Source: an uncultured Actinomycetes bacterium
Lineage (GTDB): Bacteria > Actinomycetota > Thermoleophilia > UBA2241
DNA: 64,000 nucleotides
Reading direction: 5' to 3'
Assembly (NCBI GenBank): GCA_963725665.1
Contig: CAVRZA010000004.1
Coordinates: forward strand, 589,834 to 653,833
Under the pieces are notes generated by a model that saw only the letters and a list, made by a program, of their open reading frames with translations, was not told the origin of the DNA and made no database searches. A program made the position numbers and the translations under genes. Position 1 is the first letter of the stretch. The number at the start of each line of letters is the position of its first letter. Below are positions 1 to 64,000 of the stretch, piece after piece.

Positions 1-56
1 CAACCCTCGATCTACGGGAGTGTCGGGCCGCACGGCCGAGCGCCCACCGTGCGAGA

Positions 57-797
57 CTACTCCCAGCGGAAGACGCGCAGCGACACCACCCCCGCGGCGG
101 CGCCGTACAGGGCCGTGATCAAGAGCTGCTGCCAGTCCATGGCACCCGTGTTCCAGGGCTCCTGCAACGCCTGGACGAGGTGGTACAGAGGTAGAACCTG
201 GCCGACGCGCAGGAGCCAGGTGGGGAGGAGCTCGAGGGGACTGGCAGTGCCGGAGAGGAACATCATGGTGAACCAGAGGAGGAGCCCGGCGCCCTGCACG
301 GCGCGCGCGCTCGGCAGCAGGCCGGCGAGCAGGATGCCGATGGCGGCGAACGTGGCCACGCCGACGACGGCGGTGAGGAGTACGCGCACGACGGAGTCGG
401 GCTGGTTGGCGTCGTAGACCAAGGCTCCCAGCAGGTAGACGAGGAGGCCGCCGACGACGGCGATGAGGACCGCCACGACCGTCTGCGAGCCGAAGTACGT
501 GAGCTCCTTGAGCCCCGAAGCTCGCAAACGGCGGAGCACTCCGCGTTCGCGGTAGGTAGCCAGGTGTACAGGTAGCGAGATCATGCCGATGGACGCGATC
601 ACCAGACCGATGTAACCCGGCACGTAGTAGTCCATCGCGAGGACGTCCCCGAAGTTCCCTCCAGTCACCCGGTCATTGCGGAAGATCCCGCCCAGGACGA
701 GCAGCACGAGCAGGGGGAAGGCGAACGTGAAGATCATCGTCACCGGCTCGCGAACGAGCAGCTTGATCTCGGTCCAGGTGAGCTTCCAGAGGGCCAT
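57..797 (-). CDS. ABC-2 type transporter permease
   Basis: 246 aa, about 6 hydrophobic helices, 'YRERGVLRRLRASG' ABC-2 motif, directly downstream of an ABC ATPase. Confidence 0.9.
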   Translation of the reverse strand: MALWKLTWTEIKLLVREPVTMIFTFAFPLLVLLVLGGIFRNDRVTGGNFGDVLAMDYYVPGYIGLVIASIGMISLPVHLATYRERGVLRRLRASGLKELTYFGSQTVVAVLIAVVGGLLVYLLGALVYDANQPDSVVRVLLTAVVGVATFAAIGILLAGLLPSARAVQGAGLLLWFTMMFLSGTASPLELLPTWLLRVGQVLPLYHLVQALQEPWNTGAMDWQQLLITALYGAAAGVVSLRVFRWE

Positions 798-803
798 CGT
801 CCG

Positions 804-1775
804 CTACTCCCGCAACGCGTGGCCGGTGAGCGCGAGGAAGACGTCCTCGAGCGAGGGTTGCTCGAGGCGCAGGTCGGCCGGCGCGATGCCGTGGTCGACG
901 AGCTCGGCCGCGACGAGGGCCAGCACCGGTCCCGTGCCCCGCACGAGCACGCAGGTGCCCTCGTGGACGAGCTCGTCGACGCAGGGGACGTCGCAGAGCC
1001 AGGAGAGGTCGGGCTCGTCGGTGGTGAAGGTCACGCGCACGCCGCCGGCGTAGCTCTCGACGAGGCCCCGCGGCGTGTCGCTGGCGACGATACGCCCGCC
1101 GTCCATGACGGCGATACGGTCGCAGAGGCGCTCGGCCTCCTCCATGAAGTGGGTGACGAGGACCACCGTGCTGCCGCGCTCGCGGATCTCACGGACGAGG
1201 TCCCAGGCGACGCGGCGCGCGGCGGGGTCGAGCCCGGTCGTCATCTCGTCGAGGAAGACGACCTCAGGGTGGTTGACGAGCGCCAGCGCGACGAAGAGAC
1301 GCTGGCGCTGGCCGCCCGAGAGGCTGTGGAACGAGGCCTTGGCCTTGTCGGCGAGACCCCACCGCTCGAGGAGAAGACGCCAGTCGGAGTGGCCGGGGAC
1401 GAACGACGAGAAGAGGTCGAGCGCCTCCCAGACGCGCATGTGGTCGGGGAGCGAGGACTGTTGAAGTTGGCAGCCGATGCGCGGACGGAGCTGCGCCGTC
1501 TGGTGCTGCGGGTCGAGACCGAGAACCCGCAGGCTGCCGCCGTCGCAGTGCCGCAGCCCCTGCAGGCACTCGACGGTCGTCGTCTTGCCGGCGCCGTTGG
1601 GCCCGAGGAGGCCGAAGATCTCGCCGCGCAGGACCTCGAAGGTGGCCTCCTGCACCGCGACGACGTCGTGGTAGCGCTTCGTCAGGCCGTGCACGTCGAT
1701 GACGATCTCGCGCCGATCGGCGTCACGCTGGTCCGCCTCGGGGCGTGCGGGTTCAGGGATGTCGGTGGCCATCAC
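804..1775 (-). CDS. ABC transporter ATP-binding protein (DrrA-like)
   Basis: Walker A GPNGAGKT, signature LSGGQ, Walker B VVFLDE, C-terminal SLEDVFL. Confidence 0.95.
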   Translation of the reverse strand: MMATDIPEPARPEADQRDADRREIVIDVHGLTKRYHDVVAVQEATFEVLRGEIFGLLGPNGAGKTTTVECLQGLRHCDGGSLRVLGLDPQHQTAQLRPRIGCQLQQSSLPDHMRVWEALDLFSSFVPGHSDWRLLLERWGLADKAKASFHSLSGGQRQRLFVALALVNHPEVVFLDEMTTGLDPAARRVAWDLVREIRERGSTVVLVTHFMEEAERLCDRIAVMDGGRIVASDTPRGLVESYAGGVRVTFTTDEPDLSWLCDVPCVDELVHEGTCVLVRGTGPVLALVAAELVDHGIAPADLRLEQPSLEDVFLALTGHALRE

Positions 1776-1879
1776 GAGACGTGGAGGAGTGTGGTCGAAG
1801 CTCGTACCATGCTACACCTTGGACGGTCGCAACACGGCGTCCCATCGCCGCGTGCCCGGGCTTGAGTCGCAGGCTCCTT

Positions 1880-2857
1880 CTAGCCGTCTCGCGGCGCGGC
1901 GACCTGCTCGTCGGCTGTCCCGACGGTGCGAGCGCCAGGTCCCGCCTCCGCGGCGCGCAGCGAGCCCACCTCGATGAAGACCCGTGTGATCTCCGGGAAG
2001 CGCTCTCGGAGCCGTTCCTCGATGCGATCCACTGCGGCGCGGATCTCGTTCGCGGCCAGCCCGGGCTCGAACGCGACCTCCAGGTTGAGGAGCACATCCT
2101 CCGGCCCCAGGTGCATCGTCAGCACAGGTCCCAGCTCCGCCACCGCAGGGTCGGCCTGCACGATCTCCTTGATCTCGCGCACAACGTCGGGGCTCATGGC
2201 CTCGCCCAGCAAGAGGCCCCTGCTCTCGGCAGCGAGCAGGAAGGCCGCCGAGGCGAGCAGCAGGCCGATGAGGATGGAGCCCACGCCGTCGATGTAGGGG
2301 TTGTCGAGCCGGTGGCCGAGGAAGACGACGAGGAAGGCGATCGCGAGGCCGACCAGCGCCAGGCTGTCCTCGACGACGACGGTGAAGATGCTCGGGTCCT
2401 TGCCCTCGCGGATGACTCGCAGCACCGGCGTCTCGGGATGCACCTTGCGGAGCTGCCGGTAGGCGATCCACCACGAGGCGCCCTCGAAGATGGCCGCCGC
2501 GGCCAGGACGACGTAGTTCCAGGTCGGGTCCTCGAGTGGGGAGGGGTTGCGCAGGTGGATGATGCCCTCGTAGATCGACATGCCGCCGCCGATGCCGAAG
2601 ATGGCGAGCGCCACGATGAGGCTCCAGAAGTAGAGCTCCTGCCCGTGACCGAAGGGGTGGGCCTCGTCGGCGGGCCTCTTGCTGCGCTGTAGCCCGAGGA
2701 GCAGCAGGCCGCCGTTGCCGGTGTCGACGAGGGAGTGGATGCCTTCGGCGAGCATGGCCGAGCTGCCGGTGACGCTCGCCGCCGCGAACTTGATGGTCGC
2801 GATCGCCGCGTTGCCGGCTATCGCCGCCAGTACCGCCTTCTTCGACTCGGCAGCCAT
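1880..2857 (-). CDS. Cation diffusion facilitator family transporter
   Basis: Start moved to MAAESKK (GGAG RBS); CDF motifs 'SSAMLAEGIHSLVD' and 'HPFGHG'. Confidence 0.92.
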   Translation of the reverse strand: MAAESKKAVLAAIAGNAAIATIKFAAASVTGSSAMLAEGIHSLVDTGNGGLLLLGLQRSKRPADEAHPFGHGQELYFWSLIVALAIFGIGGGMSIYEGIIHLRNPSPLEDPTWNYVVLAAAAIFEGASWWIAYRQLRKVHPETPVLRVIREGKDPSIFTVVVEDSLALVGLAIAFLVVFLGHRLDNPYIDGVGSILIGLLLASAAFLLAAESRGLLLGEAMSPDVVREIKEIVQADPAVAELGPVLTMHLGPEDVLLNLEVAFEPGLAANEIRAAVDRIEERLRERFPEITRVFIEVGSLRAAEAGPGARTVGTADEQVAAPRDG

Positions 2858-2924
2858 CGTGTCTCCTGGTGCCGGGGCGAGGCCGGCGCCGCGAGAGGGT
2901 CCTCTCGCGGCGCCGGCCTCGCCC

Positions 2925-3743
2925 TCACTCGACGTCGCTCGGGTCCCAGGCGATGCGCAGACCCTCGTGGAGGCCGTCGAGCCGCGCCATCTCGTCTGCC
3001 GAGAGTTCGAAGTCGAAGACGTCGCGGTTCTCCGCGATGCGCCCGCGGTGCACCGATTTGGGGATGACGACGAGCTCGTGCTGCAGGCTCCAGCGGATGA
3101 GCACCTGGGCCGGGGTCTTGTCGTGCTGCCGGGCGATGACCGTGAGGCGTGCGTCCGAGAGGCGGCGGCCACGCGTCAGCGGACTGTACGCCTCGACCTG
3201 TATCCCGTGCCGGCGGCAGACGTCGAGCAGCTCGCGCTGGTAGAGGAAGGGGGAGAGCTCGACCTGGTTGACGGCCGGGACGACATCGGCCGCGCCCAGC
3301 AGGTGTTCGAGGTGTGCGCCGGTGAAGTTGCTCACCCCGATCGCCCTGCATCTGCCCTCGGCGAGCAGCGTCTCCATGGCCCGCCAGCTCTCGAGCCGCT
3401 TGCCCGTCACCGGCCAGTGCATCAGGTAGAGGTCGACGTAGTCGATGCCGAGGTCGCGCAGACTCGTGTCCAAGGCGCGCCGCGTCTTGTCGAAGCCCTG
3501 GTCGGCGTTCCAGAGCTTCGTCACGATGAACAGCTCTTCGCGCGCCAGTCCCGAGGCCCTCACCGCGGCGCCGACGTCGGCCTCGTTGCGATAGATGCGC
3601 GCCGTGTCGATGTGGCGGTAGCCGTCCTCGAGCGCCCAGCGCACGGCGTCCCGCGTCTCACGCCCCGGCCTCGCCTTGAACACTCCGAGGCCGAGGACCG
3701 GCATGGCGACGCCGTTGTTGAGTCTCGTCGAGGGGATGCCCAC
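2925..3743 (-). CDS. Aldo/keto reductase (DkgA/YvgN-like)
   Basis: GYRHIDTA, LFIVTKLW, DLYLMHWP, IGVSNF and IPKS motifs. Confidence 0.95.
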   Translation of the reverse strand: MGIPSTRLNNGVAMPVLGLGVFKARPGRETRDAVRWALEDGYRHIDTARIYRNEADVGAAVRASGLAREELFIVTKLWNADQGFDKTRRALDTSLRDLGIDYVDLYLMHWPVTGKRLESWRAMETLLAEGRCRAIGVSNFTGAHLEHLLGAADVVPAVNQVELSPFLYQRELLDVCRRHGIQVEAYSPLTRGRRLSDARLTVIARQHDKTPAQVLIRWSLQHELVVIPKSVHRGRIAENRDVFDFELSADEMARLDGLHEGLRIAWDPSDVE

Positions 3744-3902
3744 CCATTCTCCTTCCCGGGGTCCCTAGGATGTCAGTCTGCCCGGCGTTGCGTCGGTCCG
3801 AACCCTGTGGTAGGTTGCCAGCTTGTCTTCTCCGCGCCGTTCCCAGGGCGCGGCCTCGGGACCGCCACGGGCGAGTCGGCGGTCGCCGGAAGGGGCGATG
3901 CG

Positions 3903-4928
3903 ATGCGACGACGAGTCAGGGTTGCCGAGCGCCGAACGAGTCCCAGCGTCTGTCGCGCCGCGTTCGTCGTCCCCGCGACCCCGATCGTCACCATCACCTT
4001 CGCCTGCCTCGCCGCCCTCGTCGCGGTGTTCCTCTTCGCCGTCGTCATCGTCCCTCAGGCGGCCGCAGCGTCGCAGAGCGGTCGTGCGGCCACCGTCAGC
4101 GCCCAGATAGGCGATCTCGACGCACAGCTCGATGCGGTCGTCGCTCGCTACGGGGTCACCTCCCAACGCCTGGTCGATCTGCGCGCGAGCATGCGCGCCA
4201 ACAGGACCAAGCTGCGTCAGGCCGAGTTCGACCTGCTCCTGGCCAAGGCCGAGCTGCTGCGCCGCGTCGTGGCCATGTACAAGGAGCGACCCGTCGACCT
4301 GCTCGACGTCGTCATGGGCTCGGCGAGCTTCGAGGAGCTCCTCGGCAAGCTGACCATGATGCGGCGGCTCAGCGACGGCGACGCCCGGCTCGTGTCCTCG
4401 ACCGTGCGCATGGAGCGCGAGCTGCTCAACGAGCGCCGCACTCTGGCGGAGTCGGTCGGCCGACTGCGGACGAGCCTCGCCGACATGACTCGCGAGCGCT
4501 CCAGCCTCGAGGCCATGCTGGCGCAGCGGCGCCACCTGGTCATCGAGCTGCGCAAGGCCGCTGTCGCCAAGGCCAAGGCGGCGGCGCGGCCCAGACCGAC
4601 GCCGGCTCCCAGCTCCTCCGGCACGGTCTCAGGTGGGGGTCCCTGGTGGCCGGCAGTCCAGGCTGCTGCCGCTGCCAACGGCATCGCGGCGCGCGGTCTC
4701 TACAAGCTGATGCTCGTCGAGTCGGGAGGAGTCGCCACGGTGCGCAACGGCTCCTACTGCGGGCTCTTCCAGTACAGCAACGCGACCTGGCGGGGCGCCT
4801 GGAACCCCTGGCGCGGGGCGAGCATCTTCGACGGCGCGGCGCAGATCAAGGCCAGCGCCAGGGCCGTCAAGCTCGGCCTCGGGCCTGGCTTCTGGCCCAA
4901 CACGTACGGGTACGCGTTCTCCGACTGA
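3903..4928 (+). CDS. Secreted coiled-coil protein with C-terminal Rpf/lytic-transglycosylase-like domain
   Basis: 3' part of ORF 2679..4928; hydrophobic signal/TM segment, PcsB/CwlO-like coiled coil ('LLDVVMGSASFEELL'), then 'VESGG...NGSYCGLFQY...TW'. Start approximate. Confidence 0.7.
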   Translation: MRRRVRVAERRTSPSVCRAAFVVPATPIVTITFACLAALVAVFLFAVVIVPQAAAASQSGRAATVSAQIGDLDAQLDAVVARYGVTSQRLVDLRASMRANRTKLRQAEFDLLLAKAELLRRVVAMYKERPVDLLDVVMGSASFEELLGKLTMMRRLSDGDARLVSSTVRMERELLNERRTLAESVGRLRTSLADMTRERSSLEAMLAQRRHLVIELRKAAVAKAKAAARPRPTPAPSSSGTVSGGGPWWPAVQAAAAANGIAARGLYKLMLVESGGVATVRNGSYCGLFQYSNATWRGAWNPWRGASIFDGAAQIKASARAVKLGLGPGFWPNTYGYAFSD

Positions 4929-4962
4929 CGTCGCGCCGGTCGTAGGCCGCGCCGAGGCGCGG

Positions 4963-6150
4963 TCACCCTTTCCAGCGCAGGATCGCAGCCACCCCATCGA
5001 GATCGGCCAGCGGGGCCGCGGCGTCTTGCTCGACCGGCGTGACGGTCGCTCCCCTCGCCAGCGCCTGCTCGATCATGCGCTCGGCCAGGAAAGGTTCGGG
5101 CACCAGCTCACCCGAGGGGACGTCGCCGGGGTGTGTGCCCTCGGGCCACAGCCGGCCGTCGGGCTCTATGAGGCCGCTCCACTCGCGCGAGCCGTCGAGG
5201 AGCAGCGTGTGCACACGCCCCTCGAAGAGCGCCGCGAGAACGTCGGTCAGGCCGAGCGCGCCCGCGCCGCCTGCCAGGGCGGCGTCGCGGGCGCGCTCGA
5301 CGAGCCGCCCCTCGCGGCGCCGCGTCGCGGCGCGCATCTCGTCCACCACCGCCTGGCTCAGCGCGTGCCTGTCGAGGTCCTCGAGCAGGCGTTCGCTCGA
5401 CACGAGCTCGCGGCGCCCGTCCTTGGGGAGCGCCTGGGCGAAGGCTTCGGTCATGCGGGGGTCGCCGGCCAGGAGCAGCCTCTCCCAGGAGCGGCCCGTG
5501 GCGATGCCGTCGAGCGCATGCGCGACCGGTACGAAGAAGCGCCGCCTCGCCTCGTCGAGGCGGCGTTCGAACCGGTCGCGCTCGAGCGCGATCTGCTGTC
5601 CCGGACTGGGCGACCGCGACGGCTTGGCCTTCGCCTCGCGCCACTCCTCGGTCTCGGGCTCGAACCTCCAGCGCGCCAGCTCGTCGGCCACGCCGATCTT
5701 CCACTCGCAGAGGCGGACGCCGGAGCGCGAGACCATGATGATGCCGGCGGGGCGTGCCTCATCGAGCACGGCAAGCAGCGGCCGCACGTAAGCGGTGCGC
5801 TCGAACACGACGCGGTTCGGCAGCGGCAGTTGCACGGCGAGGCGCTCTACGACGCCGTCGCTGACGGCGGCGTAGAGCGCCCTACCGCGACCGCTCTCCT
5901 TGGGATCGAGCAGCCGCTCGAAGTCGGGCGCGAGCGCCTCGAGACGGGCGAAGAGCGCGCGCCACGTCTCGTGCGGCTCTTCGCTCTTGACGCGCTCGCG
6001 CAGCGCCTCGAGCTCGTTCTTGATCACGACTTCCCACGCCGGCCGCTCGCTGGTCCGCTCACTCGGGTCGGCGTCGACGTAGACGCTCAAGACGCCGTAG
6101 GGATCGCGGATGCGCATGACTGACACCAGCGTCTGTTGGTTCACGTCCAC
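4963..6150 (-). CDS. Bacterial aeRF1-like (baeRF/VLRF1-type) release factor family protein
   Basis: 'VLSVYVDADP' N-terminus, 'RLLLAGDPR', eRF1 domain-3-like end 'LFEGRVHTLLL...GVAAILRW'. Confidence 0.8.
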   Translation of the reverse strand: MDVNQQTLVSVMRIRDPYGVLSVYVDADPSERTSERPAWEVVIKNELEALRERVKSEEPHETWRALFARLEALAPDFERLLDPKESGRGRALYAAVSDGVVERLAVQLPLPNRVVFERTAYVRPLLAVLDEARPAGIIMVSRSGVRLCEWKIGVADELARWRFEPETEEWREAKAKPSRSPSPGQQIALERDRFERRLDEARRRFFVPVAHALDGIATGRSWERLLLAGDPRMTEAFAQALPKDGRRELVSSERLLEDLDRHALSQAVVDEMRAATRRREGRLVERARDAALAGGAGALGLTDVLAALFEGRVHTLLLDGSREWSGLIEPDGRLWPEGTHPGDVPSGELVPEPFLAERMIEQALARGATVTPVEQDAAAPLADLDGVAAILRWKG

Positions 6151-6320
6151 CGGAGGCGCCTCCTTTGCGGGTCATCCCGGGGCATACGGCCGCACAGTGA
6201 TGCTACCCCGTGGCGGCCGTTACCGAGCATCGCCGTCAGGGTATGAGCAGACGGAGAAAGGCGCCTCTCTCGCCGCATGAGAGTCTCCGCATATCCCCCG
6301 ACCACCCGGAGGCAACGATA

Positions 6321-7892
6321 GTGTTCGCCCACGACCGCCGCACGAAACTGCTCACCCTGTTCACGATGTGCTTCGCCTTGTTCATGGCGATGCTCGACAA
6401 CACCGTCGTCAATGTCGCCCTGCCGAAGATCCAGGACCAGTTCGGTTCCGGGGTGTCGGGTCTCGCGTGGATCATCGACGGCTACACGCTGATGTTCGCG
6501 GCCTTCATGCTGACGGGGGGCACCCTCGGCGATCTCTACGGGCGCAAGCGGATCTTTCTCGGCGGACTGGTGATCTTCACGGTCGGCTCGCTGGCTGCCG
6601 GTCTCGCTCCCAGCATGTCGTTCCTGATCGCCGCTCGCGGTCTGCAGGGTCTCGGTGCTGCGGCGCTGCTGCCGGGCACGTTGTCGATCCTCGCGCAGAC
6701 GTTTCCCGATCCGCGCGAACGCGCCCAGGCCATCGGCATCTGGGCCGGCGTCTCGGGCATGGCCCTCGCCGCCGGCCCCGTGGTCGGTGGCGCGCTGGTC
6801 GACAGCCTCGGGTGGCAGAGCGTGTTCTTCCTCAACGTGCCCATCGGTGTGGTCGCCTTCATCGTGGCGCTGCGGGTGGTGCGCGAGTCGAAGAATCCTG
6901 AGGGGCGCCATCTTGACCTGGCCGGTCAGCTACTGGCGATCACGGCGCTGGGATCAGTGACGTACGCCCTCATCGAGGCGAACAACTACGGCTGGACCTC
7001 ACCGCTCATCCTCTCCCTGTTCGCCGTGGCCGTCGTCGCCCAGGCGCTCTTCGTCTGGGTCGAACTGCACAGCACGAGCCCCATGCTGCCGCTGCGCTTC
7101 TTCAGGAACCGGACCTTCACCGCGGGGGTCACAGTAGCCGGCCTCGTGAGCTTCGGCATGTTCGGCATCTTCTTCTTCCTCACCCTGTTCTTCCAGAATG
7201 TGCAGGCGTACTCCGCCTTCGGCATGGGTCTGCGCGTGCTGCCGCTGACGGCCGCCATCATCGTCGTGGCGCCGCTCGCCGGCCAGATCGCCGGCCGAAT
7301 CGGCTCACGCGTGCCCATGACCATAGGCATGACCATCATCAGCGCCGGCATGCTGCTGATGGTGCGCATCGAGCCCGGCATGCCCTACTCCGCACTGTGG
7401 TGGAACCTCGCCTTGCTCGGCGTCGGGATGGGCTTGGTGATGACCCCCATGACGGCCGCGGTCATGTCCAGCGTGCCTCGCGCTCGTGCCGGCATGGCGT
7501 CGGCCACCTCGAACGCGAGCCGCGAGATCGGCGGCGTCTTCGGCATCGCGCTCCTCGGGGCCATCGTGACCCACTGGTTCGCCAGCGACCTGGCCTCCAG
7601 GCTGACGACGTTTCCGCTTCCGCCCGCCGTCAAAGGGCACGTCGTGGGTCTGGCGAGCCACGGTGGAGCGCAGGCCGCGGCGGGTCTGCCTGCGGGAACG
7701 GCGGCCCGCCTGCACGTCCTGGTGGACTCCGCCTTCGTCTCCGGTCTCCACGTCGGGTTCCTCGTCAGCGCCGCCTCGCTGGCCGTGGGGGCTATCGTCT
7801 CGGTGGTGTTCGTGAAGGGCGGCAGGCCGACTACCGAGACCATCGTGCCGGCCGGCGAGCTGGTCGTGGTCGAGGAGGGCGACGCGGCGTAG
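6321..7892 (+). CDS. DHA2 (EmrB/QacA) MFS efflux transporter
   Basis: 'MLDNTVVNVALP', 'GDLYGRKR', 'WQSVFFLNVPIG', about 14 TM; GTG start after GGAGG. Confidence 0.92.
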   Translation: MFAHDRRTKLLTLFTMCFALFMAMLDNTVVNVALPKIQDQFGSGVSGLAWIIDGYTLMFAAFMLTGGTLGDLYGRKRIFLGGLVIFTVGSLAAGLAPSMSFLIAARGLQGLGAAALLPGTLSILAQTFPDPRERAQAIGIWAGVSGMALAAGPVVGGALVDSLGWQSVFFLNVPIGVVAFIVALRVVRESKNPEGRHLDLAGQLLAITALGSVTYALIEANNYGWTSPLILSLFAVAVVAQALFVWVELHSTSPMLPLRFFRNRTFTAGVTVAGLVSFGMFGIFFFLTLFFQNVQAYSAFGMGLRVLPLTAAIIVVAPLAGQIAGRIGSRVPMTIGMTIISAGMLLMVRIEPGMPYSALWWNLALLGVGMGLVMTPMTAAVMSSVPRARAGMASATSNASREIGGVFGIALLGAIVTHWFASDLASRLTTFPLPPAVKGHVVGLASHGGAQAAAGLPAGTAARLHVLVDSAFVSGLHVGFLVSAASLAVGAIVSVVFVKGGRPTTETIVPAGELVVVEEGDAA

Positions 7893-7956
7893 TGGTGGTG
7901 GCGGGCGGCGAGGGCTCGAAGGAACCGGCGAGATTTGCACCGTCGTCACCCCATGA

Positions 7957-8930
7957 AAGAACAAGCCGCCGATCGTCGGCACCGGCCCCTTCCAGGTCGT
8001 CGACTTCAACAAGCAGAACCACTTCGTGCGCATGGTCGCCAACAAGGACTACTGGCGCGGCGCCCCGCTCATCGACGAGGTCGTCTTCACCGCGTACCTG
8101 AACCCTGACGCCATGGTGCAGGACCTGCGGAGCGGCGCCATCGACGCCTGCTGGGGCGTGCCCGAGGGCCAGTTCGCGCCGCTCGGCCAAACGGCCGGAT
8201 TCAAGGCGGTCTCCTACGTTGTGAAGGGCTTCGACGAGCTCGGTTTCAACTGCTACACCGGCCCCTCGCTGGGCAACCCCCTCGTCAAAGACTGGCGCTT
8301 CCGTCAGGCCCTCAACTGGGCCATCGACAAGCAGCAGCTCGTGAAGATCGCCTACGCAGGTTACGCAGTGCCGGGCGACACCCTCATCGTGTCCGACTTC
8401 TACACGAACCCCGACTGGCACTGGCAGCCGCCACCCGACCAGCTCTATGGCTACGACCCGGCCAAGGCGACGCAGCTACTGGCCGATGCCGGCTACAAGA
8501 CGGTGGGCGGGAAGCTCCTCGACAAGCAGGGCAAGCCCATCACGCTGCGTCTCCTGGCCTGCGACGGGCCGCCGCAGGGCCAGAAGATCGGCAAGCTGCT
8601 GACCGCCTGGCTGCAGGCCATCGGCATCAAGGTCAAGTTCGCCTACATGACCGCGAGCAGAACCCGTACATCGTGCTTGCCTATCCCAAGGGGCTTGAGG
8701 CTCTCGACGCGGCGCACTGGGAGGGTTGGGTGCAGTCGCCTACCGGCACGGGCTCGGCGATCTACTCGGTCGACAACATCGACAGCTACCTCTATGTGCA
8801 CCCCATGGAGGCGGCTGCGAAGGGGAACTCGCCGTCGCTCCTCATCGCCGCTTTCGTGGGCGCGGTGGTGGTCGCCGGTGTGGTCGTCTGGCTTCTGGCC
8901 AGGCGGCGGCCGAGGGCGCTTGAGGAGTAG
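7957..8930 (+). pseudogene. Truncated family-5 ABC substrate-binding protein with C-terminal TM anchor
   Basis: Starts abruptly at 'NKPPIVGTGPF', contains 'FRQALNWAIDK', jumps frame at about 8650 to 'REQNPYIVLAYP', ends with TM helix plus RRR. Confidence 0.7.
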
Positions 8931-9184
8931 CCGCAGGCGGCCCACGGGAGGCCTTGCGGACCGCAGGGCGCTAGTGCACTAGCGCGAGCCGCTCGCGCGA
9001 GGTTCGCCCGACGAGCTCGCGAGCCGACGGGCACGGGCCATCGGGTGGCTCAGGTGCTGGGGGGTGAGGACGAGCACCCGTCCTGGTGCCGCGCGCCGCC
9101 CACGGCAGCGTCATCTACCAGGCGCTCCATGAGGCGGAGTAGGCCGCGGTACCCTCCCGCGTTGGCGGCAGTCCGGGCCTGGGG

Positions 9185-10343
9185 TCAGGCGCAGAAGATC
9201 TCGGCGAGGCGCACGTAGACGCGGGCGCTCGTCTCGACCGAGGCGAGGTCGACCCACTCGTCTGCCGTGTGTTCACGCCCACCCGTGGGGCCGAAGATGA
9301 CACAGGGCACGCCGCCCTCCACGAGGATGCCCGAGTCCATCCAGCCCAGGTCGCCGCGCACCGTCACGGGTCGGTCGAGCTCGGCGCGCGAGGCCGCGAT
9401 GAGGGCGGTGACCACAGGCTCGTCGGGGTCGAGGCGCACCGGGTCGCGGCCGACGACGGTGCGCGCCGAACCCTTGAACCGCGGGTCCGTCCGCGCGGCG
9501 GCTTCGAGGATCGACCCCAGCTCGGCCTCGGCGTCGCTCACCGTCTCTCCGGGAATCAGACAGCGCTCAACGCCCAGGGTACAGGTCGCGGGGTAGGCCG
9601 GGTAGGTGATGCCGCCGGCGATGGTCGAGGCGTGCACGTTGGGGCGTCCGTAGGCGGCCGGCGTCTTCTGCGCGAGGACCTTGTCGAGGCGGCGCACGCC
9701 GTCGAGCACGGGGCCGAGAAGGGCGATGGCGTCGACCCCGTGGGCGGCGTCGAGGCCGGCGGCCTCGACGCCGCGACTCTCGATCTCGAACCACGCGAAG
9801 CCGCCGTGCTCGGTGATGACGTCGAGGTCGCTCTGTTCGGCGAGCACGGCCGCGTGTGGCCGGTAGCGGTCGAGCAGCGCCGTGGCGCCGAGGCTCTCCC
9901 ACTCCTCGTCGATGATGCCGGCGATGAGAAGATCGCCGCGGAGCGGCTGGCCGCCCGCCGTTCCGCGGGCGGCCAGCCGCTCCGCGGCCGCGACCATCGC
10001 CGCGAGGCCGCTCTTCATGTCGATCGTGCCGCGTCCGTACATGCGCCCTTCTCGCACGACGGGCTCGGAAGAGCTCGGGGTCGGCGCCGACCACGTCGAG
10101 GTGGCCGACCAGCATCAGCGAGCGCCCGCCGCCCGATCCGGCGAGGCGGGCGACGATGTTCGGTCGTCCCGGAGCGGCGTCCCAGGTGTCGACGGTGAGA
10201 CCCGCCGTCGCGAGGCGCCCGGCGAGGAAGCGCGTGAGCACTCCCTCGCCGGGCGCTCCCGGCACCAGGCTCGGGTTCGTCGTGTCGATCGCGACGAGCT
10301 CCGCGAGCAGCGCGGTCAGCTCGGTGGCGGCGACATCGCTCAC
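9185..10343 (-). CDS. M20 (ArgE/DapE-like) deacylase/peptidase, 1-nt frameshift near 10066
   Basis: N-part 'LVAIDTTNP...GHLDVV', C-part 'GRGTIDMKSG', 'DEE', 'EHTADEWV'; GTG overlaps the LacI stop. Confidence 0.85.
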
Positions 10344-11440
10344 GAGGGCTCCTGTCCTTCTGCTGGCGTGTCGCCGCCGGGGTCTGAGCCTTCGCTCGCG
10401 GTGGCGGCGGCGGTGGCGGCGAGCGTAGACGCATCGCCGCGCTCGCCGCACGAGGCGCGCACGATGAGTTGGGTCGCAAGACGGATGCGGCGCGCTGCGC
10501 CGGCGTCGCCGGCGCAGCGCGCCAGCAGCCGCTCACCCGCCGTGCGCCCGAGCTCGTAGACGGGCTGCGCGACGACGGTCAGGGGCGGCGCGACGATCGT
10601 CGTCCAGTCAGTGTCGTCGAAGCCGATCAGGGCGACGTCGTCGGGCACGCGCAGGCACAGGTCGCGCAGGGCGCGGACGGTGCCGAGCGTCATGAAGTTG
10701 TTGGCCGTGAAGAGCGCCGTCGGCCGGTCAGGGCGCTCGAGCAGCAACCGGGCCGTCCGGTAGCCGTCGTGGGCTGAGGGGCCGCCCACGGAGACGAGGT
10801 GCGGGTCCACCGCGAGGCCGGCCTCGCGCAGGGCCTTGCGGTAGCCGCGCAGGCGCTCGGCCGTCGAGCCGATCTCGGGCGAGTCGCTGATCACGCCGAT
10901 GCGCCGGTGGCCGAGGGCGATCAGGTGACGCACGGCCGCCGCCGCGCCGCCGGCGTTGTCGGCCGTCACCGTGTCGACGCGCAGGCCGCGCAGCGGACGG
11001 TCGAGCACGACGAGCGGTGTGCCGTCGGCGGCGATGGGGGAGAGGTGAGCGAGGCTCTCCGGCGACGTCGGCGCCACCGCGAGACCGTCGACGCGCCGCG
11101 CCAGCAGTGCTTCGACCGCGCGTCGCTCCTCGTCGAGGTCTTCGTCGGAGTTGGCCAGAAGGAGTGTGTAGTCCTGCTCGCCGGCGGCGTCCGCCATGCC
11201 CCGCGCGACGAGGGAAAAGAAGGGATTCTCGATGTCGCCGACAACGAGGCCGAGCGTGCGCGTGGAGCCCGAGACGAGAGCACGCGCCACGGCATGGGGG
11301 CGGTAGCCGAGGCGCTGCGCGGCGGCGAGGACCCGGTTGCGCGCGCGCTCGCTGGCGTAGCCGTAGCCGGCGAGCGCGCGCGCTGCCGTCGCCTGCGAGA
11401 CGCCCGCTTCGCGAGCTACATCCTTGATCGTCGCACTCAT
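10340..11440 (-). CDS. LacI family transcriptional regulator
   Basis: 'TIKDVAREAGVSQATAARAL' HTH plus sugar-binding domain ending 'LIVRASC'. Confidence 0.95.
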   Translation of the reverse strand: MSATIKDVAREAGVSQATAARALAGYGYASERARNRVLAAAQRLGYRPHAVARALVSGSTRTLGLVVGDIENPFFSLVARGMADAAGEQDYTLLLANSDEDLDEERRAVEALLARRVDGLAVAPTSPESLAHLSPIAADGTPLVVLDRPLRGLRVDTVTADNAGGAAAAVRHLIALGHRRIGVISDSPEIGSTAERLRGYRKALREAGLAVDPHLVSVGGPSAHDGYRTARLLLERPDRPTALFTANNFMTLGTVRALRDLCLRVPDDVALIGFDDTDWTTIVAPPLTVVAQPVYELGRTAGERLLARCAGDAGAARRIRLATQLIVRASCGERGDASTLAATAAATASEGSDPGGDTPAEGQEPS

Positions 11441-11474
11441 GGCGCCCGGATGATACCATCTGGCGTTGAGGATG

Positions 11475-11488
11475 TGATAACGTTCTCA
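11475..11488. promoter_or_regulatory. Putative LacI operator TGATAACGTTCTCA
   Basis: Near-palindrome with central AACGTT in the 84-bp divergent gap between lacI and the SBP gene. Confidence 0.7.
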
Positions 11489-11524
11489 GTCGTCCCTCGC
11501 GGGGGCGGGGGAGAAAGGAGCACC

Positions 11525-13252
11525 ATGGACCGTTCGCCCAGCGCGAAGCCCACTGTCCAGCGCCTCTTCATTTCGGCCATCGCGCTGCTCGCCGTCGTTC
11601 TCGCAACGGCTCTTGTCGGCGCTTGCGGCAGCTCAGGCGGCGGAGCCGGTGGCGCGAGCCCCGGGGCGTCGGCCGCGCCCGTCAAGGGCGGCACGATGGT
11701 CGTCGCCTACCAGTCCGACCCGCAGGCCCTCGACCCGGCCGTCGACTGGGAAGGCAACGGCTGGTCGATCGAGCACTGCCTGTACAACACCTTCCTTACG
11801 TATGCGAGCGCCACCGGAACGGCCGGCACGAAGCTCGTGCCCGACATCGCCACGGAGGTGCCGACGGTCGAGAACGGCGGCATCAGCAACGGCGGCAAGA
11901 CCTACACCTTCCACATCCGGCCCGGCATCAAGTTCGCGCCGCCCGTGAACCGCGAGGTCACGGCTCAGGATTTCAAGTACTCCTTCGAGCGCATGATGGA
12001 CCCTACGACGAGGCCGAATCCGCCCGGCACGGGCTTCTACTTGAGCATCATCGGCGCCGAGGCATTCAACACAGGCAAGGCGAAGACGATCGCCGGCTTC
12101 AAGGCCGTCGACAAGTACACCGTCCAGATCGACCTCAAGAACCCCGATGCGACACTGCTGGCCGCACTCTCGATGCCCTTCACCGCGGTCGTCCCCAAGG
12201 AGTGGGTGCAGAAGTGGGGCAGGCAGTTCGTTCGCCATCCGCTCGGCACAGGCCCCTACATGATGGACCACTGGACCTCGGGGCAGGAGCTCGTGCTCGT
12301 GCGCAACCCGAACTGGCACTACTGGCGCGACGACGGCGGCGACAAGGCCTGGGTCGACGGTTTCACGTTCCGATTCTCCGTTACCCAGACGAGGGCGCTC
12401 CTGTTGCTCAAGAGAGGGCAAAACGACGTGCTGGGCAGCTACATCGCGTCGTCCGACTACGTCTCGGTGACCACCGACCCGGTATGGAAGAAGCAGGTCG
12501 CCGAGCAGCCGGCCATCGCTATCGACTACCTCTTCATGAACGTGCTGATGAAGCCGTTCGACAACCTGAAGGTGCGTCAGGCGGTGGCCTGGGCCGTCAA
12601 CCGCGAGAAGCTCCTCAAGCTGATCAGCGGCGCCGGCAGTCCCTTGAACCAGATCTTCCCTGCCGGCCTTCCCGGGCACGTCGACGGGTCGGCGGGCGAC
12701 TTCTACGGCTACGACCCCGCCAAAGCCAAGCAGCTCCTGGCTGAAGCGGGGTATCCCAACGGCTTCTCGACGATGCTCTACTCGCACAACGTCGACCCCT
12801 GGCCCAAGGTCATCCAGTCGATCCAGAACGACCTCGCGCAGGTCGGCATCAAGGCCGGCGTCAAGCTCCTTGCGATGGACACGTACTGGACGCTCATCGG
12901 CATCCCGAAGAAGGCGCCCATGGGGTTGCAGGATTGGTGGCAGGACTTCCCCGACCCGTCTGACTTCGTCCTGCCCCTCTTCAGCAAGAGCAACGCCATC
13001 GAAAACGGCGCCAACCCGAGCTACTGGTGGGATCCGACGGTCGAGGCGCAGTTGACGCAGAGCTTCGCCATGACCGACACGGCGCAGCGCCTGACTCTCT
13101 TCCAGACGATGCAGAAGGAGGTCATGGACCAGGCCCCGGCCGTTCCCCTCTTCCAGCCCAACGTGAACTCCGTGTTCTCCAAGCGCATGCGCGGCTGGTA
13201 CCTGCCGCCGATCTGGATCTTCGACTTCCTCGACTACTGGATCCAGCCGTGA
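11525..13252 (+). CDS. Family-5 ABC substrate-binding lipoprotein
   Basis: AAGGAG RBS, lipobox 'LVGAC', 'KTYTFHIRPGIKF', 'PLGTGPY', 'VRQAVAWAVNR'. Confidence 0.92.
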   Translation: MDRSPSAKPTVQRLFISAIALLAVVLATALVGACGSSGGGAGGASPGASAAPVKGGTMVVAYQSDPQALDPAVDWEGNGWSIEHCLYNTFLTYASATGTAGTKLVPDIATEVPTVENGGISNGGKTYTFHIRPGIKFAPPVNREVTAQDFKYSFERMMDPTTRPNPPGTGFYLSIIGAEAFNTGKAKTIAGFKAVDKYTVQIDLKNPDATLLAALSMPFTAVVPKEWVQKWGRQFVRHPLGTGPYMMDHWTSGQELVLVRNPNWHYWRDDGGDKAWVDGFTFRFSVTQTRALLLLKRGQNDVLGSYIASSDYVSVTTDPVWKKQVAEQPAIAIDYLFMNVLMKPFDNLKVRQAVAWAVNREKLLKLISGAGSPLNQIFPAGLPGHVDGSAGDFYGYDPAKAKQLLAEAGYPNGFSTMLYSHNVDPWPKVIQSIQNDLAQVGIKAGVKLLAMDTYWTLIGIPKKAPMGLQDWWQDFPDPSDFVLPLFSKSNAIENGANPSYWWDPTVEAQLTQSFAMTDTAQRLTLFQTMQKEVMDQAPAVPLFQPNVNSVFSKRMRGWYLPPIWIFDFLDYWIQP

Positions 13253-13254
13253 GT

Positions 13255-13308
13255 CCGAGTCCGGCTACGAGCCCGAGTCCGACCAGGGGCCCGAGTCTGG
13301 CAACGAGC
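13255..13308 (+). repeat. Three imperfect 18-bp tandem repeats
   Basis: ccgagtccggctacgagc / ccgagtccgaccaggggc / ccgagtctggcaacgagc. Confidence 0.6.
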
Positions 13309-13334
13309 CTGGACGCAGCCGCGAGGAGGGACAC

Positions 13335-14414
13335 GTGACTCGACCTTCCCTCGACGAGCTCGTCGCCAAAGCCGAGCACTCGGAGCTCTTCACCGCGCCA
13401 CGTCTCGAAGCCGACGTGGCGCGCTTCCTGGGCGAGCACGGCGAAAGGGTGAGCGCGCTGGCGCGCGAGGCGCGCCAGCGCGCCTACGAGAGCGTGTACT
13501 TCGTCGGTAGCGGCGGCTCCTGGTCGGCGATGTACTCGGGCAAGTACCTGGCCGACCGCTTCATCACGCTGCCGTCTGAGCTCGTCTATTCCTACGAGCT
13601 CTGCTGGCGCGCGCCGCGACGCTTGGGGCCGAAAGCTCTGGTCTTCCTCGCCTCCTACTCCGGCAAGACCGAGGACACGCTCGCAGCTCTCGACTGCGCC
13701 AGGCGCGTCGGCGCGCACACGGTGGCGCTGGTCAAGAGCGCCGACACGCCGCTCGCCCAAGGGGCCGACGAGGTCGTCGCTTACGGCTCGTCGGCCCTCT
13801 ACACGTTGCCGGCGCTCGCGGCTTCGCTCTTCGTCATCGAGTTCGCGCACGCCGGCGACCTCGACGCGCCGACCGCGCGCGCGATCGACGAGCTGCGTGC
13901 CGGTGTCGAGGCGCTGCCGGCGATCATCGGACGCGCCTACCGCGATGAGAAGGCGCGCTGCGAAGAGCTTGCGCGCGCCTTCCTGCCCTCGGACCTGCTC
14001 TACTGCGTCGGCGCCGGGCCGAACTACGGCCTCGCCTACAAGTTCGCCCTCACCGTCTTCATGGAGAACATCCGCACGCACGGCTCGGTGGTCGAGAGCG
14101 CCGAGTTCCGCCACGGTCCCGCCGAGATGCTCGAGCGGCAACGTGCCGACATGGTCTTTCTGCTGGGCAGCGACGAGTCGCGGGCGATGACCGAGCGCTC
14201 GCTCGCCTTCGCTGGCGAACGCGGCGCGCGCACGATCGTGTTCGACGCCGCCGGCTACGAAGGCCTGCACCCGCTGCTCGCGCCCTACGTGCTCAAGGTC
14301 CCGCTGCAGTGGTTCGTCGTCTACTCGGCACTGCTGCGCGGTATCCTCGACCTCGACGAACGGGTGTACATGGGCCATCGTGTGCTCTCCGACGGGCAGG
14401 CTGGGTGGCCGTGA
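13335..14414 (+). CDS. frlB: SIS-domain fructosamine-6-phosphate deglycase (FrlB-like)
   Basis: 'FVGSGGS', 'SYSGKTEDT', 'SAEFRHGPAE', C-terminal 'LDERVYMG'; adjacent to a FrlD-like kinase. Confidence 0.8.
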   Translation: MTRPSLDELVAKAEHSELFTAPRLEADVARFLGEHGERVSALAREARQRAYESVYFVGSGGSWSAMYSGKYLADRFITLPSELVYSYELCWRAPRRLGPKALVFLASYSGKTEDTLAALDCARRVGAHTVALVKSADTPLAQGADEVVAYGSSALYTLPALAASLFVIEFAHAGDLDAPTARAIDELRAGVEALPAIIGRAYRDEKARCEELARAFLPSDLLYCVGAGPNYGLAYKFALTVFMENIRTHGSVVESAEFRHGPAEMLERQRADMVFLLGSDESRAMTERSLAFAGERGARTIVFDAAGYEGLHPLLAPYVLKVPLQWFVVYSALLRGILDLDERVYMGHRVLSDGQAGWP

Positions 14415-15289
14415 ACCTCGCTCGGGCTGCAGGAACAGCGGCGGATGCCGTCCGCACCCGCGGCGAGAGCGGTCTCAAGGTTGCCAGCGTGGGCGACAAC
14501 TGCGTCGACCGCTACGTTGGCGCCGTCACCGGCAGGTACGCCGGCGGCAACGCCCTCAACGTGGCCGTGCGCCTGGCGCTGGCCGGCTACTCGAGCGCCT
14601 ATCTCGGGGCCGTCGGCGACGATGAGGACGGGCGCTTCATCCTGGCGGCGCTGGGTGAGGCCGGCGTCGACGGGAGCCACGTGGAGGTGCGCAGTGGACC
14701 GAGCGGCGTGACGGTGGTCCGGGTCGAGCTCGGCGAGCGCACGTTCGTCTCCGAGGAGTACGGGGTGGCCGGCAGCTACTGCTTCGTGCCCGCCAGCCTG
14801 GGGTTCCTCGAGGACCGGGCGTGGGTGCACGCCGCCCGCCTCTCGGGCGCGTCGCGAGCCCTGGCGCTGCTGGCCGACCGCGGCGTGCCGCTCTCCTACG
14901 ATTTCACCGACCACTGGGACCAGGCCGCGGCGATAGAGCTCTGCCCTCGGCTCCAGGCGGCGTTCTTCTCCGGCTCGGCTCTCGGCGAGGACGGCGCGCG
15001 CCGGCTCGCGGAGCAAGCCGTCGCACGCGGGGCGCGCGCTGGCGTCGTGACGCGGGGCGCGCACGGTGTGGTGGCCTGCGTCGGCGAACGTCTCGTGATG
15101 CGCCCCGCTGAAGCGGTCACCGTGGTTGACACCCTGGGCGCCGGCGACGCCTTCATCGCCGGCTACGTGCGCGCCACGCTCCAGGGAGCGGACGTCGATG
15201 AGGCTCTCGGCAGCGGAGCGCGGGAGGCGGCTGAGAGCTGTTCTCACGTGGGCGCCTGGCGGCTGCCCGAGGAGGTCGCGGATCCATGA
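14411..15289 (+). CDS. frlD: PfkB family fructosamine kinase (FrlD-like)
   Basis: 'VGDNCVDRY...GGNALNVAV' and 'VDTLGAGDAFIAG'. Confidence 0.8.
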   Translation: MNLARAAGTAADAVRTRGESGLKVASVGDNCVDRYVGAVTGRYAGGNALNVAVRLALAGYSSAYLGAVGDDEDGRFILAALGEAGVDGSHVEVRSGPSGVTVVRVELGERTFVSEEYGVAGSYCFVPASLGFLEDRAWVHAARLSGASRALALLADRGVPLSYDFTDHWDQAAAIELCPRLQAAFFSGSALGEDGARRLAEQAVARGARAGVVTRGAHGVVACVGERLVMRPAEAVTVVDTLGAGDAFIAGYVRATLQGADVDEALGSGAREAAESCSHVGAWRLPEEVADP

Positions 15290-16713
15290 ACGAGACGGGG
15301 AAGGACGGCCCAACCGGGGAGGCCCGGCGTCAGGACGCAAGCGGCTCGCCGACGCCGGGGCTGACGCGTGGGCAGGAGCTCTTCGCTGACGCCGCGCGGC
15401 ACCTTGTGGGGGGCGTCGGCTCGGGCACACGCTCGCCGCGCTCCGGCTGGCAGCCGTACCCGATCTTCGTCGAGTCGGCGCGCGGCGCCCACGTGATCGA
15501 CGTAGACGGCAACGAGTACATCGACTACGCCATGGGGCTTGGGCCGCTGATCCTCGGTCACCGGCCGCGGGCCGTCATCGAGGCGGTCACGCGCGTGATC
15601 AACGAACGCGGCTCCATGTTTGCTCTCGCCCACGACCTCGAGGGCCGCGCGGCGGCCGTCGTCGCTGAGCGCGTGCCTTCGATGGAGCTCGTGCGCTTCG
15701 GCAACTCCGGCACCGAGTGCTGCCACTACGCCATCCGCTTCGCGCGCGCCTTCACCGGACGCCAGCTCGTGGTGCGCTTCGAGGGTCACTACCACGGCTG
15801 GTCCGACGTCATCCATTGGTCGGCCCACCCCGCCCTCGCGAAGGCCGGGCCGGAGGCGGCGCCGGCCGTCGTGCCGGAGACGACGGGCATGACGGCCGGC
15901 GCCGCCTCCGGCCTGCTCGTCCTCGGCTGGAACGACCCCGAAGCACTTGAGCAAGTCTTCGCGGAGCGCGGCGACGAGATCGCCGCCGTGATCACCGAAC
16001 CCATCGACGGCAACAGCGGCGCCATCATGCCCGAACCCAGCTACCTCGAGACGATGCGTCGGCTCACCGAGCGACATGGCGCCCTGCTCATCTTCGATGA
16101 GGTGCTGACCGGCCTTCGTGTGCACCCCGCCGGCGCGCAGGGCCTCTTCGGGATGAGCCCCGACCTCACCGTGCTGGCGAAGGCGCTCGGCGGCGGCTTC
16201 CCCGTGGCCGCCTTCGGCGGTCGCCGCGACGTGATGGAGATGGCGGCCGACGGGCGCACGATGCACGGCGGTACCTACAACTCGAGCCCGCTGGTCTGTG
16301 CCGCCGTGCTTGCCACGATGGCCGAGACGGGCAAGGCGGGCTTCTACGAGCGCCTCGGTGAGCTCGGCTCGCGTCTGCGCAACGGTCTGCTTGCCGCCGC
16401 CCACGATGCTGGCCTCGGGGCCTGCTGGAGCGGCCCGCCGCAGATGGGGCAGCTGTGGTTCGCGACGCGTCCGCCGCGTACCTACCGCGAGGCGATGAAG
16501 GTCGCCGCGGTGAGCCCCTACTTCACGCTCTACCGTGAGCTGCGCGAGCGCGGCGTCATCATCCAGCCGCCGCAGGAGGGCCTGCTCTTCGTGTCGGGTG
16601 GTCACACCGACGCCGACATCGAGCGCACGGTCGAGATCGCCTGGGAGGTGATGCCGCTCGTGGCGCGGGCCGCGGCCGAAGGTCGGGTCGGCCCGCGCGG
16701 CGGCGTGCGCTGA
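15286..16713 (+). CDS. Class III aminotransferase, glutamate-1-semialdehyde aminomutase-like paralog
   Basis: 'DVDGNEYIDY', 'NSGTE', 'FEGHYHGW', 'LIFDEVLTG', PLP lysine in 'LAKALGGG'. Confidence 0.88.
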   Translation: MNETGKDGPTGEARRQDASGSPTPGLTRGQELFADAARHLVGGVGSGTRSPRSGWQPYPIFVESARGAHVIDVDGNEYIDYAMGLGPLILGHRPRAVIEAVTRVINERGSMFALAHDLEGRAAAVVAERVPSMELVRFGNSGTECCHYAIRFARAFTGRQLVVRFEGHYHGWSDVIHWSAHPALAKAGPEAAPAVVPETTGMTAGAASGLLVLGWNDPEALEQVFAERGDEIAAVITEPIDGNSGAIMPEPSYLETMRRLTERHGALLIFDEVLTGLRVHPAGAQGLFGMSPDLTVLAKALGGGFPVAAFGGRRDVMEMAADGRTMHGGTYNSSPLVCAAVLATMAETGKAGFYERLGELGSRLRNGLLAAAHDAGLGACWSGPPQMGQLWFATRPPRTYREAMKVAAVSPYFTLYRELRERGVIIQPPQEGLLFVSGGHTDADIERTVEIAWEVMPLVARAAAEGRVGPRGGVR

Positions 16714-16776
16714 TCCCGGTCGACCCTGGCGCCGTGCACAGTCTTGACAGCGCCGATTTGCTGCGGAAGAGCGGCA

Positions 16777-17424
16777 ATGCGCTACTCTGGTGACGTGAGC
16801 ACGATCAGCACAGAGGTGAGAGCGCCCGTCGCGGTCGGCACGCTTGAGGGGGCGTCGGCTCGGATCGTGGCCCTCCCGTTCGGTCGCTTCAAGTTGCGCG
16901 TGCGCGATGGCCTGCTCGCGGCCAGCGTGGGAGAGGCGTGGGTCAGGGTCGAGGGCGCCGTCGTCCGGCTGAGCGCGAGACGTCCGCCCCGCTGGTCGAC
17001 CGTGGTCGGCTTGTTCGTTCCGCTCGGCTTCGCCGCCGCCGCCGTGTTGCTCTTGCTCGGCACGCCCCGGCTGGCACTCCTCGCGAGCGGCGTCACGCTG
17101 GCCTCCATGGCCGTCGTTGAGACTCTGCAAAGGTCTCTGGCCATGCGCGAAGAGGCGGCGGTGTACGCCGCCGACACCTACGTGGTCGACGTCAGGCGTC
17201 CACTGGGGCTCGACAGGATCGCGTGGCTGCTCGGTACGGTGGAGTGGCTGCTTCCTCGCCCGCTGGCCGACCTCATCGGTCGCCGTGTGGTCGTGGTCGA
17301 GGCGTCCTTCGGCCCCGACCGCCTTTCGATCCAGCGGCGCGCCTTCGTGGCACGAAGGGTAGTCACCGCAGAGGAGCTGGTGCGGTCCCTGAGGGCGGCG
17401 CGCCTCCCTCGCCTCAGGACCTAG
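16777..17424 (+). CDS. Hypothetical membrane protein
   Basis: ORF with two central hydrophobic helices; no family recognised; start uncertain. Confidence 0.5.
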   Translation: MRYSGDVSTISTEVRAPVAVGTLEGASARIVALPFGRFKLRVRDGLLAASVGEAWVRVEGAVVRLSARRPPRWSTVVGLFVPLGFAAAAVLLLLGTPRLALLASGVTLASMAVVETLQRSLAMREEAAVYAADTYVVDVRRPLGLDRIAWLLGTVEWLLPRPLADLIGRRVVVVEASFGPDRLSIQRRAFVARRVVTAEELVRSLRAARLPRLRT

Positions 17425-17425
17425 G

Positions 17426-19483
17426 TCACGCGCGGGCCGGCGCCGGGACGCGCGGCGCCACGAAGAGGACCGCCACGTCGTCGGCGAGCGGCGCGCCGTT
17501 GGCCACTCTCACCTCGTCGACAAGCCGCACGAGGCCGGCGTGGTCGATGTCGTCGGCGGAGCCGTTCTTCTCCAGGAGTCCGACAAGGCGCCGCAAGCCC
17601 AGCCTCTCGCTCGAGCCGGCCTGGGCGCGACCCTCCACGAGGCCGTCCGTGTAGAAGAGCAGCGCCCAGTCGTCGGGAAGCTTGACCTCGGCCGGGCGCC
17701 AGCGTTCTCCCGGGAACATGCCGAGAGCCGGGCCATAGGGGATGTCGATCTCACGGACGCCGTCGTCGAGGAGCAGCGGCCTATGGTGGCCGCCCAGCAC
17801 GACTCTCAAGCGTGAGCCACGGGAGTCAAGCCAGGCGCAGCAGACGGTGGCGAACTCGGCGTCGTCGGGGCGGTCGCGCTCTAACACCTGTTCGAGGCCC
17901 GCCATCACCTCGGCCGGCTCGAGGCCGGCCATCGCCATGGCGCGCCACGACGCGCGCAGCGTCGCGCCTAGTGCCGCCGAGTCGGGCCCGTGACCCGAGA
18001 CGTCTCCGATGACGAGGGCCAGCTCGCCGCTCGGCGTCTCGACGGCGCCCAGGAAGTCACCGCCGATGCGCATCTTCTCCTCGCCGGCGACGTAGTGGTA
18101 GTCGACACGCAGCTGCGGCGTGCCGAGGTGGGGGCGCGGGAGGAGGCTCTGCTCGAGGCGTTTGAGGAGGCGCGCCGTCTCTTCCTCGGCGGCCAGGCGC
18201 TGCCGTTGCTGCTGCAGGCTCCTGGCTCGCTCGACCGCGATGGCCAACTCGTCGGCGAGGCGGCGCGCCACGACGAGGAGCTCGTCGGTGGGATAATCGA
18301 CGTGCTCGTGCCAGGCGAGGAAGAGCAGCGCTCCCACGACGTCGCCGTACGAGATGGGCAGGCCGAGGAGCGAACGGTAGCCCTCTCCCTTGAAGTAGGC
18401 CTCCAGGCGCGCGTGCGATCCGCCCGAGAAGTGCTCCTGCACGTCGTAGATGAAGACGGGTTCGCGCGCGTCGATCAGCCGGCGCAGGTCGGCGATCTGC
18501 TCCAGCCTCCACATGCCGACGGGTGGCGGGCCGGGGATGCGCGCGACGATGTCGATCTCGTCCCCCTGGATGCTCCAGAAAGAGGCTGTCTCGCAGCCGA
18601 ATAGCTCGGTGGCGATACGGCAGGCCGTGTCGGCGACCTCGCGCGGCGTCTGGCCGACGTGCAGCTCCTGCGTGAGAGCGAGGAGCCGCTCGAGGGCGTG
18701 CCGCGCTTGCAGTGACGACGTCACGTCGATCATGGTGACGAAGAGCGTCGGCTCGGGCGCCTCCTTGCGGCAGCGCGCCGAGACCGAGTAGGTTCGTCCC
18801 ACCGCGGGCACGAAGACCTCGCTCACCTGCATCGAGGACTGGTAGCCGACGACACAAGCCTGCAGCTCTCCCGCGACTGGCGGTGGTAGTCCGGGAATGA
18901 GCTCGGCGAGCGGTCGGTCGACCCAGTCCTCGTGCGCGAAGAGGGAGCGGAGCCGCGCATTGGCGTTGCGGCAGCGCAGGTCGGGCCCGGTGAAGAGGCC
19001 CACCGCCGCCGTGGCCGCCTCCAGCGTGCCGCGTATCCGCTCGTCGCGTGTTTCGACCTCCTTGAAGAGGTGGTCGAGTCGCGAACGCAGATGGTCTGCC
19101 ACGAAGCCGGCGACGAGGGCGACGACCATCCAGATCACCGCGGTCGCGTACGTCGACTCTCCGTGGAAATGATGCGCGGGATCGGCGACGAAGAGGATGA
19201 AGAAGGCGCCGGCGACGCCGGCGACGATAACGCCCGGCAGCGGTCCGGCGGCGATGGCGACGGCGATCGCGACTCCCGTCGCCAGGGCGCCCGGCATGCC
19301 GTAGTAAGGAATCGGGTTGACGAGCGCGAAGGGGATAAGCACGGCGATGACTGCCACCACCCCGATGATCGTGGTCAGCCGGGGACGCACGGTGAAGTAG
19401 CCCACCCAGCTCAGGGCCTTGAGAAGCGCAGTGTCATCGAGAGGCGGCGGCCCGGGCGGGTCTCGACGCTGGTCGCGAGCCAT
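17426..19483 (-). CDS. Membrane GAF-containing PP2C (SpoIIE/RsbU-like) phosphatase
   Basis: N-terminal TMs, GAF region, PP2C motifs 'IGGDF', 'IGDVSGHG', 'YTDGLVE', 'ADDVAVL'. Confidence 0.88.
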   Translation of the reverse strand: MARDQRRDPPGPPPLDDTALLKALSWVGYFTVRPRLTTIIGVVAVIAVLIPFALVNPIPYYGMPGALATGVAIAVAIAAGPLPGVIVAGVAGAFFILFVADPAHHFHGESTYATAVIWMVVALVAGFVADHLRSRLDHLFKEVETRDERIRGTLEAATAAVGLFTGPDLRCRNANARLRSLFAHEDWVDRPLAELIPGLPPPVAGELQACVVGYQSSMQVSEVFVPAVGRTYSVSARCRKEAPEPTLFVTMIDVTSSLQARHALERLLALTQELHVGQTPREVADTACRIATELFGCETASFWSIQGDEIDIVARIPGPPPVGMWRLEQIADLRRLIDAREPVFIYDVQEHFSGGSHARLEAYFKGEGYRSLLGLPISYGDVVGALLFLAWHEHVDYPTDELLVVARRLADELAIAVERARSLQQQRQRLAAEEETARLLKRLEQSLLPRPHLGTPQLRVDYHYVAGEEKMRIGGDFLGAVETPSGELALVIGDVSGHGPDSAALGATLRASWRAMAMAGLEPAEVMAGLEQVLERDRPDDAEFATVCCAWLDSRGSRLRVVLGGHHRPLLLDDGVREIDIPYGPALGMFPGERWRPAEVKLPDDWALLFYTDGLVEGRAQAGSSERLGLRRLVGLLEKNGSADDIDHAGLVRLVDEVRVANGAPLADDVAVLFVAPRVPAPARA

Positions 19484-19621
19484 GCCGACATAGTACCCCC
19501 AGCGCTCAGGCAAAACTAGGACAAGAATGGTCGGCTTTTCAAACGGTGGGGATGAGCGACGTAGACGAGGCGTTCGGCCAGTGTCCGAGACCAAGGACGC
19601 TCAGCCGGAAGGGACGGGGCG

Positions 19622-19903
19622 ATGAAGGATCTCGACTACTACGAGGGCCTGCCGTATCGGGCCGTCTGGGAGCACGCGGCGTCGGCCGATGGCGACTGGT
19701 ACTGGCGGGTCCACCTGCAGGAGATCCCGGCCGTCGCGGGTCTTGGAACGACGGAGGAGGAGGCCCTCGAGCAGCTACGCGAGCGGTTCGAGGAGTATGT
19801 CCGCTTTCATGTCGACGAAGGGCTCGACATCCCGGAGCCGAGGCCCTCTGCGAAGCCCTCGGTGGCCGACGCTCCGCCCGTGCCCGAAACCGAGAAGCCC
19901 TGA
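19622..19903 (+). CDS. HicB-like antitoxin domain protein
   Basis: 'VHLQEIPAVAGLGTTEEEALEQLRE...GLDIPEP' matches the HicB partial RNase H fold pattern. Confidence 0.75.
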   Translation: MKDLDYYEGLPYRAVWEHAASADGDWYWRVHLQEIPAVAGLGTTEEEALEQLRERFEEYVRFHVDEGLDIPEPRPSAKPSVADAPPVPETEKP

Positions 19904-19927
19904 CGGAGGCTTCCTGTTAGTTGCGCT

Positions 19928-20611
19928 CTACCGGCGCGCCAGCGAGACGAAGTAGAGGAGCTGCAGGATCGCCGTCACCGCGGCCCCGAGGTAGGTGAGC
20001 CCGGCGGCCGTCAGGACCTTCTTGGCCCCGGTGCGGTCATCGTCGGTCTGCATGAAGCCTGCCTCGGCCAGCAGACGCAGGCCGCGCTGGCTGGCGTCGA
20101 TCTCGACCGGCAGCGTCACCAGGCAGAAGACGACCATGAGGCCGAAGAAGAAGACGCCCAGCCAGAGAAGGCCGGTCATCTGCAGGATCAGCCCGAAGAA
20201 GATCATGAAGTAGGCGACGTTGGGGCTGATGACGACCGCCGGCACGAGGAAGTTGCGCATCGCCATGAGCGCCGAGCGCTGCTGGTGCTGCTGCACATGG
20301 CCGAGCTCGTGGGCGACGATAGCCATCGAGGCCACCGAGGGTTGGGTGGCGACCGCCTGCGACAGGTTCACGACGCCGGTGCGCGGGTCGAAGTTGTCGC
20401 CGAGCTCGCCTTGGGCTTGCCGGAACGGTATCGCCTTGAGCGAGGTGCGCGCGAACAGCGCGTCGCCGACCTGAGCCCCCGTCGCACCGGAGCTGTTGCG
20501 TACCTGGCGCCACTTCGCGTAGGTGCTCTTCAGGTACAGTTGCACGCTGCCTGAGATGATCAGGGTGGGGATCAGCACGTAGAGCACGTAGTGCCAATCG
20601 AAGATGAACAT
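19928..20611 (-). CDS. Membrane zinc metallopeptidase (YugP-like)
   Basis: 'AHELGHVQQ', 'TLPVEIDASQR', 'VLTAAGLTY'. Confidence 0.9.
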   Translation of the reverse strand: MFIFDWHYVLYVLIPTLIISGSVQLYLKSTYAKWRQVRNSSGATGAQVGDALFARTSLKAIPFRQAQGELGDNFDPRTGVVNLSQAVATQPSVASMAIVAHELGHVQQHQQRSALMAMRNFLVPAVVISPNVAYFMIFFGLILQMTGLLWLGVFFFGLMVVFCLVTLPVEIDASQRGLRLLAEAGFMQTDDDRTGAKKVLTAAGLTYLGAAVTAILQLLYFVSLARR

Positions 20612-20856
20612 CCGTTCTCCTCGCGTCTCGCCGCCGGGCACGCGACGGCCGGTCGTGGCCGTCGAGTACGTCGTGAAGTCTTCCCCGAGGACGGGCCTCC
20701 GTCAATCTTAGGAGGGCCGCTGTTGCGGTCGGGTGCGTCCGGGGCGGCGTGCCGATTTCGGGGCGCCGGGTCGGCCCTGCGCAGCGGCGTGCCGATCCGG
20801 CGCCCTCTTTGTCGGGGCGCAGCGGCAAGGTAGCATCGCCGCGACAGGGAGGGAGT

Positions 20857-22479
20857 GTGCCCGGCAAGGTCATCGTCTGCTTGTGTCACGACGTCACCGA
20901 GGACGACGTGCGCCGCGCCGTCGCCGAGGGCTACGACGATATCGAGACCGTCAAGCGCTTCACGGGCGCCATGATGGGCCCCTGCCAGGGCAAGACGTGC
21001 GCGTGCGCCCTGCGGGACCTGGTGGCGCGACTCACGGGGCGCGGCGCTGAGGAACAGGCGCTGCCGGCGCGGCGGCCGCCGGCCTACGCCGCCCGTCTCG
21101 GGGCTTTGAGCGGCGGCATCGACGAGGAGACGTCGACGGCGGCCGCCGCGCAGGGCAGCGCCGGACCTGAGGCGCCGCGCTCGGAGGTGTCGCGTTCGGG
21201 TGTGCCACGCCCGACCGCAGCGCGTCCGGTCGCCAGAGCGGCCCATCGCCGAGAGCTTCCTCGGCACGGCGTCCCCGGCACGACGACGAGCGAGCTGCGC
21301 AAGGCCTACGACGTCGTGGTGATCGGCGCCGGCATCCAGGGGCTCGCCCTGGCCTACGAGCTCGCGAAGCTCGGCGCCGGGCGCATCGCCGTGCTCGAGC
21401 GCGGCTACCCGGGATGCGGCGCCAGCGGCCGCAACGGCGAGATGATCCGTTCGGCCTTCGCCTCTCCCGAGTGGATCCGCTTCTTCGACGAGAGCCTGCG
21501 CCGCTGGCAGACCCTCTCCGCGGAGCTCGAGTTCAACGTCCTCTTCACGCCGGCGGGCTACCTCGTCCTGGCCTCGACGCCAGAGCTGGCGGAGGCCCAG
21601 CGCCGCTACGTCCACCGCCAGCACGAGCTCGGTCTGCACACGGAGATACTCAGTGCGGCACAGGTGCGCGACCTTTGCCCCGCGCTGAACCCCGACCTGG
21701 TCGCCGGCGGCATCCTGCAGCGCGACGGCGGCTTCGCGCACCACGACGCCTGCGTGTGGGGCTACGCGCAAGCGGCCGCCCGCCGGGGCGTCGAGATCCA
21801 CCCCTACACCACGGTGACCGGCGTGTACGTCGCCGCCGGCAGAGTCCGCGGCGTGAGCGCGCTGAAGGCGTCGGCGGCGAGGGACAGCGCCGTCACGGTG
21901 GCCACCCCCCTCGTCGTCGACGCCGCCGGGGGGCACGCGGCCGACGTCGCGGCCATGGCGGGTGTCGAGGTCCCCGTGAAGACGTTCCGCCTGGAGATGA
22001 TGGCGACGGAGTCGCTGGCGCCCTTCTTGAGGCCTGCCGTCAGCGCCCCCGCGATCATGGGCTACTGCCACCAGACGACGCGCGGGGAGTTCGTCGGCGG
22101 CACCGAGCCCGGCGGCACCGAGCCCTCGACCAGCCTGCGATCGACCGTCTCTGCGGTGCGTCACGCGGCCGACCGCTTCGCGCGCCTCCTACCGGCGCTG
22201 GCCGGCGCGCGCATGCTGCGCCAGTGGACCGGACTCGTCACCGAGACTGCCGACGTTGCCCCCGTGCTCGGACCGGTGCCCGAGGTCCAGGGGTTCATCC
22301 TCGACTGCGGCTGGGTGTACGGCTTCATGGGCGCTCCGGGCGCCGCCGCGCTGCTCGCCGAACACATCGCGACCGGGGTGATGCCGGAGGTGCTGGCGCC
22401 GTTCGGGGTCGAGCGTCTGCGTGCGGGTCGTCTCATCCCCGAGACGTCGCTGGTCGTGAGCGCGGAGGCGCGGGGATGA
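20857..22479 (+). CDS. BFD-like Cys domain fused to sarcosine oxidase beta / proline dehydrogenase-like FAD oxidoreductase
   Basis: N-terminal 'CLCHDVT...GPCQGKTC'; 'VVVIGAGIQG', 'GASGRNGE'. Confidence 0.85.
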   Translation: MPGKVIVCLCHDVTEDDVRRAVAEGYDDIETVKRFTGAMMGPCQGKTCACALRDLVARLTGRGAEEQALPARRPPAYAARLGALSGGIDEETSTAAAAQGSAGPEAPRSEVSRSGVPRPTAARPVARAAHRRELPRHGVPGTTTSELRKAYDVVVIGAGIQGLALAYELAKLGAGRIAVLERGYPGCGASGRNGEMIRSAFASPEWIRFFDESLRRWQTLSAELEFNVLFTPAGYLVLASTPELAEAQRRYVHRQHELGLHTEILSAAQVRDLCPALNPDLVAGGILQRDGGFAHHDACVWGYAQAAARRGVEIHPYTTVTGVYVAAGRVRGVSALKASAARDSAVTVATPLVVDAAGGHAADVAAMAGVEVPVKTFRLEMMATESLAPFLRPAVSAPAIMGYCHQTTRGEFVGGTEPGGTEPSTSLRSTVSAVRHAADRFARLLPALAGARMLRQWTGLVTETADVAPVLGPVPEVQGFILDCGWVYGFMGAPGAAALLAEHIATGVMPEVLAPFGVERLRAGRLIPETSLVVSAEARG

Positions 22480-24198
22480 GCCGCGGCGAAGGCCTCATAC
22501 CGCCGCCACGTGTCGAGGCGATGCGGCGGCTCATCGCTTCGCGTCGCGAGAGGAAGCAAGCCCCGTCGGGTCTGCGCATGGGGGCCCACCCGTGTCTGCC
22601 GCCGCGCGAGAAGCGACCTGTCGTCTTCCTCTTCGAAGGGCGGCAGGTCGAGGCGTATGAGGGCGAGAGCGTCGCCGCGGCGCTCTTGGCCGCCGGCGTC
22701 CAAGGGTTGAGCAGGAGCTTCAAGTATCACCGTCCGCGCGGGGTGCTGTGCGGCAGTGGCTGGTGCCCTGCGTGCAGCATGCGCGTCGACGGGCTCCCCG
22801 GGGTGCGCACGTGCGTGACGCCGGTGCGGCAGGGCGCGGTCGTCGAGCGCGACCGTCCGTGGGGAACCGGCGAGCACGACGCGCTACGCGCGCTCGAGCT
22901 CGCCGGTCCCTTCGCCGGGGCCGGCTTCTACTACCGCTATTTCACAGACCGGCCGCGCACCTACCGCGTGTGGGAGCGCCTGCTGGCCAACCTAGCGGCG
23001 GGGGGCCGCCTGCCCGACGCGGCGGCGGCCCGCCTCTGCCGCTCGGCCGGCGTGCAGGTGCGGGAGGTCGACGTGTGCGTGGTCGGAGGTGGCGCGGCCG
23101 GCGTGGCCGCGGCGCTTGCCGCGGCGCGCGCCGGCCGCGCCACCCTCCTCGTCGAGCGCGACGCCGAGATCGGCGGCGCCCTGCTGGCCGAGACGCGGAC
23201 GCTGACCGAGCTCGATGCCGTCGACGTGCCTCCGGTGGCGCGAGTGGGGCAGGGGAGCGAGGACGAAGCCGCGCTCGGGGAGGCACGCTCGTCGGCGGCT
23301 GTCCTGCGTGAGCTGGTCGGGGGTGACGTGCCTCCCGACTTGCGCGGCTTCGCCCTCGCCGCTCACCTGGCCGAGACCGCGGCGGCGCCAGGACGGCCTC
23401 GAGGTCCTGGCGGGCGCCACTGCCCAGGCGTGGGGCGATGAAGGCGTCTTGCTCGTCGAGACGCCGTCCGGACCGCTGCTGGTGACGACGAGCACGCTGG
23501 TCGTCGCCGCCGGCACGCGCGACCGCAAGGTCGCGTTCCCCGGCGGCGACCTGCCCGGTGTGATGCTCGCCCGGGGTGTGCAGCGGCTCCTGCACCGTGA
23601 CCGCGTGCGCCCAGGCCGGCGGGCGGTCGTGGCCGGCGACGGCGCCATCGGCTACGCGGTGGCGCGCCAGCTTCTGGACGCCGGCGTCGAGGTCGCGGCG
23701 CTCGCCGACGTGAGTGTCGCGGCAGCGCCGGACCTGCCGGAGTCATCTGGCGTCAGCCCTGTGGCGTCTTCCGCCGCCATGCGGCAGCCGCTGCCGGAAA
23801 GCGTGCGCGTCCTGCACCTTCATGCGGTCAAGGCGGCGCACGGCTTCGGGCGCCTGCGCGGCGTGACGCTCACCCCGGCCGACGGGCACGCGGCCAGAGG
23901 AGCGGGCCGGCGTGACGTGCGCCTCGAATGCGACACGCTCTGCCTGGCCCTCGGTGAGGAGCCGGCCGACGAGCTCGTGGCGCAGTTCGTGGCTCACGGC
24001 AGTCACAGCCTCAGCGGGCCGCGCTGGCGAAGCGAGCCGGCGCCCGACCGCCCTGGCGCGGAGATGATCGCGCCTAGCCCTGCCCCGGGTCTCTGGCTGG
24101 CCGGCTCCCTAGCCGGTCCGTGCTCTCTCGCCACGGCGCTGGCGCAGGGCGTGTCGGCAGGCGAGCGGGCCGCCCAAGCCTCGTCAGCATCGGCCTGA
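22476..24198 (+). CDS. Sarcosine oxidase alpha-like Fe-S/FAD subunit, frameshift near 23388
   Basis: 'LSRSFKYHRPRG..CGSGWCPAC', 'VRTC', 'VVGGGAAG', continues in another frame 'FPGGDLPGVM'; ATGA overlap with the beta gene. Confidence 0.82.
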
Positions 24199-24574
24199 TC
24201 CGGGATTGCGTCTGACTACAGACCCAAGCGGGCGATCCGTTCACTGAGGCGCGGCACGATCGAGCCGCAAAAGGGCTGCCGCCTGCTCGAGGCTGACGGC
24301 GCCGCGTTGCAGCAACGCCAGGTGCTCAGGCGGGTCTGCCGACGAGGAGGTCGGCCGCGGGGGTGCTCCGTCGGAGTGCCCCCACGCGGCCGGCCGCATC
24401 CTCCCCTGGGGAGAGGGCTCTCCTGTCCTTTGCCCCGCGCGATCGAGGACACACCCCCCGAATCTCCTCCTCCGGAGAAGACCAAGATGCCCCACCGGGG
24501 CGACGACTCCCGCGGCGCCTGCCACTAGCCTGTGAGACAGACGGTAAGTGAATCGCGGAGCGACGGAGGGAGTC

Positions 24575-24754
24575 ATGTTCAACCTCACGACAATGGACAC
24601 CAAGACGGACTGGCGCGGTGGCCCGCGCACCAGCCGCAGGGGTCGTCGGGGCGCCCGCCGCATCGACTACAACGCACTTGCGGCCGTCGAGTACCGCCGC
24701 GCCCTACGCTCTGCGCTCGCAGCGCACGCTGAGACCCGCTTGCGCGTGTTCTGA
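24575..24754 (+). CDS. Small Arg-rich hypothetical protein (59 aa)
   Basis: GGAGGGAG RBS before ATG; followed by a strong hairpin. Confidence 0.6.
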   Translation: MFNLTTMDTKTDWRGGPRTSRRGRRGARRIDYNALAAVEYRRALRSALAAHAETRLRVF

Positions 24755-24785
24755 ATCTCAACGCCCCTTCTCTCGGTAGCGAGCG

Positions 24786-24830
24786 GGCGCCGGGAGGCCA
24801 GAATGGCCTCCCGGCGCCGGCCGACTTTGT
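24786..24830 (+). terminator. Intrinsic terminator-like hairpin
   Basis: ggcgccgggaggcca-gaa-tggcctcccggcgcc, short T run downstream. Confidence 0.6.
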
Positions 24831-24857
24831 GCGGATGTGCCACCAAGTCGCGCGCGA

Positions 24858-24891
24858 AATCACGCACGATTGTGCAAGAATGTGCGTGGTT
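24858..24891. promoter_or_regulatory. Inverted repeat, putative regulator site
   Basis: AATCACGCAC...GTGCGTGGTT with nested GCACGATTGTGC upstream of the saccharopine-dehydrogenase-family gene. Confidence 0.45.
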
Positions 24892-25068
24892 CGTGACATC
24901 TGCGTTCGGGCGGCCCGTGGGGGCTCCCGTCGGCGCCAAAGGCGGTCGCCGCGAGGCGGCCGGCGGATCACAACCACTCAGCGACGTTCCTGTCGCGCTC
25001 ACTTAAGGCGTCCACGCCGGCCGCTTCACGCTACCCGGCGCCAATCGACCAGTGGAGGGTTGCAGTCT

Positions 25069-26370
25069 ATGAAGATTCTCGTCATCGGTACCGGAGGCGT
25101 GGGGGAGAGCGCGGCGACCATCGCCAAACGGCGCGATCCCAAGGGAGACTGGCTGCAGCTCTGCGTCATGGCCGACTACAACCTCGAGCGTGCGCAGCGG
25201 TTCTCTCAGAAGCTTGGCGACGACCGCTTCCCGGCGGAGCAGGTCAACGCCGCCGACGTCGACCAGATGGTCGCGCTGGCCAAGAAGTACGACGTCGACC
25301 TCATCTTCAACGCGGTCGCCCCGAACTTCAACCAGGCTATCCTGGGCGCGGCTCTCAAGGCCGAGACCAACTACATGGACACGGCGATGACGCTCTCGGA
25401 GCCGCATCCGAGCGACCCCTTCAACCAGTGCGGCCTGAAGCTCGGTGACGAGGAGTTCCCTCTGAGTCCCGAGTTCGACAGGATCGGCAAGCTCGTCATG
25501 GCTGGCTGCGGCGTCGAGCCCGGCATGGCCGACCTCTTCGCCCGCTACGGGGCCGATCACTTCTTCGACCAGGTCGAGGAGATCGGCATCCGCGACGGCT
25601 CCAACCTCGAGATCCCGGGTTTCAGCGGCATCAGCTTCGGTTTCTCCATCTGGACCACCATCGAGGAGTGCACCAACCCGGCGATCGTCTGGGAGTCCGG
25701 TAAGGGCTGGCACACCGTGCAGCCGTTCTCCGATCCCGAGCCGTTCTGGCTTCCCGAGGGCATCGGCACGGTCGAGGTGGCTCACGTCGAGCACGAAGAG
25801 GTCATCTGCATCGGCCGCGCCGCGCCCCTGCTCAAGGGCGTCAAGAAGGCGACCTTCAAGTACGCGTTGGGCGACGAGTTCATCAACGCCATTGAGGTCT
25901 TCAAGGCCGTCAACATCGACAAGAAGGAGAAGATCAAGGTCGGCGACTGCATGGTGAGCCCGCGCGACGTCGTCGCCGCGGCGGCCCCCGATCCCCTCGA
26001 GATCGGCAAGCGCTATGTCGGCAAGACGGCGGCCGGTACCTGGATCCGCGGCAAGAAAGACGGTCTCACGCGCGAGGTCTACCTCTACCAGGTGGCCGAC
26101 AACCAGGAGTGCGTCGAGAAGTACGACCAGCAGGTCGTGCAGGCCCAGACGGCCTTCACGCCGGTCGTCCTCTGGGAGCTCATGGCCGCCGGCAAGTGGG
26201 CCGGCTACAAGGGCAACCCCGCCAGCGGCGTGCACGTGCCCGAGGAGTTCGACGCCGACGACTACGTCGCGCTCATGCCGGCGTATGAGTTTCCCGGCGG
26301 ACTGCTCGAGATGGAGTCTGAGTACAAGATCGCCCAGGACCGCGGCGCCCTCTTGGCGCCGGCCAGGTAA
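25069..26370 (+). CDS. Saccharopine dehydrogenase family protein (carboxyspermidine dehydrogenase-like)
   Basis: GGAGG RBS; 'VIGTGGVG', 'NYMDTA', 'GCGVEPG', 'HVEHEEV', 'SPRDVVAA'. Confidence 0.88.
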   Translation: MKILVIGTGGVGESAATIAKRRDPKGDWLQLCVMADYNLERAQRFSQKLGDDRFPAEQVNAADVDQMVALAKKYDVDLIFNAVAPNFNQAILGAALKAETNYMDTAMTLSEPHPSDPFNQCGLKLGDEEFPLSPEFDRIGKLVMAGCGVEPGMADLFARYGADHFFDQVEEIGIRDGSNLEIPGFSGISFGFSIWTTIEECTNPAIVWESGKGWHTVQPFSDPEPFWLPEGIGTVEVAHVEHEEVICIGRAAPLLKGVKKATFKYALGDEFINAIEVFKAVNIDKKEKIKVGDCMVSPRDVVAAAAPDPLEIGKRYVGKTAAGTWIRGKKDGLTREVYLYQVADNQECVEKYDQQVVQAQTAFTPVVLWELMAAGKWAGYKGNPASGVHVPEEFDADDYVALMPAYEFPGGLLEMESEYKIAQDRGALLAPAR

Positions 26371-26496
26371 GCAGATGTGAACGGGGTGGGGGAGCGAGGC
26401 CGGGACAGGCCTCGCTCCCACGCCCAGGTGAAGGGAGTCGGTCCGGCGCGTCCACGCGCCGGGTGTCGAGCCGGTGAGAACCGGCTGTGAAGGAAG

Positions 26497-28076
26497 GTGG
26501 AAGGTTGGAAAGCTCTGAGTTCGTATGCCGGCAGCGACGGCATAACAGCCGGCAAAGCACGGCCGGCCGCGGGGCAGGCGGGCCAGACACCGTCCGGGGC
26601 GAGCGCCAAAGGGCTTCGACTCGGGCGCTCTCGAGCCTCTTCGGCAGCGTCACCTTCGGCGTCGCGTCGGTGGCGCCCGCCTACAGTCTGGCGGCCACCA
26701 TCGGCCTGATCGCTGCTGTGGTCGGCCTGGCGGTCGCCGTTCGTCATGCTGGTCGCATTCATCCCCATGGTCTGGTCTCGGCCGGCTTCTACTACATGAA
26801 CCGCGCCGATCCCGACTGCGGTCAGTCGTTCATCTGGACGTCGCGCGCCATGGGGCCGCAGGTCGGCTGGATGTCGGCTTCGCCGCCGTGGCCGCCTCGA
26901 CGATCGTGATGGCGAACCTCGTGCAGATCGCCTCGCAGTACATGTTCCTCTTCTTCGGCCTCGATGGGCTGGCGAGCTCGACGTTCTGGGTGACGGTCGG
27001 CGGCGTGTGCTGGATCCTCTTCGTGGCCATCTTCGTGGCCATCGGCATCCAGGTCTCAGCCAAGGTGCAGTACGTGCTCATGGCGATGCAGATCGGCGCC
27101 CTCGTATTGTTCACGGTCTGGGCCATCGTCAAGGCGATCGCTGTGCACCCGGAGGGATACGCACCGCTGCGCCTGTCGCACCTGTTCTCGACCCACCTCA
27201 CCGCGAGCCAGCTCTCCGCCGGTGTGCTGCTGGCCATCTTCCTCTACTGGGGCTGGGACTCGGTGACCAGCGTCAACGAGGAGTCAGCAGGACTCGAGCA
27301 GGATGCCCGGGATCTCGGCCATCCTCAGCACGATCCTGCTGGTCATCGTCTACATGACCGTGACCGTCGCCGCGCAGATGTACCACGGCGCGCAGTTCCT
27401 GGTCGACAACCCCGACGATACCTTCGGGCCGCTGGCGAAGGACGTGCTCGGCAGTCCTCTCGACAAGCTCGTTCTGTTGTCGGTCTTCACGTCAGGCGCG
27501 GCCTCGGCTCTGACCACCCTGCTGCCGTTGACGAGAAGCACCCTCTCGATGGCGTCGCACAAGGCCTTCCCCAGGGTGTTCGGCAAGGTCGACCCCAAGT
27601 ACCAGACGCCCTTCTGGGGCACGGTCATCCTCACCGTCATCTCGATCGCCTGGTACGTGCTCATGACGGCTGTCAATGTGAACGCCCTCTATGACGCCAT
27701 CGGCGGGCTCGGGTTCATGATCTGCCTGACCTACGGCTTCGTCGGTTTCGCGTCGGCTATCTACTACCGCAAGGAGCTCCTCAAGAGTGTCAAGAACTTG
27801 GTGCTCATGGGGATCGTGCCGGCGGCCGGCGGCGTCATCATGATGCTCGTCTTCTACAAGTCGGCCGTCGACTACTGGAACCCCGACAACTCGTACGCCG
27901 GCGCCTGGTTCGGCATCGGCTCCACGTTCGTGATCGGCATCGGCACGATCCTGCTGGGCGTGGTCTTGATGTTCGTCATGTGGGCGGTGAGGCCGGAGTT
28001 CTTCCGGCGCAAGCCCGAGACGTGGCCCGGCGAAGGGCAGCCGATCCCATACGCCGACGAGCGCGTAGAAGGCTGA
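26497..28076 (+). CDS. APC family amino acid/polyamine permease, several frameshifts
   Basis: Pieces in different frames: 'GVASVAPAYSL', 'PDCGQSFIW', 'FLYWGWDSVTSVNEE', 'DPKYQTP'; start approximate. Confidence 0.8.
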
Positions 28077-28095
28077 TCGACAGCGAGTCAGGCGC

Positions 28096-28183
28096 GGGCG
28101 GGGCGCCGGGCCGGACGGCCCGGCGCCCCGCCCGTCTATGTGAGAGGGCGGCGAGGCCGTGCACGGCCTCGCCGCCCTCTCAC
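28096..28183. terminator. Tandem GC hairpins after the APC gene; second is a 44-bp perfect palindrome
   Basis: gggcggggcgccgggcc...ggcccggcgccccgccc, then gtgagagggcggcgaggccgtg|cacggcctcgccgccctctcac. Confidence 0.6.
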
Positions 28184-28429
28184 GGTCAGACTCGGCTGTC
28201 GCCCTTAGGGCCTCCGCCTGATTGAAGCTCCACCGTCAAGCGAGTAGAAGCATGGATGCTGAGCATCTCCAGGCCCGGACGCCGGTCCATATGGGCTGGC
28301 ATGGCGGGAGACGCGGGGGGCGAGGACGGTTGAGAAAGACACCGCCATGCTCAGAGCGCGTGGCGACGAGGGCATGGTCGAGCAGGTAGCCCGGTGCGCG
28401 CCGCGCCGCGCGCGGCGGGTAGGTGCTCG

Positions 28430-28969
28430 GTGACGGTTGCTCCCGACGCCGGACGGCCGAGCGGGCCGTCCGCGTCGTCCCGGTCGGTCGACCCCCTGGC
28501 TCAGCTTCTGCACGAGTCCAATGGGAAGCGCTCTGACCTGGTTCCGGTGCTGCAGCGGACGCAGGAGACGCTCGGCTACCTCTCGCCCGACGCCATCGGA
28601 CGCATCGCCCGCCGGCTCAGGCTCTCGGAGAGCGAGGTCTTCGGCGTGGCCAGCTTCTACGCCCAGTTCCGCTTCACCCCGCCCGGCCGCCACCGGCTGC
28701 GCGTCTGCCTCGGCACCGCCTGCCACGTGAAGGGCGGCGTCCAGATGCTGGAGACCGTCGAGCGCCGCTTGGGCGTCGGTGCCGGAGAGACGACGGCCGA
28801 CGGCGAGTACGATGTCGAGCGCGTGGCGTGTCTGGGCTGCTGCGCGCTGGCTCCCGTCATCACGCTGGACGACGCCGTCTACGGACAGATGAGCGTTCTC
28901 CAGCTGCAGGAGCTCATCGACGCGGACGCCGCGCACGGGAGCCGTTCGAGCGAGGGCGACGAGGGCTGA
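28430..28969 (+). CDS. NuoE/HydC-like [2Fe-2S] subunit
   Basis: 'VFGVASFYAQF', 'VCLGTACHVKG', 'ACLGCCALAP'. Confidence 0.93.
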   Translation: MTVAPDAGRPSGPSASSRSVDPLAQLLHESNGKRSDLVPVLQRTQETLGYLSPDAIGRIARRLRLSESEVFGVASFYAQFRFTPPGRHRLRVCLGTACHVKGGVQMLETVERRLGVGAGETTADGEYDVERVACLGCCALAPVITLDDAVYGQMSVLQLQELIDADAAHGSRSSEGDEG

Positions 28970-28970
28970 C

Positions 28971-30878
28971 GTGGCCACGCTCGTGACGAGCATCTCGGAG
29001 GCCCTGGCGAGAGCGCGGGACCCGGATGCCTACGTCACCGACGAGGGCAACGCCGAGATCCGCATCTGCGGCGGCAGCGCGTGCCACTCGTCGGGTCGCC
29101 TGGCGGTGACGGCCGCATTCAACGAGGAGCTTGCCTCGCGTGGGCTGGCCGAGGCCGTGCACGTCGTCGAGACAGGCTGCCACGGGTTCTGCGAGCAGGG
29201 ACCGATCGTGACGCTCTGGCCGCGGGGGACCTTCTACCCGCACGTGAGACCCGACGACGTCGCCAGGATCGTCGAGGCGAGCGTCGTCGGCGACGGTGTC
29301 TACGAGAAGCGCCTCTACAAGGACCCCGCTACCAAGAAGCGCATCGCGTTGGAGAAGGACATTCCCTTCTACCGGGAGCAGGGTCGCCGCGTGCTCGAGC
29401 TCAACGGCCGCATCGACCCCTACTCCATCGACGACTACCTCGCGCGCGGCGGCTACCGCGCCCTGGCCAAGGTGCTCGCCGACGATGAGCCCGACGACGT
29501 CATCGAGCTCGTCGAGGACTCGGGTCTGCGCGGGCGCGGCGGCGCCGGCTTCTCGACGGGCACCAAGTGGCGCCTGGCGCGCCAGGCGCCGGGCGCGCTC
29601 AAGTACGTCATCTGCAACGCCGACGAGGGCGACCCCGGCGCCTTCATGGACCGCTCCGTCTTGGAGGGCAACCCGCACTCGGTGGTCGAGGGGGTCATCA
29701 TCGCCGCCTTCGCGATAGGGGCCGGGGTCGCCCCCGTCGTGGGCTACGTGTACGTGCGGGCGGAGTATCAGTTCGCGGTGGAGCGCCTCCGTCACGCCAT
29801 CGTCCAGGCGCGCGAGCGCGGTCTGCTTGGCGACGACATCCTCGGTTCCGGCTTCGCCTTCGACGTGCACATCAGCCAGGGCGCCGGCGCCTTCGTCTGC
29901 GGCGAGGAGACCGCGCTCATGGCCTCCATCGAGGGCCGCCGCGGCATGCCGCGCACGAGGCCGCCCTACCCCGCCCTGAAAGGGCTCTTCGGCAAGCCGA
30001 CCAACATCAACAACGTCGAGACCTACGCCAACGTGCCCTGGATTGTCAACAACGGCGCCGACGCGTTCGCCGAGAAGGGGACGGCCACCTCCAGGGGCAC
30101 CAAGATCTTCTCCCTGACCGGCAAGGTGGCCAACGGCGGCCTCGTCGAGGTGCCCATGGGCGCCACGCTGCGCCACGTGATCTTCGATATCGGTGGCGGC
30201 ATGCTGCCGGGACGTGAGTTCAAGGCGGTGCAGCTCGGTGGGCCCTCCGGCGGCTGCCTCCCCAAGAGCCTTCTCGACCAGCCGATCGACTTCGAGAGTC
30301 TCGTCGCGGCGGGATCGATGATGGGCTCCGGTGGCATGGTGGTGGTCGACGACTCCACCTGCATGGTCGACTTCGCGAGGTTCTTCCTGCAGTTCACGGC
30401 TGAAGAGAGCTGCGGCAAGTGCGTCCCGTGCCGCGTGGGCATCGGCCACCTCGTGTCGATGCTGGACGCGATCTGTGCCGGCAGGGGAGAGCTGGCCGAT
30501 CTCGAACGCCTCGAGCGACTGGCCCACGTGATCAAGAACGGCTCCCTCTGCGGCCTCGGGCAGACGGCGCCCAACCCGGTGCTCTCCTCCCTGAGGTACT
30601 TCCGCGCCGAGTTCGTGGAGCACATCGTGGAGAGGCGCTGCCGGGCCGTCGTCTGTCGCGACCTGGTCGTCTACCGCATCATCCCGGGCAAATGCACCGG
30701 GTGCCAGCGCTGCGTGCAGGTCTGCCCGACCGGAGCGATCACGGGTCCGCGAGCGGAGACGCACAACCTCGACCCGGACAAGTGCATCAAGTGCCGCTCG
30801 TGCTATGAAGCCTGCCGCTTCGAAGCCATCGCCGGAGACGCGATCGTGATCGAGTCGCGAGGGCGGCATGTGGACTGA
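28971..30878 (+). CDS. NuoF/HydB-like FMN/NADH-binding subunit with N-terminal thioredoxin-like Fe-S and C-terminal 2x[4Fe-4S] domains
   Basis: 'GCHGFCEQGP', 'SGLRGRGGAGF', 'CNADEGDPGAFMDR', 'FVCGEETAL', 'ESCGKCVPCR', two CxxCxxCxxxC motifs. Confidence 0.95.
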   Translation: MATLVTSISEALARARDPDAYVTDEGNAEIRICGGSACHSSGRLAVTAAFNEELASRGLAEAVHVVETGCHGFCEQGPIVTLWPRGTFYPHVRPDDVARIVEASVVGDGVYEKRLYKDPATKKRIALEKDIPFYREQGRRVLELNGRIDPYSIDDYLARGGYRALAKVLADDEPDDVIELVEDSGLRGRGGAGFSTGTKWRLARQAPGALKYVICNADEGDPGAFMDRSVLEGNPHSVVEGVIIAAFAIGAGVAPVVGYVYVRAEYQFAVERLRHAIVQARERGLLGDDILGSGFAFDVHISQGAGAFVCGEETALMASIEGRRGMPRTRPPYPALKGLFGKPTNINNVETYANVPWIVNNGADAFAEKGTATSRGTKIFSLTGKVANGGLVEVPMGATLRHVIFDIGGGMLPGREFKAVQLGGPSGGCLPKSLLDQPIDFESLVAAGSMMGSGGMVVVDDSTCMVDFARFFLQFTAEESCGKCVPCRVGIGHLVSMLDAICAGRGELADLERLERLAHVIKNGSLCGLGQTAPNPVLSSLRYFRAEFVEHIVERRCRAVVCRDLVVYRIIPGKCTGCQRCVQVCPTGAITGPRAETHNLDPDKCIKCRSCYEACRFEAIAGDAIVIESRGRHVD

Positions 30879-33534
30879 ACCGCTGCCCCGCCACGGTGCC
30901 CGCCTGCTGCGTGTAGCCGTCGACCGGCGCCCGGTCACCGTGCCGCAGGGAACGACCGTCCTGCGTGCCGCGGAGCTCGCCGGCGTCTACGTCCCTTCGC
31001 TGTGCGCGCACAAGGAGCTCTCGCCCTTCGGCGGGTGCCGGTTATGCGTGGTCGAGATCCCCGGGATGCGCGGCCTTCCGCTGGCTTGCAGCACGCCCGT
31101 CGATGACGCCATGGAAGTCACGACCGACAGTGAGACGTTGCGCGAGATGCGGCGCGAGACCCTCCAGCTCATCCTCTCGCAGCACCCCTCGAGCTGTCTC
31201 GTCTGCGAGGAGAAGGAGGAGTGCCGTCGCAGCCAGACGACGATCCGCAAGGCCGGAGTCTCGACCGGCTGTCGAAGCTGTCCGAACGACGGCGCCTGCG
31301 AGTTGCAGCGTGTGGTGGAGCAGGTCGGGGTCACCGAGATCGGCTACCCGGTCGCCTACCGCGGGCTCGAGGCCGAGCACGACGACCCGTTCTTCGACCG
31401 CGACTACAACCTCTGCATCCTGTGTGGTCGCTGCGTGCGCATGTGCGACGAGGTCCGTGGGGCCTCTGTGCTCGCCTTCAAGTACCGCGGGCGTAAGACA
31501 CTCGTCGGCCCGGCGTTCGGCAACTCACACGTGCAGGCCGGCTGCGAGTTCTGCGGCGCCTGCGTGTCGGTCTGTCCGACGGGGGCACTGGCCGACAAGG
31601 TCTCGAAGTGGGACGGCCGTCCAGACGGGGTGGAGGAGTCGACGTGTCCCTTCTGCTGCCTGGGGTGTCGGCTCGAACTGGCGCACACCGCCGGCGCGCT
31701 CTCCTTCGCGCGCGGCGCCCACGACGCCGAGATCAACGACGGCCAGCTCTGCGTGCGCGGCCGCTTCTGTCTGCCCGAGACGACCCGCCACTACGCTCGC
31801 GCTCGCAGGCCGATGGTCCGCAGGGGCGAGTACTTCCGCGTCGCGAGCTGGGACGAGGCGCTGGGCGAGGTGGCCGAGCGGCTGCGCCAGGTCGCGCCGG
31901 ACGAGCTGCTCATGCTCGTCTCGAGCGACCTGGCGAACGAGGGCCTCTTCGCCGCCCAGCGCCTCTTCCGTTCGGGACTGAGCTCGAACGGCATCGACTC
32001 CACGGCCCGCGCCTCTCTGCCCGGCGGTTCCGCGCTGTGGTCGCGCCTCTTCTCACTGCCCATCTCGCTGCGAGAGCTCGGCGAAGCCGATGCGGTGATC
32101 GTCGCCGGGCTCGACACGCGCTTCTCCTTCTCGGTGGTCGGGGTGCAGATCCGGCGCTCCCTGCGTCGCGGGGCGAGGTTGGTGGCGGTCGACGCCCGCG
32201 AGTCGAACCTGGCGCGGGTGGCCGACCACTGGCTGCGGGCGCGCCCTGGCGAGGAGGCCCGGGTGCTCGCCGCGCTGGTGCGCTCTCTCGACGGCGGCGG
32301 CGAGCCGGCTGCGGAGGCGGCGCGGGGCGCCGTCGCCGAGGGCTCGCTCGCCGCCGCCGTGCGACACGTAGACCGCGCACCTGCGCTCGCCGTCGTGATG
32401 GGGCCGCGCGTCTTCGACTGTCCCGGGGCGAGTGACCTGGTCTCCGATCTCGAAGCCTTGGCCAGGCACGAGGGAACCACGTTCTTGCCCCTGGCCCACG
32501 GCGCCAACGTGCGCGGCGCGCTGGAGCTCGGGGCGCTCTGGGAGGTGCTCCCCGGTCCGCGCCCTGCCGGTCCCCAGCGCGCCGAATCTCGAGGTGCGGG
32601 CCTTGCCGACATCGGTCGCGGCTGGCGACCCAAGGTGCTGCACCTCGTCGGCGAGGCGCCCTTCACCGCCCGGCCGGACTGTGACTTCGTGATCGCCCAG
32701 GACCTCTATCTGCCGCCCTTCGCCGTGGATGTGTTCCTGCCGGCGGCCTCGTTCACCGAGGCCGAAGGCACTCTCACGAACATCGAGGGCCGGGTGCAGG
32801 AGTTGCGCCGGGTCGAACACGCGCCGGCGGGCGTGGCGCCCGGGCAGGCCCTCGCCGACTGGCAGATCTTCTCGGACATCGCCGGCAGACTCGGGCGCGC
32901 GGACCTGCAGTATGCGGACGCCGGCGCTGTGAGGGCGGCGATTCGCGCTGAGGTGCCCGGCTTCTCCGGCGAGCTCGACCGGTCGCCGCGACGGATGTGG
33001 CCGATGACCGTCGACGCCGAAGAGGCGTCGGGCGATGGAGCAGGCGCGGTGGGGGCGTCGCCGTCCGGGGCAGCGGGTGAACCGCCCGCGGACAAGGGTC
33101 GCTTCTTGCTCGTGCCGGAGCAGTCATCCTTCCGCCACCGCGGCATCGATCTCGCGGCCGTCGTCGAGGGACTCGGTGAGCTCCACCTCGAGGAGGGGCT
33201 GCGCATGAATCCCGACGACATCGCGCGTCTCGGGGTCGTCGCCGGAGAGGCAGTGACGGTCACCCTGCGGGGCACCGACCTAGTCTTCCCTGCCCGGTCC
33301 GACCCTGAGTGCCCGCGCGGCGCCGCCTATGTCTCGTGGTCCGGGGCGTGGGGTCGGCCGGAGGACGCAGCCGCCCGGTCCGCTCCCGAGCTCCTCGCCG
33401 GGCTGCCCATGCGACCGGTGCGCGTGCGCATCAGTGCCGGCGACCGATCGCGCCCGTCGGGGTCGCCGAGGGCGTCGGGCGACGGGCGCGATCGGACCAA
33501 AGCGCGAGGGGGTGGCCATGGTCCCCGTGGTTGA
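30868..33534 (+). CDS. NuoG/FdhA-like Fe-S molybdopterin-oxidoreductase-fold subunit, apparently lacking the Mo ligand
   Basis: 'GGCRLC', 'HPSSCLVC', 'CILCGRCVRMC', 'CEFCGACVSVCP', 'CPFCCLGC', 'EAEGTLTNIEGRVQ'. Confidence 0.88.
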   Translation: MWTEPLPRHGARLLRVAVDRRPVTVPQGTTVLRAAELAGVYVPSLCAHKELSPFGGCRLCVVEIPGMRGLPLACSTPVDDAMEVTTDSETLREMRRETLQLILSQHPSSCLVCEEKEECRRSQTTIRKAGVSTGCRSCPNDGACELQRVVEQVGVTEIGYPVAYRGLEAEHDDPFFDRDYNLCILCGRCVRMCDEVRGASVLAFKYRGRKTLVGPAFGNSHVQAGCEFCGACVSVCPTGALADKVSKWDGRPDGVEESTCPFCCLGCRLELAHTAGALSFARGAHDAEINDGQLCVRGRFCLPETTRHYARARRPMVRRGEYFRVASWDEALGEVAERLRQVAPDELLMLVSSDLANEGLFAAQRLFRSGLSSNGIDSTARASLPGGSALWSRLFSLPISLRELGEADAVIVAGLDTRFSFSVVGVQIRRSLRRGARLVAVDARESNLARVADHWLRARPGEEARVLAALVRSLDGGGEPAAEAARGAVAEGSLAAAVRHVDRAPALAVVMGPRVFDCPGASDLVSDLEALARHEGTTFLPLAHGANVRGALELGALWEVLPGPRPAGPQRAESRGAGLADIGRGWRPKVLHLVGEAPFTARPDCDFVIAQDLYLPPFAVDVFLPAASFTEAEGTLTNIEGRVQELRRVEHAPAGVAPGQALADWQIFSDIAGRLGRADLQYADAGAVRAAIRAEVPGFSGELDRSPRRMWPMTVDAEEASGDGAGAVGASPSGAAGEPPADKGRFLLVPEQSSFRHRGIDLAAVVEGLGELHLEEGLRMNPDDIARLGVVAGEAVTVTLRGTDLVFPARSDPECPRGAAYVSWSGAWGRPEDAAARSAPELLAGLPMRPVRVRISAGDRSRPSGSPRASGDGRDRTKARGGGHGPRG

Positions 33535-34351
33535 GCGGCGCATGATCGTCCCCAACCTCCATGTGCTCACCGTTGAGGCGCCCGAGGTAGCCGAGGCCGC
33601 TCGCCCGGGCAACTTCGTGATCCTGCGCCCCGATGAGCAAGGTGAGCGCATCCCGCTCACGCTCGCCGACTGGGACACCGCCGCGGGCACGGCCACCTCA
33701 GTCTTCGTGCAGGTCGGCGCCTCGACGGCGAAGCTCGCGCGGCTCAGGCCAGGCGACACGATCCCCTCGTACGCGGGCCCGCTCGGCAACGAGACCGAGA
33801 TCGGGGAGTTCGGCACCGTGCTGCTGATCGGCGGCTGCTACGGGATCGGCAGCATCCGCCCGATCGCGCGAGCGTTGCGGGCGGCCGGCAATCGCGTCGT
33901 TGCGCTCGTCGAGGCGCGCAGCTCCTACCTTCTCTATTGGGAGGATCGGCTGCGCGAGGTGTGCGACCGGGTGATCGTCGTCACGCGCGACGGCAGCCGT
34001 GGCTACAAGGGGCACGTGACACGGCTGGGCGAGATCCTCGACCTGGAGGGGATCAGGCCGGAGCGCATCATCGCCCACGGCTGCACCTATCAGATGATGG
34101 AGGTCTCGCGCCAGAGCCGGCCGCTCGACATCAAGACGATCGTCAGCATGAACCCCATCATGATCGACGGCACCGGCATGTGCGGCGTGTGTCGTCTGAC
34201 CGTCGCCGGCAAGACCAAGTTCGCCTGCGTCGACGGCCCCGAGTTCGACGGCCACGAGGTGGACTGGGAGGAGTTCCTCGCGCGGCGCGAGAGCTACAAC
34301 GCCGAAGAAGTCGAGCCGCTTCACCGCAGCGGCTGCGCGTCTCATTTCTAG
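33518..34351 (+). CDS. nfnA: NfnA/SudB-like FAD/NAD [2Fe-2S] subunit
   Basis: 'GERIPLTLAD', 'GPLGN', 'NPIMIDGTGMCGVCR', 'ACVDGPEFDGH'. Confidence 0.9.
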   Translation: MVPVVERRMIVPNLHVLTVEAPEVAEAARPGNFVILRPDEQGERIPLTLADWDTAAGTATSVFVQVGASTAKLARLRPGDTIPSYAGPLGNETEIGEFGTVLLIGGCYGIGSIRPIARALRAAGNRVVALVEARSSYLLYWEDRLREVCDRVIVVTRDGSRGYKGHVTRLGEILDLEGIRPERIIAHGCTYQMMEVSRQSRPLDIKTIVSMNPIMIDGTGMCGVCRLTVAGKTKFACVDGPEFDGHEVDWEEFLARRESYNAEEVEPLHRSGCASHF

Positions 34352-34371
34352 CAAGGGGAGCTGAGGGACAC

Positions 34372-35762
34372 GTGGGCAAGGTCGACTACGTGAGACGGGC
34401 GATGCCGAAGCAGGAGCCCTTCGAGCGTGTGCGCAACTTCGACGAGGTGGCCCTGGGCTACACCGCCGATCTGGCCGTGGAGGAGGCTCGCGCTGCCTTG
34501 CCTGCAAGAAGCCCGGCTGCGTGGACGGCTGTCCGGTCGGCATCGACATCCCGGCCTTCATCGGCCACATCGCCGCGGGCGACTTCGCCGCCGGTATCCG
34601 CACAGTCAAGCAGACCAACGCGCTGCCCGCCGTGTGCGGACGGGTCTGTCCGCAGGAGGAGCAGTGCGAAAGCAACTGCGTGCTGGGCAAGAAGGGCGAT
34701 CCGCTGGCGATCGGCCGGCTCGAGCGCTTCGTGGCCGACTGGGAGGCCGGGGAGGGGGCGGGAGAGGCTCCGCCTCTCCCGCCCCTCAACGGCCACCAAG
34801 TGGCCGTCGTCGGCTCCGGGCCGGCGGGCATCACCGTGGCCGCCGACTTGGCCCTGCTCGGCTACGAGGTGACCATGTTCGAGGCCCTGCACGAGGCCGG
34901 CGGCGTGCTCACCTACGGCATCCCCGAGTTCCGCCTGCCGAAGGCCATCGTGAGGCGCGAGGTGGCGTACGTGCGCAGCCTCGGCGTCAAACTGCACCTC
35001 GACTACATCGTCGGCAAGACGCGCACCATCGACCGCCTGCTCGGCGCCTTCGATGCCATCTTCGTGGGAGCCGGAGCCGGGCTGCCGTGGTTCCTCGAGA
35101 TCCCGGGCGAGAACCTGAACGGCGTCTACTCGGCCAACGAGTACCTGACGCGCTGCAACCTCATGCATGGCTTTCGCTTCCCGGCCTACGACACCCCCTT
35201 GAAGCGGCCCGCCAGGGTGGCCGTCTTCGGCGGCGGGAACGTGGCCATGGACTCGGCGCGCACCGCGCTCCGGCTCGGGGCCGATGAGGTGCACATCGTC
35301 TACCGCCGCAGCCGGGCGGAGCTTCCCGCCCGTGCCGAGGAGGTGGAGAACGCCGAGGAGGAGGGGGTCATCTTCGACTTTCTCACCCTGCCGGTACGGA
35401 TCATCGGCGACGATCGCGGCTGGCTCTCTGAGATCGAGTGCCGGCGCATGGAACTGGGCGAGCCCGATGCCTCCGGACGTCGGCGCCCCATCGAGGTCCC
35501 GGGCTCGGAGTTCCGTCTGCGGATGGATGCCTCGGTGTGCGCCATCGGCAACAGCCCGAACCCCTTGATCTCCATGACGACGCCCGGTCTCGAGGTGGGC
35601 AAGCGCGGCAACATCGTGGCCGCCGATGAGACGGGCCGGACCTCACGCGACCGCGTCTGGGCCGGCGGCGACGTGGTCACCGGAGCTGCCACGGTGATCA
35701 GCGCCATGGGAGCGGGCCGCAGAGCGGCCCGCTCGATGCACGAGACGCTCTCAGCCGGCTGA
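34372..35762 (+). CDS. nfnB: NfnB/SudA (GltD-like) flavoprotein, frameshift near 34490
   Basis: 'RVRNFDEVALGY', 'GCPVGIDIP', 'VCGRVCPQEEQCE', 'GSGPAG', 'YGIPEFRLPK', 'GGGNVAMD'. Confidence 0.9.
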
Positions 35763-35820
35763 CGCGGAGCGCGCGACCGGCGGCAACGTCAGACCAACGG
35801 CCGTCCGACCGCGGAGGTCG

Positions 35821-36648
35821 TCAGGCCAGCCAGTCGCGCAGGGCGCTCAGGTACTCCTCTGGCCGCTCGGCGAAGGGAAAGTGCCCGGCGTCGTCGATGA
35901 TGGCCGCTGTCCCCTGGGGCGCCAGGCGGGCGATCTCCTCGCTTGCCTCGGGGGGGATCGAGCGGTCCAGCGCTCCGCCGATGGCCAGGACCGGCGTGCG
36001 GCTGCGCGCCAGCTCGGCCCGCACGTCGAAGGTCTCGTCGGGCCCCTCGGTGGTGTAGATGGCCGGCTGGAAGACGACGCGCTCGAGCGCCGCCGTGAGG
36101 CGCTCGAGCGCGTCCCCCCGAGGGTCGGCCACGAAGAACGGCATCTCGTCGGCCCACACGCGGCGGCAGTCGTCGGGCGTCCGCACCTTGGATTCGCGGT
36201 CGAAGGCCGCCTGTACCTGCCCGCGGAGCGCGGCAGGCTCGAAGCCCGCCAGCCTGTCGCGCATCGTGTGCAGCCAGGTCTCTGAGGCGGCGCCGCACGA
36301 GGCTACGACGCGCGCCGCCGCCCCCGGGTGGCGTGCAAGGTGAGTCAGCGCCACGAAGGAGCCGAAGGAATGCCCGAGGAGCGTGTACTCCCGGAGCTCC
36401 AGAGCACTCGCGAAGGCAGCGACGGTGTCCGCGTAGCTCGTCAGGGTCCAGTCGCTCGGTTGACCTTGGTCGGAGCGTCCGTTGCCGGGCAGATCGAGGG
36501 CGATCAACCTGTGGCGCTCGCCGAGCGGCTCAAGGAAGGGAAAGAAGATGCTCCCGTCGAGCCCGGGTCCGGGGTGCAACAGCACGAGCGGCTTGCCCGA
36601 ACCGGCTTCGCGCCAGTGCAGGCGCAGGCCGTTTACGACGACCTCCAT
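35821..36648 (-). CDS. Alpha/beta hydrolase (proline iminopeptidase-like)
   Basis: 'LHPGPG', nucleophile 'GHSFG', 'AGHFPF'. Confidence 0.88.
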   Translation of the reverse strand: MEVVVNGLRLHWREAGSGKPLVLLHPGPGLDGSIFFPFLEPLGERHRLIALDLPGNGRSDQGQPSDWTLTSYADTVAAFASALELREYTLLGHSFGSFVALTHLARHPGAAARVVASCGAASETWLHTMRDRLAGFEPAALRGQVQAAFDRESKVRTPDDCRRVWADEMPFFVADPRGDALERLTAALERVVFQPAIYTTEGPDETFDVRAELARSRTPVLAIGGALDRSIPPEASEEIARLAPQGTAAIIDDAGHFPFAERPEEYLSALRDWLA

Positions 36649-36827
36649 AGTGGCTGTATGGGCGCCGAGGCTCCATGCGAAACGCGACACCCGCCGGCCA
36701 GGCATACGCCGACACCTCACGAAGGAGCTGCCGCCCGCGCGGGCACCACGGGCGGGCGCAGCTCCGCCACCGCGGCTTGAGTACTAAGTCCCCGCCCATG
36801 CCAGTGCCCGTATGGTAGAGTGCGCCC

Positions 36828-37322
36828 ATGGCTCTCGGGGATCGCATTACGGCATCCGTGGCCGACGTTCGTGCCCACGCGCAGCGGCTGGTGCAATTGA
36901 ACGTCGAGTTGCTCAAGGCCGAGATGCAGAAGAAGGGACAGCAGTACGGCACTGCGGTGGGCCTTCTCGTCGCTGCCGCTGTGCTCGCTCTTTATGCGCT
37001 GGGCTTCCTTCTGGCCACGATCGTCGCCGCGCTCGACCTTGTGTTGCCGCTCTGGCTCGCGCTCCTGATCGTGACGCTGGCCTTGTTCGTCATCGTCGCG
37101 ATTCTCATAGCTGTTGGAAGGAGCAAACTGAGGCAGGCGAAGACACCGGCGCCGCAGGGCGCCATCGGCGAAGCGCAGAACACGGTCGGCCAGCTGCGCA
37201 GCGGCATGAAGAAGACCCTGGACAGCGTCGGCGCTGGCGCCACGAAGGAGCAGACGACGGCGACCACCACAACGGCGCCGCCGCCATCGGCAGCAGGCCC
37301 ATCGCCGAGGGAGGGCTCCTGA
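36828..37322 (+). CDS. Actinobacterial holin-X / YqjE-like membrane protein
   Basis: 'LVQLNVELLKAEM' followed by two TM helices. Confidence 0.7.
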   Translation: MALGDRITASVADVRAHAQRLVQLNVELLKAEMQKKGQQYGTAVGLLVAAAVLALYALGFLLATIVAALDLVLPLWLALLIVTLALFVIVAILIAVGRSKLRQAKTPAPQGAIGEAQNTVGQLRSGMKKTLDSVGAGATKEQTTATTTTAPPPSAAGPSPREGS

Positions 37323-37615
37323 TGGCAGAGGACACCCGGCTGCCGACGGGCGACGCTCAGTCACGGGGTGGGTCCACTTCCAGCCGCAGCGTCGACCAGA
37401 TCTCACGCGACATCAAGGGAGAGCGAGCCGCGCTCGAGAAGTCATTCGCCGATCTGCAGCGAGACGTCGAGCAGGCCGTCGTGCAGATCAGGCATCAGGT
37501 GACCAGCGCTGGGCGCAAGGCGCTCGTCATCGCCCCTGTGATCGGCGTCGCCGCAGGGGGGCTCGTAGCCGGGGTCGTCCTGTTGGGCCGTCGCCGCCGC
37601 GACAAGGGCGACTGA
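37322..37615 (+). CDS. Small coiled-coil protein with C-terminal TM anchor (DUF3618/ElaB-like)
   Basis: Starts on the stop of the holin-like gene; 'DQISRDIKGERAALE', C-terminal TM plus RRRR. Confidence 0.65.
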   Translation: MAEDTRLPTGDAQSRGGSTSSRSVDQISRDIKGERAALEKSFADLQRDVEQAVVQIRHQVTSAGRKALVIAPVIGVAAGGLVAGVVLLGRRRRDKGD

Positions 37616-38192
37616 CGTCAAGTCCGCGGCCGTGCCGCGGTCGGTGTCCCTTGTTCTTCATGTTCTCGCGAGCACGCTCACCAGCGCGCTGACTCCGGCC
37701 GTGCGAACTAGGCCATCCTGAGGATTGGAGTCCCTACAACGGCGAAACCCCTCTTTTCATCGTACCGACTTCGCCATATGCTCATCCCTTACTCATCTCC
37801 TGCGGCTGGAGGGGGAGGGTCTCCGGCCACAGGGGCCCGCAGGGGGGCGTTCGATGTCGCACTTGCCCGTCTGGCCGTCATCATCTCGACGGCTTCCCGC
37901 TAGGGCCCACTACTGATACCTCACGCGACCCCAACCCCCCGGGGTCGCGACGATGGGCGGGGGCAGGCCACGCATGCGTGGCCTGCCCCCCGCCACGCAA
38001 GGCAGCGGTCGGCGGCCTGGGCTCCACGCACCTTCCGATTCCGACAAAAAACAGCGCGCTGTGTTAGCTACGCGCCGCAGGGGGGAGAACCGCGCGAAAG
38101 GGGAGAGCTTTTGTCTTGATTGTGCGGAACGTGCGTGTACGCGCGCCTGAGTCTCTCCGACACGGTCACCGACTCATCACGGGGGTAGTGCC

Positions 38193-40454
38193 ATGAGGTC
38201 CATCTTCTCGACTGGAGGGCTCGCGCGCGCCAGTGCTCGTCATCCCTGGCTCGTCTTGGGCGTGTGGGTGCTCGCGGTCGTCGCGGCGGCAGGTTTGATC
38301 GCGACGTTGTTCGGCAGCGCCTTTGTCGCCACCAATACCTTCGTGGGCAATCCCGATTCCAAGAAGGGTCAGACCTTGCTCGAGCAACGTTTGACCGGTC
38401 CGGAGAAGGCCACCGAGCTCGTCATCGTGCAGTCGTCGGCTCTCACCGTGCGCGATCCCGCCTTCAAACAGTTCGTTCAGGACCTCTACGGCCGGATCGG
38501 CTCGCTCGGTAAGTCGGTCGTGGCCGGGGGCACGACCTTCTATCAGACGGGCGACAAGGGCCTCGTGTCCAAAGACGGTCGCGCCACGCTGATCCCCATC
38601 ACGATGTCGGGCTCGCTAAATACCGCCCAGGACAACGTGCCCAAGCTCAACGACATCGTGGCTCAGGCCGACGGGCAAGGCGGCTTCACGACTCTCGTGA
38701 CGGGCCAGGCGAGCGTGCAGCACGACTTCTCGAACGTTGCCGGCACCGACCTGCGGCGCGGTGAGTCGATCGGCGCGCCCATCGCCCTCATCGTGCTGCT
38801 GATCGTCTTCGGCGCCGTCGTGGCCGCCACGATCCCGCTCGGCCTGTCGCTGGTGGCGATCACGCTGGCCATGGCGCTCACGGCCGTCATCGGGTCGATC
38901 AGCAACCTGTCAGTGTTCGCCATCAACATCATCAGCATGATGGGCCTCGCGGTCGGCATCGACTACTCGCTCTTCGTGGTGTCGCGCTTCCGGGAGGAGC
39001 GCCTGGGAGGGCGCGACAAGATCGAAGCCATCGGCGTGGCCGGCGATACCGCCACCCGCGCGGTCTTCTTCAGCGGCATGACCGTCGTCTTCGCGCTGCT
39101 GGGCGTGCTCATCGTGCCGACGTCGATCTTCATCAGCCTGGCGGTCGGCGCCATCAGCGTCGTCGTCATGGCCGTTCTGGCAGCCCTGACCCTCCTTCCA
39201 GCCGTGTTGAGCATTCTCGGCGATCGGATCAACCGGCTGCGGCTGCCGTTCCTTAGCACGGCGCAGACCGGCGGGCCGGGCGAGGAGGAGCGCGAGCGCT
39301 TCTGGGCGCGCTTCTCGCACCGCATCATGCGCCGGCCGCGCCTGGCGCTGGTGGTGGCCGTCGGTGTCCTGCTCGCGCTCGCCTCGCCCGTGTTGACCAT
39401 GCACACGGGCGCCACGGGTGTGGGCTCGCTGCCCAACAACCTCGAGTCGAAGCAGGGTTTCCTGGCGCTGAACCGCAACTTCATCGCGGGGGCTCTCAAC
39501 CCAGTGCAGATCGTGGTCGACGGCAACGTCAACTCGGCGGCGGTCAAGGGAGCCATAGCCGGCCTCGAGACGCGACTCGCAAGCCGGCCGGTCTTCGGCC
39601 CGCTGCAGGTGCAGCCTTCTCCACGCGGAGACCTGACGCTCATCCAGACGCCCCTGACAGTCGATCCTTCGGGTACGGCCGCCACCGCGGCGGTGAAGGA
39701 CCTGCGTGAGACCCTGATCCCGGCGGCGTTCGCCGGCGTGCCGGCCAACGTCTACGTGACCGGACAGACGGCGCTGAACGTCGACTATGTGGGTATCGTG
39801 AACACCTACCTGCCGTGGGTGTTCGCCCTGGTGCTCGGCCTCAGCTTCATCCTCCTCATGGTGGCCTTCCGCTCCCTGGTCGTGCCGGCCACAGCGATCG
39901 TGATGAACCTGCTCAGCGTGGGGGCGGCTTACGGCCTGCTGGTGCTGGTCTTCCAGCACGGTGTCGGGGCGCGCTTGTTCGGCTTCCAGACCGTCCCCTT
40001 CATCGAGGCCTGGGTGCCGCTGATGCTCTTCAGTGTCCTGTTCGGCCTCTCCATGGACTACCAGGTCTTCCTGCTGAGCCGCATCCGGGAGCGCTACGAC
40101 CACACGGGGGACACGCGGGACGCCGTGGCGCAGGGGATCGGACGTACGGCGGGCCTCATCACGGGTGCCGCCTTGATCATGGTGGCCGTCTTCGGCGGCG
40201 TCGCCACCGGCAACCTGGTCATGTTCCAGCAGATCGGCTTCGGTCTCGCCGTCAGCATCCTCCTAGACGCGACGCTGATCCGCGTCGTGCTCGTGCCGTC
40301 GGCGATGAGCCTGCTCGGGCGGGCGAACTGGTACCTGCCGCGCTGGCTCGGCTGGCTGCCGCGCGTGACGGTGGAGGGGCCTCAGCCGGTGCCCTCGGGC
40401 GTTGCCGCCGCGGCGCCGGTCGCCGGCGAGTCCGACGACAAGGCGGCCGCGTAG
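38193..40454 (+). CDS. MMPL family transporter
   Basis: 'GLAVGIDYSLFVVSRFREE' and 'LFGLSMDYQVFLLSRIRE'. Confidence 0.95.
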   Translation: MRSIFSTGGLARASARHPWLVLGVWVLAVVAAAGLIATLFGSAFVATNTFVGNPDSKKGQTLLEQRLTGPEKATELVIVQSSALTVRDPAFKQFVQDLYGRIGSLGKSVVAGGTTFYQTGDKGLVSKDGRATLIPITMSGSLNTAQDNVPKLNDIVAQADGQGGFTTLVTGQASVQHDFSNVAGTDLRRGESIGAPIALIVLLIVFGAVVAATIPLGLSLVAITLAMALTAVIGSISNLSVFAINIISMMGLAVGIDYSLFVVSRFREERLGGRDKIEAIGVAGDTATRAVFFSGMTVVFALLGVLIVPTSIFISLAVGAISVVVMAVLAALTLLPAVLSILGDRINRLRLPFLSTAQTGGPGEEERERFWARFSHRIMRRPRLALVVAVGVLLALASPVLTMHTGATGVGSLPNNLESKQGFLALNRNFIAGALNPVQIVVDGNVNSAAVKGAIAGLETRLASRPVFGPLQVQPSPRGDLTLIQTPLTVDPSGTAATAAVKDLRETLIPAAFAGVPANVYVTGQTALNVDYVGIVNTYLPWVFALVLGLSFILLMVAFRSLVVPATAIVMNLLSVGAAYGLLVLVFQHGVGARLFGFQTVPFIEAWVPLMLFSVLFGLSMDYQVFLLSRIRERYDHTGDTRDAVAQGIGRTAGLITGAALIMVAVFGGVATGNLVMFQQIGFGLAVSILLDATLIRVVLVPSAMSLLGRANWYLPRWLGWLPRVTVEGPQPVPSGVAAAAPVAGESDDKAAA

Positions 40455-40463
40455 CCGGGATGA

Positions 40464-41879
40464 TTAGCGCTGCAGTTTCGCCAGCGCCATGTCGGACCCG
40501 GTGACGGCGTCGACGACGGTGCCCGTGACGAACACGGCGCCCGGCGCCAGGGCGAGGCTGACCGCCTCATTTGCGCTGCCGTTGGCCGTGCCCTTGTACG
40601 TGGTGAGCCAGAGTCGCTGGGAGAGGTTTCGCGGGTACTGCGCGACCACGGCGGAAGTGACGCCCGTGCCGCTCGTAGTGAAACCCCCGACGAACACGTC
40701 GCCCGCCGCATCGCAGGCGATGGTGCCGAAGGCGTCGGCCAGGTAGCCGCCGCCGTCGTAGCTCGCCAAGCTGCGAGACAGACCGTTCGGTGCGACGCTC
40801 ATGACGAGGCCGTCGGGGTGCGTACCCAGGGCGACCGTTCTGCCGGCGGCATGCACCCAGCCGCCGCCGTCGACGGCGACGTCGGCGATCTCGTCGCGTC
40901 CGGCCTTCCCGGTGACGACCCACCTCCACCCTTCGGCCCCCGCGGCCGAGTACTTCACCATGAGGGCGTCAACGCCGGAGCCTTGGTATCTCGTGTGGCC
41001 GCCGGCGAACACAGCGCCGTTCGCGCCGAGCGCGACAGAGGTCAGAGCGTCACCGTGCGTGCCGCCGCTCTGCCGCCGGACCCAGAGCAACTCGCCGGAG
41101 GCCGAGTACTTGAGCAGGAGCCCGGCCGTCTGAGAGTTGCGCGCGAGGGCGGTCGAGCCGACGACGACCGCACTCCCGTTGCGGTCGACGGCGACATCGG
41201 CGCCCCTGTCGGCGCGGTGGGCGGCGCCGTCCCACGTGCGCAGCCAGAGCCGCTTGCCCGCGGGCGTGTACTTGGCGAGCGCCGCGTTGGCGCCGCTGCC
41301 GCGCCTGGAGTTCCAGCCGGCGACGAGCACGTTGCCGGAACGGTCGAGGACCAGGGCGCTGGCCTTGTCTGGCCCCGAGGCGCCGCCGATGAAGCGCTGC
41401 CAGAGGAGCTCGCCGGTGGAGCTGAACTTGAGAACGACGAGGTCGCGGCTGCCTGCACGAGTGGTCTGGCCGGCCACGTAGACGGCGCCGGCCGGGCTCA
41501 CGTCGACGCTCGTTGCGGCGTCGGGCCCGTGACCCGGTCCGTCGTATGGTGTCGCCCAGAGTGATCCGTCGGTGGCGCGTGCGACAAGGACGATGTCCGA
41601 ACCGCCTCGGCCAGCCCGGAGCGTGCCGGCGGCGTACACCGTGCCGTTCTCGCCGACCGCCACGGCGCTGCCGCGGTCGACACCCGAGCCGACGGGCGGA
41701 TAGGCCCGGAGCCAGAGTAGCTCGCCGGGGGCGATAGCCAGCGCCGCGAGGGGCGCGGCGAGCGCAGCGAGGCCGGCCAGCGTCAGCAGGGCCACGAGAC
41801 ACAGAGCGCTCCGTGTTGCCGAGAACCTGCGCGCAGCCGCGCGCTGCGATGAGCGTCGAAACGCTCTGTTACCGAGCAT
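40464..41879 (-). CDS. Secreted beta-propeller repeat (SBBP-like) protein
   Basis: Signal peptide, repeated 'VAVDxxGxVxVAGxT...D.LLKY...G..LW' units; AAGGAAGG RBS. Confidence 0.8.
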   Translation of the reverse strand: MLGNRAFRRSSQRAAARRFSATRSALCLVALLTLAGLAALAAPLAALAIAPGELLWLRAYPPVGSGVDRGSAVAVGENGTVYAAGTLRAGRGGSDIVLVARATDGSLWATPYDGPGHGPDAATSVDVSPAGAVYVAGQTTRAGSRDLVVLKFSSTGELLWQRFIGGASGPDKASALVLDRSGNVLVAGWNSRRGSGANAALAKYTPAGKRLWLRTWDGAAHRADRGADVAVDRNGSAVVVGSTALARNSQTAGLLLKYSASGELLWVRRQSGGTHGDALTSVALGANGAVFAGGHTRYQGSGVDALMVKYSAAGAEGWRWVVTGKAGRDEIADVAVDGGGWVHAAGRTVALGTHPDGLVMSVAPNGLSRSLASYDGGGYLADAFGTIACDAAGDVFVGGFTTSGTGVTSAVVAQYPRNLSQRLWLTTYKGTANGSANEAVSLALAPGAVFVTGTVVDAVTGSDMALAKLQR

Positions 41880-42153
41880 GATGGACACCTTCCTTCGCGC
41901 CGTTCGAGCACGACAAGTATAGGACCGCTGGTGACGCAGAGTCCGGGCAACCGTCGTCCGGCCAGACAACGAGCTCCACTGCCCCGCTTCTTCGACGCCG
42001 AAGTCCTCCCGCGACGTCGAGGGCTCCGGCGGGCCATTTCCTATCATTGCTGTCAGATTAGCAACCTTACGACCGGGGTACCGGTAGACCGTGCTGTGGA
42101 ACGGGCCACTCGAGACCGCGTCTCTCGTGGACCGACCGACGGAAGGGGGATCC

Positions 42154-42603
42154 ATGGCCACCGTAGAGCAGTCGATCGAGGTCGACGTACCGCTCGTGAG
42201 CGTGCAGGAGGGTTGGGAGCGATTCGCCGAGTGGGTCCTCATCGGCAACTACCGCCTCGTCTGCGACGCCTTGAGCTGCGAGCGATTGACGGACGGGGAG
42301 ACGGTGAGCTTCACCGGGCTCGGCAGTAGTCGCTCGCGGATCACCGTCCACTTCGACTTCGATGATGCGTCGTCTCCCGACCCCGCCGAGAAGCTGCGCC
42401 ACATCAGCACGCGGCTCGCCCAGGACCTAATGTACTTCCGGGAGTACCTGGACACGGACCTCACCGGGCGCTATCGCGAGACTCGCGAGCAGAGGGGCGG
42501 GACCGCCCGCGACGACCGTGCGGGCCGCTCGCGTCTGACGCCGGATTCCTTGATCGAGCGCGATGACGAGGACACGTTCGGAAGCCCGCACTACCAGGCG
42601 TGA
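42154..42603 (+). CDS. SRPBCC/cyclase-like protein
   Basis: 'TVEQSIEVDVP...W.RF' and 'QDLMYFREYL'. Confidence 0.65.
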   Translation: MATVEQSIEVDVPLVSVQEGWERFAEWVLIGNYRLVCDALSCERLTDGETVSFTGLGSSRSRITVHFDFDDASSPDPAEKLRHISTRLAQDLMYFREYLDTDLTGRYRETREQRGGTARDDRAGRSRLTPDSLIERDDEDTFGSPHYQA

Positions 42604-42610
42604 ACTTCAG

Positions 42611-42646
42611 AGCCGCGCGCGAGGCTCTCGAGCCTCGCGCGCGGCT
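42611..42646. terminator. Hairpin between convergent genes
   Basis: agccgcgcgcgaggct-ctcg-agcctcgcgcgcggct. Confidence 0.65.
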
Positions 42647-42647
42647 C

Positions 42648-44339
42648 TCACCGCGACGGAGGCGTCTCTGTCCGCAGCGTCACCGGCCGGCGGGCTGCTT
42701 CGTCGCCCGCGAACTGACCCAGCCTCGTCCCCGTGAAGAGCGCCGGGACGACGGCGATGAAGGCCGCCAGCGCTGCGGCGTAGAACGGCCAGCGGAACGA
42801 ACCCGCGATGTTGTCCTTGTAGATGGCCGCGATGTGGCTCGAGAGTTGCTGCTGCATCTGCGCCTGGGGTGATCCGGCCGGATACTGCGGTGCTCCTGCC
42901 AGAGGGTCCTTCAGCCGCGCGCCGGCCTCGCCGCCCGCCTTCATCTTGGCCGCGCTGGTGACGATGTCGCCGGCGATCTGCTTTCGCGCCGCCGCGGGGA
43001 TCTGCTGCTGCGCGGCGACGTAGGCGACGGCTTGCCGCGTCGCCGTGGCCGCGGTCGTGGCCACGGTGTGCGTGAAGATCGAGACGAGGATCGCTACACC
43101 CAGCACGAAGCCTATCTGGCGCACCATATTGAGCGAGCCCGAGCCGACTCCCCGTGACTGCATCGGCAACGAGCTGACTGAAGCGGCCGACAAGGTCGGC
43201 ATCGCGAAGCCCATGCCGGCGCCCAGGAAGACGACGCGCCACATGGCGTCGGGCAGCGTCGTGGATGCGTCCATCTGCGCCAGGAGCACAAGCCCGACCC
43301 CCATGCTCACGGCGCCGATAGCCGCGGGGAAGCGCGGTCCGATGCGGTCGACCAGGCGGCCCGAGTTGGGGGCGATGACGAGGGCGACGAGCGGCATGAT
43401 CGTCAGCGCCAGGGCGGCGTTCAGCTCGCTGTATCCGAGCACGTTCACGAGGAAGATGACGAGGAGGAGAAAGGCGCCCCCCATGGCTGTGGCGAAGGCG
43501 AGCATGGCCGAGTTGGCGGCGGTGAACGAGCGGATGCGCAGGAGTCTGAAGTCGAACATGGGGAAGCGGGCTCCGCGCAGCTCCCAGATCACGAAGAGAG
43601 GGTAGCTCACGACTGCCAGGACGAGCAGCGTGACGATGCGCGCCGAGCTCCAGCCCCAGCTGTTGCCCTCGATCAGGCCGAGGGTGAGACAGAAGAGACC
43701 GAACGCAGCGATGCCCATGCCGACGAAGTCGATGCCTTCGCTGGTGAGCCTCTCGGTGTGCTTCGCCTCGGGGATGACGCTGAGCGCGAACAGGAACGCG
43801 GCGATGCCGATGGGGATGTTGACGAAGAAGATCCAGTGCCAGCTGAAGTACTCGACCAGGACGCCCCCCAGGCTCGGTCCCACGGCTGCGGCCGCGGTGC
43901 CGAGGGCGCCCCAGATGCCCACGGCCATGCCTTGCTGCTCGCGTGGGAACACGCCCAGGAGGATGGCGAGGGAGACGGGCGCCATCGCGGCGCCGCCCAC
44001 AGCCTGTCCGACGCGGAAAGCGATCAGCCACTCGATGTTGGGCGCCAGGCCACAGAAGAGCGAGAAGAGGGTGAACATGGCCAAGCCGAACAGGAAGATG
44101 CGCTTCTGCCCCCAGCGGTCGGCGAGCACGCCCATGGAGAGGAACAGCACCGCCAGCGTGAGGTTGTAGGCGTTCAGCACCCACGAGACCTTCGTCACTG
44201 TCGTCCCTAGGTCGCTGATGATCGCCGGCACGGCGATGTTGACGATGGTCACGTCGAGGAGGGCCATGAACATGCCCAGCGAGACGGCGGCGAGAATCCA
44301 CCAGCGCCTCGGGTCCACGGTCACGGCGGCATCACTCAT
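42648..44339 (-). CDS. DHA2 (EmrB/QacA) MFS transporter
   Basis: Start MSDAAV (GGAG RBS); 'LLDVTIVNIAVP', 'ADRWGQKR', 'WHWIFFVNIPIG'. Confidence 0.92.
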   Translation of the reverse strand: MSDAAVTVDPRRWWILAAVSLGMFMALLDVTIVNIAVPAIISDLGTTVTKVSWVLNAYNLTLAVLFLSMGVLADRWGQKRIFLFGLAMFTLFSLFCGLAPNIEWLIAFRVGQAVGGAAMAPVSLAILLGVFPREQQGMAVGIWGALGTAAAAVGPSLGGVLVEYFSWHWIFFVNIPIGIAAFLFALSVIPEAKHTERLTSEGIDFVGMGIAAFGLFCLTLGLIEGNSWGWSSARIVTLLVLAVVSYPLFVIWELRGARFPMFDFRLLRIRSFTAANSAMLAFATAMGGAFLLLVIFLVNVLGYSELNAALALTIMPLVALVIAPNSGRLVDRIGPRFPAAIGAVSMGVGLVLLAQMDASTTLPDAMWRVVFLGAGMGFAMPTLSAASVSSLPMQSRGVGSGSLNMVRQIGFVLGVAILVSIFTHTVATTAATATRQAVAYVAAQQQIPAAARKQIAGDIVTSAAKMKAGGEAGARLKDPLAGAPQYPAGSPQAQMQQQLSSHIAAIYKDNIAGSFRWPFYAAALAAFIAVVPALFTGTRLGQFAGDEAARRPVTLRTETPPSR

Positions 44340-44385
44340 CAGTTCTCCTTGTCGTCCGGGCAGCCGCCCGCCTACGAGACACCGA

Positions 44386-45951
44386 CTAGAGCAGCTCGGA
44401 CAGTCCCGCCTTCTGCTTGCCGCGCAGGGCGTCGGGCGCCGGCAGGCGCCCGACGCGCATGAGCGCGGCGAAGGCGCCGGTCTCTGCGCTCTGCGTGCCG
44501 CACGCCGCCACGAGCCTGCCGCCCTTCGCGTAGAAGGCGGTGAAGTCGCGCTTCTCGATGTCGCCGCAGACGATGAGGTCGTCGAAGCCCTGACCCGCGC
44601 CGACGTAGTCGAAGGCGCGGGTGAACTGCTGCGTCCAGAAGAACGGCACGCCGGTGAACGGCCGGCCTCTGCCGGCCATGGACGCCGCAGCCGCCCGCCC
44701 GAGCTGTTCGGCGAGGCGCCAGTGCTCGATGCGCACGCGCTCGCCGGTGTGGGCCTCTGGGTAGCGCGCGACGTCGCCGGCGGCCCACACGCCGGGCGCC
44801 AGGCGCAGCTCCTCGTCGACCGGCAGGCCGCCGTCCGCGTCGCGCGGCACGCCCCGCACGAACGCCGTGTTAGGCACGACGCCGACGCCGACGACGACGA
44901 CGTCGGCGGGGAGCGTCGAGCCGTCGTCGAGCTCGACCGCGGCGACCGTGCCCTCACCGGTGAACCGCGCCACATTGCGGCCGAGGCTAAACCGCGTGCC
45001 CTTCTTCTCGTGCAGGTCCATGATCGTGCGCCCGACGGGCTCGCCCAGGACGCGCGCGAAGGGCACGGCGTCGGGTCCCACCACCGTCACCGACAGACCT
45101 CGCGCCAGCAGGCTGGTGGCGACCTCCATGCCGATGAAGCTCGAGCCGACGACGACGGCGTTCGTGGCGCCGTCGAGAGCCGCGATGATGGCCTCGCAGT
45201 CGTCCCAGGAGCGCAAGGTGAAGACCCCATCGAGGTCGGCGCCCGGGATCTCCAGGAGGCGCGGCGAGGAGCCGGTGGCCACCAGAACGGCATCGGCGGA
45301 GAGGCCGGTACCGTCCGCGAGGGTGACCGTGCGCGTGGGCACATCGAGAGCGGTGATCCGTCCTGCTATGCGCTGGACGCCGCGTTTCTCGTAGAAGCCG
45401 GGGGAACGCAGCGGCAGCCAGTCGGCCTTCATCTCGCCGGCCAGGTAGTCCTTGCTCAGGTTCGGCCGGTCGTAGGGCCAGCGGTCCTCCTGGGTGATGA
45501 CCAGGATGCGCCCCTCGTAGCCCTCCTCGCGTAGGGCTTCGACGGCCGTCGCCGCGGCGGCACCGCCGCCCAGGATGGCGAAGGTGCGTGGGTCGCGCGA
45601 TGTGTCGCAGGTAGAGTGGGGCATCGGGCGCTGCGACTTGGCGTCGTCGGGACGGTCGACGTAGATGTCGCTGCCCTCGACGCGCACTGTGAAGCTCGGG
45701 ATGGCGTCGAGCGGCGGCGGTTCGAGCAGGTCGCCGGTGCGCACGTCGAAGGTCCCCTGATGGTAGGGACAGGTGATGCGACCGTCATGGAGAGTGCCCT
45801 CGGGCAGCGGGCCGCCGTAGTGCGGGCAGCGCGCGCCGGTGGCGTGATGGGCGCCGTCGACCTTGGCCAGCAAGACCTTCTTGCCGCCCACCTCGACCTG
45901 CTTCATCTGCCCGTCCTGGAGCTCCTCGGTGCTTGCCACGCGCTCTTCCAT
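44386..45951 (-). CDS. Rieske [2Fe-2S] / FAD-dependent ferredoxin reductase fusion (AIFM3-like)
   Basis: 'CPHYG...CPYH', 'LGGGAAA', 'PYDRPNLSK', 'RIEHW', 'VPFFWT'. Confidence 0.92.
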   Translation of the reverse strand: MEERVASTEELQDGQMKQVEVGGKKVLLAKVDGAHHATGARCPHYGGPLPEGTLHDGRITCPYHQGTFDVRTGDLLEPPPLDAIPSFTVRVEGSDIYVDRPDDAKSQRPMPHSTCDTSRDPRTFAILGGGAAAATAVEALREEGYEGRILVITQEDRWPYDRPNLSKDYLAGEMKADWLPLRSPGFYEKRGVQRIAGRITALDVPTRTVTLADGTGLSADAVLVATGSSPRLLEIPGADLDGVFTLRSWDDCEAIIAALDGATNAVVVGSSFIGMEVATSLLARGLSVTVVGPDAVPFARVLGEPVGRTIMDLHEKKGTRFSLGRNVARFTGEGTVAAVELDDGSTLPADVVVVGVGVVPNTAFVRGVPRDADGGLPVDEELRLAPGVWAAGDVARYPEAHTGERVRIEHWRLAEQLGRAAAASMAGRGRPFTGVPFFWTQQFTRAFDYVGAGQGFDDLIVCGDIEKRDFTAFYAKGGRLVAACGTQSAETGAFAALMRVGRLPAPDALRGKQKAGLSELL

Positions 45952-46085
45952 GCCTTCGTCTCCCGGTCGTCAGGACGGCCGCGCGGCCCGGCGCCGCGCG
46001 TGTCGTTGCGCCGCGCGGCGCCGGGCCGCGCGGCGGACCCAAGCCTACTACAGACCGTTGCGGCGCAGTCCGCGGCTGTCCGGCG

Positions 46086-46439
46086 CTAGTCGGTGTCGAG
46101 CGGCGCGCCGCGCTGGCGCTTCTTCTGCGCGCGGCGCGCCTTCTCGACGAGGCGCCGCTCGACGGCTGCCGTAGAGGGTCGCGTCGGCCGCCTGGGCGGC
46201 GCCTCGTAGGCCAGAGTCTCGAGGCGTTCGCGCAGGCGGCGCAGGCAGGTGGTCTTGTTCTGGAGCTGGCTCCGCCGGGCGCGGCAGGTGACGACGATGC
46301 CAGTGGGGCGGTGGCGCAGGCGGACGCCGCTGTCGGTCACGTTCTGGTGCTGGCCTCCTGGTCCGCCGGAGCGAAACGTCTCGACGTCACACTGCGCCAG
46401 GAGCTCGTCGTCGGACTCGGATATCTCTTCCGCAGTCAT
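46086..46439 (-). CDS. arfB: ArfB-like ribosome rescue peptidyl-tRNA hydrolase
   Basis: 'RSGGPGGQHQN', 'RSQLQNK', basic tail 'RRPTRPS...RRLVEKARRAQKKRQR'. Confidence 0.82.
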   Translation of the reverse strand: MTAEEISESDDELLAQCDVETFRSGGPGGQHQNVTDSGVRLRHRPTGIVVTCRARRSQLQNKTTCLRRLRERLETLAYEAPPRRPTRPSTAAVERRLVEKARRAQKKRQRGAPLDTD

Positions 46440-46534
46440 CCTGCCTCGGAGTCTTCCACCCACCGTCGAGGCCCGCAAGCACGCCACCCTTGAGCTGGGT
46501 GCACTGCGCGCTCCTTGGGGGTACACTTGCGGCG

Positions 46535-46590
46535 GACCCGCGAGCGAGGAAGGCCCTTCGGGGCTGTAAAGCTCACGGGTCTTTGTCGTT
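46535..46590 (+). ncRNA. Candidate small RNA mimicking 16S rRNA helix 16
   Basis: GACCCG-C-GAGC-GAGGAAG-GCCC-TTCG-GGGC-TGTAAA-GCTC-A-CGGGTC then TTTGTCGTT; TACACT -10-like box at 46522. Confidence 0.5.
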
Positions 46591-46679
46591 CGCTGAAAGT
46601 CCTCTCCGTTCCACGACGGGCTCCCAGGTGCGCCGGCCGGTCCTCACCGTTCGCCCGCCGACGCTCGTCGCCTGGCCGC

Positions 46680-46746
46680 CACCGAGTCATCGGGGCGGGC
46701 CCTCGTCAGTCGCCGTCACCGACTCATCGGAACGAGCCCTCGTCAG
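46680..46746. repeat. Imperfect direct repeat (30 bp, period 37)
   Basis: caccgagtcatcggggcgggccctcgtcag vs caccgactcatcggaacgagccctcgtcag. Confidence 0.65.
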
Positions 46747-47915
46747 CCGGCCTCGGTCGAGACGGGGTAGATGGTGCTCTCGTTGAGGTTCGTCACGACC
46801 CTGCGATAGCCGCACAGCTCGGCGTTGAGATCGTCGTCCCCGGTGTCGACCAGGAGTGGGCGCTCCTCGAGCGCGAGCAGCTTCTGATGGGTCGCTACGA
46901 CCACGATGTTGTCCAGGCCGACCTGGCGCAGCACGCGCGGGCTGATCTGCTGGTTGCCGCGTCCGAAGATGTGACCCTGGCCGCCGATGGCCGTCACGAC
47001 GACGGTCGCCGGCCGCTCGGCCGTGAGCCGCAAGAGGTCGTTCTCGCTGACGTCGCTCGCGACCACCGCGCGCTCGCCCACCACGTCGACGCCTAGCAAC
47101 GTGTTGGGCAGCTCCAGGATGCGCATGATGCCGCGCGTCGTCGTGCCGGGTCCGATGACATAGAGCCGGCCCGGCTGCATGCCGTTGACGACCTCGCTGG
47201 CGATACCCTCCAGGGCTACGGCGTCGCTTCCGCCGGCGCCGGCCTTGGCGCTCTGCAGGAGGTTGCGCTGGTAGGGCACGCGCAGGTAGCCGTAGAGGCG
47301 CGCCGAGACCCGATCCTCTCTGAAGGCCTCCTCATCGATGTCCATGACCTCGGCCTCACGCAGCTCTACGCCGCGCGCCTCAGGCCTGAAGAAGAGAGCG
47401 GCGAGGTCGCCGGCCGCCGCCGGCGTGGTCGCATAGACGGCGGAGTGGATCTTGACCCCCGCCGGGATGCCCAGCGTGGCGATCTCTGTGCCGATGGCGT
47501 CGTAGATGTTGCGCGCGGTGCCGTCGCCGCCGGCGAAGAGCAGCAGGTCGACACCGATGTCGCGCATCGCGCGGGCCGCGTTGACGGTGTCCTCGGCGGT
47601 CGTGGCCGGCGCGCCGTCGGGCAGCGGAGCGCCCCACGGCGCGCCGATGACGCTGTCGAGGACGCGGGGCGTGAAGCCGGCAGCGACGGCCTCGTCGGCG
47701 CCCATCTCGCCGGGGCAGGTCACGAGGTCGATGTCGCCGGCCAGGCCGGCGAGGCGCGCGAGGGCCTGCTGGGCGCGGCGCGGGCTCTCCCGCGCCGCGC
47801 CCAGCTCGAGCGCGCGCCGCAAGATCTCGATGCCGTCGCTTCCCTTGAGCCCGACGCGGCCGCCGACCCCCGCTACGGGGTTGACTATCAGGCCCAGCGT
47901 CTTGCGTTGCGTCAT
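46743..47915 (-). CDS. ATP-NAD kinase family (AcoX-like) protein
   Basis: 'GLIVNPVAGVGGRVGLKGSDG', 'FAGGDGTARN', 'GIPAGVKIHS', 'GRGNQQ'. Confidence 0.88.
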   Translation of the reverse strand: MTQRKTLGLIVNPVAGVGGRVGLKGSDGIEILRRALELGAARESPRRAQQALARLAGLAGDIDLVTCPGEMGADEAVAAGFTPRVLDSVIGAPWGAPLPDGAPATTAEDTVNAARAMRDIGVDLLLFAGGDGTARNIYDAIGTEIATLGIPAGVKIHSAVYATTPAAAGDLAALFFRPEARGVELREAEVMDIDEEAFREDRVSARLYGYLRVPYQRNLLQSAKAGAGGSDAVALEGIASEVVNGMQPGRLYVIGPGTTTRGIMRILELPNTLLGVDVVGERAVVASDVSENDLLRLTAERPATVVVTAIGGQGHIFGRGNQQISPRVLRQVGLDNIVVVATHQKLLALEERPLLVDTGDDDLNAELCGYRRVVTNLNESTIYPVSTEAG

Positions 47916-47967
47916 CTCTGCTTCAGGGTCGTGGCGTCTCGGAGTAGCAGGGCGGGCGCAAGGCGGG

Positions 47968-48567
47968 CTAGTGCCGCTTGCGCCCGCCCTTGCGCTGCCT
48001 GCTCTTCGGATTCGACTGCGCGCGCTCGCGGTTGGGCTTCGACGGAGGTCGCGATGCGCGCGTCTGCGCGCGCCCCGCTCGCGCCGCCGCACGCTGCCGG
48101 TTGCGCTCCCGCGCCTTTTCCTCCTGCTTGGCGAGGTAGGCGGGCGAGAACAGAGTGAGGATGCCGTACGCGGCCGCGCCGGGCAGCACCAGCGATGCCA
48201 GGGCTGCGGCAAAGCGGGCGTCGCCGACGAGCGCGAGGCCAAACGCCGCGGCCGCCGTCGCCGCGAGCACGACGTAGGCCGCCCGCATCCGCTCGCGAGG
48301 CACCAGCCGGTCGCGCAGGAAGGAGGCGTTCAGCCCCAGCACGAGCATCTCGGCGCAGACGAGGGTGGCCAACACCAGCGCCGCCAGCGCAAGGGGCTTC
48401 GCGACACTGCTCGTCCAAGTCCTGGCCACGACCAGGCTGACCGTGGCGTAGCCCGTGTAGAGGGTCGTGAAGACGAGCGCGGCCACGAGCACGCCACGGG
48501 CCAGGGTGCCCGTCCGACGCTGCGAGCCGCGGCCGGTCCCGCTCGGTTGCTGCTCCGTGGGTGTCAC
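47968..48567 (-). CDS. Hypothetical membrane protein (about 4 TM, basic tail)
   Basis: GTG start overlapping the stop of the upstream mini-ORF; hydrophobic helices. Confidence 0.65.
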   Translation of the reverse strand: MTPTEQQPSGTGRGSQRRTGTLARGVLVAALVFTTLYTGYATVSLVVARTWTSSVAKPLALAALVLATLVCAEMLVLGLNASFLRDRLVPRERMRAAYVVLAATAAAAFGLALVGDARFAAALASLVLPGAAAYGILTLFSPAYLAKQEEKARERNRQRAAARAGRAQTRASRPPSKPNRERAQSNPKSRQRKGGRKRH

Positions 48568-48662
48568 GTCGGCTTGGTGAACCTCCTGGCGAGCCACCAC
48601 ACGGCCACGCCGAGAGCCACCGAGACGGTGGCAAAGAGCAGCGTCTTGATCAAGAAGCGCAT
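48564..48662 (-). CDS. 32-aa single-TM small protein MRFLIKTLLFATVSVALGVAVWWLARRFTKPT
   Basis: GGGAGAGG RBS at the end of gcvPB; GTGA overlap with the next gene; below the ORF-track cutoff. Confidence 0.6.
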   Translation of the reverse strand: MRFLIKTLLFATVSVALGVAVWWLARRFTKPT

Positions 48663-48666
48663 CACG

Positions 48667-50232
48667 TCAATCCTCTCCCTTGATCTTGCGCCTGTAGGCG
48701 CGGTAGGTCATGGCCCACTTGGCCGGGTCCTCGACCGCCTCGATGCCCTTCATGCGCGCGATGGGTTGGCTGTGCGGTGCCGTCTTCACCGTCTGCGGGT
48801 CCTCGTAGGCTTCCTTCGACACCCGGCGGGCGGTCTCGCACCAGTAGTCCAGGTCCTCCTTCGAGTACGTCTCGCACGGCTCGGGGGTGAACGGCTCGGG
48901 CACGATGACGGGGTGATGGCTGAGCCACACGCTCTGCACGCCGAAGTCGACCTGGCGATCCTGGAAGTCGTGGCAGGTGACGCCGGTCTCCTCGGTCATC
49001 TGCTCGATACTGTAGCGCACCTGGTCGAGACGCCGCTTCTCGGTGTACGGCATGGAGACGCCGCGCACGGCGAGCAGTTGCTTCATCATGTAGTTGTTGT
49101 TGAGCACCGACACCTCGGACGCCTCGCGGAGGCCCCGAGGGCCCAGCGAGAGGCACCAGGCCCAGGAGCGCAGGATCACCGGCAGGTTGCCGTAGAACTC
49201 GCGCACCCGGCCGATGCTCTGCGGGCGCTCGTAGTCGAGGTGGTAGGCCGCCCCGTCGAACGTCACCACCGGTACGGGCAGGAACGGCGCCAGCCGGTCG
49301 CTGCAGCAGTAGGCGCCCGTGGCCGGGCCGGCGCAGGCGTGCGGGCTCGAGAACGTCTTGTGCAGGTTGAAGTGGCAGCCGTCGAAGCCGGCGTCGCGCG
49401 CCCGCGCGATGCCCAGGACGGCGTTGGCGTTGGCTTGGTCGGTGAAGGCGAGCCCGCCGGCGTCGTGCACGACCTCGACGAACTTGTCGATGTTCGGGTT
49501 GTAGATGCCGGTGTCCTCGGGGTTGGTGATCATGATGCCGGCCGTGCGCTCGCCGACCGCGGCCTTCAGGGCGTCGAGGGGCGGATAGCCCTTCTCGTCG
49601 GGACGCAGGGTGACGACCTTGAAGCCGGCGGTCGCGGGCGCGGCGGCATCACAGGGGTGCGAGAAGATCGTCGTGATCATCTCGTCACGCTGGGCCAGCT
49701 CGCCGCGGGCGGCGTGGTAGGCGCGCACCACGCAGGCGTTGGTGTAGGCGGCCTGCGCGCCGCCGCCGCCCTGCAGCGTGACCTCGTCCATGCCCGAGAT
49801 GGCGCACAGCATGCTGCGAAACTCGTAGTAGACCTGCAGGGCGCCTTGCAGGGTCTCCTCGTCCTGCAACGGGTGCACCTCCGCCATCTGCGGCATCCGG
49901 CAGAGGTCCTCGTGCGCCTTGGGGCTGTACTTCATCGTGCACGTGCCCTCGCTGATGTCGCTGCCGAGGTCCATGCCCATGGTCTGCTGCGAGAGGCGCA
50001 GGTAGTGTCGCAGGGCCTGGTGCTGGCTGATCTCGGGGAGGGCGGGGGTGTCGGCGCGGCGCGCCGACTCGGGCACGAAGGCGGCCGAGTCGGCGCCCAC
50101 GGCCGCCTCGACCTCGTCTTCGGCGAGCGGCACGAAGATGCCACGCTCGCCGGGCACGGTCATGTCCATCACGAGCGGCTCGTCCCAGCGTGCCGCGCGG
50201 TAGCCTCTCAACTTCACGTCGCCCATGGTCAC
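48667..50232 (-). CDS. gcvPB: Glycine dehydrogenase subunit 2-like protein (divergent)
   Basis: 'GTCTMKYSPK', 'MITNPEDTGIY', PLP lysine in 'HFNLHKTFSSPH', 'TPEPCET'. Confidence 0.88.
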   Translation of the reverse strand: MTMGDVKLRGYRAARWDEPLVMDMTVPGERGIFVPLAEDEVEAAVGADSAAFVPESARRADTPALPEISQHQALRHYLRLSQQTMGMDLGSDISEGTCTMKYSPKAHEDLCRMPQMAEVHPLQDEETLQGALQVYYEFRSMLCAISGMDEVTLQGGGGAQAAYTNACVVRAYHAARGELAQRDEMITTIFSHPCDAAAPATAGFKVVTLRPDEKGYPPLDALKAAVGERTAGIMITNPEDTGIYNPNIDKFVEVVHDAGGLAFTDQANANAVLGIARARDAGFDGCHFNLHKTFSSPHACAGPATGAYCCSDRLAPFLPVPVVTFDGAAYHLDYERPQSIGRVREFYGNLPVILRSWAWCLSLGPRGLREASEVSVLNNNYMMKQLLAVRGVSMPYTEKRRLDQVRYSIEQMTEETGVTCHDFQDRQVDFGVQSVWLSHHPVIVPEPFTPEPCETYSKEDLDYWCETARRVSKEAYEDPQTVKTAPHSQPIARMKGIEAVEDPAKWAMTYRAYRRKIKGED

Positions 50233-51663
50233 GCCTCCTTGCCCGCGCTCGCGGCTGGTCGGAGCGCTTCACCGAGCGCGGCGGCGAGCCGGTCGATGTC
50301 CGCCTTCGTGTGGACCTCGGTCACGCAGACCAGCATGCTCTGCCCCAGCGCGGGGAACTGCCGCGAGAGGTCGTAGCCGCCGAAGATCTTCTGCTCGCGC
50401 AGCCTGGCGTTGACGGCGGCGACGGTCGTCCCCGCACCGTCGAGGTTCACCACGAACTCCTTGAAGAACCCCGGCCCGAAGAGCTGCTTGACACCCGGGA
50501 TGGCGGCGAGCCGTCCGGCGGCGTAGTGGGAACGCTTGAGGATCGTGTCGCCGAGCTCCCAGAAGCCCTTGGGCCCCATGAGGCTCATGTACACGGCGGC
50601 CGCGATCGTCCACAGGCCGGCGCTGGTGCCGACCCAGTCACGGCCCTGGTCGCGCAGGCCGTAACTCGTGCGCTCCTCCATGACCTCGGCGAAGGCGTAC
50701 TCGCCCTCGCGCTCGGTCTCGAGCACCGTGAAGAGGAGCAGCGGGCACTCGCCGCAGTAGACCGGGTCGTCGCGGAAGGCCATGTAGCCGCCCAGGCCGC
50801 CGCCACAGCTCAAATGCATGCCCAGGGGCTGGATAGGCCCGATGGCGATGTCGGCGTCGTATGAGCCCGGCGCGGCCAGCACGCCGAGCGAGATGGGATC
50901 GGCGCCGACGATGAAGAGCGCACCGGCCTCGTGAGCCATGGCGGCGATCTCGGCGCAGCGGCTCTCGATGGTGCCGAGGAAGCTGGGCGTCTCGATGTAG
51001 ACCGCGGCCGTATCGTCGGAGAGCTTGGCGCGCAGGTCGTCGAGGTCGATCTCGCCGCTCGCGGCGTCGTAGGCGACGGTCTCGAGAGCGATGTGCGCCG
51101 CCATCTCCGGCGGCGGGCACATCGTGCGGGCGACGGTCAACCGCTCGGGTCCCGTCGTGGCCGCGCACAGGACGTGCCGCCGGCCCGTGATGCGCGTCGC
51201 CATGCGCAGGGCCAGCCCGAGCACCGTGCCCCAGTCGTAGAAGGGCATGGTGACGACGTCGAAGTCGACGAGCTCGGCGAGCTGGCTGGCGAACTCCCAC
51301 TTGGCCTGCCACTTGCCCTGGTCGGTGTAGTACATGCCGTCGTAGGCGGAGAGCAGCTCGGCCCTGTTGACCACCTCGTCGACCGCCGCCGGCACGTGGT
51401 GCTGCCATACGCCGGCGCCGAGGAACGAGAGGTACTCGTCGCAGTCGGCGTTCTTGCGCAGCACCGACCTTGCCGTGCCGCTTGAGCTCGGCCTCCGAGT
51501 GGATCGGTCCGGGGATGTCGAGCAGACCCTTGAAGCGCAGGTGATCGGGGATCGGCTCGTAGATGTCGAGCGCGTCCTTCTTGCCGATCTCGCGCAGCAT
51601 CGCCTCCTTGGTCTCCGGGACCGCGTTGGGGATGTAGGGATGGACGAAGTAGTCCTCACTCAT
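50229..51663 (-). CDS. gcvPA: Glycine dehydrogenase subunit 1-like protein (divergent), frameshift near 51470
   Basis: 'HPYIPN', 'SFLGAGVWQHHVPA', 'DPISLGVLAAPG', 'QPLGMHLSCGG', 'FFKEFVV', 'VCVTEVHT'. Confidence 0.88.
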
Positions 51664-51785
51664 CTCACGTCGTCAGCTCCTTTGCTCCCGGCCGTCGCTA
51701 GCCGCCGGGCCCGTGGTCGTCGTGTACGTGTCGCTGCTCGTCGGTCGGCCGGTGGTGCCGTACCGCGCCGGCCGCGCGGCGGTCT

Positions 51786-52577
51786 TCAGTCGTAGCCGTA
51801 TCCCGCGCTGGTGCCGAAGTCGATGCTGATGAGCGCCCCGGTGATCGGCGCCGCGAGCGGCGAGGCGAGGTAGGCGATGAGCGACGCGACCTCCTCAGGG
51901 CGGATGAAGCGCGCCTGGTCTCGTTGCGGGTAGCCGGCCAGCAGGCGGCCGAAGTAGCCGTCGGCGTCGCCGCCGCCGAAGTCGCGCGCCTGGCCCTCGA
52001 GCATCGGCGTCATGACGTCGGCGGGGCAGACGGCGTTGACGCGCACCAGGTCGGCGGCGAGCTCGAGGGCGAGCGACTTGGTCAGCAGGCTGACCCCACC
52101 CTTGGAGGCCGTGTAGATCGCCGTCTCGGGCGTGCCTACGACGCCGGCATCGGAGCTCAGGTTGACGATGCAGCCCTGCGTCTTCTTGAGCTCGGGTATG
52201 GCGTAGCGGCAGCAGAAGAAGGTGCCTTTGAGGTTGACGTCGACGGTGCGGTCCCACTGCTCCTCCGTCATCGTCTCGCTTGGCCCCTCCACCCAGACGC
52301 CGGCTGCGTTGATGAGGATGTCGAGGCGGCCGGCCAGCTCCACGGCGGCGTCGACGAGGCGCTCGCAATCGGCGGGACGCGTGACGTCGGCGACGACGCC
52401 GTGCGCGGGCCGGCCGCCTCGCGCCAGGTCGTCGACCGCCTCGCGCAAGGTCGCCTCGTTCACGTCGCCCAGGACGACGGCGGCGCCCTCATCGAGGAGC
52501 GCGGCCGCGCTGGCCCTGCCGATACCGCCGGCGCCGCCCGTCACCACCGCCACCGTGCCGTCGAGATCGAGCTTCAT
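51786..52577 (-). CDS. SDR family oxidoreductase
   Basis: 'TGGAGGIG', 'INAAG', 'YTASK', 'RVNAVCP'. Confidence 0.92.
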   Translation of the reverse strand: MKLDLDGTVAVVTGGAGGIGRASAAALLDEGAAVVLGDVNEATLREAVDDLARGGRPAHGVVADVTRPADCERLVDAAVELAGRLDILINAAGVWVEGPSETMTEEQWDRTVDVNLKGTFFCCRYAIPELKKTQGCIVNLSSDAGVVGTPETAIYTASKGGVSLLTKSLALELAADLVRVNAVCPADVMTPMLEGQARDFGGGDADGYFGRLLAGYPQRDQARFIRPEEVASLIAYLASPLAAPITGALISIDFGTSAGYGYD

Positions 52578-52603
52578 GGGCCTCATGCCCCCTGTGCAAA
52601 GGC

Positions 52604-52631
52604 TGAATGGTCGTTCACTTTCGCAAGCATA
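52604..52631 (-). promoter_or_regulatory. Putative promoter (-10 TATGCT) with palindromic operator TGAACGACCATTCA
   Basis: Imperfect palindrome at 52604-52617 just downstream of the -10 box on the minus strand. Confidence 0.45.
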
Positions 52632-52687
52632 CCGTGACGAGGAGCGCCGGCGGAAGGGAGCCGGCGCGGCCCTCCACAGGCCGTGGG

Positions 52688-53465
52688 TCAGTAGTAGAGC
52701 TCGCTCGGGCCCTTGTACTCCTGGATCGTGTTGCCGCCGTCGATGACGACGAGCTGGCCGGTGATGTAGCTGGCGTCGTCGGACGCGAGGAAGGCGATCA
52801 GCTTGCCCACTTCCTCCGGCGTCGCGGCGCGCCCCAGCGGCGTGTTGAGGGCGCCGGCCCGCTCGCCGTCGCTGGAGGACCCGGTGTCGATCCACCCCGG
52901 CCCGACGGCGTTGACGGTGATGCCGTGCTTGGCCACGTCGAGCGCCAGGCCGCGCGTCATGCCCAGCACGCCCGCCTTGGCGGCGCAGTACACGGACTCG
53001 TCAGGATTGGCCACGTTGGGCCCGGTGACCGACGAGACGTTGACGATGCGCCCGTAGTGACGCTCGATCATGTGGTTGATGATGGCCCGCGTGACGAGGA
53101 ACTGGCTCTTGAGGTTGATGGCGATGCCGAAGTCCCAGCTCTCCTCGGTGAGCTTCCGGGAACGCGACGAGGTGCCCTTTCTGCCCGAAGACGACCATGC
53201 CGGCGTTGTTCACCAGCAGGTCGATGCGCCCGTGGTGGGCGAGAGCCTCGCCGACCACACGCTCGACCTTCGCGCTTCGTCAGGTCGGCCGTGTGCGACG
53301 AGACGGTGTGGCCTTTGGCGCGCAGGGCCGTGGCACACTCGTGGACCTTGTCGGAGATGTCGACGATGGCGACAGCGGCGCCCTCGTCGCCGAAGACGCC
53401 GGCCGTGGCGAAGCCGATGCTGTTCATCTTGGCGACGCCGGTGATGAATGCCACTTTGCCCTCGA
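52688..53465 (-). CDS. SDR family oxidoreductase (UcpA/FabG-like), frameshifted, 5' end cut at the junction
   Basis: 'EGKVAFITG', 'LVNNAG', 'IVNVSSVTGP', 'YCAAK', 'ITGQLVVIDGG'. Confidence 0.85.
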
Positions 53466-53466
53466 C
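53465..53466. other. Chimeric junction between high-GC and low-GC genomes
   Basis: Abrupt GC drop; both flanking genes are cut exactly here. Confidence 0.9.
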
Positions 53467-53605
53467 TGCTTTATAGCGATGGAACGCAACGCTATCCTAC
53501 GCGAATAAATAGCCACCGTTTTTAGATGAAGTTCCGTACAAGCACGGAATATCGAATGGCAATCTCCCCTCTGTTTGCGACTAACACTTTGTTAATTTGT
53601 TTCAT
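53466..53605 (-). CDS. pyc: Pyruvate carboxylase, N-terminal fragment
   Basis: 'MKQINKVLVANRGEIAIR..RACTELHLKTVAIYS...HRYKA' (with indels); follows ftsW as in Bacillales. Confidence 0.85.
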
Positions 53606-53620
53606 TTTTCCTCAACTCCC

Positions 53621-54793
53621 TTATAAAAGCTTTTTTTCTCTCTTATAGTACATGGAAACATTGATTAATATCCCCATTGCTAAAGAAAGCATTAATAAGA
53701 AGTACCGCCATAGCTTATAAAAGGTAGCGTTACTCCGGTTAACGGGATAATTCCCGATACACCACCAAGGTTTACAAAAGTCTGAAAGCCTATCCAACTA
53801 CCAATACCACCTGCAATCATACGTGCAAGTGGATCTTCGTTGTCATTGCAATATAGAAACTACGCAAAACGATAATTCCGATACCAACAATGACAATCAC
53901 CACCCCAAAAATACCCAATTCCTCCGCAATAATTGCCATTATAAAGTCATTTGCGGCTCCGGTAAATAGCCGAGCTTTTGCACTGATTGACCGAGTCCTA
54001 CTCCTTCTAGACCGCCTTGCCCAATGGCTAAATAACCATTAATAATTTGATAACCTGATCCCTGTTCATATTCAAACGGATTAGCCCATACTTGAAAGCG
54101 CCCCAAACGGCTTGCATTTAAAATAGAGTCAGATTTAAACAGCACTAATGCACCAGCTAATATACCACCAAATGCACTTAACAACGCAAAAAATCGAAAT
54201 AAAGATTTTCCGCGAATACCACTTAAAAATACAACGGAAATGGCAATCATAAAAATAATAACAAATGCCCCTAGGTCCGTTTCTAAACCGACACTTAATA
54301 AAATAATTAACCATATCGCAATTGGATAGCCGATATCATTTGGCTTTACATATTGAATGGACTTTTCTTTTAAACTCTTTTTATAAAACGAACCTGCTAT
54401 ATAAAGAATAACGAACGGGTTGCGATTCTGAAGGCTGAAATGATACGCCGAATAGATTAATCCAACTTTGGGAACCTGTTTCCTCGCGACCAATCCCAGC
54501 AAAATTCACCCATAAAAGTAAAATTGCCATCATGAGCATACCAACAAGCATAATAAATTTATTACTGTAATGTTTATAGGGGAAAAATGCTCCGATACAA
54601 AAAGCAAGCGCACCAATTATTAAGTTTGTTACCTGCTTTCGGTAAAAATAATCCGGTGTGCCATCCTCATAAACAATACCAACCATCATACTCGCACTAT
54701 AAATCATAACTAATCCAAATAGACATAAAAAAACATATGTAAAAAATAGGGATAATCAAAATTTCTAACATAATTTGCAATATATTTTTTCAT
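53621..54793 (-). CDS. ftsW: FtsW/RodA (SEDS) protein, frameshifted
   Basis: 'GSQSWINL..SFQPSE', 'DLGA', 'GYQIINGYLAIG.GG..GVGLGQS.QKLGYLPEP'. Confidence 0.9.
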
Positions 54794-54856
54794 TTTTCAA
54801 AACCTCTTTTTAGAAAAAAAACTCAAATCGCAATCGTGCGTTTTGAGTTCTTTCTG

Positions 54857-55139
54857 TTATTTGTTTGTATATGCATCATGTAACAATGATAGCTCTTTTT
54901 CTAAAGTATCTAAGAATTTCCTTTCCTTGTTCACGTCATTAAACCTAGCTTTACAGCAAAATCAATTTCACGCGACAAGCCAAACATTTGTGTATCAAGC
55001 ACTTCTTCATATAAAGGACAGGACGGCATCGTTAAATGGTCCATCTGTACTTTAATTAATTGAGCAATTTTATCCTGCATCAGCATGTAATAGCTCTAAT
55101 CGCTTTCTCCTGAAAGGAAGCTTGTGATTTCGTATCCAT
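54857..55139 (-). CDS. ylaN: YlaN family protein, frameshifted
   Basis: Manual translation '[40 protein letters not shown]'. Confidence 0.88.
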
Positions 55140-55316
55140 GAGGACGCCCCCATTTATTTGATATTTCTTCGTATTCTATCTTAATAAAGTTTATCTTTTC
55201 AAGGATAAAAATGCAAGTGTCATTACATATAGTTATGAATTTCATTTTATTATATTTCTTATTTTATCAAGTAGACGGTATACTGTAATAGATATATTAT
55301 AGAGGGAGGATTTTAG

Positions 55317-55816
55317 ATGGAACTCAATTATTCCAATTACAGGTGCTGTTACATATAAATTAACATTGATCCAACTGTTTGGATTTTTGATGACCGTCGC
55401 TTAGACTTAACAACTTATTTTGAACAGAAAAAGAACCTGATAGATTAGACGAAAAATATTTAGCGGATGTGGCACACATTGGTCACGTGAAATTATGGAA
55501 GGTGCAGTATTCCCTCCAACATTAAAAACGGAACGAAAATTTGACCGTCAAGGAATGAAAACAGGAACATTCGGTATGGAAATTAAACCGTTTTTAAAAA
55601 ATGCTGAAATTAAGATCGATGCGACTGAAGTGGTGTTTGAGTCGTGCTGATGGATCAGAACATACCTTTTCAATCGAAGAAGCAAATACACTTATTTTCA
55701 AATTTAGCCAAGACGGCAAACCGCTTTCAGAAGGCGGACCTGTTCATTTATTATTAGGCGACGGCTCAAACGTAGACAATCCAATTAAAAATATCATCGC
55801 AATTCGCGTAGAGTAG
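55317..55816 (+). CDS. Conserved Bacillales hypothetical protein, frameshifted
   Basis: GGAGG RBS; 'IPITGAVTYKLTLDPTVWIFDDRR'...'FSQDGKPLSEGGPVH'. Confidence 0.7.
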
Positions 55817-55826
55817 GAGGAATATC

Positions 55827-56030
55827 ATGCGCGTCAAATGTGTTATTTGTGATTCAATCACAATTACTTGACGATGATTTACCACTTAGCGAAAAAATTA
55901 CGCAATCGTCCAATCCATACTTATATGTGTGATTCATGTAATGAACGGATCGCTAAAAACACAGAGAACGAATCGCTACAGGAAAGTTTAAATTTTCCGT
56001 ACATCTTCAAAAATTGATGAAGAATTTTAA
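55827..56030 (+). CDS. ylaI: YlaI family zinc-ribbon-like protein, frameshifted
   Basis: 'MRVKCVICD...[16 protein letters not shown]'. Confidence 0.8.
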
Positions 56031-56100
56031 TTATGTAAAAATCCTTGAACACACAAAATTGTGTCAAGGATTTTTTGTTCTAAAGCGAGTACTCTCCTAT

Positions 56101-56893
56101 TTACATTTTTCACCAATTTTTTTTCAAGCAATTCAACTAGTTGATACATGATTGTCGCAAAAATTGCGATGACGAGCAATGACAATAATACAAGATTGAA
56201 GTTAAACACTTGGAAACCATAAATGATTAAGTATCCTATCCTTGTGATGATACAAGGAACTCACCGACAATTACCCCTACCCACGATAAGCCTACATTCA
56301 CCTTCAATGTTGAAATGATCGTTGGAAATGAAGCAGGTAAAATCGGCCTCTTTAAACATTTGACATCGCGTAGCATTAAATGTTTGTAATACTTTCAAAT
56401 AGTTTGTATCAACCGTTTAAATGCGGTATAAATCACAATAGTGGATATAATTACCGAAATAATGCTCCCATTGTGATGATTGAACTCATTCCCGGTCCCA
56501 TTACAACAATTAAAATTGGACCAAGCGCTACTTTAGGCATCGCATTTAATACAACTAAATAGGGATCCAATACTTTTGATAGAAATGGCGACCACCATAG
56601 AATTGCCGCTAAAATCGTTCCTACTAATGTCCCCAAAATAAAACCAAGTACCGTTTCAAACATCGTCGTACTAATATGTGGCAATAATGTGCCGTCATTT
56701 CAACTTTTCAATAAATAGTACCCAAATTTTTGATGGTGAACTAAAAATGAGCTGATCAATCCATTTCAAGTTGGAAGCGATCTTCCCACATTCTAATAAA
56801 ACTAACTAAAATTAATAGTTGAAAAAAACGAATCCATCGCTTTTCTTTTATTAACGATTGTTTAAATTGTTCATGAAGTATTTTGCTGTTCAA
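56101..56893 (-). CDS. NitT/TauT ABC permease, frameshifted
   Basis: '[18 protein letters not shown]', 'FNFNLV'. Confidence 0.85.
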
Positions 56894-57653
56894 GGCTTTC
56901 AAGCTCCTTCCAAATCGTTTGGAAAAGCGAGGAATAGCTTGAATGGGCACGAGCTTCAAAAGGTGTTAACTGTTTTAACTCTTCCGGTACTTCAAACGTT
57001 TTATATAGCTTTACCCGGTCTAGCGGAAAATAACAAAATTCGATCACTCATCGCAATTGCTTCACCGATATCATGTGTGACAAGATACGCTGTTTTACCA
57101 TACTCTTTTAGCTTTGTGAAACTAAGTCTTCCAGCTTTAACTTCGATTGATAATCAAGTGCTGAAAACGGTTCATCGAGTAACAAAATTTTAGGATCTAC
57201 AGCTAACGTTCTCGCTAATGCTACCCGCTGTCTCATACCACCTGATAATTCTCTTGGAAACTTTTTCTCGATATTAGGTAACCCTACAGCATTTAATAGT
57301 CTTGTCGTAATATGTTGTGCATGTTCTTGATCCTTTTTTTAAATATTCAGTCCAAGCATGATATTTTGTTCAATTGTTTTCCAGGGAAATAAATAATCTT
57401 GTTGTAGCATATAACCAATGGATAAATGATCGTTCCCATAAACCGGTTGCCCCTCAATTAATACCGTTCCACTTGTCGGTTGAAACAATCCTGCTATAAT
57501 CGATAAAAGCGTTGTCTTACCGCAACCACTAGGACCTATAAAGGAAATAAACTCCCCTTTATTTATCGATATATGAATATTTTTTAACGCTTCCGTCGCT
57601 GCTTCCCTTGAAAAATACGTATGATGTACATCGTGAACCGTTAAAAACTCCAT
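56871..57653 (-). CDS. NitT/TauT ABC ATP-binding protein, frameshifted
   Basis: 'GPSGCGKT', 'LQQDYLFPW', LSGGMRQR visible at about 57240. Confidence 0.88.
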
Positions 57654-57654
57654 A

Positions 57655-58650
57655 TTACTTCGTTACTTTCTCTGCAAATGAAGTATCTACAAGCTCTTGG
57701 TAGTCCATTCTTCTAGGTAATTCTCCCGCTTCTTCCATTACATCTTGCAAGTTATTCCATTCTTCCTCGTCTAATATTGGATCTTTCGCAAAAGACTCTT
57801 GTGCTCGGTATCGTTCTACAACCGTTGCGATTAATTCTACTTCTGTATCTTCAAAGAATGGCTGAATCGCCTTTGCTACATCCTCTGCACTATTTGCATA
57901 TACCCAATCTTGTGCTTTTTTAATAGCACGCGTAAATTTCTCTACAGTTTCTGGATCACTGTCAATGAAGCTCGCTTTCGTCATAAATGTTGTATATGGT
58001 AAGTGACCAGACTCTGTTCCGAATGAAGCAACGATATGACCAACACCCTCTTTTTCAAATACGCTTGCAGTTGGCTCAAATAATTGAACGAAATCTCCAG
58101 TACCTGATGCAAAGGCAGTTGAAATGTTCGCAAAGTCAATATTTTGGATAAGTTCTAAATCATTATGTGGATCGATACTATGTTTTTTTAATACGAATTC
58201 TCCCGCCATTTGTGGCATGCCGCCTTTACGTTGTCCTAGGAAAGTAGAATCTTTTAACATATCCCAAGAGAAATTGTCAATTTTCTCACGAGATACTAAA
58301 AATGTTCCGTCTGTTTGTGTAAGCTGAGCAAAGTTTTTGATTGGGTCATTGGCACCTTGAGCTGTAACATAGATCGATGTTTCAGAGCCAACTAACGCTA
58401 CGTCGATACCGCCGGATAATAGAGCTGTCATCGTTTTATCGCCACCAGGAATGGTCGATAATTCAACCTTTAGTCCTTCCTCTTCAAAAAAGCCTTTCTC
58501 AATAGCTACGTATTGTGGCGCATAAAAGATGGAACGTGTTACTTCACCAACCTTTACCTCTTGTAGCTCTTCCTTGCCACATGATGCAAGAATGAGAAGT
58601 ACCATACATGTTAATACAGCTAAAAAACTTGATTTCACCCATCTTTTCAT
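57655..58650 (-). CDS. NitT/TauT (YtlA-like) substrate-binding lipoprotein
   Basis: Lipobox 'LASC', 'EVTRSIFYAPQYVA', 'GQRKGGMP'. Confidence 0.9.
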   Translation of the reverse strand: MKRWVKSSFLAVLTCMVLLILASCGKEELQEVKVGEVTRSIFYAPQYVAIEKGFFEEEGLKVELSTIPGGDKTMTALLSGGIDVALVGSETSIYVTAQGANDPIKNFAQLTQTDGTFLVSREKIDNFSWDMLKDSTFLGQRKGGMPQMAGEFVLKKHSIDPHNDLELIQNIDFANISTAFASGTGDFVQLFEPTASVFEKEGVGHIVASFGTESGHLPYTTFMTKASFIDSDPETVEKFTRAIKKAQDWVYANSAEDVAKAIQPFFEDTEVELIATVVERYRAQESFAKDPILDEEEWNNLQDVMEEAGELPRRMDYQELVDTSFAEKVTK

Positions 58651-58809
58651 CGCTATCCTCCTCTAAATAATGCATTATTTTTCCTAGAGTAGGTTATGCG
58701 AAATTTCAAAAAGGGTGAATTTATAAAGAAATGGCGATTGTTTCTTATGTAACTTATAATGAGCAAATTTAAAAACAATTATTTCCATAGTCAAATATTA
58801 GTCAAGTCT

Positions 58810-58903
58810 GTAGCCTTCGCGCTTTGCCACAGCCAGAGCAGAGAACTAGCGTTGGAAAGACACGCTATTTCCTACCCTGGCTCCTGTGGCTGTGCCGCGC
58901 TAC
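58810..58903. repeat. GC-rich rod-like hairpin element
   Basis: gtagc/gctac, gccacag/ctgtggc, ccag/ctgg and tagcgt/acgcta nested stems in AT-rich intergenic DNA. Confidence 0.5.
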
Positions 58904-59044
58904 GGCAAAAGTGAATCCTACTTTATGCTTTAATAAGAATTCTCCTAATTCACAAAAAGTAATACTACTTGTTAAGGCGTTATATCAATTCGTTTTATCA
59001 TTGTGCCGCATTATCCAGCTGTTTTTAGTAGCACATAATATTTT

Positions 59045-59129
59045 AGTCGTTCGCGCATTTGCCTGCCGCAGAACGAACCGTGGAGACAACACAGTTGGCT
59101 CTGCGGTTTGGCGGCTAGCGCGAACGACT
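59045..59129. repeat. GC-rich hairpin element with 12-bp terminal inverted repeats
   Basis: agtcgttcgcgc...gcgcgaacgact, inner ccgcaga/tctgcgg. Confidence 0.55.
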
Positions 59130-59253
59130 GATGGCAATCAAAATGGAGAATCTTTATTTTCGACTTTGTACTATTGGTATTTTCAGGATTCATTTTTGCT
59201 CATATCGAGTTATGTAATTTTCATAAAAGCTTGTTCTTGTCCAAAAAACACAA

Positions 59254-59295
59254 AAAAAGCTTAAATTTCACAGTAAAGTGAAATTTAAGCTTTTT
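59254..59295 (-). terminator. Intrinsic terminator downstream of ylaH
   Basis: aaaaagcttaaatttcac-agtaaa-gtgaaatttaagcttttt. Confidence 0.8.
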
Positions 59296-59296
59296 A

Positions 59297-59695
59297 TTAT
59301 TTAGCCATCGCCTTTTTCTCTTCGCGTTTTTCACGCCACATACGAGATTTATAGACGATTAAAATAAGGGCTGCCACCATTAAACCTTCGATCATCGGTA
59401 AGAAGAATGCGAAAAACGTCAACATAATACAGCCTAAAAACAGGAATGTATAAATAACGATATTTTTCAACAATGGCAATTCTCGCGCAAAACCTAACTT
59501 AAAAACAATTGCAGATAAAATAAATACTAAAATGAATACAACATAGCCAGCTACCTCAAAGCTTGGCATATTCTCATAAATGTAACGCGTAATACCTGAC
59601 ATACGCTCATATACAAAACTTTCTGTTTCTAAGTCATTTGAAGATACCAATGCTTGTGCAAAATTCAAGTTAAACCAATTTAACAACAATTCCAC
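59297..59695 (-). CDS. ylaH: YlaH-like membrane protein
   Basis: '[17 protein letters not shown]...FLPMIEGL'; adjacent to typA; start uncertain. Confidence 0.85.
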
Positions 59696-59813
59696 CCCTT
59701 TATTTTAGTGTTATAGAAAATATTTCCACGATATGTATAGAAGTACGCCAAGCTAAATAAATAACTTGACGCACAGGTACTATATTAATTATAACGAAAG
59801 CAAAATATTATTC

Positions 59814-61672
59814 TTACTCAGCAGCGATTTTTTTCTTTTTCGTTACACGTTCACGTTCACTTTTCTCAAGAATTTTTTTACGTAAACGAATTGATTCAGG
59901 TGTTACTTCTAAATACTCATCATCATTTAAAAATTCTAATGCTTCTTCAAGCGTCAAAATTCTTGGTTTTTTAATAACGTTCGTTTGGTCTTTGTTAGCT
60001 GAACGAATGTTTGTCTTTTGTTTTGCTTTTACAATATTTACAGTGATATCATTATCACGATTATTTTCTCCAACGATCATACCTTCGTAAATTTCAGTAC
60101 CTGGTTCAACAAATAATGTACCACGGTCTTCTACACCCATCATACCGTAAGTTGTTGCTTTACCTGTTTCCATTGAAACAAGAACACCTTGATGACGTCC
60201 ACCAACTTGACCAGCTACTACATGGTTGGTAAGCTATCAAATGTATGGTTAATAATACCAAAACCACTTGTTAAGTGACATGAATTCAGTTGTATAACCA
60301 ATTAATCCACGAGCAGGTACCATGAAGATTAAACGAACTTGTCCGTTACCGTTGTTGACCATATCTAACATTTCACCTTTACGTGCACCAATAGATTCGA
60401 TAATTGAACCTACACTTTCTTCAGGAACATCAATTTGAACGCGTTCAACTGGTTCACATTTTACACCATCAATTTCTTTAATGATTACTTGTGGTTTAGA
60501 TACTTGTAAGTTCAAAGCCTTCACGACGCATGTTTTCAATTAAGAATCGATAAATGAAGCTCACCACGACCTGAAACTGTCCAAGCATCAGGAGAATCAG
60601 TATCTTCAACACGTAAAGATACGTCTGTTTGTAATTGAGAACGTAAGACGTTCTTCAATTTTACGTGAAGTAACCCATTTACCTTCACGACCTGCAAATG
60701 GACTAGTTGTTTACTAAGAATGTCATTTGTAGTGTTGGCTCATCAATGCGTAAGGATTGGAAGTGCTTCTTGATGTTCTGTTGGACAAACTGTTTCCCCA
60801 ACGTTAATATCTTCCATACCAGAAACAGCGATTAAATCCCCTGGGATATGCTTCTTCAATTTCTACACGTTTTAAACCGAAGAAACCAAAAATTTTCGTT
60901 ACACGGAATTGTTTAACTGTTCCATCAAGCTTCATTAATGCAACTTGTTGACCAACATTCAATTGTTCCACGGAATACACGACCAATACCAATACGACCT
61001 ACATAGTCATTATAATCAAGCAATGCTACTTGGAATTGTAATGGCTCTTCGCTGTTATCAATTGGTGCAGGAAATTGTTCAATAATTGTTTCAAATAAGG
61101 CATTCATGTTTTCTTCTTGTTTCGCTGGATCTGGATCTAAATGAAGCTGTACCGTTTACACCTGAAGCATAAACAACTGGGAATTCTAATTGATCTTCAT
61201 CTGCACCTAATTCAATAAATAAATCTAATACTTCATCAACTACTTCTTCTGGACGAGCTGAATCTTTATCAATTTTGTTTACAACAACGATTGGTGTTAA
61301 TTTTTGTTCTAATGCTTTTTTCAATACGAAACGTGTTTGTGGCATACAGCCTTCATAAGCATCAACAACAAGTACAACACCATCTACCATTTTCATAATA
61401 CGTTCTACTTCACCACCAAAGTCAGCATGTCCTGGTGTATCCAGAATGTTAATACGTGTATCTTTATAATGAACAGCAGTATTTTTCGCTAAGAATTGTA
61501 ATTCCGCGTTCTCGTTCTATATCATTTGAATCCATTGCACGTTCTTCTACATGTTCATTTTCACGGAAATGTACCTGATTGCTTTAATAATTGGTCGACT
61601 AGTGTTGTTTTACCATGGTCAACGTGGGCAATAATTGCAATATTTCGTAATATCTTGACGTAAATTTGTCAT
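59814..61672 (-). CDS. typA: Translational GTPase TypA/BipA, multiple frameshifts
   Basis: '[14 protein letters not shown]', '[14 protein letters not shown]', 'NKID', 'PARGLIGY', '[11 protein letters not shown]'. Confidence 0.95.
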
Positions 61673-61800
61673 TATTCCACTCCATATTCTTTTTTCAGTT
61701 GTTTAACTGTGTTATTATAGCACATGTAGACGCAAATGTCTTTTCAGAATATTGTCACATTATTTTTATGACTATACTTAATAGTTGAGGAGGGGTTCTC

Positions 61801-62019
61801 ATGAATAAAGCAAAATTAGTTATGTTTATTTACTCTTTAGCAGCATTACTTTCTATGATAGGGATTGGCTTTTCAGCATCATTAGTATTTATGGCAGGTA
61901 CAGATAAGTACGATACAACGGGCTATCTTAGCGCCTTAGCATGTGTTATTGCAATGTGATTATTTTTATGCTAGGCATGAAACAAAAGAAAAAATTTGTA
62001 GCAAGCAGGTCTTTTATAA
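61801..62019 (+). CDS. YlaF-like small membrane protein, frameshifted
   Basis: GAGGAGG RBS, two hydrophobic stretches, position between typA and suhB. Confidence 0.6.
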
Positions 62020-62025
62020 ACCGAT

Positions 62026-62068
62026 AAAAACCACCAAATGATAGTAGATCTCATTTGGTGGTTATTTT
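62026..62068. terminator. Bidirectional terminator
   Basis: aaccaccaaatga...tcatttggtggtt with flanking A/T runs between convergent genes. Confidence 0.8.
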
Positions 62069-62860
62069 TTATTTTTCTTCTATATAGTTATCCAAAATTA
62101 ATTGATGGATATATGGATTTGCTATTAAAAACGTGTCTGACTTCATTAAATCAAAACCTTCACCATTTAAATTCGTAGCGATTGCACCTACTTCTTGTGC
62201 AATGACAATACCGCCACCAATATCCCATGGTGCTAAGCGCATCGAAATATATGCATCCAATTTACCGCTCACGACAAAAGCAATTTCCATTGCAGCAGAG
62301 CCGTATGAACGTGTACCACGTACAGTTTGGATAAGGTCAATTAATTTTTCATGATTAATTTTAGGATTTGGCGTTACCCAGTTTGCGTTTATGCCAATAA
62401 CTGCCTCTTCGATTTTTAACGGCTGCAGTTTGCGCAGTGGTGAATCGTTGTACCATGCACCTTCTCCTGCAATCGCGTAAAATAAATCTTCACGCATCAC
62501 ATCAAATATGTACCCCAGTTTACCTACCCCATCGATATAAACACCAATTGTAATCATAAAATGGCGATGTTGTTTCACAAAATTCATCGTTCCATCAATT
62601 GGATCGATAATCCATACAACACCGTCTAACGAATCAGGTCTTTCCCCCATTCCCTCTTCCCCGATAATTTTATGAGAAGGATTAAACGCTTGAATCTGTT
62701 CGATAAAGAAAAGTTCCGTTTCACGATCAATATTCGTTACTAAATCATTTGCACTTGATTTTGTTTCTACTTCTAAATCATATGTAAACGACTCACGTAT
62801 CCGTCTACCAGCTTCAAAAATTATATCCTTAGCAAAAGCATCTAATTGCTTTAAATCCAT
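62069..62860 (-). CDS. suhB: Inositol monophosphatase family protein
   Basis: 'DLVTNIDR', 'GEE', 'WIIDPIDGTMNF', 'PWDIGGG'. Confidence 0.92.
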   Translation of the reverse strand: MDLKQLDAFAKDIIFEAGRRIRESFTYDLEVETKSSANDLVTNIDRETELFFIEQIQAFNPSHKIIGEEGMGERPDSLDGVVWIIDPIDGTMNFVKQHRHFMITIGVYIDGVGKLGYIFDVMREDLFYAIAGEGAWYNDSPLRKLQPLKIEEAVIGINANWVTPNPKINHEKLIDLIQTVRGTRSYGSAAMEIAFVVSGKLDAYISMRLAPWDIGGGIVIAQEVGAIATNLNGEGFDLMKSDTFLIANPYIHQLILDNYIEEK

Positions 62861-62999
62861 CGTACAAACCACCCCTCGCATTCTGCTTCCGCGTATTATG
62901 ATGAACAGTTTTAAATTCAACTATAGAGTTATTATAGCAAAAATCACCTGCTGTCCGAACATTCAGCAAGTGATTTTTTACACAGGTATGAACTTTTTG

Positions 63000-63197
63000 T
63001 TACGCATACGCATGGAGACCTTCTAATTCCTCATGGATTTCTTGCAAACGTTTTTTTGATTTTTTCATATCTACTTCGTTATTTTCCTTCATTGCAGCAT
63101 ACAGTGAGGCCAATTCATAGTCGAGTTCTAACCGTAAAATGTGTTCATATTGCTTTTCAATGTCCACTTTGCGTATAATTTTAATCATCTGTTTCAT
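63000..63197 (-). CDS. YkzI-like small protein
   Basis: 'LRLELDYELASL'; position between suhB and yktB as in Bacillus. Confidence 0.65.
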   Translation of the reverse strand: MKQMIKIIRKVDIEKQYEHILRLELDYELASLYAAMKENNEVDMKKSKKRLQEIHEELEGLHAYA

Positions 63198-63318
63198 TTA
63201 CCATCACTTCCTTAGTGTTTTTTACAAGACTTTTTGACATTCACGAAAGTTTGTGTTATAAGATTTTTTCCCAAAAACGTATTAAAATAAACCTAAAAAT
63301 CGAAAGGAGTTTTTATTT

Positions 63319-63944
63319 TTGAGTAATATACAATGGAGTTCGGAAGATTTTGATGTTTTTCAAATAAATGGTTTAGATGAGCGAATGGAAGCACTAACGA
63401 AAATCGTTCGTCCTAAATTCCAAACACTTGGTGAAACTTTTTCAAGCTACTTCAGCGCTAAAACTGGAGATGAATTTTTCCCTCATGTTGCGAAGCATGC
63501 ACGTCGTACCGTCAATCCCCCAAAGATTCTTGGGTAGCTTTTGCGCCAAATAAACGCGGTTACAAAGCATTGCCTCATTTTCAAATTGGGTTGTGGAATA
63601 GTCACTTATTTATTGTTGTTGCAGTAATTTACGAAGCACCTCAAAAAGCGGAGATGGCTCAGCGTTTATTACATAACATGGATGCTTTTAATCAATTAAG
63701 TGACGATTACATTATCTCGGGTGATCATATGTCCCCTGATGCAATTCGTTTAGGGGAAGCGCGTGGTGAAAAGCTTGAAAAACTGATGATGCGCTTACGC
63801 GATGTAAAAAAAGGTGAATTTTTGGTTGGGCGACATATCGTAGCTGACGATGCAATTAACCTTTCTTCCAATGAGTTTATGCAATTAGTCGAAAAAACAT
63901 TCGATGATTTATTACCAATTTACAATATCATCATCGGAAAATAG
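63319..63944 (+). CDS. yktB: YktB (DUF1054) family protein, frameshift near 63520
   Basis: 'DFDVFQINGLDERM', 'PHVAKHARRTVNPP', 'PHFQIGLW'. Confidence 0.88.
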
Positions 63945-64000
63945 ATTTTTATTAACAGATGTGTAGTTTTCCTACATATCTGTTATTTTATTTTATGTAA

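What the first reader, a model, noticed from the sequence alone, without database searches (positions are those of the whole stretch)
46522..46590. Free-standing mimic of 16S rRNA helix 16 beside the ribosome-rescue gene arfB
Seen: GAGC-GAGGAAG-GCCC-UUCG-GGGC-UGUAAA-GCUC, extended by its own closing stem GACCCG/CGGGUC, followed by UUUGUCGUU and preceded by a TACACT -10 box 7 nt upstream. Known: 16S helix 16 reads approximately GAGN-GANGAAG-GCC-UUCG-GGU-UGUAAA-NCUC and contacts ribosomal protein uS4; r-protein leaders often mimic rRNA sites. The internal loop and tetraloop match while the upper stem is longer and the flanks are not rRNA, which suggests selection on structure. No rpsD follows on the plus strand; the element is divergent from arfB, about 100 nt from its start. 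Inference: a roughly 55-nt trans-acting uS4 decoy/sensor RNA or regulator tied to ribosome quality control.
Basis: partly seen in the sequence, partly recalled or inferred. Interest (0 to 1): 0.72.

Follow-up and report, generated by a model that had tools for sequence, protein, structure and literature searches.

The report
Free-standing copy of 16S helix 16
A 47-base hairpin between two genes of an uncultured soil actinobacterium is a structure-preserving copy of one helix of its own 16S ribosomal RNA, and following it up uncovered larger stand-alone "mini-16S" RNAs in related genomes that imitate the whole binding site of ribosomal protein uS4.

Summary
Window 46535-46581 (+) folds into a hairpin whose core (46542-46574) differs from the organism's own 16S helix 16 by four edits. 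All four keep the pairing, and the internal loop is retained. A covariance model built only from true h16 scores it 36.5 bits (E 6e-7 genome-wide); nothing else in the genome scores. A GGGTAnnnT box ends 7 nt upstream and a T-rich tail follows.

The arfB link is not supported: none of 29 family and 80 metagenome arfB loci has such an element, and the junction is lineage-specific.

The same model found a free-standing ~135-nt RNA in 10 of the other 88 genomes of the family. It has the same box and a long closing helix, plus h16, a truncated h17 and an h18-like arm, with covariation support. It resembles the laboratory-minimised uS4 site and is not in Rfam 15.

The window's hairpin is not a member of that four-helix family (18 bits against 100-148). 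h16 alone lacks parts needed for tight S4 binding in vitro.

Best reading (0.42): a tiny plus-strand RNA presenting the h16 loop, uS4 being the prime candidate partner. Rivals: neutral rRNA-derived relic, or a minus-strand intercistronic hairpin. No expression data exist.

The parts
46519..46527 (+).
   Evidence: Read. GGGTA stands 6-7 nt before the base helix in 10 of 10 mini-16S RNA loci and 7 nt before this hairpin. GGGTAnnnT occurs 382 times on both strands of the 3.73-Mb genome. It stands 12-20 nt upstream of 3 of 52 tRNA genes against 0.32 expected. The sigma-70 consensus scan found no promoter in 46000-47000.
46535..46581 (+). Whole hairpin: a 6-bp clamp (46535-40 with 46576-81), a C/A mismatch (46541/46575) and the h16-like core
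   Evidence: MFE -36.7 kcal/mol, z -3.1. Single copy in the genome.
46542..46574 (+). h16-like core: a 4-bp lower stem identical to the own 16S, the internal loop GAGGAA / GUAAA, a 5-bp upper stem and a UUCG loop
   Evidence: R1, built from true h16 only: 36.5 bits, E 6.3e-7 genome-wide. Four pairing-preserving edits against L009:1908-1938.
46582..46590 (+). T-rich tail TTTGTCGTT (possible end of a ~50-55 nt transcript)
   Evidence: Similar tails follow the predicted terminators of three mini-16S genes. The terminator scan did not call it. 46582 is C in contigs of runs X1 and X4.
46086..46439 (-). arfB-like gene (117 aa, RF-1 domain, GGQ), divergent from the hairpin's + strand
   Evidence: Pfam PF00472, E 4.9e-24. 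Found in 89 of 89 family genomes.
46743..47915 (-). NAD-kinase-family gene; its stop lies 161 nt from the hairpin
   Evidence: Pfam PF01513 and PF20143. It is tandem with arfB only here. It is convergent with arfB in 3 genomes of one genus and not within the locus in 26 others.

Best explanation
The hairpin is derived from, or kept in the likeness of, the organism's own 16S helix 16, and is maintained as an RNA structure. I think it is most likely transcribed on the + strand. Transcription would start at the GGGTACACT box, at or next to the first base of the clamp stem. It would end at the hairpin's own T-rich tail, giving an RNA of about 50-55 nt that is little more than h16 on a clamp.

What it displays is the h16 internal loop (GANGAA / GUAAA). 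This part is invariant in the family's 16S, in this element and in ten larger free-standing mini-16S RNAs of related genomes, while the stems differ. The likely partner is therefore a protein that reads that loop in the ribosome. uS4 is the prime candidate. The RNA would act as a weak or partial decoy or competitor. It is a functional cousin, not a structural member, of the four-helix mini-16S RNAs. Its position next to arfB is accidental.

Shown: the likeness to h16, the pairing-preserving edits, the box, single copy, and no synteny with arfB elsewhere. Inferred: transcription, the strand, the ends of the RNA, the partner and the effect.
For: (1) Likeness to the own h16 with pairing-preserving edits.
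(2) The only loop change falls on the loop position that is variable in the Rfam SSU consensus line and in the mimics.
(3) The G-U pair next to the loop (G52-U65) exists only in the + strand reading. The mini-16S RNAs also keep one G-U in this stem in 10 of 10.
(4) GGGTAnnnT ends 7 nt before the clamp, the same arrangement as in 10 of 10 mini-16S RNAs. At 5.1e-5 per position-strand, my estimate for such a placement by chance is about 5e-4.
(5) Precedent in the same family: 10 of the other 88 family genomes (10 of 89 searched, G000 included) carry a free-standing RNA mimicking h16, truncated h17 and h18 on a long closing helix. It has 95.9% paired cells against 42-55% when partners are slid, and 9 pairs with changes on both sides against 1-4. 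One copy is called SSU rRNA positions 401-535 by Rfam at 65.6 bits.
(6) In a contig of run X4, whose coding flanks differ by 4-10%, no difference is itemised in 46530-46581, whereas 46599-46675 carries 19 inserted letters and most of 10 substitutions.
Against: No RNA evidence: the one RNA run laid covers only 46736-46973.

No second genome with this form. The strict h16 pattern hit only 16S genes in the other 88 family genomes. The 5-bp-stem variant has 0 hits in 185,579 species genomes.

A contig of run X1, 97.6% identical in the neighbouring gene, holds only 46557-46589. It differs to the left, as if 46524-46556 were deleted, so a close strain seems to do without the 5' half (a single contig at depth 2.7).

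S4 binding in vitro also needs H3, H4 and junction residues (PMC2665224), which the hairpin lacks.

The tail is weak, and its first T is C in X1 and X4.

The edit-distance control puts the bare sequence likeness near the best chance level.

Only 5 of the X4 contig's 10 substitutions are itemised in the output, so the identity of the hairpin there is probable, not proven.
Confidence: 0.42

Rival explanations
1. Neutral relic. A short piece of 16S sequence, or the last remnant of a decayed mini-16S RNA gene, was captured at a lineage-specific rearrangement junction. It is a hairpin only because h16 is one. It is young and has no function.
For: The NAD-kinase-like/arfB junction is specific to this lineage. 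It also holds a 37-nt tandem duplication and strain-variable indels. The element is absent from the other 88 family genomes. The X1 contig lacks its 5' half. The lower stem and loops are almost identical to the present-day own 16S, as expected for a recent copy.
Against: A raw copy does not explain three things: the paired insertion and the G-U to G-C change in the upper stem, the 6-bp clamp that starts one mismatched position outside each end of the copied helix, and the GGGTAnnnT box at the spacing seen in the mini-16S genes. The X4 contig keeps the hairpin while its flank diverges. The mini-16S model finds no remnant of the other helices (18.1 bits, mostly h16).
Confidence: 0.27
2. Minus-strand cis element. 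The hairpin works in the transcript that runs from the NAD-kinase-like gene into arfB, as a terminator, attenuator, processing site or stabiliser 95 nt before the arfB start. The likeness to h16 reflects only its origin. A variant: a + strand RNA acts as a cis-antisense partner of that leader.
For: Both flanking genes are on the - strand, so the hairpin lies in their intercistronic RNA. On the - strand the C/A mismatch becomes U-G, giving an unbroken 11-bp stem. The fold z-score is as good as on the + strand (-3.15).
Against: No T tract follows on the - strand. The G-U next to the loop becomes a C/A mismatch there, and the fold is 4.6 kcal/mol weaker. Nothing explains keeping the h16 loop letters. 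No arfB locus elsewhere has a comparable hairpin (0 of 29 and 0 of 80). The promoter-like box is on the + strand.
Confidence: 0.18
3. One reading: a uS4 sensor or decoy functionally tied to arfB and ribosome rescue.
For: Physical adjacency only.
Against: No synteny with arfB in 109 other arfB loci. The related larger mimics lie beside an ABC-2 permease gene and a secreted-protein gene instead.
Confidence: 0.05
4. Chance resemblance of an ordinary G+C-rich UUCG hairpin to h16.
For: In the edit-distance control, one other rRNA 31-mer finds a non-rRNA place at 4 edits and 16 at 5.
Against: The structure-aware score is 36.5 bits against 13 for the next best in the window, and nothing else in the genome reaches E<=10. 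The A+T-rich loop letters are rare in a 68% G+C genome. All four edits preserve pairing. The control matches are G+C-rich and not structure-preserving.
Confidence: 0.03

Closest known systems
16S rRNA helix 16 within the uS4-binding five-helix junction (h3, h4, h16, h17, h18)
   Same: Same lower stem, same internal-loop letters bar one variable position, same UUCG loop, and one of the two G-U pairs kept.
   Different: Free-standing, 245 kb from the rRNA operon on the same contig. The upper stem is one pair longer. The base is closed by a 6-bp clamp instead of opening into the junction. No h3, h4, h17 or h18.
Laboratory-minimised S4-binding 5WJ RNA (Bellur and Woodson 2009, PMC2665224; abstract and passages read)
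   Same: The family's mini-16S RNAs make the same cuts that were tolerated in vitro: h17 truncated, the h18 530-loop altered or removed, h16 kept whole.
   Different: The natural RNAs have one long closing helix where the 5WJ has h3 and h4, both of which were needed in vitro. The window's hairpin keeps h16 only.
Cis-acting uS4 leaders: the E. coli alpha-operon pseudoknot, the B. subtilis rpsD leader, and S4 leader candidates of Bacteroidia, Clostridia, Flavobacteria and Fusobacteriales (PMC7247131 table passage; PMC10931766 passages)
   Same: The idea that an RNA outside the ribosome is read by uS4.
   Different: Those sit upstream of rpsD or the alpha operon and act in cis. Here rpsD has no leader of its own and lies on another contig. 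No Rfam family matches.
Protein-sequestering small RNAs such as 6S RNA and CsrB (recalled, not checked here)
   Same: A stand-alone RNA that imitates the natural nucleic-acid target of a protein.
   Different: Different proteins and folds. No binding is shown here.

Membership tests
16S rRNA helix 16 (as a structural motif) | Internal loop GANGAA opposite GUAAA between a 4-bp lower stem and a UUCG-capped upper stem | tested here: met
   R1, built from true h16 only: 36.5 bits, E 6.3e-7 genome-wide, full model length.
16S rRNA gene or gene fragment | Flanks continue as SSU rRNA | tested here: not met
   No SSU hit at E<=10 in 45500-47500. The flanks are unlike the 16S flanks.
Mini-16S RNA of this bacterial family (model R2, defined here) | Four helices: a long closing helix, h16, truncated h17 and an h18-like arm | tested here: not met
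   R2 scores window 46516-46635 at 18.1 bits, mostly from h16, against 100-148 bits for the 10 members.
Mini-16S RNA of this bacterial family | GGGTA box 6-7 nt before the first base of the base helix | tested here: met
   10 of 10 members and the window element.
Known uS4 leaders (Rfam families; position before rpsD or the alpha operon) | Match to an Rfam S4 or alpha-operon leader model | tested here: not met
   No such match at E<=10.
Known uS4 leaders | Lies upstream of rpsD or the alpha operon on the same strand | tested here: not met
   rpsD is at G000:C2, 13 nt after rpsK, in infA-rpsM-rpsK-rpsD-rpoA order.
uS4-binding RNA | H3, H4, H16 and junction residues present (requirements measured in vitro, PMC2665224) | tested here: not met
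   Only H16 is present. The requirement comes from the abstract and passages.
uS4-binding RNA | Binds uS4 | not testable with these tools
   Needs a binding assay.
Intrinsic terminator | G+C-rich stem followed at once by a T tract | tested here: inconclusive
   + strand: 5 T in the first 8 bases, but the scan did not call it because its stem model has no internal loop. - strand: no T tract.

The most novel reading that the evidence does not exclude
This Thermoleophilia family has evolved free-standing small RNAs that imitate the uS4 nucleation site of 16S rRNA: a four-helix form in ten genomes and a helix-16-only form in this genome. They would act in trans, buffering or sensing free uS4 (or another 5'-domain assembly factor). 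That would link ribosome assembly, alpha-operon feedback or rRNA antitermination to a decoy RNA. It would be a natural counterpart of the laboratory-minimised S4 site and a first trans-acting rRNA mimic for a ribosomal protein.
Probability: 0.3. Interest if true: 0.85.

Novelty: new variant of a known kind. Interest (0 to 1): 0.62.

Why it matters
Mimicry of rRNA by RNAs that bind ribosomal proteins is known from cis-acting leaders of ribosomal-protein operons. A stand-alone gene that imitates an rRNA protein site would be a different use of the same principle: a decoy or buffer for a primary assembly protein. That protein also acts in translational feedback and in rRNA antitermination (PMC10931766, passages).

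The ten mini-16S RNAs found here give a compact natural model of the uS4 site. They come with natural variation that shows which parts are kept: the h16 internal loop is invariant, h17 and the h18 loop are expendable, and the stems covary.

The window's hairpin, if functional, would show how far such a mimic can be reduced. If it is a relic, it shows how such genes may arise or decay. Five full-text searches found no description of such RNAs, and Rfam 15 holds no family for them.

Tried and rejected
Rfam at E<=10 over 45500-47500: 8 weak hits (microRNA and lncRNA models), none on the element.

BLAST of the 306-nt intergenic stretch against 41 genomes: 17 genomes have weak hits, all in G+C-rich parts away from the element (query 39-67 and 173-301; the element is 96-142).

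blastn of the rRNA operon against the genome. With short-query settings the element is not reported, because two indels break the alignment. With 1/-1 scoring the output was swamped by long low-identity alignments of the coding DNA I had wrongly included beyond the operon. Both were dropped in favour of the edit-distance scan and the covariance model.

arfB-guided searches. 29 family loci out of the 30 returned (one is G000 itself): none has TGTAAA or GTAAAG within 450 nt upstream on either strand. The 30 loci were the best-scoring arfB matches and include no genome of genus g2. 80 metagenome loci (best 82% identity over part of the protein): a loose h16 pattern gave 3 hits, all in A+T-rich unrelated sequence.

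The places in G000 that correspond to the mini-16S neighbourhood (after the ABC-2 permease gene, and beside the gene of the secreted protein ending in WGTGNF..LL) hold no such RNA.

Multi-genome covariance searches missed G000's own element, which the single-genome search found. 'Not found' in other genomes from those two calls is therefore weak. The exhaustive pattern search is the better negative.

Weaker R1 hits of 23-28 bits (L185-L193) are G+C-rich coding-like sequence without the GUAAA loop. I set them aside. L180 is a 16S fragment at a contig end with a different h16, probably foreign DNA in that genome bin.

Sequencing runs: all 20 holders have small shares (at most 0.26). I laid X1, X3, X4 and the single RNA run X20. 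X3 and X20 do not cover the element. The uncovered parts say nothing.

An 84-aa - strand ORF (46436-46690) that overlaps the arfB start in an ATGA arrangement was considered as an upstream coding frame. I rejected it because the 19 letters inserted in the X4 contig within it are not a multiple of three.

The Meyer 2018 review on rRNA mimicry is not held. Supplements of papers were not opened; the supplementary tables of PMC2665224 may hold binding constants relevant to an H16-only RNA.

Full report
WHAT IS THERE. The window is 68% G+C DNA of an uncultured actinobacterium. Related genome bins are titled Actinomycetota or Thermoleophilia. Two - strand genes flank the site: a NAD-kinase-family gene (46743-47915) and an arfB-like gene (46086-46439, RF-1 domain with GGQ). 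They are separated by 303 bases.

In that spacer, on the + strand, the order is as follows:
- GGGTACACT at 46519-46527,
- seven bases,
- a 47-base hairpin at 46535-46581,
- TTTGTCGTT at 46582-46590.

The hairpin has a 6-bp clamp, a C/A mismatch, a 4-bp stem, an internal loop (GAGGAA opposite GUAAA), a 5-bp stem and a UUCG loop. It folds at -36.7 kcal/mol on the + strand and -32.1 on the - strand. Both are about three standard deviations below shuffles.

IS IT A HELIX-16 MIMIC, AND IS THAT MORE THAN CHANCE? The organism's own 16S gene lies 245 kb away on the same contig. Its helix 16 (L009:1908-1938) differs from the core 46542-46574 by four edits:
- A to G at the third position of the 5' loop strand, the one loop position that is also variable in the Rfam SSU consensus line,
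- a C and a G inserted opposite each other, adding one pair to the upper stem,
- T to C, turning a G-U pair into G-C (alignment).

A covariance model made only from the two h16 variants found in 31 16S genes of the family scores the element 36.5 bits. In the window, with filters off, the next best hit is 13 bits. In the whole genome only the real 16S (51.4 bits) and the element (E 6.3e-7) reach E<=10.

A cruder control is less kind. Of 1707 31-mers along the rRNA operon, one other finds a non-rRNA place at four edits and 16 at five. Those matches are G+C-rich and do not preserve structure. Allowing for the post-hoc choice of one helix among about a hundred, I put chance at a few per cent.

The element is single-copy and matches no Rfam family.

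IS IT TIED TO arfB? No. arfB is present in 89 of 89 genomes of the family. None of the 29 other arfB loci that I fetched has the loop motif within 450 nt upstream on either strand. None of 80 metagenome arfB loci has an h16-like element.

The gene order is itself lineage-specific. The NAD-kinase-like gene is convergent with arfB in three genomes of one genus and not within the locus in the other 26. The spacer also holds a 37-nt tandem duplication and varies between strains.

WHAT THE RELATIVES SHOW. A strict h16 pattern run over all 89 family genomes hit one place per genome, the 16S gene. The exceptions were G000, which has the extra copy, and one genome with two 16S ends. The 5-bp-stem variant occurs in none of 185,579 species genomes.

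The h16 model, however, found non-16S hits of 30-38.6 bits in ten other genomes: eight of 12 in one genus, one of 54 in another, and the single genome of a third. Fetched and aligned, these are one conserved RNA of about 131-156 nt with:
- a GGGTA box,
- 6-7 nt later, the 5' strand of a 17-bp closing helix,
- a short junction resembling the 16S bases before h16,
- an h16 with the same internal loop but a different lower stem and a variable end loop,
- a h17 cut down to its base,
- an h18-like arm,
- the 3' strand of the closing helix,
- in three genomes, a G+C hairpin with a T tail.

RNAalifold and pair counts support the fold: 95.9% of cells are paired against 42-55% when partners are slid, and 9 pairs change on both sides against 1-4.

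Rfam calls one copy SSU rRNA positions 401-535 at 65.6 bits, with 33 model positions of h17 replaced by 5 bases. Conversely, real 16S genes, G000's own among them, hit the model of this RNA at 32-37 bits.

The RNA lies after an ABC-2 permease gene and faces the end of a secreted-protein gene, so no gene follows it on its strand.

It was found in no further family genome and in 0 of 126 genomes of ten other families of the class. Its 23-nt signature occurs in exactly nine of 185,579 species genomes, all among the ten.

COMPARISON WITH WHAT IS KNOWN ABOUT uS4. uS4 nucleates 30S assembly on the five-helix junction (h3, h4, h16, h17, h18). It represses the alpha operon and takes part in rRNA antitermination (PMC10931766, passages).

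Bellur and Woodson (PMC2665224; abstract and passages) showed several things about a 200-nt junction RNA. It binds S4 at about 1 nM. [quoted passage not shown] Truncating h16, or deleting h3 or h4, is ruinous. S4 contacts bases and backbone in the h16 loop region.

The natural mini-16S RNAs make the tolerated cuts and keep h16 whole, which argues that they are read by uS4. They differ in having a single closing helix in place of h3 and h4, so binding remains to be shown.

Known S4-responsive RNAs are cis leaders of rpsD or the alpha operon (PMC7247131, table passage). In G000, rpsD follows rpsK by 13 nt in the alpha operon on another contig.

WHERE THE WINDOW'S HAIRPIN STANDS. It shares two things with the mini-16S RNAs: the invariant internal loop, and the GGGTA box at the same distance from the base helix. 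In G000 the box with its final T occurs 382 times. It precedes three of 52 tRNA genes by 12-20 nt, against 0.32 expected, so it is a plausible -10 element.

But the hairpin is not a member of the four-helix family. The family model gives 18.1 bits, mostly from h16. Its lower stem is that of the present 16S, not that of the mini-16S RNAs. G000 has no mini-16S RNA of its own. It may therefore be an independent, more recent and more radical reduction, or a relic.

Strain data are mixed. One contig of run X4 spans 46530-46675. It has no itemised difference inside the hairpin, a T-to-C change at 46582 and a heavily altered flank; only half of its substitutions are itemised. One low-depth contig of run X1 keeps only 46557-46589. 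The single RNA run laid does not reach the element.

HOW IT MOST LIKELY WORKS. I commit, at 0.42, to a tiny + strand RNA made from the GGGTACACT box and ended by its own hairpin and T-rich tail. It would present the h16 internal loop to a protein that reads it in the ribosome. uS4 is the first candidate, and binding is probably weak because the junction is missing.

Rivals:
- a neutral rRNA-derived relic at a rearranged junction (0.27),
- a - strand intercistronic hairpin acting on the NAD-kinase-like/arfB transcript (0.18),
- chance (0.03).

What is shown is the anatomy and its distribution. Transcription, strand, partner and effect are inferred.

NOVELTY AND VERDICT. The hairpin by itself is a lineage-specific oddity of moderate interest. 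Its value is that it led to a set of free-standing 16S-junction mimics. These are in no Rfam 15 family, and none of five full-text searches turned up a description of them. That library lacks most subscription journals. I rate the whole as a new variant of a known kind (rRNA mimicry, here in stand-alone genes), with interest 0.62.

Noticed in passing
L174-L179 and L181-L184 at locus positions about 2476-2631 (G070, G010, G045, G019, G043, G044, G022, G046, G047, G001); alignment A3, model R2: A conserved free-standing RNA of about 131-156 nt that mimics 16S h16, a truncated h17 and h18 on a 17-bp closing helix. A GGGTA box precedes it, and three genomes have a terminator-like hairpin. It lies between an ABC-2 permease gene and a convergent secreted-protein gene. 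It is not in Rfam 15.
   Followed up: yes
L176-L179, L181 and L182, about 10-45 nt upstream of the GGGTA box: Immediately before the box of the mini-16S genes stands a G+C-rich inverted repeat preceded by AACGGC (12-bp arms in L177). It could be the terminator of the permease gene or an operator. G000 has nothing similar.
   Followed up: no
window 46675-46746: A tandem duplication of 37 nt (1.9 copies, 85% match) that includes the stop codon of the NAD-kinase-like gene. A contig of run X4 has 31 other letters in place of 46676-46739, about one unit fewer.
   Followed up: partly
window 46590-46672: A contig of run X1 (97.6% identical in the neighbouring gene) skips these 83 bases, so this part of the spacer is dispensable in a close strain.
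   Followed up: partly
G000 genome, outside the window (match to rRNA-operon offset 1716-1746, the 16S-23S spacer): A 31-mer of the spacer matches one other place in the genome at 5 edits over an A+T-containing stretch. It is possibly a remnant or second copy of spacer sequence.
   Followed up: no
G000:C6:343702-343774 and G000:C11:550041-550138: ARAGORN calls a tRNA with a CUA anticodon (labelled Pyl) and a tRNA-Sec in this genome.
   Followed up: no
L180 (G013:C54:14-44): A 16S fragment at a contig end with an h16 unlike that of the family. It is probably foreign DNA in that genome bin.
   Followed up: no
window 46436-46690 (-): An 84-aa Arg-rich ORF ends in an ATGA overlap with the arfB start and contains the hairpin. 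Frame-breaking indels in a related contig argue that it is not coding.
   Followed up: partly
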